A stretch of DNA of 64,000 nucleotides from Octopus vulgaris (taxonomy: Eukaryota), in NCBI GenBank assembly GCA_951406725.2, contig OX597814.1:117862001-117926000 (forward strand). Direction: 5' to 3'. The stretch's first letter is position 1, and each line of letters begins with the position of its first letter. The notes below the pieces were generated by a model, which saw nothing but the letters and a program-made list of their open reading frames with translations, was not told the DNA's origin and did not search any database. The position numbers and the translations under genes were made by a program. Shown here in pieces: positions 1 to 64,000 of this stretch.

Positions 1-187
1 GTGTATCTATATATGTGCGTATGTATATTCACGTACATATTCGAAGTGTGAGAATGCATGACAGCAGGTATTTTATTATTTGCTTTGGCTTACGGCTATA
101 TGCGTACACGTTTGCCTGTTTGTTGTTTGCTGGTGTGTTGTTTGCCGTTAGTTTATGTACTATCGCTTGCGTTTGAGAGTGTGTGTG

Positions 188-223
<36 letters not shown>

Positions 224-784
224 CTGTGCGTATTTGTACCTGCCACATATACGTTCGTGCGCCAACGGCTTTAGGGTGCGAGTGTGTCTCCTCTGTGTGT
301 GTATATATGTTTGAAAGGACAATGGACACAATTTAGAATAAGAACTGTAATGAAAAAATGAAGAACGAATGTATAGTGCGTGTATTTATTTGGGAAAAAT
401 GACCAACCCGAAATACAATAATACACACACACACAAACACACATATATATATCGTCGGATGTTTGCATGTGCACAGTGCTTTTTTATCTCTCTTTCTCCC
501 TCTCCCTCTATAGTTTATATAATTCTTTTATTATACGTATGTGTTCTTTGTGTATAGTGTTGCATTGTAAAATGCATAGAGCACTTCAATATAGTTCTCT
601 TGCCTCCAACGTTTTTTCATTTTTTTGCTTTGTTTACCGTTTCGTTGCTGTCTTTATATAAAAGATTCCTCTGTCTACTTTGTGACAGAATAAGATTTGT
701 AATTTATGTATAGCGTTGCATTTTAAAATGTATAGAGCACTTCAATGTAGTCCTCATCTCTCTATAGTCATTTTTTTTTTGTTT

Positions 785-1000
785 TGAGAATTCTGCAATT
801 AACACTTTCTGGTGTGTTGTCTATTCTATATTTGATGTAATTCGCTCTTAGCGCTTACTCTTGGGCAGCACAGCTTAGAGACTCCGTTTCTGGTTTTAAA
901 TCACTTGTTGTCATCCATAGCCATATTTTCTCTCAAAGTTATCTTCAACGTCCCCATGAAATTGCCCATGCTTTCTTTTCTTTATCCGCCTATTTTTCAA
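785..1000 (-). mobile_element. Degenerate R4/Dong-type non-LTR retrotransposon fragment (pre-zinc-knuckle region)
   Basis: Minus-strand translation WLWMTTSDLKPETESLSCAAQE*ALRANYIKYRIDNT parallels WLWMRRSNLKVETEALICAAQEQALK at 10467-10760 and WLRSSGLKAESEGFILAAQDQSL at 1158-2048. Bounded by a (TTA/TTG)n tract. Confidence 0.75.
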
Positions 1001-1157
1001 TACTATTATTATTGTTGCTGTTGTTGTTGTTGTTGCTGTTATTATTATTATTATTATTATTACTATTTTTTTCTTCTTTCAAATTTGCTTCCATTTCTTG
1101 CCGAGTGTCTTCCCGACTCCTAGGGCAAAGAAATTCATAGTATATATTGGTAGGCCA

Positions 1158-2048
1158 TTAAACCAAACTCAGTTCTCTCATCGACAATGCTCTTCTCAAT
1201 ACGTGTGATGTACCAGTTAAGACAATCTTTTGCACTTCTTGCAGGGATGGTAAGCCAGGGATCATTCTCATATAATTTTCGGTTCCCTTCTTGATCATTC
1301 CTAGTGCTCCTACGATCACTGGTATTGTAACCGCCTTGAGATGCCACATTTTCTCAATTTCAATGAGTAGGTCTTTATATTTTCTGAGCTTGTCAAACTC
1401 TTTCGCTGAGATATTATGATCACAAGGGATGCTCATGTCGATCAATAAGCAAACTTTATTGTTTTGGTCTTTCACAACAATATCTGGTTTATTGGCCTTG
1501 ATGGTTCGGTCTGTATGTACTGGAAAGTCCCACAGAATGGTTACATTTTCTCCTTCAGTTACAGCCTCTGGGTGGTGATTATACCACTTGTCGGCAGTTT
1601 TGATATTGTAATGCCGACTTATTAGCCAGTGGAGATATTGGCCAACTCTGTCATGTCTTAATTTATACTCCACTGGTGCTAAGACTTTACATCCAGAGAT
1701 TAGGTGGTCCACTGTTTCAATCATGTCGTTGCAGAATCGGCATTTTGGGTCTGCTCCATTTTTCATCACATTGGCCTGGTAGTTCCGGGTTAATAGGCTT
1801 TGATCTTGAGCAGCCAGGATGAAACCTTCGCTCTCTGCTTTTAGCCCTGAGCTCCGTAGCCACTGATGGGTTTGCTTCTGGTCAACATCAGCTTGTTTGC
1901 TGCGGGTCACATATTTGCCGTGCAGAGGTTTCTCCTCCCACCTATCAGCCAATTGCTCGTGCGCTTTTTTCATTGCCATCATTTTCACCTTCTTTGCAAC
2001 AATAGTTGCCGTACTTCCCTCGGATTGTTCAGTTTGGGTATCCTGCAC
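1158..2048 (-). pseudogene. CCHC zinc knuckle and restriction-like endonuclease domain of the R4/Dong element
   Basis: 296-aa ORF with CxxC..H..C, RHD, PDIV and IDMSIP motifs; C-terminal IPVIVGALG..QKIVLTGT.HVLRRAL. Confidence 0.9.
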
Positions 2049-2052
2049 GAGA

Positions 2053-3342
2053 TCAATAGCAACTTTTTTTGCTTTCCTTTATGATAGAATGAAGCTTCTT
2101 TCGTCTCTCGTGATTTTCCACGAGCTTTAGCATCCAGTCATTCGATATTTCGAGATATTTGGCCAGTCCAATTGTGGTTGTTTTGTAAGCTAGTTCAAAT
2201 TGGATCAGGCCTCGACCTCCTTGGGCTCTGGGAAGGTAAAGGCGATCTACGTCTGCCTTTGGGTGGTGCATCCTATTACAACTCAGCAGCTTGCGTATTT
2301 TTCTATCTATATTCTTTACTTCACTCATATTCCAGTTCAACACATTGTAGCTATAAGTAACAACTGGAACTGCTAAGGAAGTTATAGCTAACACCTTGTT
2401 ACGTGCATTTAGTTCAGATTTCAGGACTGCACGAACTCTCCTATAACATTCCTTGCTGATTTTCTCTTTCATGCTTGCATGCTGAATACCAGAGCCTTCA
2501 TTTATCCCTAAATATTTGTATGTTTGTTCGTGCTCAAGCTCTCTGATGACTGTGTCAACATCTAACACGACTGAATTTGTGGTCTTCACTTTCCCTTTCT
2601 GGAAAGTGGCCTTGGCACACTTCTCAAGTCCAAACTCCATCCCGATGTCATCGCTGAATGCTTTCACAGTGCGCAATAGGCCTTCAAGTTCATTATTGTC
2701 TTTACCATAAAGTTTTAAGTCATCCATATAAAATAGATGGCTTATTTTTTTATTGGCAATTTTATACCCATACACTGTTCTGTTTAATTCACTTGTAAGG
2801 GGTATTAGGGCTATGCAGAATATTAAAGGTGAAAGTGAGTCACCTTGAAAAATTCCACAGTTGATGTTTATATTTTCTGAGGCAAGTACTCCATTAGAGT
2901 GGTATAATTGGAGATTCGTATTCCACAACGACATATTGTGCTTCAGGAAGTTTGAAATCACAGGGGAAATTTTGAAGATGTCCAGCGATCTCAAGATCCA
3001 TGTATGCGGTATACTGTCGAAGGCCTTTTTATAGTCAATCCATGCGGTGCTGAGATTTCTGCGCTTGTTGTGACAGTTCTCAAGGATCATACGATTGATT
3101 AGCAGTTGATCTTTGCATCCGTAAGAGCCTCGGCGGCACCCTTTTTGTTCAATGGGGAAAATATCGTTCTTCTCCATGAATGCATATGTTTTCTCCGCCA
3201 GGATAGATGTTAGGATTTTATACGTGGTGGATAGACAGTTTATAGGCCGATAGTTTTTTGGAAGGTTGGTTTCGTTATTCTTTGGGAGTAGGTAAGTAAT
3301 GCCACTTGCTAACCATTCAGGTGTTTTCTTTGGGTCTCTCAT
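2053..3342 (-). pseudogene. Reverse transcriptase domain of the R4/Dong element (frameshift-bounded)
   Basis: 429-aa ORF with non-LTR RT motifs including the YMDD catalytic motif. Confidence 0.92.
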
Positions 3343-3933
3343 AATTCCATTGAGCAGCTGAACTAGCTTACCGTGTATGGCATGGGAGGGATGCGAGCCA
3401 GAAATTCGGCACCCTATCTTTACCGGGGGATTTCCAATTATGGGCCTTCGTGAGTGCCTTTCTTAGGTCTGCTATTGTGATGTCTTCCCATGCTTGTTGT
3501 TGTAAATTTTGGTAGGATCCTTCAGTTTGCATAATCCAGTCTGCATTTATGTTGTACGTCTTCTTGTCACTCCAAATCCTTTTCCAAAAGTTTTGAACTT
3601 CTTCCATGGGAGGGTGGTCTTTAACGGTTACTTTCTCCTTCCCTATTTCTCTGTAGAATTTTTTGGCATTGGATGTGAACAGCTTATTTTGCTTGTAAAA
3701 CTTGTTTCTCTTCTCAAATCTTCGTATTCTTTGGGCTTTTGCTTGGACTTTTTGTTTCAGCGTTTCTTTTATTGATATCAGTTCTTCTCTTGGTGAGGAT
3801 CCAAATTTTCTCTTCAACTTTCTTCCTGTTCTGGATCTTACATCATTTCCACATATTAGTTCATTTAATATTGATATTTCCCCTCTCATAAATTCAATCT
3901 CTTTTTCAATTTTACTATTATTATTATTATTAC

Positions 3934-4232
3934 TTTTTTTTTTCTTCTTTCAAATTTTCTTCCATTTCTTGCCGAGTGTCTTCCCGACTCCTAGGGCAAA
4001 GAAACTCATAGTGTATATTGGTAGGCCATTAAACCAAACTCAGTAGTTCGTTCATTTTTTTTTTTTTTTTTAAAGTTAAATTAAAATACATGAGCAGCAA
4101 CAGTTCTCACATCGACAATGCTCTTCTCAATACGTGTGATGTACCAGTTAAGACAATCTTTTGCACTTCTTGCAGGGATGGTAAGCCAGAGATCATTCTC
4201 ATATAATTTTCGGTTCCCTTCTTGATCATTCC
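3934..4232 (-). mobile_element. Heavily 5'-truncated copy of the same R4/Dong family (last ~42 codons plus 3' UTR)
   Basis: Near-identical to 1066-1300; encodes GMIKKGTENYMRMISGLPSLQEVQKIVLTGTSHVLRRALSM*; (TAA)n on both sides. Confidence 0.92.
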
Positions 4233-4250
4233 ATTATTATTATTATTATT

Positions 4251-4801
4251 GACTGAGAGAGCAGTGCATGACATCAAAGTCACACTGGGGTAAAATATAC
4301 GAAGCCCAGTATACCCATCATGACTACCCATCTGATAAGGGTACACTAGGCACATGCATCACAACCATATGTGCGCGACATGATCTCATATCAAAATAAA
4401 CAGCACATAACCTTGCAGGTGGGGCCCAGTTAGAATTTTCTTCAGGTCGAGTAACCCATCCCACTCTAAAGGTCCCTGAATAAGGGTTGTTTAAGGATGT
4501 TGAACGAAACACCCATGTTTCCAGAGGTGAATTATTCAAACCCCAAAGAATCCCTCTCAACACATGGCTATGATGCTCCCCCACTACTTCTGCTCGTGAT
4601 CAGAGATGCACATATCGTCAGCCGCTAAGTTACATGCTCAACTGGTTAAACTCAAACAACTGACAAACAAATCTGTGGTATCGAGCAGAATATTTGCTGT
4701 AGCTCATCTTTTATACCAAGACAAAACAATGTACATGATAACACTTCCAATCAGTTAAGAACAGAAGCCATGAGAGCCACTGCCTGGTACTGCATCAGGG
4801 C

Positions 4802-4804
<3 letters not shown>
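4251..4804. mobile_element. ~555-bp non-coding interspersed element in (TAA)n, copy 1
   Basis: Co-linear end to end with 7404-7960, same termini, (TTA)n on both sides, no credible ORF. Confidence 0.85.
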
Positions 4805-4832
<28 letters not shown>

Positions 4833-4850
4833 GTTATTACTATTATTATT

Positions 4851-5295
4851 GTCTTTACACAGCTTCTAACGCTGGAGATATAAAACTGCGTCAGCTGTTC
4901 ACAACTATTATTTTCCGAGCACCTTCCGGAGTATTCGAGCGGTTCCAAACAGTGCTGTTTTCTGCACGTGCTCCACCCTTATTGCAGTCCATACTTGTTC
5001 CATGTACTTTTCAAGATTTTTGCTCACTGTTCCCACTGCTCCGACAATTATTGGTAAAACTACCACCTTTTTCAACTACTTAACCTCCGAAGCTAACCTG
5101 TCATATCTCTCAACTTTTCTCTCTTCCTTATCGAATACCTTGTTGTCAGCTGGGCATGCTATATCTATGATCCAGCATAGTTTGCTTTCTTTCTCAATTA
5201 AGACTATGGCAGGCTTCCTAATCTCTTTCTTATGGTCGCACTGAATCATTGAGTCCCATAGGAACCGTCCAAGTGTTGATAATCTTATTCCGTTC
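4851..5295 (-). mobile_element. R4/Dong-type 3' fragment, different family (RLE domain plus 3' UTR)
   Basis: KPAIVLIEKESKLCWIIDIACPADNKVFDKEERKVERY (endonuclease motif) and C-terminus HVQKTALFGTARILRKVLGK*. Confidence 0.85.
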
Positions 5296-5329
5296 GTATT
5301 CTGTTTCTTTACCAACATTCCCATCTATG

Positions 5330-6238
5330 GATATTGATACGTTATTTAGAAAAAACATGTTTTTCTTAATGATTTCTGACAACTATATCCGGCCTATTAG
5401 CCTTACTTTTTTTGTCTGTGTGTATTGGCATATTTCAGATTATAGGTGCTCTCTTATTTTCTGATTCTGAGGAGAGCAAATGCACAGCTTCCAGTGCATA
5501 TAGGTCCCAACTCTGTTGTGCCTGTGAATATATTCCTGTTTAGCCTGGACTGGGCAGTGAGAGACATCATGATTTATTGTTTCTTGTCCATATGCACATA
5601 TTTTGCACTTGTTATATTTCTTTTTCAAAACATGTGTTTGGTAATTACTGGTGAGAAGGCTTTGGTGTTGTTCTGCAATTAAAATTCTTTCAGTCATTGC
5701 TTTGAGTCCTGAGCTTCTCAGCCATTGTTGGAGTTTTGGCTTGTCAATATGATTTTGTTTCAGTTTAATACATTGTTTTATCATGATTCGTTGCTATTCC
5801 AGTTCTAGTTTGGAACTCAGTTGTTTTACAAATTTTGTTGCTTCTTCTTCTTCTACATAGCTGTTAGTTACTATGATTGGTTTTTTTGTAATTCTCAGCT
5901 TCCTTAAAATCTGAAAACAGATTTTGTTTTGTTCGTGCTTTATATCTATTTGTATTCGCTTTTCTTGCTTCTTATGTAGCTATTCATGTGGTCCTATGGT
6001 GGTTGTTTTGTAATAAACTTGTAGCTGTATCAAGCCTCTACCACCTTCCACGCATTGTACATATAAACTTTCTAAGTCACATTTTGTGTGGTGACTTAAA
6101 ATCATGACATTATTTGTCTTCATTACCTGTTTTTTTTATTAGATCATTTAGAGTCCAGTTAAGAATATTGTAGCAGTACCTTATAACTGGGACGGCCAGT
6201 GTTTATACCTATTATCATGTTTTTCGCATTGAGCATTG
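5330..6238 (-). mobile_element. Degenerate R4/Dong-type fragment (RT C-terminus to zinc knuckle)
   Basis: ORF 5440-5784: QWLRSSGLKA..QSLLTSNYQ..CKICAYGQETINHDVSHC..RHNRVG. Confidence 0.85.
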
Positions 6239-6291
6239 TTTTATTATTATTATTATTATTGTTGTTGTTGTTATTATTATTACTGTTATTA

Positions 6292-6365
<74 letters not shown>
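6239..6365. repeat. (TAA)n microsatellite
   Basis: Direct read of a (TTA)n run. Confidence 0.97.
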
Positions 6366-6368
<3 letters not shown>

Positions 6369-6794
6369 TAGTTTTATTTTTATAGCGTGCAGCATATGAG
6401 CAGCATATGGAGGTTTGTTATGAATATATTATTTAGCTATATCTGTATGCGTGTAGGTTCATTTTGATGTGATCATCTATTGTTTAAGAGAAAAAAAATA
6501 CAGAGAAGATAAAAAAGAAAGGGATAAAGGAAGCTGCACGTATAATACATAACTTAGAAGCAGCGCTATAGATGTACCAATGCACACTAGATTGAGACAT
6601 AAGCGACATCACGCACTTCTCAAGAGTAATTCCGGAATGAGCTTCGTGAGACTCCATTTAAGAATATCTGAAGAAGGAATTTTATTCTGAAATATCATCG
6701 GACAATGGATAACTAAATTACAACAGTTATATAGTCCATTTTTTGTATTATAGTGCATTGTTGTACCTTTCAAAACTTTTTGTTCTTCTTCTTC

Positions 6795-7403
<609 letters not shown>

Positions 7404-7957
7404 GAGTGGGAGAGCAGTTCATGCCATCAAAGTGACACTGGGGTAAAATATACGAAGCCCAATATACCCATCATGACTACCCGTCTGATAAAGGTACACC
7501 AGGCACATGCATCACAACCATATGTGCGCGACATGGTGATCTCATATCAAGATAAACAGCACATGACCTTGCAGGTGGGGACCAGTTAGAATTTTCTTTA
7601 AGTTGAGTAGCCCATCCCGCTCAAACGGTCTCTGAATAAGGGTTGTTTAAGGATGTTGAAAGAACCACCCATGTTTCCAGAGGTGAACTATTCAAACCCC
7701 AAAGAATCCCTCTCAACACATGGCTATGATGCTCCCCCACTACTTCTGCTCGTGATCAGAGATGCACATATCGTCAGCCACTGAGGGACATGCTCAACTG
7801 GTTAAGGTCAAACAACTGACAAGCAAATCTGTGGTATTGAGCAGAATATTTGCTGTAGCCCATCTTTTATACCAAGACAAAACAATGTACATGATAACAC
7901 TTCCAATCAGTTAAGATCAGAAGCCATGAGAGTCACTGCCTGGTACTGCATCAGGGC

Positions 7958-7960
<3 letters not shown>
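7404..7960. mobile_element. ~555-bp non-coding interspersed element in (TAA)n, copy 2
   Basis: Full-length match to 4251-4804. Confidence 0.85.
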
Positions 7961-8041
<81 letters not shown>

Positions 8042-8042
<1 letters not shown>

Positions 8043-9392
8043 ATGTTTTTTCTTCTTTCTTCAAATTTTCTTCCGTTTCTCTCCGAGTGATTTCCATACA
8101 CCTAGGGCAGAGAAACTCATTGTATGCATTCCCAGATTACACGCGCAAATTCACAGACAAAATATGTATTTAAAATGTAATAAATAAATAAATTCATGGA
8201 TGGATGTTGTTTTCACACCGATATTGCTCTTCTCATTACATGAGCCGTTCCTGTTAATATGATTTTTTGCACTTCCTGTAGAGATGGTAAGCCTGGAATC
8301 ATTTTCGAATAGGTTTCAGTACCTTTTTTTATCATTCCTAGAGATCCTACAATCATTGGTACTGTAGTCGCGTTGAGATGCCAGTTTTCAATTTCTATTA
8401 GCATGTCTTTATATTTACTAATCTTGTCAAATTCTTTCACCGCTATATTGTGATCGCAAGAAATACTCATGTCAATTAATAAACACTTCTTTTTCGTCTG
8501 ATCTTTTATACTAATATCCGTTTTATTAGCTTTTATAGTCTTGTCGGTCTGTACGGGGAAGTCACATAGAATCGACACATTTTCTCCCTCAGTCACAGCT
8601 TCAGGAACGTTTTTATATAATTTATCAGCGGTTTTGATTTTATAATGCCGACATATTGTCCAATGTAAATACTGGCCGACTCTGTCATGTCTTGCTTTAT
8701 ATTCTGCAGGTGCTAAGACTCTACACCCTGAGATTAGGTAGTCCATAGTTTCAATCTCATCGTTACAGAATCGGCATTTTGAGTCAGCTCCATTTTTCAT
8801 CACATTGGCTTGGTAGTTCCGAGTTAATAAGTTTGGTCTTGAGCAGCTAATATGAAACCATTACTCTCTGCTTTTAGCCCTGAGCTTCGTAATCATTGGT
8901 GCGTGTGCTTCTGGTCGACATCAGCTTGTTTGCTAGAGGCCACATACTTGCCAAGAAGAGGTTTCTGTTCCCATCTGCTAGCTAAATTTTCATGTGCTTT
9001 TGTCTTTGCAATTAATTTTATTTTCTTTGCAGCAGCAGTTGGCGCATTTCCTTCAGCCTGATCAATCTGGTGGGTATCTAAGAGATTAGCAGCGAATTTT
9101 TTGCTCTTTTTGAGAACTGAGTGAAGTTTTTACTGTCTTTCATGTTTTTTCAACAAGTTTTAGCATCAAATCGTTGGTTGCTTCAAGTTATTTGGCCAGT
9201 CCGATTGTGGTGATTTTTTATGTAAGTTCAAGCTGGATCAAACGACCTCCCTGAGCTCTGGGAAGGTAAAGACGATCCACGTCTGCCTTTGGATGGTGCA
9301 TCTTATTACAAGTCAGTAGGTTGCGGATTTTTCTGTCAATTTTCATTATTTCACTTGTATTCCAGTTAAGCACATTGAAGCTATAAAGAACA
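8042..9392 (-). mobile_element. R4/Dong element, sister subfamily of 1066-3912, 5'-truncated
   Basis: ORF 8213-8803 has CRFCNDEIETMDYLISGC, RHDRVG, IDMSISC and VPMIVGSLG. The 3' UTR is homologous to 1070-1140. Flanked by (TAA)n. Confidence 0.9.
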
Positions 9393-9466
9393 ATTATTAT
9401 TATTATTATTTTACTTTTATTATTATTATTATTATTTTACTTTTATTATTATTATTATTATTTTAC

Positions 9467-9510
<44 letters not shown>

Positions 9511-9511
<1 letters not shown>

Positions 9512-9647
9512 CTTCTTTCAAATTTTCTTCCATTTCTTGCCGAGTGTCTTCCCGACTCCTAGGGCAAAGAAACGCATAGTGTATATTGGTAGGCCATTAA
9601 ACCAAACTCAGAAGTTCGTTCATTTTTTTTTTTTTTTTTAAAGTTAG

Positions 9648-9648
<1 letters not shown>
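9511..9648 (-). mobile_element. 3'-UTR-only copy of the 1066-3912 R4/Dong family
   Basis: Near-identical to 3940-4078, lying between two (TAA)n tracts. Confidence 0.88.
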
Positions 9649-9730
<82 letters not shown>

Positions 9731-9990
9731 CATTATCATCATCACCATCATCATCATCACTGATATCACTGATATTATTTTTGTATGTTGTAAAAGCAAC
9801 CAGTAGCAGGGGTGGTGGTAGTAGTAAGGGTGATAGTTGGGCTTCCGATTCCTGTTCTATCATAATAGTAGTAGTAGTAGTAGTAGTATTTATTATTTAT
9901 CATTTTCCTTCTCCTTCTTCTTCTTCTTCTTCCTATTATTATTATTATCGTTGTTGTTGTTGTTGTTGTTGCTTTTGTTGTTCTTGTTAT
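9649..9990. repeat. Compound trinucleotide microsatellites (TTA/TCA/GTA/TTC/TTG)
   Basis: Direct read. Confidence 0.9.
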
Positions 9991-10019
9991 GTGATTGAAA
10001 CTCACAACTTATTTTCCTA

Positions 10020-11175
10020 GGTATGATGGAAAGTGTCAGCTGTTCACAGCCACAAGACTAAGGTGACCCTCATTTACTGGTCATGCTTCAAATAACCTGC
10101 GAAGAGTTCTAGCAGTTCCAAGCGATGCTGATTTTTATCGGTGTTCTTCCTTCACATTTGTACCAATCTTTTTTGGGCATGTTTTTAGTTGAATTCTGAT
10201 ACTGTCAAGTCCACTAATTGCAATTAGTATCACGTGTACTCTCTTTCGTATTTCTCACTTCAAATCATCATAGTTGGTTAATATTTTTTTGTTTCGCTTG
10301 TTGTCAGTGTGGCATGCTTTTTCAATTATCATACCGTTCTTTCGTTTTTATTCACCACAATAATGCCCTGGTTCCGATATCTTGTCGTTGATGGCACTGG
10401 ATCATTACATCTCACAGGATTTAGCAAATTTGAATTTTCGGTGACTCCTTCTGCAGTTTGTTCATATCACGTCTTTACTCCCTGTAGGCCGTGATTTCCA
10501 CAGATTTCCCAATAGATCATTCTTGCCACATTGTCATGGCGTCTTTTGTATTCGCGCTGTGCCAATTTCAAGCATTGGCTAACGATGTGCCATGTCGTTT
10601 CATCCCCCGCACCACATGTTCTGCAGTTTTCACTATCGGTAGTGTTGTGTACTCTGCACTTCAACGCTTGTTCCTGAGCTGCGCATATGAGTGCTTCTGT
10701 CTCTACCTTCAGGTTACTCCTCCTCATCCATAGCCACCGGACCTCTATATTTCTTTTCATGATTATATCTCTTGCAGATAGACAGTATATTTTCTTTTCC
10801 TTGCAGGGTTTTTCGTTTTTCTTCTTTGATCAATTCTAGTTTAAATTTTTTCTTTTGTTACCCAATTTTCAGTTTCGATGACGCCAGTATTTTTCATGTG
10901 TTTCACGGCATTTTCCAGTGCTTCACGGTATTTTTATATACCACCCTAGGTTGTTTTCTGTGCTTCGTTACAGTCCTGACAACTCATGAAACCTCTCCCA
11001 TCCTTTCATCTGTACAACTGCAGCCTATGGGTTTCACTCTTAGTGTGGAAGTCTCTGCGTACTGTCAACATTTTTCTGGTCTTAGTATCCATTTTCATCA
11101 CTTGTCTCTTTTGTCATTTTATAATTCCCGCTTCATACCGAGGAGGTGCTATCGAGCTAATATTAATTGATTAGA
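10020..11175 (-). mobile_element. Old, degenerate R4/Dong-type element
   Basis: ORF 10467-10760: ETEALICAAQEQAL..CRTCGAGDETTWHIVSQC..KRRHDNVAR. 3' end reads LGTARTLRRLFE. Confidence 0.85.
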
Positions 11176-11294
11176 TTTTTTTCTATCCAGTCAATTTAGA
11201 GCGAAACACCAGCCTCAATCGTCGAAATACTCTATCCTCAGTTACACTTTCATTTCCTTTTCCATTATTATTGTTATTATTATTATTATTATTA

Positions 11295-11387
<93 letters not shown>

Positions 11388-13903
11388 TTGTTATTATTAC
11401 TGTAAACCAGTTATCAGTAGAACAAAACAGCAAAACAAAAGTCAATAGTCAGTGACAGCTGTAACAGTAGTTAGAACAACAACAGCAACAACAGTGACAG
11501 CGAAAGCAACAACTTCAGCAGGGGGGAAAAAAAAAACTTCACCTCCAACGCCAGTGGAAGCAGCAAATACATCACCACCAACACCCAATCATCATTAACG
11601 AAAATAAACGAGGACAATGAAAACGAACCATGTGGATGTGCTCTTTGCCGTTTTGCCAAAGCGACGCAGCTAATCCGTGAAAACAAAATTTTGTAAATTA
11701 AAGTGAATTGAAAAGTATATTATTTATGTTGGAAAAATGTTGCCGAAATATGGCACTAGATGTCCCCAGATCTGTCAAACAAGAAACTAATTTGCAGACA
11801 GTTCCATACAAAACATTTGGAACAAATGATAGAAATGATATGGAACACTAGATAGAAAAATGTCAGCCACCAATTTGGAAGAGCAAAACTTATAATGCCA
11901 TTAGGTAAGTCAGAGAACACTCAGAGTGCTGTTCGACTCAGAGGCAACGAGTGGCAAACTCATCTCCATCCCCATTTCCCAAAGCTGATTCAGTGTACTG
12001 TTGTATGCTTCCTTTATGTTTCGTGTTTTTTGTTCTTTTGCCTAGAGTGGTGTTTCTCCTATGCATTTAATATCGATATACCTTAAAACCAAAGCCCAAG
12101 TTACAAGTAAGATTCTTATAAAATGCTATATAATTCTATAAGACAAATTGACTAATTTCCATATTGTATTTATTTCTGAAGATTATTGACCGTGTTATAA
12201 AGCTCTTTGTGTTTTTGCTAAGGTGCGTTAGATTTGTGCCAAATTTAATGACAATCCTAAGGGGAAAATGAACCTATCTGAAACACACATACATGACGTT
12301 TGAAGATACAATTATGCTAAATTTTTATATTTTTGATAAAGTCAAGGTCAGTTTATTTGCTAATCAAGCACATTTTATTATGTAGCCTTTTCGTTTGCAT
12401 ATCTGAATTGTATCACATATATTCCTGGCAACTGTTTCTCCTAGGTTTATTGCTAACAGATTCGTATGTATATTTATCTTAAATAATTAACTCATGCAAC
12501 CTGAAATGAATTATTTGTGGGTGGTAGAAGTCATTTTGCCATTCTAAAATTCCTATCTTTTCAGTTTTGGAAAGTTCCTGAACTAATTTGTCTTTCTTCT
12601 TGTTTTGTTGCTGTCATCTACTTAGAAATGAATATTAAACAAAAAAATCCTACATTCTTTCATAAAGTTAATAATAATATTCGATCTCAAGCAAAAATAG
12701 TAATGTTATGGTTTATTGTTGATCTATCCTTCTATCCCATATATAAAGTTGCTTAACAATCACCCTTTACTTTTACATCAAACCTTGCATTTAAAAGGAA
12801 TAGGTTTCTGCTATATAAGTTACACATAAATTTAATCATCAGTTGATAACCATCTCCATAATTCTTAATCAAAGTGTAAGCAATGATTTTTTTCATTATA
12901 ATTTAAATGGTTATTAGAATAAATACTAAGTATCTTACATGCATATCTTAAATAATCTATTAAATCTGTTTATACCAGTGTTTCTTTTACACATCTTGAA
13001 GCTAATGTAAACAGTATCTGTAACTTTCTTTTTTTATTTAAATAGAAAACATAAATTTCCCCCAAAATTTCAAGCAATTTAATGTTCTGATTAGTAAAAA
13101 CTACCATAATGCAGAAACGATATTTATAGCACCCATTTGGTTGACTTTTGAGTAAATGATATTAAAAGTTTGACAAGAAGAGAATTATAAAGAAACTATT
13201 CATATGTGAATATTTTCGGTGTATATTTCCAATAATTATATTGATGAGTTATGAAGGAATAAACTTATTCATTTTTAACCATTTATTTACATTTCAAAAA
13301 CTAGTTATACGGATATTTGATTTCTTATGAGTTATAGAAACTAAAATGTAAGTACATATACACTGAGTAATAGATGGGTGCTTGTTATATACATCTCCTT
13401 GAATACGTGATACAAATCATATTCTAAAATTCAAAGAAAATGTAATATCTTGAAAAGAGAATCTTGTGTAAAAGGAAGCAAACTGCTTGCAGTTTGGATG
13501 GACTTCTGGAGACCGTAGACTGGTGAGGTAGAAGTATTACGTTATTATTAAATCAATTATGCCTGAGAAATGAAGCTTTGGTCTTCCCTGCAGTGGATAC
13601 TACCACTAGGATTGCTTTACTATTTTGTACAGAGGAAAGAAAAGAAAAGGACCAAAGAACCGACAAACTTCAAAATCAGAATATTTGGAAGAATAATGTG
13701 TATTTCCTTTTAAGAAAAATGCATAATCTGCGAGGTACAATTTCGAGGCGAAAAACACGAACCGACAGAAGATATTCTGACGTCAGGCCATTGATGTTTT
13801 AGCTGAGAATGCGAGCGAAGACTGCTTTTCTATAGCTCGGGGTCAAGGCATCTACAACGATAAAGCATTCAGCTGCAGAAAATCCTCACATTATAATTAT
13901 TTT

Positions 13904-14234
13904 TGTAGTGTCACTGATCTGGAAGACAAAGAAGAAGTACAGAAGCGGAGTACAATTCAATAGACGTTTATTTTACAATGTTCTCGTTCATCTGGTACGC
14001 TGTCTGTGACCATCTTTATAGCAGCGCGTGATTTGTTTTAACACCGTACACGTGCGGTTCATTTCCTCTGGAGATAAGTATGTGGAGTCAGAGTGGGACA
14101 AGAGTCCGCTGTGAGCTGCTGGCTGCGTTGTATTTCTCGGCGTTGAGCGTGAGAAGAGTGAGAGATGATTGTATATTTGCAACAAGGGGTCAAAACTGAG
14201 GTGACAATATAAATACATGTGGGGACATATAACA
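13904..14234 (-). mobile_element. Possible solo LTR
   Basis: Reads TGT...ACA on the minus strand, ~330 bp, GC-richer than the flanks, AATAAA ~65 nt from the 3' end. No TSD found. Confidence 0.3.
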
Positions 14235-14919
14235 CAAAAATTAAAAATAAAATAAAATAAATTTAACATATAATAACATGTATGATTCCTGAAAAATGAT
14301 TAAATGAAAATGAGCTGCCAGCCCCACCACTAGCAGCGTCAATTATTTCTTTTTTCAGTCCTGGTACTTTTAGCACGTCCATGCCAAAATTATCTTTCAA
14401 TACCTCGTACCGTTTTCTTGCTGTATCTTTTTTATGGCCATGTCCATCTTCCAAAATTTATGTCCCTTTTTATGTTTTACAATTGCATCTCTTTGACATA
14501 TGTGATACCAACAGGGATAATGTCCCAATCCACTCCACTTGCCTGTCCCTCCATATCCACAAATTTTGCCGTCCTCTACCCTGTCACCTCTTTCCTCAGT
14601 TCCTCATCCGTATCTTCCGTTAATACACATACGTATCCTGGTTCACGGGGGAGGGGATTTGTTGTATTTTGTGTCTGTATAATGGAGAAATTAAATGAAC
14701 AATCTGGCGCTATATTCGATGAAGCAAAGCCTTGTGAGTGGATTTTGGTATATGAAAAGCATAAGATTTCTTGACGTATACTACAAAATAATTTATTGTC
14801 TTCTTACAAAATGAAATTCTAATAAGTTGAATAATCCACGTTTTACAGAAATGGATTTTATGGTGTAAACATATATTGGTTGTTTAGAAAAAAAGAAATC
14901 TGACTGAATTGATTATATT

Positions 14920-14956
<37 letters not shown>

Positions 14957-15524
14957 TCATGCTCGAACCTAGATAATTGTCGAAATATTTTGTTTCCTGT
15001 GAATAATGTGACCGCATTTATATCAATAATGGTTGGTGCACATGCTCTGTAAATAAGTGCCCAAGTGACAATCTCTACCAGGTAAGCTTTTCAGAGGAAG
15101 AAATCAACCAAATTAGACATTACAAATACAATTTTTAAGTGGAACATTAAAAAATGCAAGACTATTGTTAATTTTAAAGTGTGACACTGTATTTGTTATC
15201 TAAATTCCAAGGACGGAGCTTTATATTTTTGTAAGAAATCATTTCCTTCTTCGAGGGAATAGTTTAAATAATCAGAAATTGAGTAGAACTTTCGCAATAC
15301 ATTGCCCATTCGTTATCCCGTACACGTTTTGTTATCACAGCGTTTTTTTCTTCTCAACCCGTTCTTCTAAAGAACCTAGGCGCGAAACATCGAAGGCTTT
15401 TTCATTGTTCTCAAGCGTTAAAATTATACAATTGCTTGTCGTTCTGACACCTTCATCATATCAACTAAGACTTCATCATATCAACTAATACACCAATCAT
15501 GGAACTATTATCTGCTTGAAGGAT

Positions 15525-15950
15525 AAAAATTGAACCGAAGTCATTGAACGACGAATAGAGTTTGTATGGGCAGACTTTGGTAAATCACGTCTGCGTAACA
15601 AACAGTGATTTGCTCATGTGTCTGAAAAAGAAAGGTTTTCATCTTGTGTGTGCTGCTTTCCATTACTTATTCATCATAAACATGGACTATAAACAAGAAC
15701 ATTGAAAATTAATTAAGAGCAATGCCGAAGATTAACAAAACGGATGAGTGGAGAAACAATATAATAATGTGGTAAAAAGTTGAACGGATATTCTCTGAAA
15801 TTGATTTTCATGGGACGTGTGTTTAGAAGAAAGGAGAAAAATGGAATAACAAATAGACAGGCTGGAGGCTACATGGTGAAAAAAAGAAGAGGGAAAGGTC
15901 ATGCAGATGTTGAAATGAAAACGTTGTTAAATTATTCGCACACAAACTTG
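15525..15950 (+). mobile_element. RTE-clade LINE relic (post-RT region)
   Basis: Broken translation IERRIEFVWADFGK..NSDLLMCLKKK..CVLLSITYSS*TWT resembles the RTE motif RRI..W.AFGK...LP..LK.K....VLP..TY..ETWT. Confidence 0.65.
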
Positions 15951-16139
15951 AATGAGGAAAACACATTAGGCCATGTTTGGTGGAGATATCATTGTACAGC
16001 ATTCGTCCAGGAGTGGACCAAACATATGCAAATATGATAACCGACCAAATATAAATAAAATCTTCCAAATTAGGGAGTGAATTATTCTGTGCAGGTATTT
16101 CGTTCTCCCCAGTTTTTCTCGTCTTTACTTTAATACTTT

Positions 16140-17040
16140 TAGATTTTACTCTAAGATTCTTTTCGATCCCAGGTCGGATACGATTGAGTAGCATGGAATT
16201 GTGAAGTTTGGCAGATATGGTTGTGAGAGTAATTTCCCTGTGTATTTGATGACACTGTAATGTCTTTGTAAACTGTTGGATGCGTCATTTTCTCCATTCT
16301 TCTCTGCGTCTTACAGAATCAATGAAAAATACCATTAAATTTCCCTTTTCCGAACTTCAAGTGAGATTTCGCCAAACCAGCTGCCTTTCTGTTCTTCAAA
16401 GGTTTTATAAATTCTTCCAGTTCAAGTATAGAAAACAACCAGAATTTCATGTTGACTTGATGGTGAACAATCTTCCTAATTTCAAAGAGTGTAATTTCAG
16501 GTCTCATAGTAAGTAGGATTTTAAAGTGATCTCTCCATAATTTGAGTCGTTCAACTTCATTTCGTGCTTTGAGTTTGGATTCTGAAAAGGATGTTCTTCA
16601 ATATTCTATGTCATAAATGGTTGTTTATTGTCAATAGAAACTTTGTCGATTTGTTTTTGAATATAAAGCTCTTGCGCTTTTTGATATTCTGAGTCTAATT
16701 TCTTCTGTACTTTAGCGAACTGCTTAAGGTTCGATCTTGTACGGCTAGTTCTTTTTAGCTTAAAAATCTTTCCCAGTGTTTCTCCCTTTACGGTAACAGC
16801 TACAGTTTCCCATGGAAACTCTACGTATAACATTTGATTTCAAAGGGTTGCACTCATCTAGTGCTTATTGGCTACAGTGACAGCATTTTCATGCTCATTA
16901 TTGGTAGTTGTTTCGCGGTATTTTACAGGGCTCCATATCAGTTACTTTATATAATTGCAAATTGATCACACATATCAGGATTGCTAGAGATGACCATTTG
17001 TAGCATTTGCTTTTGGTTTAGGTTTTCCACTTGATCTGAG
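16140..17040 (-). mobile_element. RTE/RTE-X-like LINE relic (pre-RT and RT N-terminus)
   Basis: ELEEFIKPLKNRKAAGL and ITLTTISAKLHNSMLLNRIRPGIEKNLR match the non-LTR RT domain 0/1 region. Confidence 0.7.
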
Positions 17041-17280
17041 CTGAGGCACATCCAGTTGGTTTTCTTCAACGCTTCCTCATCGACGATGAGTGTTGACTTC
17101 ATCACTTTAAATCTGAGATAAATAAATACTCTACACAGCGGAAACACCCGTCTTACATGCCCCAGAGTCATGCTACCGTCCTTGTGAAATGAAGCGATAT
17201 ATTGGGACATACACTGGTAGATCTCAATATAAAATCTCTGATTATATATTTAAGTCAAAGTTATTCTGTCCCTGCCCGTC

Positions 17281-17667
17281 TTACTCTTTTACTCTTTTAC
17301 TTCATTCAGTCATTTGGCTGCGGCCGTGCTGGCGCACCGCCGTTGGACGAGCAAATCAACCCCAGGACTGATTCTCTGTAAGCCTAGTACTTATTGTATC
17401 TGTCCCTTTTGCCGAACCGCTAAGTTACGGGGATGTAAACACACCAGCATCGGTTATCAAGCGATGTTAGGGGTACAAACACACACACATATACATATAA
17501 ATATATACGGATGGTGGCTTTCAGTTTCAGTCTACCAAATCCACTCACAAGCTTTGGTCGGCCCGAGGCTATAGTAGAAGACATTTGTCCAAGGTGCCAC
17601 GCAGTGGGACTGAACCCGAAAACATGAGGTTGGTAAGGAAGCTACTTACCACACAGCCACTACAGCG
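17281..17667 (-). mobile_element. tRNA-derived SINE, family A
   Basis: A-box-like TGGCTGTGTGGTAAG, B-box-like GGTTCAGTCCC, internal (TG)n and (AGTAAAAG)n tail. Homologous to 42678-43076 and 39480-39915. Confidence 0.88.
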
Positions 17668-17904
17668 TCTTGTCAATATTCACAACCAGAAATGAGTTCC
17701 TGTCAATAAATAACCCATAACATTATTGTAAATGATGAGATAAAAAAATGATCTGATTTTCTGATCAGAAGTTATCTCCAAGATCCCAACCAATATGGCC
17801 TCTACGGAAGGCAGAGAATATATCACACTCCTTCAGTAGAGTTTCGATTTACCTGTTTAGAACTAGCAGTTGAAAAATAAGCAGACGAATGTCCAGCTAG
17901 AGTA

Positions 17905-18050
17905 AGTAAAGTAATGTTACTTTCTCGAGTCATGACTCATAAGGGTCAGATTCTATGGCGTTTATATTCCACTCCTGGACCGGATGCCGGTCCGTAGCAG
18001 GAGTATTCTTTTTGCCAAGTTAGAGGACTAGAGCAATAGGAAATGAAGTG
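17905..18050 (-). mobile_element. Probable SINE 3' fragment
   Basis: GC-richer block ending in a short TTTAC-type tail on the minus strand, interrupted by the mariner relic. Family not identified. Confidence 0.4.
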
Positions 18051-18345
18051 AAAACGTCGCCAAGATTAGATATAATTCAACATCGTTGCGATACTTGTAC
18101 CAGCCAAGTCTTTTTTCCACATTGCGGAACCAATGATAGACACCCTGAGCCACAACCGGAGAATGGGGAGGGTGGTCAACCAGGTCGGAGCCACAGCTAC
18201 TCACAATTGCTATTGAAACCAAGAACTTGTGTGCTGGAGTCTCCATTGATTATGTGGCTCTTTTGAGGATAGTCGAGAAGCGCAATTCATTTTGCATCCC
18301 CAACTTCCCTGCAGATGAAACGACTTCGGCGTTCTTTGGGGCATG
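18050..18345 (-). mobile_element. Mariner (Tc1/mariner) transposase relic, internally deleted
   Basis: APKNAEVVSSAGK, TPAHKFLVSIAIV and DHPPHSPVVAQGVYHWFRNVEKRLG match mariner APKKAK..SAGKVM, NAPAH and HPPYSPDLAPSDYHLF. Confidence 0.8.
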
Positions 18346-21300
18346 TCAGACGGGTGTTTCCGCTGTGTAGAGTATTTATTTATCTCAGATTTAAAGTGAT
18401 GAAGTCAACACTCATCCTGGATGAGGAAGCGTTGAAGAAAACCAACTGGATGTGCCTCAAATAATGTCGAATTTGCCTGTAGTGTTATGGCGTGCTGCGC
18501 TTTGGTCAGCGGGGAGAGGACGTGACACCCACCGAGCAAACCATGCATCATGCTAAGTTTATTGTGCGTAAAATTCTCAAATTTCTCACTTGATATGATA
18601 ATATCATTGGTTATTTGATTCATAGACAATCCATCACCATGTTCCTGTTACCATCTTCCTGTCATCCATCACCATCCTCTCTTAAATTCACTTGCCTATT
18701 TTTGTATTGTTTATAAAGCTGGAGCGATACCCACTAATGAAGTAAGATGTCAGCATGTATGCCCATGGGGACTAAACCGTTTTGTTTTTGGATATACTTT
18801 ATAATACCATGTTGCCAAGTTTTGTCCATTGTCAAGAGAAGTAGCTACCAACGACTTTTGAAGTTTTCTCTCAACATTCAGGGGTCATTAATATGCTGGT
18901 GTCAGCTTTCCTGGAAAGAAACAACGAAGTTATCAACAAGAAAATGCATGCAAGATTTCATAGCATCACTCCTTCATAGTTAGCATATGAACGTGTCTGC
19001 CCATAGCATTCTTAATACGTTTTAATAATCCTAAACATTTTAAATATAGCAATCGTGTGTCTCTCTGCCGATGCTTGCGTGTGAATATGAGTGTGACCCT
19101 ACCACAATGTGTATTTTGGTAGGCGTGACCATAAATGCTTCGTTTTCAAACCTTTGACTCGTTTATCATGTAAACGCAATATCTCACCATTTATACAGTG
19201 ATGCCAACTAAACGTCATAAATTGCATACTTGAGTAGAATAAGGCATGCAAATATTTTCTTTTTTTATTTATTTCCTTTGCTGATGAAGCTGAAAAAATA
19301 ATTCAATTTATGTAATCACACCAATGGACATACAGAAACGCGTGTATGTTAAATAACGCTGGGAAAATTAATTAGCCTTCCTGCATTTTCATTGTTTATG
19401 TACTTATATATGTACATAGTACATGTATACAGATACCCACAAACATACACGCATACATGTATGCATAACTGCAGAAATACACAAAGGCGCGCGCACACAG
19501 AGACATATGTGTGTGTGTGTTTATTTCCCTGTGTATATGTGTATGTGTGTAGCAAGGACATAATATTTTTTCTAAAGCCAATATACCAAATGTATTATAA
19601 GTTTAGTAGGAAATAGTTACTTTTTTGTAAGCAGTGCGATATTCTCAATTTCCAGTTTATCTTTATAGATTATCTATAAAATTTAGAGTCAGTTCTGCAC
19701 GTTACAATGTTTCGTACATGAATTCGCCTATATAACGAATGTAATCGAAGAACGGAAAATAAGTAATGTGTGTACATACATATTTCAAGAGTTATTGCAC
19801 TTTCAACAACACCACAGCCAGCCCATCTAATATCAATGAACATATAGAGCTATATGTCATGAAATATACATAAACACCCATCACCGTTGTTTCCATGTTG
19901 GACCACATTGTTTCAATAGAGATATTCGTATACGAAACATTTTAACGTGTCGTGTTGGCTCTAAATTCTATTGAAAATCTTGACATAAACTTAATAGTGA
20001 GTATATCACGCTACCAACTAAGTGTTTACATGTAAAACTGTGTCATAATTTGTAGTGTATTGAAGAAGCAAAACGAAATAGTGTCCTTACTAGCAAATAA
20101 TATGTTCATACCAGTCGCCAGGAATGTGTACAATGTATAAATTGGTTTATTCAACTGTCAGACACAACTAAATTCAGTGGGTATTTAGGCAACCCGTTCG
20201 TGGATAGCAGATGGGTTGGGCGTATACAGACTTATTTTACAATTCTCCATTTGGTGTAAACTTTGATATTTATTAAAACTATTCTGTAAATTCCTGTATT
20301 TCTATTTACTTGAAGCTGTAGATTGTGGTATTTACAGAATCTCATTAGCAACTTCGCTGCCGGTGTCACATTTCTTTAAAATTTGATAATCTATGAATGT
20401 ATTTGATTATATTCTAAGCCTCAGTCATTATTGAGTAAATATAAAATTAAGTATATTTCCCCCCTGCAAATATTCCTTCTTTCCTCCAGATAAAATGTTC
20501 CCTTTAAAGTAAGTCACATCTATTTTTCATAATCGACACAGGGTTTGTTTCTGAAAGCAAAGAAGTCCTTGAAATCATTACCATCCATAATCTGTCGAAT
20601 ACCTGAAAGCCCTTCCATTCCTACAAATTCTAAAATTGCGTTCATCAATTAGAAGTGAAGAATCAATACCACTAATTGCCGATAATTCATATTGGTCTGA
20701 ATAAAAGAAAATTCTTCCCTAATATGGTTAACATTTCTGCAAATAATTTCTGCCTTGTTACCTGCACTTTTGAAAAAAGTAATTTCTTTTAATTCCTCCG
20801 CTATATGCAAAAATATTATAGTTTTACTGCATTCTTGCTCAATATATTGAGCATATATCTAGTGATGTGTTATACCTACAAACCACTAAGAGCAGATATT
20901 TAGACAATTTTAGTTACCTCTGCAAGTGGAAATATGCTCTAAATTGAAAATAAGCCTATAAGACTACATTAAATAGACAAATCTGTTTGATGTCAAGGAA
21001 CTTGGTGCCGTATATCAAATATTGAGAATATTGGTTTTCCTAATATTCTTAGAATGGAAGGTTGAATACACTGCCTGATGGAAATAAATCGGTATTGACC
21101 TAACGTAATTATGTCAGAGATGATGTGCGGATGCGCTTTCATTTCAAATGTAAACAGTGTATATTCTGAGATGTGCACTTCATTTGTGTTTTGACTATAG
21201 AATTACCAAATAAAGCAACAGCAAAAGATTAAAAGAGAAGGTTTGAAGGAATATCATTTCATATGTTATTGTTAACAGTCATCAATCCTTCCATGTACTT

Positions 21301-23099
21301 GAGAATACAAGTTTTTTTTTTACTGAAAATAATTTCATTTGTTTCTTTCTGTGTTTATTTAACTCACTTATCTACATCTATTGTAATGTGATCCGTGTCT
21401 TATTATATTCCTTGGCATAGTATAATATATGCTGGAGATCCTGAAGAGTTATTATCATTTTTGTTAAGTTGTAACTGCAAATTATAATCATTCACATATC
21501 AGCTTACATAAATAATATTAGAAATCTGTAAATTTTATGACCCTTTTTGAAAACTAAGCTAAAGTCTTTGAAAACTGCTTTTTGTCGTCAATATTATACA
21601 TCTCGATTATACTTCAAATTTAATTGTTTCTTGTGATTTATTGCAATCGTTGATATTAGCATTTTGTAACGTTCATATGTCATACTTAATTGGATATGTA
21701 ATGATTTTTTGAATGCTATAAATCATTTTTAATACTTAAAATATGTTATAACTGGTAATAAATTCATTTTTACGAATGCACACACAGTGTAATCCATCTT
21801 TTGATCTCATAGCATTAAAGTGCTGGCTTACTATGCTATTTTAATGTTTGCAGTTGGAGGATCAATAAAGGCTTTGTGAATCGGCGGTTGTGTCGACAGA
21901 TTCATAATTTAGAAACTATTATTGTTGACTAAAGCTGAAAACTATATTCTTTTAAGTAATATATGTGAATCTCTAGCTGTAATTTCCAACATATTTGCAT
22001 AAAACTGAACTTGTGAATAGCGACTGGAAAAGGGAATAAGTTTAGCAATGTTCAGTATCTAATTAAAAAGAGAAAAAAATACGTATCTTGTACACTTTCG
22101 TATGGATAAATGTAATATATTTAGCATTAGAGATATACAAAATATTAAGCCCATTGCAAGTTACTAAATCGTCGGGGAATTTAACCCATGACTGAGAATA
22201 TCACGCCAATGAAAATTCTGAGACCTTAACCTGTTAATATTTTTCATGGCAAGATTGGCCCGCTAGTAATCACTTATGAAAAGCAGAATTTTTTCAAAAA
22301 CCTTTAGTTGAATGTTAGAAAGCTTATAGTGATCGTAAAGTTCCCAATTGAAGGACATACATGATAAAGTATTGGAGAATATCATATTTGAAGATCGATT
22401 CTGTTGTAATGGAAATATTTTCATAAAGAGTAAATTTATCATTAATAGAATTAACATCTCATTAGAAAATAAAAGTGAAGTATATAAATTTTGTTAGTTT
22501 TATTTATTGGTTTCTTAAAAAAATAACATGTATTTCCTTGAGTATCCTAAACAATCATTGTTTTTTTTCATTATCTTTGCAAGTAATTATAGATATATGT
22601 CTAACATTATTACTTCAATTATGTCAGACACTCTATTTGAGAGATCAAGTTAAATTGGTGAGGGGATACATTTTCAACAAGTAAATCCTGTGTTTTCATA
22701 AAACACCATTGATGTAAAGAACAAAACATAATTGAAAGGCAAAACAAAAAAGAGAAAGAAATTAATTAATATAAAATGATAATAAAATAAGAACGTAAAT
22801 GAATCGAACAGCAGGATTAGCAATGAACTTTACAAAATTATATAAATTGCCTTCTAGTTTTTACATCGAAGGAAAAAGCATGTATTTTTCGTATATTATA
22901 ATTAACTAAGCCGTTTTAATTGTATAATTTCTATTTATTATCGTAATCAATCACGTTGCCTCCTCTTGAAATTTCTCCTCATCATTAGTTTCATCATTTT
23001 AATTATCTCATTCACCCTCTTCCAACCTTATGATTATTTTACTATAAATAATTTGAATAAATAATTGTTTCTGACGCAGCATATATAAAATAAAATCTA

Positions 23100-24332
23100 T
23101 CAACGATGTCCAGGAGTTCTGTTAATTGAAAAAGTTGTTTGTTCCGTGGAAAATGCATTCATGCGTTCTTTTAATCTCTGCCACAAAGTATACATCGTTT
23201 TATATCCATGTACGTGGTAAAAAACAAGCGTTCGTGTTGTGTCCTTGAAAAACCGATCCAATACCTTTCCAGAGTCAAGTACATAGGCCGAATTAAAACG
23301 GACATGTTTAATACCTAATGCTTTTACAAGCACACCAGTTACATAAACATCATCGATCCAAAAAAACGGAATTGTTAATGATTTTTTGAATAATCGGACG
23401 GCCATGTCTGGGCTCATAACATAAGCAGATCCCGAACAATACGATGGATACGTGTCCTTTGGAAATTCTTTACGTGAAACAAACCACTTACTCCGTCTGT
23501 CTCTGATCACTCTCATTCCTGTCCATACATTACACATTATAAAATCTTCCTGACCAAAATTGTGCTGATGAAGATCGGTCAACTGTTTTGCCAGCAGAAA
23601 AATGTTGACTAATATATCATCGTCTGTTTTCAGTATATATGTAGTATTGTGGCAGTATGTTGCGATCCAGCGCAACGCAGCCATTGCTTTAAAGTTTAAG
23701 TTCCGATACGAGTCGCGGAAAACACTCTGCATTATGTCATTGTAACGGTCAGATTCTAATTTGACCATATCCATAACACGAGGGCTGTCGACGACACCCA
23801 TCACAAATACTAACCTGATTTTTAAATTGCCCAACAGTTTTTTGTCACCCCATGTTTGTCGTATTGCCATTCGTCGCTTAAAGTTATTTGGTGCTGTGTG
23901 AATATAAACAATCACAAAATTATCAGAGGCACACAACAAAGAAGGATTAATGATTTGACTGGCGTTATAAGGCAGTCCTATTTCTGGCGGCACCAATAAT
24001 GAAGAGTTGTTCCAAAGTGAATTTTGAAATTTTAAAATTTCATCTTTTGACTGTAAATCATTATTACCTCTTAGCAATAAACCATTTAGAAATGAATTTT
24101 TATTTTTACTGTTAATAATTTTATTGATGTTGTTGTGATCAATGTTAATGTTCTTCCTTTTTTCCCCTTGAACCTCCTGCCGATCCCGCGCCGGTGACGA
24201 TGACAGCTGTATTAGTTTCATATCTTGTTTTTTTCTAGAAGCTAGTTCACGAAGAATGAAAAACGAACAGAGCGACAAGAATGCGAGACCCATGTAGAAT
24301 ATGCGGAAAACTTTGGGTAGGCGCGGGAACAT
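23100..24332 (-). CDS. Beta-1,3-galactosyltransferase (GT31/Galactosyl_T family, B3GALT1/brainiac-like), 410 aa, single coding exon
   Basis: Type II membrane layout: MFPRLPKVFR, TM IFYMGLAFLSLCSFFIL, N/K-rich stem. GT31 motifs RRMAIRQTWG, ESDRYNDIMQ..FRDSYRNL, YILKTDDD (DxD), YPSYCSGSAYVMS, IDDVYVTG. The track ORF starts at a GTG (24491); the first in-frame ATG is 24332 and an in-frame TGA lies at 24522-24524. Confidence 0.93.
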   Translation of the reverse strand: MFPRLPKVFRIFYMGLAFLSLCSFFILRELASRKKQDMKLIQLSSSPARDRQEVQGEKRKNINIDHNNINKIINSKNKNSFLNGLLLRGNNDLQSKDEILKFQNSLWNNSSLLVPPEIGLPYNASQIINPSLLCASDNFVIVYIHTAPNNFKRRMAIRQTWGDKKLLGNLKIRLVFVMGVVDSPRVMDMVKLESDRYNDIMQSVFRDSYRNLNFKAMAALRWIATYCHNTTYILKTDDDILVNIFLLAKQLTDLHQHNFGQEDFIMCNVWTGMRVIRDRRSKWFVSRKEFPKDTYPSYCSGSAYVMSPDMAVRLFKKSLTIPFFWIDDVYVTGVLVKALGIKHVRFNSAYVLDSGKVLDRFFKDTTRTLVFYHVHGYKTMYTLWQRLKERMNAFSTEQTTFSINRTPGHR

Positions 24333-24538
24333 TGGGGCCGGCGATCTCTTATGCCGGCTGCGTTTTACATGTCTTACACCTCTCTCCGCTCGTCGATGGC
24401 CATCGTCATGTGAGGGAACGACAGGAGAAGGAGAATTCTTCTTGTTTGGAACTGGAATGATTGCAGAACTAGCTGCCTGGTCGTTGATCACGACATCTGC
24501 AGCCTGCTTGAACGATTCGCTTCAACCGCCAGGTAGCT

Positions 24539-24565
24539 CTGAAAGAAGAATATAAAAAGAGATAA
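24539..24565 (-). promoter_or_regulatory. 3' splice acceptor of the coding exon
   Basis: Minus strand TCTTTTTATATTCTTCTTTCAG|AGCTAC, with an abrupt GC increase after the AG. Implies upstream 5'-UTR exon(s). Confidence 0.75.
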
Positions 24566-24751
24566 TTAGTGAAATCAAAAGAATCAAATTACGAGTGTAC
24601 ATATATACATATACATACGCACAAACAAACATACAAACACATACATATGTGTATATGTTTTTGTGTGTGTTACACAGAGTATATAAATATATAAAATATT
24701 CAATTAAAATAAATACATTTTTACAGCCTAGTAGGAACCTCACACTTCGAT

Positions 24752-24796
<45 letters not shown>

Positions 24797-27480
24797 ACAC
24801 ACACACACACATATGTATGTATGTATATATATATTTATATGTGTATGTGTGTGTGCGTGTGCATTGTATGTGTGTGTATTTTTTGCCTGCGTGTGTAAAA
24901 TATGGATAAATACGGGTTTCTGTAATAGTTTCGCCACGAGTAACACAATTGTGGTTATTTGGAACCCTTGAATTGAGATTCCAAGTGCACAAAAACCATA
25001 GATCATTAAGGACAAACCTTATAGTATTAAGTTACAGATAACTGTGTTCAAAGATGGGCGGTTAGCGAAGCACATTATACTTAAATATGGCGTTGTGGGA
25101 ATAGAGAGAAAATAATTCGAAGTGACGAATGCAAAAAAGAGAGGGTAAGAGCGAGCCAGAAATACAAAAAGCAAGTGGAGTAAAACGAAAAGAAAGGGAT
25201 TGGTACAAAGAAAGAAAAAGCGAGTAATTTTATAAGTAAAAAGTATAATGTATATGGTGTATACATTATGACAAAAAAATATAAATTATACATGGAATGG
25301 ATGTGGATATTACACAATGTAATCGGACGAATAAATACATAAATGAATACAGTACAGAGAGGAAAATATAGAGAAAGGAAGAGAGTATTACAGAGTGGGG
25401 TAAAAGGGCAGTTATGTAGAGAGGTGCGTAAAGATAAAATGAATGGGAATCAGTTATCAACAAGACATTAATTTTTGGGATGAGAATGAATGAATGCATG
25501 GAGTCATGAATCCACGTATACAAAGGTCATTTTTATAATGACGCAGATTTTTCAGGTCTCAAAAAGATAAATTCACCAGACGAAAGATCACTGTAGATAT
25601 ATTAGGAAGCGTGTGGACTCGCGTGCAGACACACACACATGCACAGATATATGGATGTGCGTATGTGTGTATTGAAAATAAAACAGATATTTGTGTATTA
25701 AACACTATGTGAGATATAGCAAAATACGTGATGTTAGTCATAGAGGTGTGAATACAGAATGTTTATTTATATTGAATTTAACGCTTATAACATTCCAACG
25801 AAATTAAACTTTGTTTTAATTTTTCTGTAAAACCTTGATACTTGGATTCTTCGATATAACTAATTAATGTTTTGTAGATGTGTACAAATACTTATTTGTA
25901 GGGGCATTAATAGAAAGAAATAATAGGACAAGAATGAGGGATTCTCTTTACTCGATTCAGTTCTATGTTTTGTTCATAAAACTTTCACGTGGGTTTAGGT
26001 TATTATTTAGAGTTTGTTGTAACACCATATCCAGTTGATCTATTGTATCGAATAGAATCAATTCTTTAGTGTTTTTATTTTTTAATTTTTGTCAACGCTA
26101 AGGATATTGCATCCACGTTTATTTCTAAATGTAACCCCTTGTTTCTTTTTTCTGAGCATATTTGAGACCTTCAAACGATTATTTGCAAAAATGCATAAGA
26201 AAGTTTGCACTTCCAAGATGTCACCCCCTGTCCATGTATATATGATGCATTGAAAGAAAAAATTCATTCTCTTAAGTTTTCAAAGTAAGTTTTTCGCCCA
26301 GTCATCAATTTCTGCAAGCCTAGGGAGATATGAACAGATAATCGCCACGTGTTTCATTTCAACAGTTTCACTTGCTCGTTATGCCGACCACACAAAAGTA
26401 ATACAATCAGTCAAGGTACCTTCTGATGCTAATCTTCTCCTCGATGGCATATATAAATCGGCTGCGGGACACAACATTCAAATTAATGCAGGCAACTTCC
26501 AAGCTCTCCGCTGCCTGCAAATTGGCGTTCAGAAGTCGCAACAACAACATTTTGGACCAAAATGAGCGGCAATCCCAGAATTATACCACACGGTGCGTGA
26601 TCTCAGGATTCATTTGAGCAACGATTCCTCGTTTGACAGACATTACGATGTGAATTGAGAGAAACTACAAAAGCAGACACAATGAGCAATATCGTTTCTA
26701 ATTCCATGCACTTTTTCGATGTGCAATTCCAACGTTTTTCAAACTATAATGATCATTTGCGAATATGCAACTAGCCGTTACGCTGCTTTTAATACGCTTC
26801 CTCATAGAAACAGGAGAGTGAGATATCTAACATAGTGTTCTGTTCAAGAATAAATTAATTTTATATTCGTTTCTATATATCGCTCTAAAAATCCTACCAT
26901 TGCAAACGCAACGGGCCCTTGAAATATGATTTTGTCTCTAAATAGCAAAGACTAATTTCTTAAATAGCAAAGACTAATTTTAGAATTATTCGAATATCAA
27001 TATCAAAGCTGAAACTGCTTTTAAACTATAAAATTCGATGTGAAAATGTTTGTAAGTCCATAAATAATATTCAAAAATATTTAAGATATATATTTCAGAT
27101 ATATAGAGATATATGAGAGAAGGCAAAATGCTTATACGAATCTCAACTAACAATATACACCTGAATGATTACATAAAAAGTTTACTGAAACATTCATATT
27201 TCTGCCGTAAACTTCAGATAAAAGAACATCGAAAGTTTGCTCTTAAGTGGCAACAAGACATAAACACATAAATATACACAAACAAACAGACAAATACACA
27301 CACATACATACACCCCTACCCACTCACAAATGTAGTTTTGCACATGTAAGCAAGTATATTAGTAATTTGGAAGATAATAAGTGTGTGCACGCAAAGAGAA
27401 AACTTAGGTGTATCTACGTTCATTTTTTAAGAGCAATCATATTAGATATAAACTCGTATATTGAGGGTAAGCTATATATC

Positions 27481-27760
27481 TCTTTTATCCTTTACTTGCT
27501 TCACTCATTCAACTGCTGCCATACTGGAGCACTGCCTCGAAGAATGCTAGCCGAAAGGATTCTCCCAGGAATTATTATATTTTAAATCCTGGGACTTATT
27601 CTACCTTCCTCTTTTAAAGAATCGTTATGTTAGGAGGATGTAAGCAGAACACCGGTTGCTGAACGGTGGAGAGGAAAAACATAGACAGAGACACACAGAC
27701 ACATACTCACACGCACCCACACATACGCACACAAACACACAACACACACATACATAAACT
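27481..27760 (-). mobile_element. Diverged SINE family A-related 3' portion
   Basis: Similar to 17290-17490 (tail, GCCATACTGGAGCACTGCC block, internal CA repeat). Confidence 0.65.
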
Positions 27761-28149
27761 AAGCGGTGAGGTAAAAGATAGATGGATTTTGTATTGTGTG
27801 CGACACTGCGGAATTTCCGAAGTAGATCCAACGGAAATATACCCCAGCTGAGGACGACATCAGTTAGCCCAAACCGTACAAGCGCATTCCGCAATGCATC
27901 AGCGCACTAAATGACATATACCCATTAGTCCAAAAAATTACACACACACACATATACACACACACATGAACGCAAACGTTAATTTTTGCTTAGGCATAGA
28001 GATACTAATGATTTTAATTAAATAATCAGTATATATATATGCTATCAAGTACAGAGCAGTACGAAAAAATTATATATTACGATGGAAGGAGAAATATTCT
28101 TTGTGTAGAAGGAACAATGTTAAAATGTAGTGAGACGTGAGCTGCGCAT

Positions 28150-28490
28150 GTAAAGCACACGAGGAGTCTAAAGAGGTATTGTGCGAGTAACATCCGCTGG
28201 GTGTGCAATATCAGTGTATGTGTACGATAAAATGCTAAGATATTGGAATGAAACTTGGGCATAACAGGAATTAGATGCAGTGTGCATGAGAAGACTGCGT
28301 TATTTTGGCCATGTGATATAGATAAGGACAGCCGCATCAAACATTGTTGGTCGCTTAAAGTGACTGAAACTTCTGAAAGGCCAAGGCCCAGAAAGAGAAG
28401 GGGCGAAGTAGTGAAGGTAGATCTGAAGAGACGATAAAGCTCAGTGGTGATTAAATAAGTTCACTATTCGCGAGAATCCCGTCTATCAAC
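28150..28490 (+). mobile_element. RTE-clade LINE 3' relic
   Basis: RRLRYFGHV..DKDSRIKHCWSLKV..ERPRPRKRRGEVVKVDL matches RTE RLRWFGHV..RGRPRKTW..V..DL. Confidence 0.75.
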
Positions 28491-29560
28491 AAATATGATG
28501 TCCTACACGCACTACCATTTATTGTCATCCTCCTTTCCGTTATTACATTATTTTAAACGTACTACTCATTTCTGTGCCTTCATTTAGCACTCTTCTCTAT
28601 CATACCCCATCTTACCACCTCATAATTCACACGACCTGATAGTTACCTGGTGTATTCTGTTTGAGTGAATCGATAACTGCTGTCACACTATTCCATAATC
28701 AATACGTACGTTTATATATTCTCTCCCTCGTTCTTTCTCCCTTCCTCTCACTCATACGTTTGGCGCATTGCTCGTCTTATTTTTGTTTATTACGTATCAT
28801 TGTCTCACTGATTAGCAATCGTAACAATTTAATAAATGCATGTAAACAAGACATTTGGTTGCTTGTTTAGTTCGTGTATATCTATAGAAGTACACTGTCA
28901 AAATTCCTAGTGCTGCGTCGATATATTGTACTGAACAGATGACGCTAAATAAGCAGCCGTTGGCTACAATTGACATATTCTGAGGACCAAATCACTAAAT
29001 CAATATTGCCATAGAAACTGCCCACAAGAAAATTAAAAACTCTATTTCAAATTGATTGATGGGAGAATTTTTTTTCTTTATCTGTTATTCATACTATTCA
29101 TCTTAAGATTGCTTTGGTACAGAATTTTTTTATCACGTATTTTGCGAAATTTCTGTTTCGTCAATTATTTTTTAATGCAAATTTTCATATATTGCAACGT
29201 TCTCAAGGTTAAAAGTACAAAATATGTCAAAATATTAATGGAAGGAAAGGACGTCAATAGTCTACAGAAATAAATGAAACGGCCATATAATATAACTTCG
29301 TATTCTTTGTACTTAAATGTTTGCCAAACAATCAAAGGTAAATGATTTTTCAAAACTTTATTTCCTTTTGTGAAGCATTAACTTGTAAACATAACATGGT
29401 AGTGCACAAATTAGCTTTTCCATGGTTGTAAGTGTCCCATGCAGAGAAAAATTTAGAGTTTTCGCAATGGAAAATATAATAAACACGGCAGAACTGGGAA
29501 TGAATCGATGAAAATGATTGCATTAGGATAAAATAATAATAGTAACTCTCCAGAAAATAC

Positions 29561-29961
29561 TATTTCTTTTCTAGGCACAAGGCCCAAAATTCTGGGGAAG
29601 GGGGCCAGTCGATTAGATCGACCTCTGTAAGCAACTAGTACTTAATTTATTGACCCCACCCAAAAAATGAAAGGCAAAGTCAACCTCGGCGGAATTTGAA
29701 CTCAAAGCGTAAAGACAGACGAGATACCTATTTCTTTACTACTCACAAGGGGATAAACACAGAGAGGACAAACAAGGACAGTCAAACGGATTAAGTCGAT
29801 TATATCGACCCCAGTGTGTAACTGATACTTATTTAATCGACCCCGAAAAGATGGAAGGCAAAGTCGACCTCGGTGGAATTTGAACTAAGAACGTAGCATC
29901 AGACGAAATACGGCTACGCATTTCGCCCCGCGTGCTAACGTCTCTGCTAGCTCGCCGCCTT
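29561..29961 (-). mobile_element. Dimeric tRNA-derived SINE, family B
   Basis: Two tandem modules, each with B-box-like AGTTCAAATTCC followed by GAGGT(C/T)GACTTTGCCTT(T/C)CAT..GGGGTC(G/A)AT. Monomer relatives at 37917-38088 and 32205-32412. Confidence 0.8.
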
Positions 29962-30639
29962 CTTCAAAAATGATGAAAGATCATGGCTCGCGAAAGAAGT
30001 GTTCATGACTGAATTTCGGAAGGAGTGCAATTGGAAACGCAAATGTAAGAAAGGATTTCAAATAGCTACTGTGTTGTAGATAATGGTTGTAGCGTAGAAG
30101 GCATATGTTAGCCATGTTAGACTGTTTAACTTCACTTAAACATATGTCCTCTTCAGTACAACATTACAATAATTTAATGCCAGTGACCAGGTCATAGTTT
30201 CGAGTGACGAAGGATTTGTTAACATATTAACAGTATATTTTGTCTTTCTGAATGACTCCTATATGCCTTCCATGATGCAATCCTTATACTCTCAGTATAC
30301 TATCTCAGTTCAAACACTCGCCTGGCAAGTACACCATCACAATTTTATACATTTACATGGAATATCTGTATATGTGTGTGTTCTTGTGTGTGTGCTTGCG
30401 TGTGTATGTGTGAGTATGTGTGTATGTATATATACATACAGACATCTACCTAATTTCTAGTTACATTACTAATGTGTGTATCAAGAAAACGAGGAGCAGA
30501 GAGAGAGATCTAAAACTCTGTTACTCGTGATATCTAAAGGTTTTATTGACATTTGTAAACAATGTCATATCATTACTTCTATCTTGTGTTATTTGATTAA
30601 ATATAGATCCGACATTGGATTAAAAAGTTTAGAATATTA

Positions 30640-31960
30640 ATCTTGCAAACGAGCCTTTCCAAAATCACGCCAACATCTTCAGAGATTACTTGCATGTAGT
30701 AAGCTCGCAGGTAAATTGAAGGAGGGAGTAATATGCACCTATTCATAAAGGAGAAAGCAGACCCAAAAATTATAGGCCAATCTTTCTGATCTCACACATA
30801 AGCGGAATCATGAAACGAAGAGTCCGATGGAAACTAATTGCATTCCTTGCAGAGAATGACTTTTTCCGACACCCACCAAGGATTTCAAACTGGTAGAAGC
30901 TACCTGACACAGGTCTTACAGCACTAATGTTTGATGTTAAAGCAGCTGCTCAGCAACTAAAATGCTGGCGTAATATGTTTGTATTTTGCATAAACCTGTG
31001 GTTAAGTTGACCATGGTATGTTATGTCACAAGCAGCGTAATCTCGACATAGTCGGAAAATTGGGGAGTGATTACAAGTCTTCCTAGAAGGTAAAAATCAG
31101 GCAATAATAGCCAACAGGGCTGCCTACATTGAAAGGCACATAATATGTAGGGTCTCACTGAGCACTGTCTTGTGACAACTTCTAATTATAGTAGCCTATC
31201 ATATATGCCATTAACTGGTCAGATAGTCACCCTTGACTGATATGTAGACGGTACAAAAATCTCTCTGAGGATACAAAACCCAAGGATTATTACGAAACAG
31301 CAACAGGAGTTGGATGCAATATACAGGTGGGATGAGAACAATAACGTGCAGTTTAATGCTGCAAACTTCCAAGCCTTACCTCACCAGCAAAGAACCTGAA
31401 TGAAATTCGGGCGGATGAATTAACCCATGATTCCTCAAGCTCTGCATTTACATAAATAGTGATACATCGCTCCAGGTGCATATTACTAAGTTGGAAACAA
31501 AATACAGACGGATGGCAGGATGGAGCCTTAGAAATTTTTGAACGAGAGAGCATGAAAACACGAATGTCCTCTGGAAGATATTTCTGCTCAGCCGTATAGA
31601 CTCTTTCTCTTAACAATGGTCACACGCAGTGTAAAATGAATGACAGAACCCGAAGCCATTAGCAAAGCTACACAAAGAAAATTGTTTCAGTGCGACATAG
31701 CAACTACTGAGAGAGACTACAAATGCTAAATCACTTCATCAGCTATGGCAAAATCGGGAAATATATGCAGTAATATACAGCTAGAAAATTCTATTTTAGT
31801 TTTGCAAGTTAACAGAAACCCTGCATAGAAAAAAATCCTCAAATTGCCTTAGGTATACAAGATTAGGTACTATGATATCTTGAGTTTCAAAGTCCTACAG
31901 CGCTTCGATATCTTCCGCCAAATCCCGAGAGACCTACATGACATGAATGTAAGTGCCTTC
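30640..31960 (+). mobile_element. CR1-clade LINE RT relic
   Basis: PIHKG..PKNYRPIFLISHISGIMKRRVRWKLIAFL..HQGFQTGRSYLTQVLQH, later QQELDAIYRWDENNNVQFNAANF; many stops and frameshifts. Confidence 0.82.
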
Positions 31961-32204
31961 AAAGGTAATTTAAGAAGCTATGCATATTAGTGACACAATG
32001 TATGTTTGTGTGAGAAATTTGGTCAGCCAGTGGAATGATAATATATAGCGTAACACAACAGATCGACGCCGAACAACAAAGACTGACTATACAGATTTTT
32101 CCAGATTAAGAAATATGACAATGGGAAGTATTATCAGAGTATTTTATATAGGACTTACATATTTTAAGAATGCGTCTGCCAGAAATCTATGATTTGTAAT
32201 AATT

Positions 32205-32412
32205 GCTTCTAATTTTTATACGGGGCCAGCAATTTTGCGCGTAGTGGGGTCGTCGTTTGCATTGACCACATTACTTGAACCGTTTTAGTTAATCCACCAC
32301 GATAAATTACAGATGGTTCCCCAGGCGGGATTTGAACTCCAAACGTATAAGTCCGGAATAAATACCACGGAAACATTTAATCGAATATAATAACGATTCT
32401 GATACTTCGCTG
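32205..32412 (-). mobile_element. Degenerate SINE family B monomer
   Basis: B-box-like GAGTTCAAATCCCGCC; tail similar to 29561-29620. Confidence 0.55.
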
Positions 32413-33385
32413 ACATACGATTTCCAACAAATGCACAGTTAACATATTTTGCTCATAATCTTATGCAGCCAGACATATAAACGCTCTCACACACATGTAC
32501 ACATATATGTAAACAAAATAGTAAAGAAAGGTAATATATGTTTAAAAAAATACTCAGACAATCTGCTAAACATATTCGATAGAATTTTCAATAAAATTCA
32601 ATTAAAATTTATATAACCGATATTTAACGACAACAAGTTTCTATATTCTGGAAAAAAAAATTAAACAGTTTCACAGACAACTATATTTCAAATAATTGCA
32701 GAATAAAAATACCCATACACACACACACATACACACACATATATATATGCATACATATCCGTTTGTATAAAGTGCACGCCATAGCGGGAGAGACACAGAG
32801 TGAATTAAACAGATAGAGAATGAGAGAAAGGCGTTTTAGCGAGCGTATGAATAATATATTAAATCGACATATTCAAAAATGTATATCTACTACGAATTTT
32901 ACTTGAATTATTATTTATCTTGAAAATGCTCTTTTGTCTACAATTCATATAACCTGATATCGGAATGTTAACAGTTATATAAAGAGACGTTTGAATAATA
33001 CCGATGTGCATGTCAGGAACAAACGTATACGTTAGTGGAAATTAAAACAATGAAACTAAATTTATTTCACAATGCAAATTTACTCCTTTGTATGTAGTCC
33101 ATCTAAATAGAGATTTTCTGTATTTATAATTATATTCTAATTGTTGTGAATTTAGATCACAAAGTATATTGATTGAGTGGAAGTTATCCCTTCATTTAAA
33201 ACCATCATATTTATTTACCTTTCAGAGACGAATTGAACGAGACAGACATAAATCGAAATAAACATATGTCATCAGAATCATATAAACATTAAACAATTAA
33301 TCACTATCACTCAGGAATATTTAAGTATATTAAAAGCAAATACAAATATTTCCTATTCATGTATATATATATATGTATATATATA

Positions 33386-33588
33386 GTTAATCCAAACAGG
33401 AAAACACCAAGAGAAAGCACAACGCGAAGACGTGGAACAAATATAATATTATTATTGGACCCTCAGGAAGGAAGGGAAGAAGGAGGGTCTTACGTTTCGA
33501 GCGAAGCTCTTCGTCAGAAACATAGGAAAAGGAAAGATCCAGAGAAGGGAAGACGGAGGAAAAAAATCGCCAAGGGTACACACGCGGT

Positions 33589-33591
<3 letters not shown>
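33386..33591 (-). mobile_element. ~205-bp HHR-bearing repeat (PLE pseudo-LTR-like) in (TA)n/(CA)n
   Basis: Reverse complement of 43961-44163 with the same termini (GTGACC...GATTAAC). Confidence 0.8.
33487..33521 (-). ncRNA. Minimal type I hammerhead ribozyme motif
   Basis: gttt-CTGACGA-a-gagc-ttc-gctc-GAAA-cg-TA-agac: stem I, stem II and palindromic ACGT stem III. Confidence 0.75.
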
Positions 33592-33625
<34 letters not shown>

Positions 33626-33654
33626 GTATATGTATATATATGTAGGTATATATA

Positions 33655-34020
33655 CTAGCAGTTTCGCCCGGCGTTGCTCGGGTTTGTTGCGACTGTTTAG
33701 AATTGGAATTTTTCAAAAGTAAAAATTTTGCATTATGTGGCGTGTTATTCTCTTTAAATGAACATTTTTCTCATTGAAATACACCGAAAAATGGCGACGC
33801 AGCAGTCAAAAAATCGTAAAAAATAGGGATTTACATAGCAAACAGCACCTTTTGATGTAAATAATTTTTGGTGTTAGCATGGTCCGATATGCATTTATTC
33901 TTCTACGGAAGGAAGGGCAAGCCTTTTTCTATCATACTCTAAATGTTGGTCAACTTGCGCTAGTGTTAGTTGAAGGCTACCAAACCTGCCATACACAGAA
34001 AACTTCAGCTTTATATATAT
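33655..34020 (-). mobile_element. Non-autonomous Helitron
   Basis: Minus-strand 3' end CCCG-AGCAACGC-CGGG hairpin, then CGAAACTG-CTAG|T: the canonical Helitron terminus. The 5' end runs into (TA)n. Confidence 0.72.
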
Positions 34021-34021
34021 A

Positions 34022-34061
<40 letters not shown>

Positions 34062-34120
34062 CAATTGTGTTTCTTAAATGGCTTACAAACACCTTCCACG
34101 CTGCAATTGTTATATATATA

Positions 34121-34154
<34 letters not shown>

Positions 34155-34177
34155 CTTTATTTTAAGCAGCAGAAAAT

Positions 34178-34238
34178 TCAACAAAATCTGTTACTCTGAG
34201 TTTCTCGTTGCCGTTCATCAGACAGTTTTTGCTAGAAT
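34178..34238 (-). ncRNA. Type I hammerhead ribozyme motif with long stem I
   Basis: agcaaaaactgt-CTGATGA-acg-gcaa-cga-GAAA-ctcagag-TA-acagattttgtt; stem III is ACTC-A-GAGT. Confidence 0.72.
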
Positions 34239-34485
34239 GGAACATATATATTAATTCAATCTATACTCTTACAAACGCTACACCTTTAAAAAGAAATGGA
34301 CTTGTTTGATTGGCCCTTTAGAAAAAACGGTCAATCTTCGAGCGATAAACAAAAAGGTCAAAAATATATGTATATATATATATAAAAACTTATAAAAATT
34401 ATAAAATCCGAGGAAAAAACCGAGGAAAAAACCTATTGCCGTTAATGAAGACAGTATATATATATATATATATATATGAAGACAG

Positions 34486-34544
<59 letters not shown>

Positions 34545-34642
34545 ATATACATATATACATATATATATCTATCTATATATAGATAAATTCCTCTATTTAT
34601 ATAATAGTGAGGTCTATTTCTTTTGTTATCTTACCGTCTTTA

Positions 34643-34679
<37 letters not shown>

Positions 34680-36085
34680 CATACTGAGGAGTAATTAAGC
34701 ATTCTGAAATAAGTTTAGTATCAGTGTTGCAATTTCCAATAATGTGTATGCTTGTACCTCAGATACACATCGGTATTATTAAATGTTTACATTGCAATAT
34801 TACCACGCTATACACCATTTTGAAAATATACATATACGCATGTAAAGCTAAAATCCAAAGATAAATGTGTATGAAGTTAGTAAGCTCCGAGCAAACAGCA
34901 GAACTTATAAAAAACTTTCGTAAACAATTGTGGTTTATTGACGCAGATGGTTGTAAATGTTTCACATATCGAAGTTCGATAATATGTAAAAAGTGATTTT
35001 ATAGGTCATAGATAGCAGCTGATATTGTTTTATATGCGAAAGAAAATGCACATACAGGGAATGGGTAAAATAAATCCAGGCTACGCATGTGTCATATATA
35101 GTAGAACCTCGTTCGCAAGAACATGCACTGCCTGCTCGTCTAAGCTTCAAACATCGGTAAGTGACTATCTTGCCGCTTCCTTCATTCCTCGTACGTTCTA
35201 CACTCATACCAGTTGTTTGTCTGCACTTGAGTTAATTCTAATATACACGTAGCTACTTAACTGATAAACTGATTAATAATCAAATATCATTATACAGCTA
35301 TAGCATCCTGTTTTTACTTGTAGTTCAAGTTGGATTTTAGACACCAGGTAAAACTGTACACAAATTGTACGTACCTATTACGTACCATAATCCTCACCCA
35401 TAATATTAAGAATGGCGGGAGACGTGAGTGCATGTCCTACTGCCAGTCTTGCTCAAATTATGTCACCCAGGCCTGCGCACATATTTGCCGAAATCTTTGT
35501 ATCACTTTATTAGATAGGTTTTGAGAGAACCTTCTTTAAACCAAACATTTAAATATATAATGCAGTTTTAATAGCAACTGCAAAGTATCTACCCGGCTAT
35601 TGTCTGAGTACTAGTCTTTAAATAGGGTTAGATTATTAGGACATGCACTCAGGCTGAAAAATCCACCCTTGTGTCTAAATATGAAATGAATGTTTAATGT
35701 ATTGTACAGTAAATCGTAAATATTTTCGCTTCGTACTATTTTTGTTGTTTAAATTCTTATCATTGCAGGCAATCGATACTGACAGAAAATCAATAAGAGT
35801 TATTTCGAATTCAAAGATATATTTTGAAATAGCTTTAAAAGTAATAGAGATCATAAGCTTGGGTCATTAATGCTAAAATCTATGTTCACCGATCATTTGT
35901 CCGATACTGCAATATTTGCGCTACATTCTAAACATCGTCTATTTCAGTCACAATATATAAACTGTAAGACATATTTTTCCTACTTAAAAAAAATAACATA
36001 ATGTATAGCAAACGATAAAGACATTACAATGATTTATGATTTTGGTATATTGTTGTCTTTCTAATGTAATATTAAAAAGAAAATT

Positions 36086-36146
<61 letters not shown>

Positions 36147-36408
36147 CAGATATATGGCAAGAGAAACGCAGTATGATCGATCGATACTGTAGATGAAATA
36201 ATGTCTAAGAAAAGAAATAAAATTCGGAAGTACGCAGCTGTTTTTGATTCAGATGACGTAAGAAAAGGGAATTATTGGAAAATTAATCTCCCATGAGCAG
36301 ATGTCTGGTGTCTATTGCATATGCCATTGATCATATAGCACACACTAACACACATACACACACACACGCGCGCACACATACAAAAACACACAAACATACT
36401 CACATATT

Positions 36409-36409
<1 letters not shown>

Positions 36410-36460
<51 letters not shown>

Positions 36461-36552
36461 CATTTATATATGTATATATACATACATTTATATATGTACA
36501 TATATATATATATATATATTATATATATAAATGTATATATATATATATATAA

Positions 36553-36605
<53 letters not shown>

Positions 36606-36614
36606 AATACATAT

Positions 36615-36652
<38 letters not shown>

Positions 36653-36676
36653 GCATATATATATATATATATATAC

Positions 36677-36722
<46 letters not shown>
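36410..36722. repeat. Long imperfect (TA)n microsatellite
   Basis: Direct read. Confidence 0.97.
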
Positions 36723-36723
<1 letters not shown>

Positions 36724-37916
36724 GCATACATATTCCCATACATGCATGCACATATACAGATACATGCACACACACATATATGTGTGTATATGTATATATG
36801 TGTGTGAGTTTGTGTGTGTGTGCGTTCGAATGTACTTGTGGATTTCAGTATTCCCTGAGTTCTAATTTAAAAAAAAAATGAATGTAGAGGGCACGGTAGG
36901 ACGCATATGAAGGACGTTTTATTTGACTATATTTAAGCATAGACGTCCCATTCATGGTTCATAAAATTTAAAATTTTAAATTATGAAATTACTTATTATG
37001 TTTTAAGAGGAGCATCGATGCATTGATATTCATTATCATCTCAAGCAGTAACGTAAAACTTTGAGAAACAAGACACAAGGCGCCTGTCGAAATCCTGCAA
37101 TCTGAGAAGTTGCAGCTCCCTATCGTTTCGATATTTCATCTAAATAGATTTAACTATGAAAGCATAGCTTAACTCTATTATGAGAAAGTACAGTTCAGCA
37201 GAATTTTAAAAAACAGTTGTTTATATTAGGTAATATCGTAGGCAAGTATTTTTATTTCTTTATATATATCTAACTCAATTTCAGTACATGCACACACACA
37301 CACAGACACACCCACACACATATATTGTCTTCTTGCAATGGATTTAGATAAAGCATCATCACTGAAAATTAACATTTTTCTGAGTTTACGTCAATACATT
37401 TTAGCCCGATTCTGTTAGTAGTAACTTTCAAAATGTCGTTTAAGCTGGACCTATTAATATAAATATCTATATTTTTACACATAAAAAAAACTATCGTATA
37501 TTGCATTTCATGTATGAAACATAAATGATGAGTCTAATATGTTTATCTGCATAATTGCCTGTATACCCGCTCAACTCACACACATACGTCAACAAATACG
37601 TCAAAGAAATCGGAATTGACATGAGAGCAGAGCAAGCCACAAACACTGCTCTGCCGTGGACAGTTAAGATTTTTAAGATTGTTACTTGGATATCGAATGT
37701 CTGCGACGATACTTAACAAGCAAATATCACATCTTATAATGAGCGGATAGAGAACCTGTGAGACCTCTGACAGCAGGCTGCTGCTCGCTCTCAGAGAATC
37801 TACCAGAACTCACAAAACCGAACTTTCGGAGAATTAAAACAACGACAACAGCAACAACATCATCATCATCAACAACAACAAAAACAACAACAACAATAAT
37901 AAAAATAATAAAAATC

Positions 37917-38088
37917 ATTTCTATTATAGGCACATGGCCTGAAATTTTTGGGAGGGGGTAGCCGATTTCGTCGACCCCTGTACTCAACAACTGGTACTTA
38001 ACTTATCGACCCCGAAATGATGAAAGGTAATCTGGATCTAGAACGTAGCGGCGGGCGAAATACCGCTAAGAATTTCGCCAGGCGTGCT
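37917..38088 (-). mobile_element. SINE family B monomer, internally deleted
   Basis: Matches 29561-29680 and 29885-29940. Confidence 0.75.
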
Positions 38089-38409
38089 GATAATAATAAT
38101 AATAATATTAATAATGATAATAATAATACAGGTCAATTATTAGCACTGGTACCTAGTATTTCAATATTTCAGGGTTGGGACTCCTTGTTCAACAAATTTA
38201 TGGAAAAAAGATCTTCATAGTTGTTTTCTCAGCTCTGTAATGTGCGTGTATGAAATGTGTTGCGCTGCAAGAGTAACCGGTGTGCTACGTGCAGTTCAAA
38301 TTTCTTATTAATTCGCGTGGTGAGGTTGTTAATGAATTTAGCCACTGGTTATTACATACCTGAATCGAATAGAACGCAAAACACTTTACAGCTCCCATTC
38401 ATGTGCACT

Positions 38410-38900
38410 TTTCGTCAGATGTGTCGATAACATCCTCATATTAACACCATCTCGGAGGTTTATAAAATAAAGAATGTTTAAAGAAAATTTACACACTTAT
38501 GATATTTGAAGTCGACCATCTGAATCACGCCGGGTCCCTATATCTGATTGATTTTAGTAATTAAATTGACAGAGAACGGTTACATCTTTATAATTATCAA
38601 AGGAAAAGTAGCATGCAGGGACCTATTTGTGCATTATAATTCTTCCCTGCCCACCAGGGGTAAGATGGCCTACATTGGAAATGAGATCCGCAATACACGC
38701 GATGTATACAGCGAAGCAAGAAGCAAAAATACAGCCGGGATGTCATCACCAGTCCATCTTCAAAACCAAGGATAACATGCGTCTCAAACTCCCATATTTC
38801 AACGATAAACAAGTACTACAAAACGCTGTGCGATATGTAAGGAGAGACTAGATATACAACTGGCACTCACTAGATCTTCATCGAGGTGCGGAAGCTATAC
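38410..38900 (+). mobile_element. Penelope-like element RT (motif 5 to thumb) relic
   Basis: RCVDNILILT (decayed RYVDD), IFEVDH..GSLYLIDFS, RDLFVHYNSSLP..K..YIGNE, LKLPYFND. Confidence 0.62.
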
Positions 38901-39479
38901 GTCTGCGGTCCTACGTGGTGTCTAAATGAGGCGTAGCAAAAAGATTGAAGTCGACATCGGAAGTATCATGGCACAATTCTCAAATAACACTTTTATGCTA
39001 ATGCTTCCGTGAAAAACCAGAAACTTGTCATTTACAGGATCTTCAAGTTTTTAAAGAAGCTAAAAACATGGGCATGGGAAACTTCAGACTAAAATTGGCT
39101 TTTTAATAAGCAGGAATACGAATAAATAATAGAGATGAGATTGAACACGATAACTCAAAATAGCCCTTCCGACACGCTATAGTGTGTCTGAAGGTTACAC
39201 ACGCTATAGTGCCAAAAAGTGGCTACACAGCCAAAATATTTTCCAAAGAAGGTGTCGTAACAACAACGATTGATATATCAGTTATCTTATCATCCGCTTA
39301 TATAACTTGCATTGTTTTGGCTTTAAAATATATTTAAAAATATATACAGTATATATATGTATATACATCAGGCAATGATTCATGGAAACTATATCAGATA
39401 TATAGATGCAAATATGTGTACGCGCACGCAGAAGTGTGTAAGGATGTGTGCACATGTGTATGTGTAAATATGTCTGCAT

Positions 39480-39915
39480 GTATTCTTTTATTTTTCTATT
39501 GTACTTGTTTCAGTCATTTGACAGGGGCCATGCTAGGGCACCACCTTTTAATCGAAGTCAATCCCTGAACTTATTCTTTGTAAGCCTGGTACTTATTCTA
39601 TCTGACACTTCTACCAAAACGCTTGGTTACGGGGGCCATAAACACGCCAATATCGGTTGTCAAGCGATGGTTGCGAGGATAATAACAGACACAAAGACCC
39701 TCCACACACACACACACACACACATATACGCTCACACACACACACACGCACGAACACACACATACACACACATATGTATAAAATATACGACGCCCTTTTT
39801 CTGCTTCGGTGTACCAAATCCACTCACAAGGCTTTGGTCGGCCCGAGGCTGAAGTGGAGGACACTTGCCCAAAGTTCCACGGAATAGGACTGAACCTGAA
39901 CACGGAACCACGTTG
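39480..39915 (-). mobile_element. tRNA-derived SINE family A (head truncated)
   Basis: Co-linear with 17281-17640. Confidence 0.85.
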
Positions 39916-41113
39916 TTCCGAAAAATATTAAAATCTTGCGAAGTCTCAATATCTGAATATATGTTTTACGTGTGCGTAAGTCTGTACGCACCTTTGCTTA
40001 AGTGAAATATATCCTCGTCGGAAACATCAATATAAAATTCTGAATAGTAAATATGTTTCTTTCTCGTAGTATCTAAACCATGATTCAATCCTACGATGGA
40101 ACAGAAGTTTTAATGTTTCTGACTTGTAGTCGACAATAACGCATTCTTATTAAACAACCTATGCCGCTTCTTGTTTAAATTCTCTCCACATCCATATATG
40201 TAGTCCATTGCAGTGGTATTTATCAGTAATATCGTTTGATATTGAAGCTTAAAATAGATTTATCGATATTCTATGTCTGCAAAATAACACACACAATCAT
40301 CGGTAAAGGACGCTGACTAACAACGTAATAAAACCATAAATGTATTTACATCATTCACAAGAACGAACCGGATTGTGGTGTGATTCAATTACTGCTTGAG
40401 AACAGCTACAAGTGTAAATATTCTCGGAATCTGTCGCCGCATTCTGCATTGGGAATTTTTATTAACATCACCTGTTAAGTGTATAAGGTCTCAATATAGT
40501 TCGTATTTCACGCGACTTTGCAGTTGTATTGAAAGCAATTTGCTTGTGGTAAAACTGCATATTAAGTTAGAAATCATTTATAACACATCTCGAGTCATTC
40601 CATATTATCTCGCATCAAATTTCATGGTTGTTTTACTGTTTTCAGAAACGATGTTTCCTATTTTGCCCAAATCACTTTTGATGTTTCTGCAAACAGAACG
40701 AATCAAACAACAATTGTAACGCATGTGCATGTAACATGGATCTTTAATCAAATGTCTTTTGAGAGGTATAAACACAGGGTTCATATGGAGAGCGTTGTAC
40801 AAAATATGACACAAGTCCTCTTACATGGTTCCGACTGATATTTAATGGATACTTTTTATGACCTGATATGTTTCATAGAAATGATATACCTATAATTATG
40901 GTGCAAATGTTAGAAGTCTTATAAGAAGTAAAATACACTTTCAAACAAAATTACATCACTGCAAACACACCAAGAAAACATGATGCATTGCAGTTCAGTG
41001 CAGGTATCTTGAATTACATAACGAATTGTATTACTATGCAATGAAACTTTGTTTTTGTTCAGAAGTAGCACACATATCAAGCAATGATCCGAATGTTTTC
41101 CGAAAATTTAACT

Positions 41114-41330
<217 letters not shown>

Positions 41331-42109
41331 ACAAGCATATAAATACATGTAAATATATATATATAATATAATTATTACAGACAGTGTAAATATATATGTA
41401 TAAATGCATATAAATAAGTGTATACACAAACCACACACACACACACACAGCACACACATAGACGTTAACACACGCGCAGACAGAAAGGCAGACATACACG
41501 TATGAAGTTTACTTACAAACGTGCATACATATACGTATATACATATGTATATATATATATGTATATATGTATGTATGAATGTACATATGTGTGTCTATGT
41601 ATATAAATAATTCACCAATTTAGGTTCGGGATAGCGACACTAATAACATGGTATAGAAGTCAATACATGTTGCATCAGAAGACGAAGTTAGATGTATATA
41701 AAATTATAAGATCAAAGATATGATGCGAGAAAAGCAGTAGTCTAATAATTAACTTCCCACGTACTATAAGCTGCAGCTGTTCCTACTATAAGGTGTGGTC
41801 GAATCTTACTCGAGTGCCCTATAGCTCCATCGAAACCAAAAATAGTAGGTGCACTTTATATGGGAAAACTATATTTTCAGAATATAAAGCCGTTACGTGT
41901 GGATACATATAAATCTATGTATGTATCAATGTGTACATAATTGAAATATTCTAGTTTATACTTACCAACCATAGACCGAAACCACAGTTTTATCCAAACC
42001 TACCTGCTGCATATCCTGTAAAGTACCTGATTTCATATAAATATTATTTTCCTATTTATCACGCACACAAACACACACACACAGACATACACAAAAAAAA
42101 CATGTGGCA

Positions 42110-42380
42110 AAGCTCTAAATAGCTGTACACCCTTAACACCAAACTACTGCTGAACACGGTCCTCAATCTAAGCAGGATATATGGGATCATTGCAACATTG
42201 CTTTGACGTCCAATTCAGGGATTGATATAGCTCTCGATACCGAAGTTTAGAGTCAACATCTCTAGGATCTTCCATAGGCATATTACTGCATACGTGTGCG
42301 CATCTCTTCCCTTCAGGATGTAGAGCTGTAGCTCTTTCAGCCTATCCCACTATCTCAGCTGTTTGCTGATGCATTCTTCC
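42110..42380 (-). mobile_element. CR1-clade LINE 3' relic
   Basis: WDRLKELQLYILKGRDAHTYAVICLWKILE matches CR1 Y.ERL..L.LYSLERRRER..I..WKIL. Confidence 0.7.
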
Positions 42381-42677
42381 CGGTATCTATATGGAGCTAA
42401 ATTTAAATATATGTCAGTTCATAGAGAGACAAGTGGTTTCGCATCCTTACAGTGCTTAGCATTATAGATGGTTCTTCAGGCTGTAATGGCTACGAAGGTA
42501 ACTTCTCTTCAGGAGACGTTTATATATCCATATCAGTTAGCGCCTATTTTTTTATAATTTTCTTGGTGTATTGCGTGTTCCTGTTTCTATTTTAAATTTA
42601 TCAATTATGCATCTTCTATATAAAAGAAAGCTAGATCCTTTAATTAAGTGCCTTTCTTTACACGAATAGTGAACATA

Positions 42678-43076
42678 CAGGAGTGGCTGTGTGGTAAGTA
42701 GCTTGCTAACCAACCACATGGTTCCGGGTTCAGTCCCACTGCGTGGCATCTTGTGCAAGTGTCTTCTGCTTTAGCCTCGGTCCGACCAATGCCTTGTGAG
42801 TGGATTTGGTAGACGGAAACTGAAAGAAGCCTGTCGTATATATGTATATATATGTATGTGTGTGTTTGTGTGTCTGTGTTTGTTCCCCAAGCATTGCTTG
42901 ACAACCGATGCTGGTGTGTTTACCTCTCCGTCACTTAGAGGTTCGGCAAAAAGGGACCGATAGAATAAGTACTGGGCTTACAAAGAACAAGTCCCGGGGT
43001 CGGTTTACTCGACTATAGGCGGTGCTCCAGCATGGCCGCAGTCAAATGACTGAAAAAGTAAAAGAGTAAAAGAGTA
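42678..43076 (+). mobile_element. tRNA-derived SINE family A, full length
   Basis: A-box-like TGGCTGTGTGGTAAG, B-box-like GGTTCAGTCCC, internal (TG)n and AGTAAAAG tail. Confidence 0.9.
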
Positions 43077-43438
43077 TACACTCTGGAACTGTTTATTTTA
43101 ACGAGTTATATCTATTTATCATCTGAAGAAACACATATATACCGTCAGATGCTTCTGAATCAGTTGTTAAGTATCCCACCGCCATGAGGGATCAAGGTTA
43201 TATGAGTAGCAACAATTGTAGTGATTAATAAAAAATACACGCATCTTTCATCTTTAGTCAATCATTTAACATATACTATTTTTTAAAAAAAGTGGCTCAT
43301 ACTACACACAAACACATAAGCACATACACATACACACAAACAGAAGAATGTCTGTTATACTGGTTGTTTAAATAGCAAAAGAATTTTTCTTACAAGTATA
43401 CGTACCAAAAAATATACACAGAAAGGATAAACAAATAT

Positions 43439-43511
<73 letters not shown>

Positions 43512-43519
43512 GAGAGCGA

Positions 43520-43585
<66 letters not shown>

Positions 43586-43932
43586 CAAATGAATATGGTA
43601 CTTAAGCTAGATGCACCAGAATTTTGTATGGTGTTATCCATATAAATCCATGGGGTGATTATAATCAAAATAAGCAACAAGAATATATTCGGTAATTTGG
43701 TATGATCGGTTCACGCTACATCATTTTATTAAACATTGTAGGTATTACATCATTTTTTAAATGTTGAGCAATCACCAGCCATTTATAGAGGTTTTCCATC
43801 AATACATAAACTTATTTTCTTGTTAATTGATAACGATATAAAGAGGGTAGATATATGGACAAAGATGTTGATTTGAAAGTTTAGAACATTGAGGTAATAG
43901 AATTTATCTTCTGATAATATTCTTATATATAG

Positions 43933-43960
<28 letters not shown>

Positions 43961-43963
<3 letters not shown>

Positions 43964-44163
43964 ACCTCGTGTGTACAGTTGGCGATTTTTTTCCTCTGTC
44001 TTCCCTTCTTTGGATCTTTCCTGCTCCTATGTTTCCGACGAAGAGCTCCGCTCGAAACGTTGAACCCTCCTTGTTTCCTTCTTTCCTGAGCGTCCAATAA
44101 TACTATATTTGTTCCACGTCCACGCGTTGTTGTGTTTTTTTTTGCTTTCTTGTTTGGATTAAC
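43961..44163 (+). mobile_element. ~205-bp HHR-bearing repeat, second copy (core CCGACGA, U4C variant)
   Basis: gttt-CCGACGA-a-gagc-tcc-gctc-GAAA-cg-TT-gaac at 44031-44065; flanked by (TA)n and (CT)n/(TA)n. Confidence 0.8.
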
Positions 44164-44185
44164 TCTCTCTCTCTCTCTCTCTCTC

Positions 44186-44238
<53 letters not shown>

Positions 44239-44259
44239 TATATACATGCATACATACGT

Positions 44260-44382
<123 letters not shown>

Positions 44383-44399
44383 GGTGTGTATGTATGTAT

Positions 44400-45460
44400 A
44401 TTATTTCCGTGGTCGTTATACATTGCTAGAACCTCCAGACATCTAAAAACATATGCAGACATAACCTCCGACTCATCGCAAATACAGATTAGAAATCTGT
44501 ACTCTACAATACCAAACCTTCGTACGACGTTGAACAAACGCACAGAATATAAGCAGCAGCCGCCAACCAAGCATTCTAGAGGAAAGAACACATGGAGAGA
44601 AAGACAAGCAAAATACAGACAACCATTAACTCATAATAATGGACGACCTGGAGGGATGAAACATGGGAAGAAAGACAAGTGAAGAACAGACAACACAGAG
44701 TCTATAATATAAGAAAATCATAATGAAAACTCAAGAAATCCACGACATATGACCACCAATCCTACACAGTCCAAGAAACGTAGGAGATTGGAATAAGACA
44801 ACTACTATGGACAAGGAAATATGTACAGACATCATGAAGCGTTCCCTCCCTGACAAGGAAGCCTGAACCTCAGAAATAGAAATTGGAGACATAACGATAC
44901 AACCCCTTTTTAGGGAGAAAATACTACAATCGCGCTCAGGACTCGATACAACACATGTTCCTAATGAACCCACATAACATATAGACGCATAAATGATAAA
45001 TTTATCAAATAGAGAACTCAACGAAAATGAAATGAGTCTCCTGCTAAAAGGTTTCAGTTTACCCCGACGCCCACTCCCAATCTAATAGAACTAAAAACCG
45101 ATATTGAAAACTTCAGCCGTCACATCGGTTTTATAGAATTCTTCGACAAGTAAGTAGAAGACAAATCAATAGTAAGAAAATATATCGTTTCAGCCCTTCC
45201 GAAGGGGCGATAGGCACCTTGATACATATATAGAAATAATTTAGAAACCTTGATACATATATAGAAACAATATAGAAACCTTGATACATATATAGAAACA
45301 ATATAGAAACCTTGATACATATATAGAAACAATCTCAAATTCGCGCAGAACCTTAATAAAAGAGAAAAGGAAGTTTAATAAAGACTAAAGAACGACAATT
45401 CAATCATCATAAAGGAAGCTGACAAGGGTGGGGCGATAGTAAACATGGACACAGAGATGG
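44400..45460 (+). mobile_element. Penelope-like element N-terminal region to RT start, relic
   Basis: INLSNRELNENEMSLLLKG..FTPTP..NLIELKTDIENFSR and RLKNDNSIIIKEADKGGAIVNMD (PLE NLS..L.KGL.F.PTP and DKG motifs). Confidence 0.85.
45217..45333. repeat. 31-bp tandem repeat, ~3.8 copies
   Basis: Unit CCTTGATACATATATAGAAACAATATAGAAA, no spacers. Confidence 0.9.
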
Positions 45461-47230
45461 AGACAGACAGGTACAAACAGACATGTGTATATACAAACAT
45501 ATGACCGTGTGTACGTGTGTGTCTATACATAATCTGGCCAACGTGGTCATCCTGTTTTAACAGGGCATAAATCACTATCGAAGCAATTAACCATTAGCTG
45601 CATATTGGGCAGCTCTCTGAATATAACTCCTCGGCTTTTCTCAGATCTGACTGCCAACAGTATGAGCATTATCTGAACGGCTACATAAATAAAAAGTCAG
45701 TCATAGTGGTACAAAGAGAGATGTACATTTAGGCTGAGTGATACAATTTGTATAATGTAGCGATGACTATATAGAATACATTACATGAATTGATGATCTG
45801 AAGAGAAAGAGATATACCAATTTTATATTAGTCCGGGTCTGCACAACTGCAGCTTTGTTGTGTAAGAAGTAAAACGGTTGATTCGACATAAGGGTCACTT
45901 TGATTTTAGACAAAGAGTCTTTAAAAGTGTGCAAACTATTTTGTATGGTTAGGTTCTTTTCATAGCAAACAAAACCACTAAATCTGATCAAATGCTTCTT
46001 AAGATATTGAATATCGCATAAAAGCGCGTTAAATTGGCTACACTGCCCACCTCACTGCTGGTTAACTTTGGAGTCTGATAATACCAACTTTAATTATTGC
46101 TACGATACAATTCACTTGGCATTCAGCCATTGACAAAAGAGTGAAATTTGCCGGAAATAATGTAATAATCCGATACAACTAGGTTGAAAGTCCACTGGTG
46201 TTTTTTAACTGCAGTGTTAGCAGATCTATTGAAATAATATTATGCACGTAGAAATCTTCAAAATGTGTGCTGCGTCTAACCTCAAGATCCTGAAGGGTGC
46301 AAGTTTAGTTAATTTAAAATGTGGTAACATGCCAAATTCAATATGTTGTAGTAAAGTTCAAGTGTAATCACTGTCGCTCTGAATGTCTATTATTTCGAGT
46401 GCAAGAAAATAAGTACCTATAATTGAACAGAATCTAAATTTTACCCACACTTAATGTTATTAAGTTATGTTGACTGAAATGAATCCAAACTTTATAATTA
46501 ATGAAAAAGTACGTAATACCTAACACTAGATAACACAATAGGCCAAGTTATAAACCTGATTTCCTGTCACGAGTGGAGTCATTTCTTGACATTCATATTA
46601 AGAAAACCATTATACAAATATATTGCCTGAATACAAAATTATATTCCCGAATCATGACGGAAGAGTGCAATCATATGTTAATTACAGCACAGCCATTATT
46701 ACTCCAGCACGATTTGTCAGACGTGGATATCAAATATCCTTCTGTTTGTTTTGCTATTTTACATCTTTACGATACAGATCAAAATATACTTATTCTGTCC
46801 TCTTCTGTTTCCGAAGACAAGACACTAAATTATCCATCTCAATGTTCCTCTTGCTGACAATGAATAACTTAGCGTCGTATAATTTCATCGCAAATAGGTT
46901 CGAATATTTCAATGAGTTTTACGTAAGATTTGATAAACACGATTTCTGTTAGCATATATATATCTACACTGACGGTGTTTATTGTAGATATATAGACACC
47001 GAAATAGTAACTCCGATTTCAAACATCAAATCATCGCGGCAGGACGAATATATTAGATTATCATCAATGTTTTTAGTTGAATATCTGTTAACAATCAACA
47101 CCCACCCCATTAAAACAAAGTTTTTATCTATGTACTTATCTATCATATGCCTTGTCATGCTATTTATCAATCTATTTATCTCTCTTTACCTCCCTTACTT
47201 CTGTCTCTGTCTCTCTTTCTCTCTCTCTCT

Positions 47231-47284
<54 letters not shown>

Positions 47285-49226
47285 CCCTGACTTTCTGCCT
47301 CTTCCTCTTTCTCTCTTTAAATTCCAAAACAGTGAACGTTCTGATTTTCTCTATAAATACGTTTATATTTTTTGATATATAACAGAAATACTGAAGAACT
47401 TTAGCAGAGATTGCAAATGCTGTTTTGCATTGACAATATCGAAAACTGAATTTTCTGTTTGTCGTTATAAACGTGTGGCTCGCAGGACACAACTAAGTGA
47501 CTCACAAAATTTCGTTGCTTTCCGTTAACGATGTGAAATGGAAAATATTATTTATTACTAGGATTACTAGCATCGTTGCTATATTGTATGATTTGTATAA
47601 AATTTTATCTATGCTGTAGCAATAAAAAGCAAAAATATACCTCTAAACTGGGGAAAAATAGCTTCAAGTTTCGTAATTATTGACCCATGCATATATATGC
47701 CTACTACAAAAAGAGAAGTTACAAAAACTCCGCAGGTACATTTGCTTCTTTTAATAACAAAGAACGAAATCATTTACGATCATATCGTCCCTACTAACTT
47801 AAATATAGCAGATTCCTTGCGAAATTTAGCTGTAGGTGTAAATATTTAGAAGTGAAATGTTTGAAATGCAAAGCTGTTGAATATACGATAAAATATTTCT
47901 TCACAATGAAAGTATGTTAAAATATTTTTTGCTGAATATGCAGATCATATTTGATTTGTTTCTCCTTATCTTTGGAGTTTTATATCTTATAGTTTTTAAC
48001 TGCGTATTGTTAGGATTTTTTTGCGTATGCAAAATTATTTCATAGTTCTTGACATTGCGATACTTAACCAGACGGTAACACATTCCCTTGATTACAGAAA
48101 AAGATGGAGAGAGAAGCGTCGGAGACTGTGAGGTACAGGGAATGTAGTTGCAACGATTTCACGTGATTAGTTGGCGGGAAAGAGTGCAGAAAGAGAAAGG
48201 AGAGAGAAAAAGAGGATACAGCGAAGAGTGAGGCAGAAAGACGGAGAGAAAAATTGAAGGAGAGAGAAGCGTCCATGACGTGAGGTAGGGGGAACGAAAT
48301 AATTTTAGCTGAGTGATGATGTTCTGATGGAGTTGTTAAAATAAAGGCAGAGAGAGGAGAGAGGATGGTGAGGAGAGAGATGATTATGGTGGTGGAGATG
48401 GTGGTGGTGACTGGATAGTGAAAAGTGTATTTTATAAAATTCATCTAAGTTTTTTACATCACCTATCACTTAACGCAGGCGCATGCGTGCAATTCCATGA
48501 AATATTGACGCTTATTTACGTGGTAGATATATACAATTTAACTAAAGTTTGTAGCATACGTACGGATATTTTGTTTATGCTTATGGGTAAAATGGAAAAA
48601 TGACAGTGAATATATATTTTATGCATGCTGTGTATTAAGTCTATAAAATTGTGCATAAATTATATAAAGTGCTTATTTAAATTGTCTTAAGTAATCATCG
48701 TATTCCAATTTCTTTCACTTTTCAATGAGTAGCAGATAAGCGACTATCTTTCCATACAGGCACAACACAGTCAACACTTTCAGGAATTTTGATAAAGTTT
48801 TCAGAAATAACCCAGTAGGTCTACCATTAATTCTATGAAATATTAACGGGTCCCGCTCGTATTTCATAATTTGATTTTCCTTCTTGCATGTACACGTGAC
48901 TTTCATAGCATTGTATATTAATTTGTTATACATCATCTTCCCATTCCTAAATAGTAAAGCCAAATTCTTAATTACGAATAACGTTTCTATTATAAGCAAA
49001 ATCATTTGTTTGTTTTTTTCTTGAATCAGAATACGTTGAGATTTTCACGTAATGCCAATGTTATATATTTTACATTTTCTCATGTTCGGTTATTTATAAT
49101 TGCTACCTATAAAGAAAACACTGCCAAATAGCATCACGTAACGTCACATTAAGCGTCATTTTTCGTTTTCCCTTTCGATTTCAGACTTCTTTTTACACAT
49201 ACCTGTATGTATGTCTTTATATCTGT

Positions 49227-49287
<61 letters not shown>

Positions 49288-49397
49288 CGTCTGTCTCTCT
49301 ATACATATTTGTGTATGTGCATGTATGCATGAGTGTGTTTCTATAGATGAGTTTGTTTGTATATATATATATAACATCGTAGATTTCGTCTTGGTAT

Positions 49398-49475
49398 ATG
49401 TTTGGCTGATGAAGGTAAAACAAAATATGGGTGAGAGACATATCTTGTAAAACCTGAAACCTGCAGGTACCACAT
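49398..49475 (+). ncRNA. Minimal type I hammerhead ribozyme, copy 1
   Basis: tgg-CTGATGA-aggt..acct-GAAA-cctgcagg-TA-cca; stem III is the palindrome ACCTGCAGGT; predicted cleavage after 49469. Confidence 0.85.
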
Positions 49476-49824
49476 TATCCTTTTCCGGGTGTTTCATCTT
49501 TCAGATGTTCTCCCTGGAGGTAAGACGGGTTTTTTCTCTAATTTGTTGCACACACGCATTTTTGCTAATACATACGCGGTGAAGCTACACATTAGCGTCG
49601 TATTTTTAGATTCGCTATTTCCAGTAAATATCGGTACTTAGTTGTGCCATTTACTAATTTGTGTATTTTTCCCTCACGGGCTACTTTTTACTGGAAGGCA
49701 ATACTTTGTATTGCATTACTGATATTTTGAAACTTCTTCACCGTTTCTCGTACTGTTAGCGTTCCGCATTTCAGTCGAGTGTGTTAGTATTAATGTGGTA
49801 ACATCGTAGATTTCGTCTTGGTAT

Positions 49825-49903
49825 ATGTTTGGCTGATGAAGGTAAAACAAAATATGGGTGAGAGGATATATCTTGTAAAACCTGAAACCTGCAGGTACCA
49901 CAT
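49825..49903 (+). ncRNA. Minimal type I hammerhead ribozyme, copy 2
   Basis: Same core and stems as copy 1; predicted cleavage after 49897. Confidence 0.85.
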
Positions 49904-52700
49904 TATCCTTTTCCGGGTGTTTCATCTTTCAGATGTTCTCCCTGGAGGTAAGACGGGTTTTTTCTCTAATTTGTTGCACACACGCATTTTTGCTAATACA
50001 TACGCGGTGAAGCTACACATTAGCGTCGTATTTTTACGTTCGCTATTTCCAGTAAATATCGGTACTTAGTTGTGCCATGTATTTACTAATTTGTATATAT
50101 ATATATATATATATATATATACCGTTTTGGGTTCGGTTTGCAAGATTCTTTGTATGAGTTCGTGTGTTGGAGCATACTCTGTTGTGTCTGGGGAGAGTCA
50201 TTTTATTGTTGTGCCTTATTCTGTAACACACTCACCGGTAATATTTCCACTTATTTCTTATTTATATTTTCCTAAAATTTTCGTTGCGTCTTTCAACCTT
50301 TTCAATAGTGTGTCAATGTGTGTGTGTGTGTATGTGTTCATATTACGGGAACTTGTGCCGCTACATTCCATCAATATTTATGGTTATCACAATGTCTTTA
50401 ATAGAAAGCCCCTTAAGTTCTCATACTGTCTCTGCAGGAACTTCACCTCACGATGAATATAAAATTACTGAAACAAATCAGCATTTTGAAACCAGGCTAG
50501 GAATGTTTTAATTTCCCCAGGACAATGCCTGTATAATTCAGTAGAATACAGCGTAGAACTTCAACTTAGCGATGGATCTACATCGAAATTTTACAACGGA
50601 GAGATTGGAACCGCTCTAATAGACATTTACTAATTACTACAGATAAGAAATCTACTAGGCAAGCAGCTCCATCAAACTTGCAATTCTATCAACGTAATAC
50701 TTATAATTTCATCCTTCGTTGAAATGTGCTTAAATCCGCAAGAACTGAGATAGTGAAACAAGAACTGTTTTTAGGAATATCAGATACATCCGGACATGAA
50801 AACTTAGATTAATCGATCAACATGAAGCTTCTCAAAGTACCATTGGCAACGTGTTATTTAACAAACTGTCTTAGGTTGTCAGATTAACGCCTAATGTGTT
50901 GGGTTGTCAGATTAATGCCTTCCTTTCCTTTAAATGTTCTTGAATTAACATGAAAAATACTTATCACTGTGTTTTATAGCATTTAATAGATTTATTCTTT
51001 CTCTACATCTCTTGTTTATTCTATTTCAAATCTCAATAAATTTTACTTCTTTCAGATATATGATAATGGATTGCCAAGTAGAAGAAACTGAGCATTTTCA
51101 GCATCTGTTCCTCTTCTAATCCGATCAAACTTCCAAGAATGCAAAAACCAGGCATTGGTGTTCTGTACGGGGAGAGAGCTTTCACTGAAAGAACTGCACA
51201 GAAAAATTTTACATGTGTCAAGGGAGCGAATTTGAACAACACGAAATCTCATCTTCCGGCCGATCATTGCAGTTCACTAAAGATTGCTTGAACGAGATCA
51301 TTCGCCTGGGTCCATACCAACCCACTTGGAAATTAGCACAGCAGATTGGTACGTCGTGATGTTATTGTTGGTAATCTTCACTCTATGTGCAAGGTTCAAA
51401 TCACTGTACGTGTATGCCACGTGCTATGAACAGGAGAAACATACTCCAGCGCTTCTGTAACCCGTTAGTTTACTCGCTTGACATCAGGTTACTTGTGGGC
51501 ATTAACATAAGCTTTTATACTGCTTTGGACTGGTTGTAAAAATAGTCTCTTTACGACACTATGAAGTAAAAAAAAATGGATGAGTCCCCAAAAGCTAGGA
51601 ACAACTTGAACCAAGCCAGAAATGCATCCAGGTAAGACAATAGTCTGTGTTTAGTAGGATTGATCCAGAACGAATTGCTTCAAAACAACCACATAATCAA
51701 TACCGAGCTACACTTTCTCGAAAGGCATCTAAAAGACAGTCAGATATGTAGTTAGCGAATGTTCAAACTGTCCCAGAAATAGTACAGAAAAATGTTACAA
51801 CAATGTTACCGCAGAAAGTTCCCTGAGAGATGTTGAAGTAGTTGTGAGTTAGAATTTACCGACTAGTAATATGAACACTAACCATTGCCGGTCGCAGACT
51901 ATGACCATTTGAAACTCACATAGTACATGATAATCTATACCGATAAAAATAATCTAACATACTGATATAGGTCTTACGCCCTTTATAGAAAGTGACAGAA
52001 ACGGTCTTCATCCACATAGCGGGACTTGCAGATCTAAACATTGTGAAGACATAAAGCAAAGAAAGAAACATATATGTAAATGTATTTGTGTAGTTTGTGT
52101 GGTGTAGTGTGTGTGTGTGTGTGTGTGTGTGTAGAAGAGTATCAAGGCCTAGCATTTGAAGTAGATTATATCCTTAGAGTCACAAGATGGTCATCGTGAC
52201 TGGTATACAAGGAACCGCCTCAAAGAAAACAAAAGCCGGACATAGAAAACTGGAATGGCCAGACGTCATATAAAGTACACATCTGAGGGCCAAACTCTGA
52301 AAACTGCGTGAATTTCTTAAAATGGAGAATATTACTGAAATATTATATTCCTATTTAACGAACAATTCCAGTATTTCTTTAGGGGAGCAGGGCTCCTGTA
52401 AAAAACATGAGCAAATAACGCAAAGCATTTCATTCTGACACCCTAACTGAAGTACCAAGTCGCCCGCTTGCAACTGATGAAAGCGAGCATTAAAGGAATC
52501 AATCTTCCCAGATGACATAATATATGGTGAAACATCTCTTTGCAAATAAATGCCTGGAATAGGAATATAAAGCATATATTGTTCCCTCTAACATTGTGTA
52601 TACAGCCTTAGTTCACTTCTTTGGCGGTTTTTTATTTTAAATGGTGGTGTATAATTACAGATATGTTTACCAGTAATCTATTGCCTACGACTATATATAT

Positions 52701-53023
52701 AATATTATTGGTGAATTGAAGAAATGGAGCTGAACGCAGATTGAACAGAAATCGTTTTATTTCATTCTACGTGTTTCGAAAGGCACAATTTACCAAAATC
52801 CGATTGAATAATGGGACCATAATTGTGTCTTTCTCTTCAGGAAGAAATAGGAAATCCGTTGGAAAAAACAAAAACAGAACAGAGGCGGAGAAAGACACAA
52901 TATGGTCCCATTATTCAATCGGATTTTGGTAAATTGTGCCTTTCGAAACACGTGTAGAATGAAATAAAACGATTTCTGTTCAATCTGCGTTCAGCTCCAT
53001 TTCTTCAATTCACCAATAATATT
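52701..53023. repeat. Near-perfect ~135-bp inverted repeat (52701-52835 and 52888-53023), inverted pLTR-like
   Basis: Arms differ by only two small indels; 52-nt spacer. Confidence 0.92.
52759..52848 (-). ncRNA. Type I hammerhead ribozyme motif with long stem II
   Basis: atttcttc-CTGAAGA-gaaagacacaatt...aattgtgcctttc-GAAA-cacg-TA-gaatgaaat. Confidence 0.78.
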
Positions 53024-53172
53024 TTAATTTCAGTTATCCGCACCAACGCACGGTTGCAACACCATATGGTTGTACCTCCAACCGTGCTGTTTACTGCTGT
53101 GATTTTTGCTACCAAGGTATCGGTTAAACTTTTGATTAATCTACTACAAGATTATTCATCTTTCTATTTCAC

Positions 53173-53220
<48 letters not shown>

Positions 53221-53440
53221 ATAAGAATATACAAAAAAAATAAAACAAAAGACGAAGATGGGTGTGTAAATAGCAAACATATGTATTAGTTTAACGCTCG
53301 GGAAGAGAGAAAGTCTTTTACCTTTCGTTCCTACGCTCTTCGACACAAAGGAACACAGAAATAAACGGGAAGAGAAAATAGAAAAATGTTTAGTGGCTTG
53401 CAATCTATCATGGCGAATGCCGGACAGAGGGGTGACACAC
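53221..53440 (-). mobile_element. Short repeat next to (TA)n with a decayed HHR-like motif
   Basis: cttt-gtgtcga-a-gagcgtaggaac-GAAA-gg-TA-aaag: same layout as the 33.5-kb motif but with a mutated core. Confidence 0.4.
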
Positions 53441-54475
53441 GAGCGCTGGGAAGAAGGGGAGATAATAGTGTATGTGTGTGTATGAATATATATATATATA
53501 TGTATATATTCACACACACTCACACACACACACACATATATATGCATTTATAGACGAAATATATGGAAACTTTTAAAAATCAAGATATTATTAAAAATCT
53601 ACGCTCAGCCTTTATAGTCACAATAACAGCATGCCTCTTCATATCTTGAATAAGCTGAGGGTTTACCATGATTATTTTCTGAATCAAAGGTTATACAGAG
53701 TAAGCAAAAGAAGCAACAATGACTCCAAAAAACGTATCTCCTCAAATACCTTACGCACACTGTATAAACTAGTATATCTATATTTATCCATCTAACAATC
53801 TCTCTAACTATCAATCTATCTAGCTATATATACATACATATACATACATACATATATTATCACAGACACACACACATATATGAGGAACGCTACTTGTATA
53901 TTTGTGTGCTGCACCATAATTTTGTAGATAAATGAATTACACTTCAGTAATAAAGATACATCTTAATCACAGTATGGTGTTATATTTCAACTAACGACAC
54001 TAAAATCTTGAGCATTGCATATTTTTACGCTTCTCATTTTGTTCTGAGACAATAAAATACTGGGGGAAATCCAAGCTTTTTCAGAATGCCTCAGAGATTA
54101 TCTATATTCAGATACACTTGAAATGTTTTTGTGAAAAAAATCTGATTAGAGTTGTGCAATCAATTTAGGGAAAGATACATATCAATCACGTTATGCATGG
54201 TGTCCAACTAAACTGAGTGTGGTACTGTAATTGTCAGTTTTGACGAACATAAAATGGCGCAGAACCAATTGCTAAAGCAACCACCGCATACACGCAATCG
54301 AAACACAAAAACACTCCTTCATATGCATACGAAGAACACTCATATATGCAAACATGCTAGAGTACACACAAGCGGCAGGTAAAGACACACGTCTAGTTTA
54401 TTAGCATACCACTTATGAGGTATCCTCTATTCGATTCCAAACTATAAAAGAGAGAAGTAAGAATGACACTATGTA

Positions 54476-54537
<62 letters not shown>

Positions 54538-54555
54538 GTGTATGTATGTATATAC

Positions 54556-54743
54556 CTTATAAAATACGGGCAAAAGAAAATGTCTAATGTCAAATATGCC
54601 GAAAATTGTCCGGTAATAACGGAATTTTTAGAAATTTCTATCGGCATTTTTCGAGACGCATACGTTATAATGGTTATTGACAAATTTGCGTTTTTAAGGC
54701 ACATTTGGCATTAGAATTTTTTCTTTTGCCCTTATTTTATAAG
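54556..54743. repeat. MITE-like hairpin with ~45-bp imperfect terminal inverted repeats
   Basis: CTTATAAAATACGGGCAAAAGAAAATGTCTAATGTCAAATATGCC versus GGCACATTTGGCATTAGAATTTTTTCTTTTGCCCTTATTTTATAAG. Confidence 0.65.
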
Positions 54744-54838
54744 TTATTTATAAATTGAACCTTTAAATGTATTTTTTATATGCTGGCCATTGATAAAATT
54801 TTTTCGAAAAAAATTGTATCCTACATTAGTCATATATA

Positions 54839-55015
54839 CATCAAATCGACATTACCTGTACAGGTGGAACGGGTAGCACATGCCAGATGTTGAAATAATC
54901 GCAAAGCAACGTGTTTTGCTCAGGAACACAAGGCAGCACCCGGTCTGGGAATCGAGCCCACGATCTCGCAATCGTAAGTGAATCACACTAACCACTGAGC
55001 CACGCGGCTTATGTA
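54839..55015 (-). mobile_element. tRNA-derived SINE family C, left copy of a head-to-head pair
   Basis: A-box-like TGGCTCAGTGGTTAG and B-box-like GGCTCGATTCCC; reverse complement of 55243-55419. Confidence 0.82.
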
Positions 55016-55075
55016 TATATATATGTATATATGTATTACGTATATGTATATATATAATGTATATATATATATATA

Positions 55076-55198
<123 letters not shown>

Positions 55199-55242
55199 AT
55201 AAAATCCCATAGATTTATTATTGCTTATATATATATATACAT

Positions 55243-55520
55243 TACATAAGGCGCGTGGCTCAGTGGTTGGGGTGTTGCAGTTACGATTGAGAGATCATGG
55301 GCTCGATTCCCAGACCGGGTGCTGCCTTGTGTTCCTGAGCAAAACACGTTGCTTTGCGATTATTTCAACATGTGGCATGTGCTACTCGTTCCACCTGTAC
55401 AGGTAATGTCGATTTGATGGAGAGAGTGAGTTTATGTCTACACAAATAGTTGATCACCATAAACAAATCATCTGCGTGGTTGTTCGGTAAGAAATTATCT
55501 AACTCTCATAGATCGTCCAA
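55243..55520 (+). mobile_element. tRNA-derived SINE family C, right copy
   Basis: GCGCGTGGCTCAGTGGTTGG...GGCTCGATTCCCAGACCGG. Confidence 0.82.
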
Positions 55521-55577
55521 CGAAGAGTTCATCATGCAATGTATGCATAATCTATGTAGAGAGACAGAGATAGAATT

Positions 55578-55628
<51 letters not shown>

Positions 55629-56096
55629 GCGAGATAGACGGAGAAAGAGTTCAAATGCTAGCGGTGTCGACTAAGCCTTTCAACATTTAAGTAGTTAATA
55701 AGCTATGTATCACTTCAGCACTGGATTCGAGGTAGTCGACTGAATCGTAAAAAAATATATGTATGTTTGACTGTGTGTGTGGATTCAGGTTGTACGTATG
55801 CACGTATACATTCAAAAATCATAAAAGCAACAACAAAAGCGGCGTGTCCCGGCAACCAGATCAATTCTTATTTTGCTAGCTTAGCTTGATATACTTCGCT
55901 GATTACATCAATAAAAGATTGAGACATTCGTTGGTTTCTTTGAAAATTAGCTTTTAAAAAGCAGATCCACGCCTAAAAACATTCGACAAACACTGTGCGT
56001 TACATATATGAGATTCTAACAGAAGTAATACAAACACATAGGCACACACACTCAAACACACACACACACATATATATATATAAAAACATAAACACG

Positions 56097-56149
<53 letters not shown>

Positions 56150-56904
56150 TTGTATATATATATGTATATATATATATATATGTATGTATATATATATATA
56201 TGTGTGTGTGAAGATTTGATTGAATCCATGTTTGTATTTAAGTATATTCCTAGCTTTTAATCTCATTACGCAGTTGCGGTTACATGAAAATAAACTACCA
56301 TAGATTTTCATATTTCGTAAATTAATAAGTTGACGTGATTAGTTTTAGATAGCTTTCAAATTAATTTCCTTAACAGAAAACCAATACTGTGACTGTCAAA
56401 GCATTATTAATCACCAAGCAATATTATTTCATCAAAGATTCTTACAGTAGAGAAATTTTTACATTCACTTTACGATTTATTGATAATCATGACACATTAA
56501 TTCTTCAAAAATTGTATAAGTGTATTTTACATGTTATCTCCATTGCAGGTGGGTAATCGGTTAAGTGATGAGGCATGATTAACAAACCCACCAATCCTGC
56601 CCCTTGCTCTCATAATTGTATGAAAATGAATGGCTCGTATATTTCTTCGTCGTGTCATGTATTTACTCTGACGATGTCCGCTAACGTTATATGCGTTTTT
56701 CCTTCCCTGTTCTTATCATTGATTTTCAGCAACACATTTTTTGGTGCGAAATAAGCAGATAGTATTGATTTATATAAATCTTTATGTTTTATATTTTGTC
56801 TTTTACTTGTTTCAGTCAGTAGATTGTGGCCATGCTGGAGCACAACCATCAATGTTTATAGTTGTGTGTGTGTTTGCTTCGAGGATTCGAATAAAATTTC
56901 ACTA

Positions 56905-57310
56905 CATTTTCCAGCTGTGACATCGAGGAAATGACGGCATATATAGCTGATAACGAACACAAACTGAGAGAAGACCATCTGGGTGTTTACAAGACCATTC
57001 CTTCCAGCATTGAAAGTGGAAGGGGACGTTTTTTTCTTTCTGCATCCTCCAGGTAGAACTGGCAAGACATTTGTCATCAACCTTCTTCTGCCTAAACTGC
57101 GCCAAATGAAACATTGCCATAGCAGTGGTGTCAAGTGGAATACCAAGAACCCTGCTTAGTTGTGGCATTTCTGGTACAAGCGCCTACAATTCCCGTTGAA
57201 ACTGGGCTCGGCAATGAGCAATAACAAGGTCCAGGGGCAGTCCTTGGATGTATTGGGTCTGAACCTTACGGAACCAGCTTTCTCTCATGGGCAACTCAAA
57301 GTAATTGTCA
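56905..57310 (+). mobile_element. Helitron RepHel PIF1-like helicase relic, internally deleted
   Basis: FFLHPPGRTGKTFVINLLL..IAIAVVSSGIPRTLL (motifs I/Ia) joined to KRLQFPLKLGSAMSNNKVQGQSL..FSHGQL (motifs V/VI). Confidence 0.85.
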
Positions 57311-57797
57311 CTCTCTTCTTGAGAATCGGTACCAATTTTAAATCAAATTAGCTATTATTGATATTTTTTCTGAGTTTCCCATTATATATCTCCCATTCTC
57401 TTTTTACTTTACTTTGTTTTTTCTCTCACTTACTCAAATAACATCTTACAACAACCAATTGGATGCAGATACTTCGGGAATTGAAGTAATAAGATGGATA
57501 ATGACATGTCATACACATTCAGAACAGCGAGTATGATTACAGAAGGATTGCATTTAATCATAAGTTTTCTTACTAACGGCTGACGTAACATGCAATAAAA
57601 ATATTTCCGACACTAATTATTCATTCATAACATCAAATGTAACTCTACTGATGCCCCCCTCTCTCCCCATTTCTTATATATATTCATACACGCATACATA
57701 CAATAAATTTTCACCCAAACATATATCTATGATTACATATATATACATACATATGTGGCTGTGAGCGCATGGCTGTGTGTCTATTTATGTATGCAAG

Positions 57798-57830
<33 letters not shown>

Positions 57831-58684
57831 GCATATGTATATCTCTTATCCTTTACGTGTTTCAGGTATTATACTGCGGCCATGGTGTGGCACCTCATTA
57901 AAGATTTCTTCTAGTCCAATGACTCGAACCCAATACATTTTTTTGAAGAGGAATAGTACTCGCTTAAGCAAATTGATTTGGTCCTTAAAGGATACTAATA
58001 ATAAGGAATATACAATTACCTAGGAAATAATTTGTAGAGCCAAACCATATCCTAGAGGAAGTAAGCGGTGGAAATTTTGTGTAGATGAAATTGATGAAAT
58101 TCTTACATCAATATACAGAATAATAAACCACGTACGTGAGATCACACTACGATGTCTACATCAGTCCAAGCATATGTTTAATCAATATAAATAATTATGA
58201 TACGTAAAATTAAAATTCAGCAAGTTAAACAGATTATTAAAAAAATATTAAAAAATGATTGTAAATAATTGTAAAAAAAGTTTATAAAATATTATATAAA
58301 GGATAATAAAATAGAGCAAGTAAAAAGATAATTAACTATAAACCCCTACATAAATTAACCCAATTATAAAGAGTGAAAATAATCATAAGCGAATAAAATT
58401 AATGATATCCCTAAAAAATTTAATTCAATTTAAAATTATCAAATTAGATAATCGACCAAGTGCTCATTATTAACAACTGCAAAAACTGTAATAAGACAAG
58501 CCGTAGTGGAGGTGGAAATGACGTAAAGAATACTAACAATAATAAAATCAACAGAATTTAATTAACCAGCAACGAAATATGAATACTATTCCTAAATAAT
58601 GGTATGATAAAACACATTAGTCGTCCACTGACCTACTTTCAGACAGAACTTTTTTTATTATTCTATCGATCAGAGTTGAAAATC

Positions 58685-59090
<406 letters not shown>

Positions 59091-59108
59091 GTGACCTACA
59101 TAATAATG

Positions 59109-59174
<66 letters not shown>

Positions 59175-59320
59175 TCGAAAAATACTTTAGGAATGTAAGC
59201 GCACGTTGGAAATTTCCCCAAGGCACCTAGTAAAGGCTGGAAGGTATATCAACCGAAACATTATCGTAACAACAAACACGATGAGGACAAATATCTGTCA
59301 AATGTAAATAATGTAAATAA
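59091..59320 (+). mobile_element. Inverted, more decayed copy of the 58685-59090 element (HHR core mutated)
   Basis: GTGACCT, (AAT)n, then ATCGAAAAATAC..GGAAATTTCCCCAAGGCACCTAGTAAAGGCTGG..CCGAAACATT. Confidence 0.75.
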
Positions 59321-59601
59321 AGTAAATAAGAGTTGAACATATCAGACTATTTATGGAATGCTAATACAACGCGTATGTATACGTTTAGTTGGACATGTAT
59401 CTAATTCTGATGAAATCTGAAAATGCTGAGAATTGTGCTCTAAAGAAGCAGCATTAGTGGTTAACAACAAAATGCTCACCAGATGCAAAATTTGCACGGT
59501 GCACTGTCTAGCTGCAAAAACATATGTAGGTACGAAATGAAAATAACCGCATTTAACCGGGATATGTATCTGTTCTCCTTAATAGATTTACATATATATA
59601 T

Positions 59602-61434
59602 ATATTGATAATAAGGAGAACGAAGGATTTGGGCATTCAAACATTGTATTTTTTTTCAGTTAGTTTACTCGTAATAATTGTCTGACGAGTGTTTCGATCG
59701 TATTAATTTCATATTGCTGCATATTTTTATGCATCCATTTATGCATTACTAGTCCGATCTCTTCAGGGTGTATAAATATTGCATTGTTCAAAGAGGGATC
59801 TTCCTGCGTCATTAGTCTGAATTAGGCTTAGTAGCAGTAGTAGTAAACCATCATGTCCATTCGATGAACTGTTATTCACATCTGTATGTTTGGTAAAAAT
59901 TCCACTGCACCAGCAGCAATGTTTGCTGAAGTTGGCAAATATTCAGGGACCGTTGGTGAGTTGTTATTTATAATTTTTGTTTGAACAACACTACATTCTT
60001 TATATTCACATCGCTTTCGATGGATTTCACAGTTGGTTATGCTATTAGAATTTTTGCAAAGATTATTAATAGAGGTAGTGGATAATTACTGTTCGGTAGA
60101 CACCACGTGGATAATAAAAAAAAGTAGGCAGGTGTAATTGTTGTAACTTATTGTTTTAACTTGTTTTTAGGTTAAAGTATATATAATCTTAAAAATTGAA
60201 TTCCTTTCTTATATTATTTATATGCACCTTAATCATTACAGTTATTATAGTTATATTTAGAAAGAGGCGTATTGAAATTATGTAAATTAATTCATTCTAC
60301 TTAATTTTTTTTATATAACGAAAACGTTTATATAAACAATTAAAACTTCTTTCTTGTCTAGTTATGCCTAATTCATTTTTTCGAAAAAAATATTTGATAT
60401 AACTCCACAATTATAAATTGCATCTTTCGTTCCTTATTCTGCAATATTTCACAGTACTAATAATTTCTCATGTTAATGAATATTAACTATTTTCATCCTT
60501 AACGACCATATATGCTTATTAAGACTTGTTGAAAATTTTCTAAAATTATTTCAAAACGAACTTTCATAATTTGCTATTCTTCGTTTTATAAAGAATGAGC
60601 TAGCTCCTATATAGTAATATTTATTTTTATGTGTTATGTCTAAGAAGCTTACTAAATTATGTTCTTTTCAATCGATATGCTAAGTCCTAAGTTTTTGAAA
60701 ATTTCGAACAATGTATTCTTCTACATCTCTATTTGAAGGGTTAGTTTGTGTGAAAAGCGCACCATCTCTATGTAGACCTTCGACTAGAGGGTATTCCCTC
60801 TTAATGCTTGCCAGTATATATATCACGAGTAAATCTGTTACTTCAGCCCATAGTTATCTCAAAAATATCTGGTGGCTCTTTCCTAATCCAATTATTATCT
60901 TCAACTTTAATGACTGAATGTCTAGCTACCAAGATAAGAACTACCACATTTCTATTTAGCCCTGAGTTATTAATTGCATACATTAGTAACTTATTAAGTA
61001 GAATAGCGTGAATTGAAGCGTAATGATTTGAGATAGTTATTTGGTGGAATTTAGTATATATTTTAATAGGAATATTATTGAACCATTCAATTCATTCTAA
61101 TGAACAAGACTATAGCTCTAGTCAAATGGTATCCTTAAGAGTAGTGCTGAATTTTATCCAAACAATCAGTTGTGAATAACAGCTCGTCGAATGAACATGA
61201 TGTCTTACTAGTACTGCTACCAAGCCTAATTCAGACTGATAGCGGAGGAAAAGTCCATTTGGAACAACGAAATATTTATAAACCCTGAAGAGATCATACT
61301 AATAATGCATAAATTGATGCATATAAATATGCAATAATATGTAATCAATGCGATGAAAACCTGTGTCAGACAATTATGATGAATGAACGAACCAAGTATG
61401 AAGGTTGAAATTCTTCATCCTCGTTTTATCAATA
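59602..61434 (-). mobile_element. Penelope-like element (Naiad-like RT plus C-terminal GIY-YIG), degenerate, with inverted pseudo-LTRs
   Basis: Minus translation IEWFNNIPIK..WIRKEPPDIFEITMG / AEVTDLLVIYIL..GLHRDG / FKNLGLSISIEKN / VSFLDIT..YYIGASS..KRRIANYESSF*NNFRKFSTSLNKHIWSLR..ERCNL. Diverged ~300-bp inverted repeats at ~59602-59910 and ~61143-61434. Confidence 0.8.
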
Positions 61435-61726
61435 GTGTACTTTACACTCTAAACAACCAGAAAAAACTGTAACATCGGATGGGAGTTGCGGAAATTTACC
61501 ATTAAAGGTACCATCTGAAGGGACCAGCCTTGGCATTTCACATAGAGAAATTCGGTAGCTGCTGCCTTCCTGGAGAGTACATCCTTCCTCTTACTATATA
61601 TATAGTATCTGTAAATCTGTAAACGTAAAACCATCCACATTTCTGAGTACAATTATTTCTTCTAATATATATATACATATATACACATATATATATATGT
61701 GTATATGTATATGTATGTATATACAT

Positions 61727-61830
<104 letters not shown>

Positions 61831-62439
61831 GTGTGTGTATTTATATATTTACGTATAGACATTCACACACACGCACACGCACACACATATATATTGTACT
61901 ATTATTATACGAGTTGTGAGCAGTTGGATGAAGGAAAGTATATAACCCCGTCTAACAGGCGTAAAATTTCGTAAATTATAATCTCGAAAATTTTTCTGAT
62001 TAAATTTTGGATCATATCAATCTTGGTTATATAATCCACAACTTAGATGTTTATCTTTTATTTTAAGTGAAAGACGATTAGGCGATCATTTCTATTTAAG
62101 TATACAATTTGAATAACGAATATTTTATTGATATCAAGCAAAAATACTGACAAGAATTTCTCATGAAAAACGCCCATCATACTTTAATTTCTATCTTCCC
62201 TTATATACACCTTGACTGCTTTTATGAAAATTTAGACACAATTAAATTTTAAATTAGTCTCTAATGGCCAATTAATGCTCTAATTCTTGTTTGTGCTATA
62301 AAGCAATTCTGTACGTAATGCACATACATCCCTGAACTTAATATATTCTAATCAATTGCTTTGATAGAGCTGTCACTTAACGCTACACCCTTTCAGTATT
62401 GATTTCTACCAGGCCTTCGATTTACGGAGAAAAAAGGAG

Positions 62440-62785
62440 ATGAAACTCTTTGATTTTTTTAGATCATTTGTTTCAAGCAGTAATGACATAAGCGAATAGT
62501 CACTTTGTTTACAATGGATAGAGAAAATAGTCGGGGTCATGGAATCATCTCAGTTGTAGTTCTTCTGTGTTATATTGCGCCGAACACTCTATATTTGATT
62601 TCTTTTGACTGTTTAACAACAGCAGCAGAAGCACGTGATTCGCAACAGTCTGATGCATTTCCAAAAATGCATTAAGCACCATAAAGGATGTCAATGATTC
62701 AAATGATGCACAGAGAATGATATAAAGTGGTGCATGTTGCATTAACCAAATGCCAGAATATTTACCGAAAAATTTCATGGTTTAT
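62440..62785 (-). mobile_element. Possible piggyBac transposase C-terminal relic
   Basis: Broken translation ..IFWHLVNATCTT.. followed by RLCHYCLKQ loosely resembles the piggyBac KW..IF..L..N and Cys-rich region. Weak. Confidence 0.3.
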
Positions 62786-64000
62786 GTATTTTTATTTATA
62801 TATAAGAAAGTATGTAAAAACTTAAGAATTATTTGTTATTCATTGATTGGGGACCAATACAAAGTGTAGCAATATTATTATCGTTGCTTATTAGATATTA
62901 CGAAAAATATATATTGTGACGTTAGCATTGTTAATTTCAACGCAAATTCCTTATATCAAAAGTTTCAGCCGAAATACGCAATCGAATATGGATAGAAACT
63001 ATTATTGCCGGATTAATTATATAATGTTTCTGAATCAAACACGACCTCAAAACATTTGAGGGAAGGTTTTATCGGGCAACACATCTTTCATTAATTGATT
63101 GTCATCTTATTTTATCGACCTTAGAAAGATGACGCTACACTTATACTACAATCTTGCATTGTTTCCAGTATCTGGCCACTGCGTTTTATTTCTTAATAAT
63201 TTCATCAATTAGGTATATAGAGGTACCGTGATCCCGCAAAAGTTTTACACTGTATAATGTGATATGTTATTACAACTGCGATTCTCATCTCTTATTTCTA
63301 AGCAAAAATCATAAGTGGATAGGGGCCAGAAAGATACACATTATTTTCATTCGCTCCATGCATATGTTTGGTAATGAACTACAGCCGCTATAGATGCTCC
63401 TTTTTCCTTGTAGGTGGTTGGGTTAATTATCAAATGAGTAAGCTGTTAACATTGTTTTGTGTTCGCTGCAATGGGCACTTGTGATTAGATTGTACTTGAA
63501 AAGTATATCTTTCTTTTGACATACTAGCGTATATCTTCATCGTTGCGGCAGCCTATATGACGCAGGCAATATGTCTAGGATAGAAAGACGCAAGCATTGT
63601 GGAAACGGCAATGGCCCAGCGTGAAGAAGGTGCGTTTGAGTGCACACGTACATGTATCAGCATCTGTGACGGGTGGGGTGTAATCATATGTACGCAGTTA
63701 TGTGATTCTTTTTCTAGTAAAATATACCCGGTATTGTTAGTATACTATTATATTTAAGCCGCTCGCGTGCGTCTGGGTACGGAACTTTATTTACTTATCT
63801 CTATGTGTGCAGATATGCATTCGTTTATTCTTATATTTGTCTCAATCACATGCACAAACAGACACAGAAGCAGGCACACATATACATACGTACATATATA
63901 TATATACATACATGCATACATACACCAACTCACAAATACACAAATCCATACACACACACACACACACATACACACACACACGCGCACGCACGCACACACA

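Follow-up and report, generated by a model that had tools for sequence, protein, structure and literature searches.

The element at positions 49372-50094 of the analysed window (64,000 nt of Octopus vulgaris DNA, the whole stretch to which all positions refer) is a young, protein-free mobile repeat of about 430 nt with a predicted self-cutting motif. It consists of 1.7 units of the repeat with two intact type I hammerheads and lies within a TA tract. With moderate confidence, it was interpreted as one copy of a non-coding repeat that was likely pasted into TA microsatellites by a Penelope-type element (PLE), probably by way of a one-unit circular RNA.

The initial annotation had described direct repeats within a TA tract, and the same layout was recovered here. 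Positions 49372-49666 align with 49799-50098 at a period of 427/428 nt, and the two copies differ inside the element by 3 substitutions, a 1-nt indel and a 4-nt indel. The left target tract is (TA)7 (49360..49373), the last TA of which overlaps the truncated 5' end of the element, and the right target tract is (TA)14 (50094..50121). Between them lie, on the plus strand, a complete 427-nt unit (49372..49798; unit position = window position - 49371) and a partial second unit (49799..50094), which stops at the main fixed 3' end of the family (unit ~295). The LTR-like look of the window copy is explained by just 1.7 turns of one unit, with copying begun at this 295 site. In unit 1, a 'tail' of about 59 nt (49667..49725, plus strand) is delimited by the two fixed 3' ends of the family (unit ~295 and ~354), and these boundaries would be start sites of reverse transcription. 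The tail region holds a 7-bp hairpin (49698-49714), and a predicted 10-bp stem of the plus strand, formed by 49619-49628 with 49687-49696 (49619..49696), encloses the first fixed 3' end; this stem is kept across the family, without covariation.

As first noted, the hammerhead core is intact in both copies, with CUGAUGA (49406 and 49833), GAAA, GUA and the palindrome ACCTGCAGGT (49459 and 49887). Both motifs lie on the plus strand. Hammerhead 1 (49393..49479) is built from stem I (49393-49405/49470-49479), the CUGAUGA core (49406-49412), stem II with its extension (49413-49416/49452-49455), GAAA (49456-49459) and the palindrome (49459..49468), with a predicted cut after 49469. In hammerhead 2 (49820..49907) the core occupies 49833-49839 and the palindrome 49887-49896, and the cut is predicted after 49897. 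The two cuts are 428 nt apart and delimit a predicted plus-strand monomer RNA of that length (49470..49897). The description as a minimal hammerhead had to be abandoned, as the motif has a 10-pair stem I and a 4-pair stem II with a 10-pair extension. Stem III consists of 2 pairs with a palindromic tetraloop, and where a G-C pair is normally found the motif has A10.1-U11.1. The 'canonical' metazoan type I motif is described in the main text of PMC4209133 as having a short helix III and a palindromic loop and as being active as a dimer; apart from A10.1-U11.1, the window motif is closer to this form than to the minimal one.

A full hammerhead descriptor matched at three places in the window, namely the two copies and another element near 52840, and in none of 40 shuffles. 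Rfam returned no hammerhead for 44000-56000 at E<=1, nor for the element itself at E<=10, probably because of the long stem II insertion. Among 24 distinct haplotypes, picked by hand, 96.6% of cells were paired, compared with 30-49% in slid controls. In stem II, G-C was swapped for A-U in 10 sequences, and one pair of the stem II extension occurred as A-U, G-C or U-A; each of these double-sided changes may have arisen once and been inherited. Covarying pairs were no more numerous in the set than in shuffles (392/500). Variants seen in at least four loci affected 55 of 417 positions (129 loci). The subfamily variants fell at none of the 11 invariant core positions, and both free positions, N7 and H17 (GUA/GUC), varied. 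As the search patterns themselves partly dictated core positions 85-97, the invariance of the core gives modest support to a ribozyme under selection, as judged from the sequences.

Pairing between the two palindromes, as the initial annotation had proposed, was predicted for the folded transcript with a pair probability of 0.88-0.97. Within a monomer the palindrome can form the 2-pair stem III; together with its second copy it can form a duplex of 10 bp. In the model the constrained dimer fold was 11.7 kcal/mol more stable than two monomer folds. Relative to the unconstrained minimum, both active folds were less favourable, by 12.5 and 24.2 kcal/mol, and the own stem I of copy 1 had a probability of about zero, in a nearest-neighbour model that leaves out the tertiary contacts of the core. 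The predicted 428-nt monomer folded better than shuffled sequences (z -3.81, 0/100). For comparison, eight of nine Xenopus retrozyme dimers are reported in the main text of bioRxiv 10.64898/2026.07.22.740005 as uncleaved in vitro, and one as cleaved.

No credible or conserved ORF was found in the unit, in agreement with its earlier description as non-coding. A 77-aa ATG frame was rejected as copy-specific: it exists only through the 1-nt insertion of copy 2 and also requires the N7=U allele, which is absent from most copies. A splice-like stretch at 49500-49525 is kept in the family, with an acceptor-like TTTCAG, 15 nt from ATG to GAG, and a donor-like GTAAGA. The predicted fold also pairs the donor-like bases with sequence located upstream of the ribozyme, and the stretch may reflect only base pairing.

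The family was searched across the 2.8-Gb genome, which has about 30 large contigs. An exact 24-nt core pattern gave 120 matches and its reversed control none; a GUC variant pattern gave 74 matches, 29 of the 30 fetched being family members; and the DNA search gave at least 111 matches from the 40 scored of 1268 candidates. Copies were present on nearly all large contigs. From 173 loci, 133 distinct insertions were retained after 38 duplicate or unmatched ones, and then the co-duplicated L116 and L193, had been dropped; L209 (unrelated) and three context loci had been left out beforehand, and allele counts exclude one 73%-identical arm of L006. L115 (C6) and L116 (C1) are 99.7% identical over the whole 3.6 kb fetched although they lie on different contigs, and L192 and L193 represent a family copy duplicated along with its flanks. 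The median divergence between loci was 2.2% (first 97 loci), and a subfamily exists at about 89-92% identity to the window unit. The period between cut sites ranged from 428 to 437 nt across the family.

The identity of the two window copies had been read as a sign of recent activity. As it results from one insertion event, it dates the window insertion but not the family. Long tandem arrays were not found among the 133 insertions, the longest arm being 1131 nt (2.65 units). Two ribozymes were present in 16 of 186 arms; the window copy belongs to this minority with two intact ribozymes, which makes it a convenient construct for cleavage and circle tests.

The ends of the insertions followed a restricted pattern. 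Among one-armed insertions (n = 91), the 3' end was located at ~295 in 83, at ~354 in 6 and elsewhere in 2, frequencies that are biased since loci were picked by best match, ribozyme patterns or the main 3' junction. Two-armed, back-to-back inverted insertions (n = 42) had one arm at each fixed end in 38 cases; one had two 295 ends and three had one arm ending at 177-192. The latter (L189, L210 and L214) all belong to the divergent subfamily, and their ends may represent a third start site or a later deletion. Outer 3' ends abutted (TA)4 or more in 171 of 175 cases. In contrast to these fixed 3' ends, the 5' ends were scattered along the unit in the 133 insertions. Single-arm 5' ends started with TA/AT in 50 of 87 cases against 17% of unit dinucleotides, a share inflated by BLAST extension into TA flanks, and an apparent pile-up of 5' ends at unit position 1 was discarded as largely a query-edge artefact.

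According to the main text of PMC8557442, PLE copies occur as partial tandems and as inverted copies truncated at the 5' end, with a tail of 30-40 bp, and for the anole element PAc the tail is presented in PMC11167929 as the interval between two internal RT start sites, with AT-rich targets. These features of a non-autonomous PLE, i.e. two fixed 3' ends (the tail), an inverted 5'-truncated arm and partial tandems, are present in the octopus family. The earlier suggestion of PLE mobilisation is thereby strongly backed by the two fixed 3' ends and the inverted arms, and on these sequence grounds the repeat is very probably a non-autonomous element mobilised by a PLE.

Information on the copied template was obtained from comparisons within arms. 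Diagnostic subfamily sites agreed between the units of one arm in 787 of 819 cases, while 27% were discordant between loci. Rare variants shared between units of an arm numbered 37 against a control mean of 3.2, most of them from one divergent locus (L107). No terminal-unit-specific allele was found in the arm comparisons. Variants absent from other loci occurred in every unit of an arm, such as position 235 in three units of L010, position 365 in two units of the same locus, and position 260 in L096. In exact genome searches, all 42 copies continued through the cut site and none started there, with a pattern that catches mainly one haplotype group; in the biased set of arms, 2 of 186 started at 95-103. 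This read-through indicates that copying did not finish by run-off at a cleaved 5' terminus, and a linear cleaved template was rejected on the missing pile-up of 5' ends at the cut site (0 vs 42). The homogeneity of arms, the lack of a terminal-unit allele and the read-through are all explained by a ligated one-unit circle, and these sequence patterns point to a circle as the probable template, although gene conversion could be an alternative homogeniser of the units.

The strongest competing explanation is a PLE passenger copied from uncleaved linear read-through RNA of a short homogeneous tandem, in which circles take no part and the hammerhead is kept for the processing of host read-through RNA or for protein-assisted late cleavage. 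The 42/42 read-through is equally expected from such a template, and the short arms, only 16 of 186 with two ribozymes, fit it as well. Experiments on PAc, the one PLE so far assayed in vitro, lend it further weight: in the published main text (PMC11167929), hammerhead cleavage is dispensable in vitro and unprocessed RNA is the main substrate, hammerhead mutants still insert, and no RNA-seq reads are reported to start or stop at the cut site. However, it presupposes for every subfamily a master copy at least 2-2.65 units long whose units are identical, and the private variants found in every unit of an arm (L010 positions 235 and 365; L096 position 260) are difficult to accommodate. Repeated 5' truncation would wear down the arrays without a one-unit stage. 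An uncleaved tandem transcript accounts for the three template patterns only if such a stage or gene conversion occurred at some point in the history of each subfamily. Copying from linear RNA was considered rather unlikely.

Under the preferred interpretation of a circular template, the following sequence of events is proposed. A two-ribozyme copy, e.g. the window copy, would be transcribed. The hammerheads would then pair through their palindromes and cut, freeing the monomer, as predicted by folding and by analogy, and a host ligase would close the circle, by analogy with the RtcB results reported in PMC7229834. A PLE endonuclease would nick (TA)n, and reverse transcription would begin at an internal position of the RNA, unit ~295 or ~354. 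Both fixed ends and the TA target are observed in the insertions, and a PLE would be the source of the enzyme. The enzyme would pass the cut site, might circle more than once and would stop variably, which is consistent with the observed read-through, arms of up to 2.65 units and variable 5' ends. Priming of the other strand from the second site would give the inverted two-armed insertions, whose architecture is as observed. Whether the insertions indeed record a Penelope-type enzyme that primed at two internal sites of a circle and rolled round for more than one turn can be answered in the affirmative only tentatively. As the unit is unlike every local PLE terminal repeat sampled, the RNA may be recognised by its structure; the modelled stem around the first 3' end and the tail hairpin may be the recognition structures. 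If the proposal is true, the suggested retrozyme life cycle, from circle to tandem cDNA by PLE enzymes, becomes testable in vitro, since intact young PLE ORFs exist in the same genome.

A partner or a fused PLE ORF was sought around the insertions. None of the 133 was fused to one, which corroborates the initial view of a non-coding retrozyme-type unit independent of an attached PLE ORF and led to the rejection of an autonomous PLE pLTR contiguous with an RT + GIY-YIG ORF. Upstream of the ribozyme, long copies run on into the same 430-nt unit, up to 1131 nt. Candidate ORF fusions at L130, L004, L225 and L188 were rejected as nesting in the TA end of another element or as unrelated DNA, and co-mobilisation with a PLE at L115/L116 was rejected as the two loci are one duplicated segment. 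Between the family copies and the nearby PLE ORFs that were inspected lay a TA tract, the terminal repeat of the PLE itself or unrelated DNA. Among the 5' flanks of single arms (n = 87), only 5 pairs shared junction sequence, of which three are the element's own short inverted arms and two resemble another dispersed repeat. The GIY-YIG family search scored 150 of 6136 candidates, with 46 loci fetched, and the partner search, which also took in 16 larger PLE loci and sensitive alignments, brought up several PLE and hammerhead families. No similarity of the unit was detected to the 46 PLE loci sampled from the 6136 candidates or to 30 other hammerhead loci, and for 7 PLE terminal regions and 4 other hammerhead elements similarity to the unit was not above shuffles (best z 2.2).

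These results bear on a second explanation, by which the copies would be no more than pieces of the terminal repeat of an autonomous PLE, its coding part having escaped sampling. Many PLE families would indeed be unseen with 150 of 6136 GIY-YIG candidates scored and 46 loci fetched, and vertebrate retrozymes often resemble pLTRs according to the main text of bioRxiv 10.64898/2026.07.22.740005. On the other hand, every long copy continues upstream into its own unit, the nearby PLE ORFs are separated as described, and shared junctions are confined to the 5 pairs of 87 flanks, so that this origin appears highly improbable. Finally, an origin by local tandem duplication, as a satellite or as an assembly artefact, with the likeness to a ribozyme due to chance, to which the lack of an Rfam match and the richness of the region in simple repeats might point, can practically be dismissed, given copies with fixed ends on nearly all large contigs, the descriptor absent from 40 shuffles, compensatory stem changes, and two units that differ in a copy that is one of the 16 two-ribozyme arms of 186.

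Young ORFs of 781 aa that combine RT and GIY-YIG and carry a CX4CX2C linker are present in the genome, eleven other copies being 95-99% identical to L061. This family (L061:430-5672 and L062-L072) is a young, ~4.8-kb two-ORF PLE of the Neptune/Nematis type. Its 781-aa RT + GIY-YIG ORFs are intact, its tail measures 40 nt, and the terminal repeat contains a hammerhead-like core of variant sequence (UUGAUAA). Two local PLE families show their own two-ended TA-tract insertions, with tails of ~40 and ~30 nt; the tail of the retrozyme family (59-60 nt) is longer than both. A further PLE, at L247:5076-7301 (minus strand), is rich in pyrimidines and keeps its RT + GIY-YIG frame open; it is divergent, with an identity of only 27-30% to the rest of the local families. 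In the window itself, 45043-45453 (plus strand) preserves the N-terminal part of a PLE ORF in decayed, fragmentary form, with 35% identity to L061.

By those criteria that can be assessed on sequence, the family is a metazoan non-LTR retrozyme: it has a type I core in each unit, at least two consecutive ribozymes, no coding capacity, and a dispersed multi-copy distribution. With the coral, Mytilus mussel and axolotl representatives, as described in the main text of PMC7229834, it has in common non-coding tandem units with one type I hammerhead each, a short stem III with a palindromic loop, a highly self-paired monomer, low G+C and the presence of PLEs in the same genome. It differs in the length of the unit (428-437 nt here, 170-400 nt there) and in number, hundreds of ribozymes compared with thousands. 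Dispersed 5'-truncated partial tandems in which no long arrays were seen, the extended stem II and A10.1-U11.1 also set it apart from the elements described there. Circles have been shown for those retrozymes (PMC7229834); for the octopus family they are predicted. In Xenopus, 24 of 57 families match known elements, mostly PLEs, according to the main text of bioRxiv 10.64898/2026.07.22.740005, whereas no pLTR homologue was found among the PLE families sampled here.

The family resembles the EN+ PLEs of the Neptune/Nematis type with a CX2-5CxxC linker, as presented in the main texts on PAc Poseidon (PMC11167929) and in PMC8557442, in several respects: a tail between two fixed 3' ends, an arm that is inverted and truncated at the 5' end, partial tandems, insertion into AT-rich or (TA)n sites, and a hammerhead upstream of the ends. 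Unlike them, it has no ORF, a tail of 59-60 nt instead of 30-40, and no sequence similarity to the sampled local PLE terminal repeats. Chlamys MRC1 (PMC8557442) is similarly non-autonomous and pLTR-like, with head-to-tail multicopy insertions made by PLE machinery; in the account given there, Chlamys non-autonomous PLEs generally share 3' sequence with an autonomous family and belong to a clade without canonical hammerheads. In plant LTR retrozymes, two direct hammerhead repeats flank a short unique stretch, which is how the single window copy appears. In these elements the hammerheads are of type III, the LTR ends are fixed, and PBS/PPT and 4-bp TSDs are present, as outlined in the main text of bioRxiv 10.64898/2026.07.22.740005; a plant-type LTR retrozyme was rejected on the type I topology and on the scatter of 5' ends along the unit.

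PLEs have been proposed as mobilisers of animal retrozymes on the basis of co-occurrence, tandem layout and pLTR homology in the main texts of PMC7229834 and bioRxiv 10.64898/2026.07.22.740005. The present family adds insertion-level evidence (tail, inverted arms and TA target) and allele evidence for a one-unit template. No cephalopod retrozyme or such insertion footprint was found in a literature search covering main texts, mostly from outside the subscription journals; the main text of a 2026 Octopus repeat annotation makes no mention of ribozyme, hammerhead or retrozyme.

Several other elements were recorded. At 52693-53025 of the window, a second, unrelated two-armed hammerhead element adjoins a TA run, with its motif on the minus strand near 52840; it has a CUGAAGA core and a very long stem II, and pieces of it recur at L221, L052, L120 and L189. 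A short-stem-II hammerhead pattern gave 113 matches in several families (30 fetched, L157-L186), many with a palindromic stem III (ACAGCTGT, ACACGTGT, ACTAGT or ACATGT), and one of these families has a tandem period of ~363 nt. On the minus strand of the window, 1161-3949 holds a LINE-type reverse transcriptase in frameshifted pieces (RVT_1, weak zf-RVT), and the 473-aa frame at 23103-24521, which has no interruption and includes a Galactosyl_T domain, is probably an exon of a host gene.
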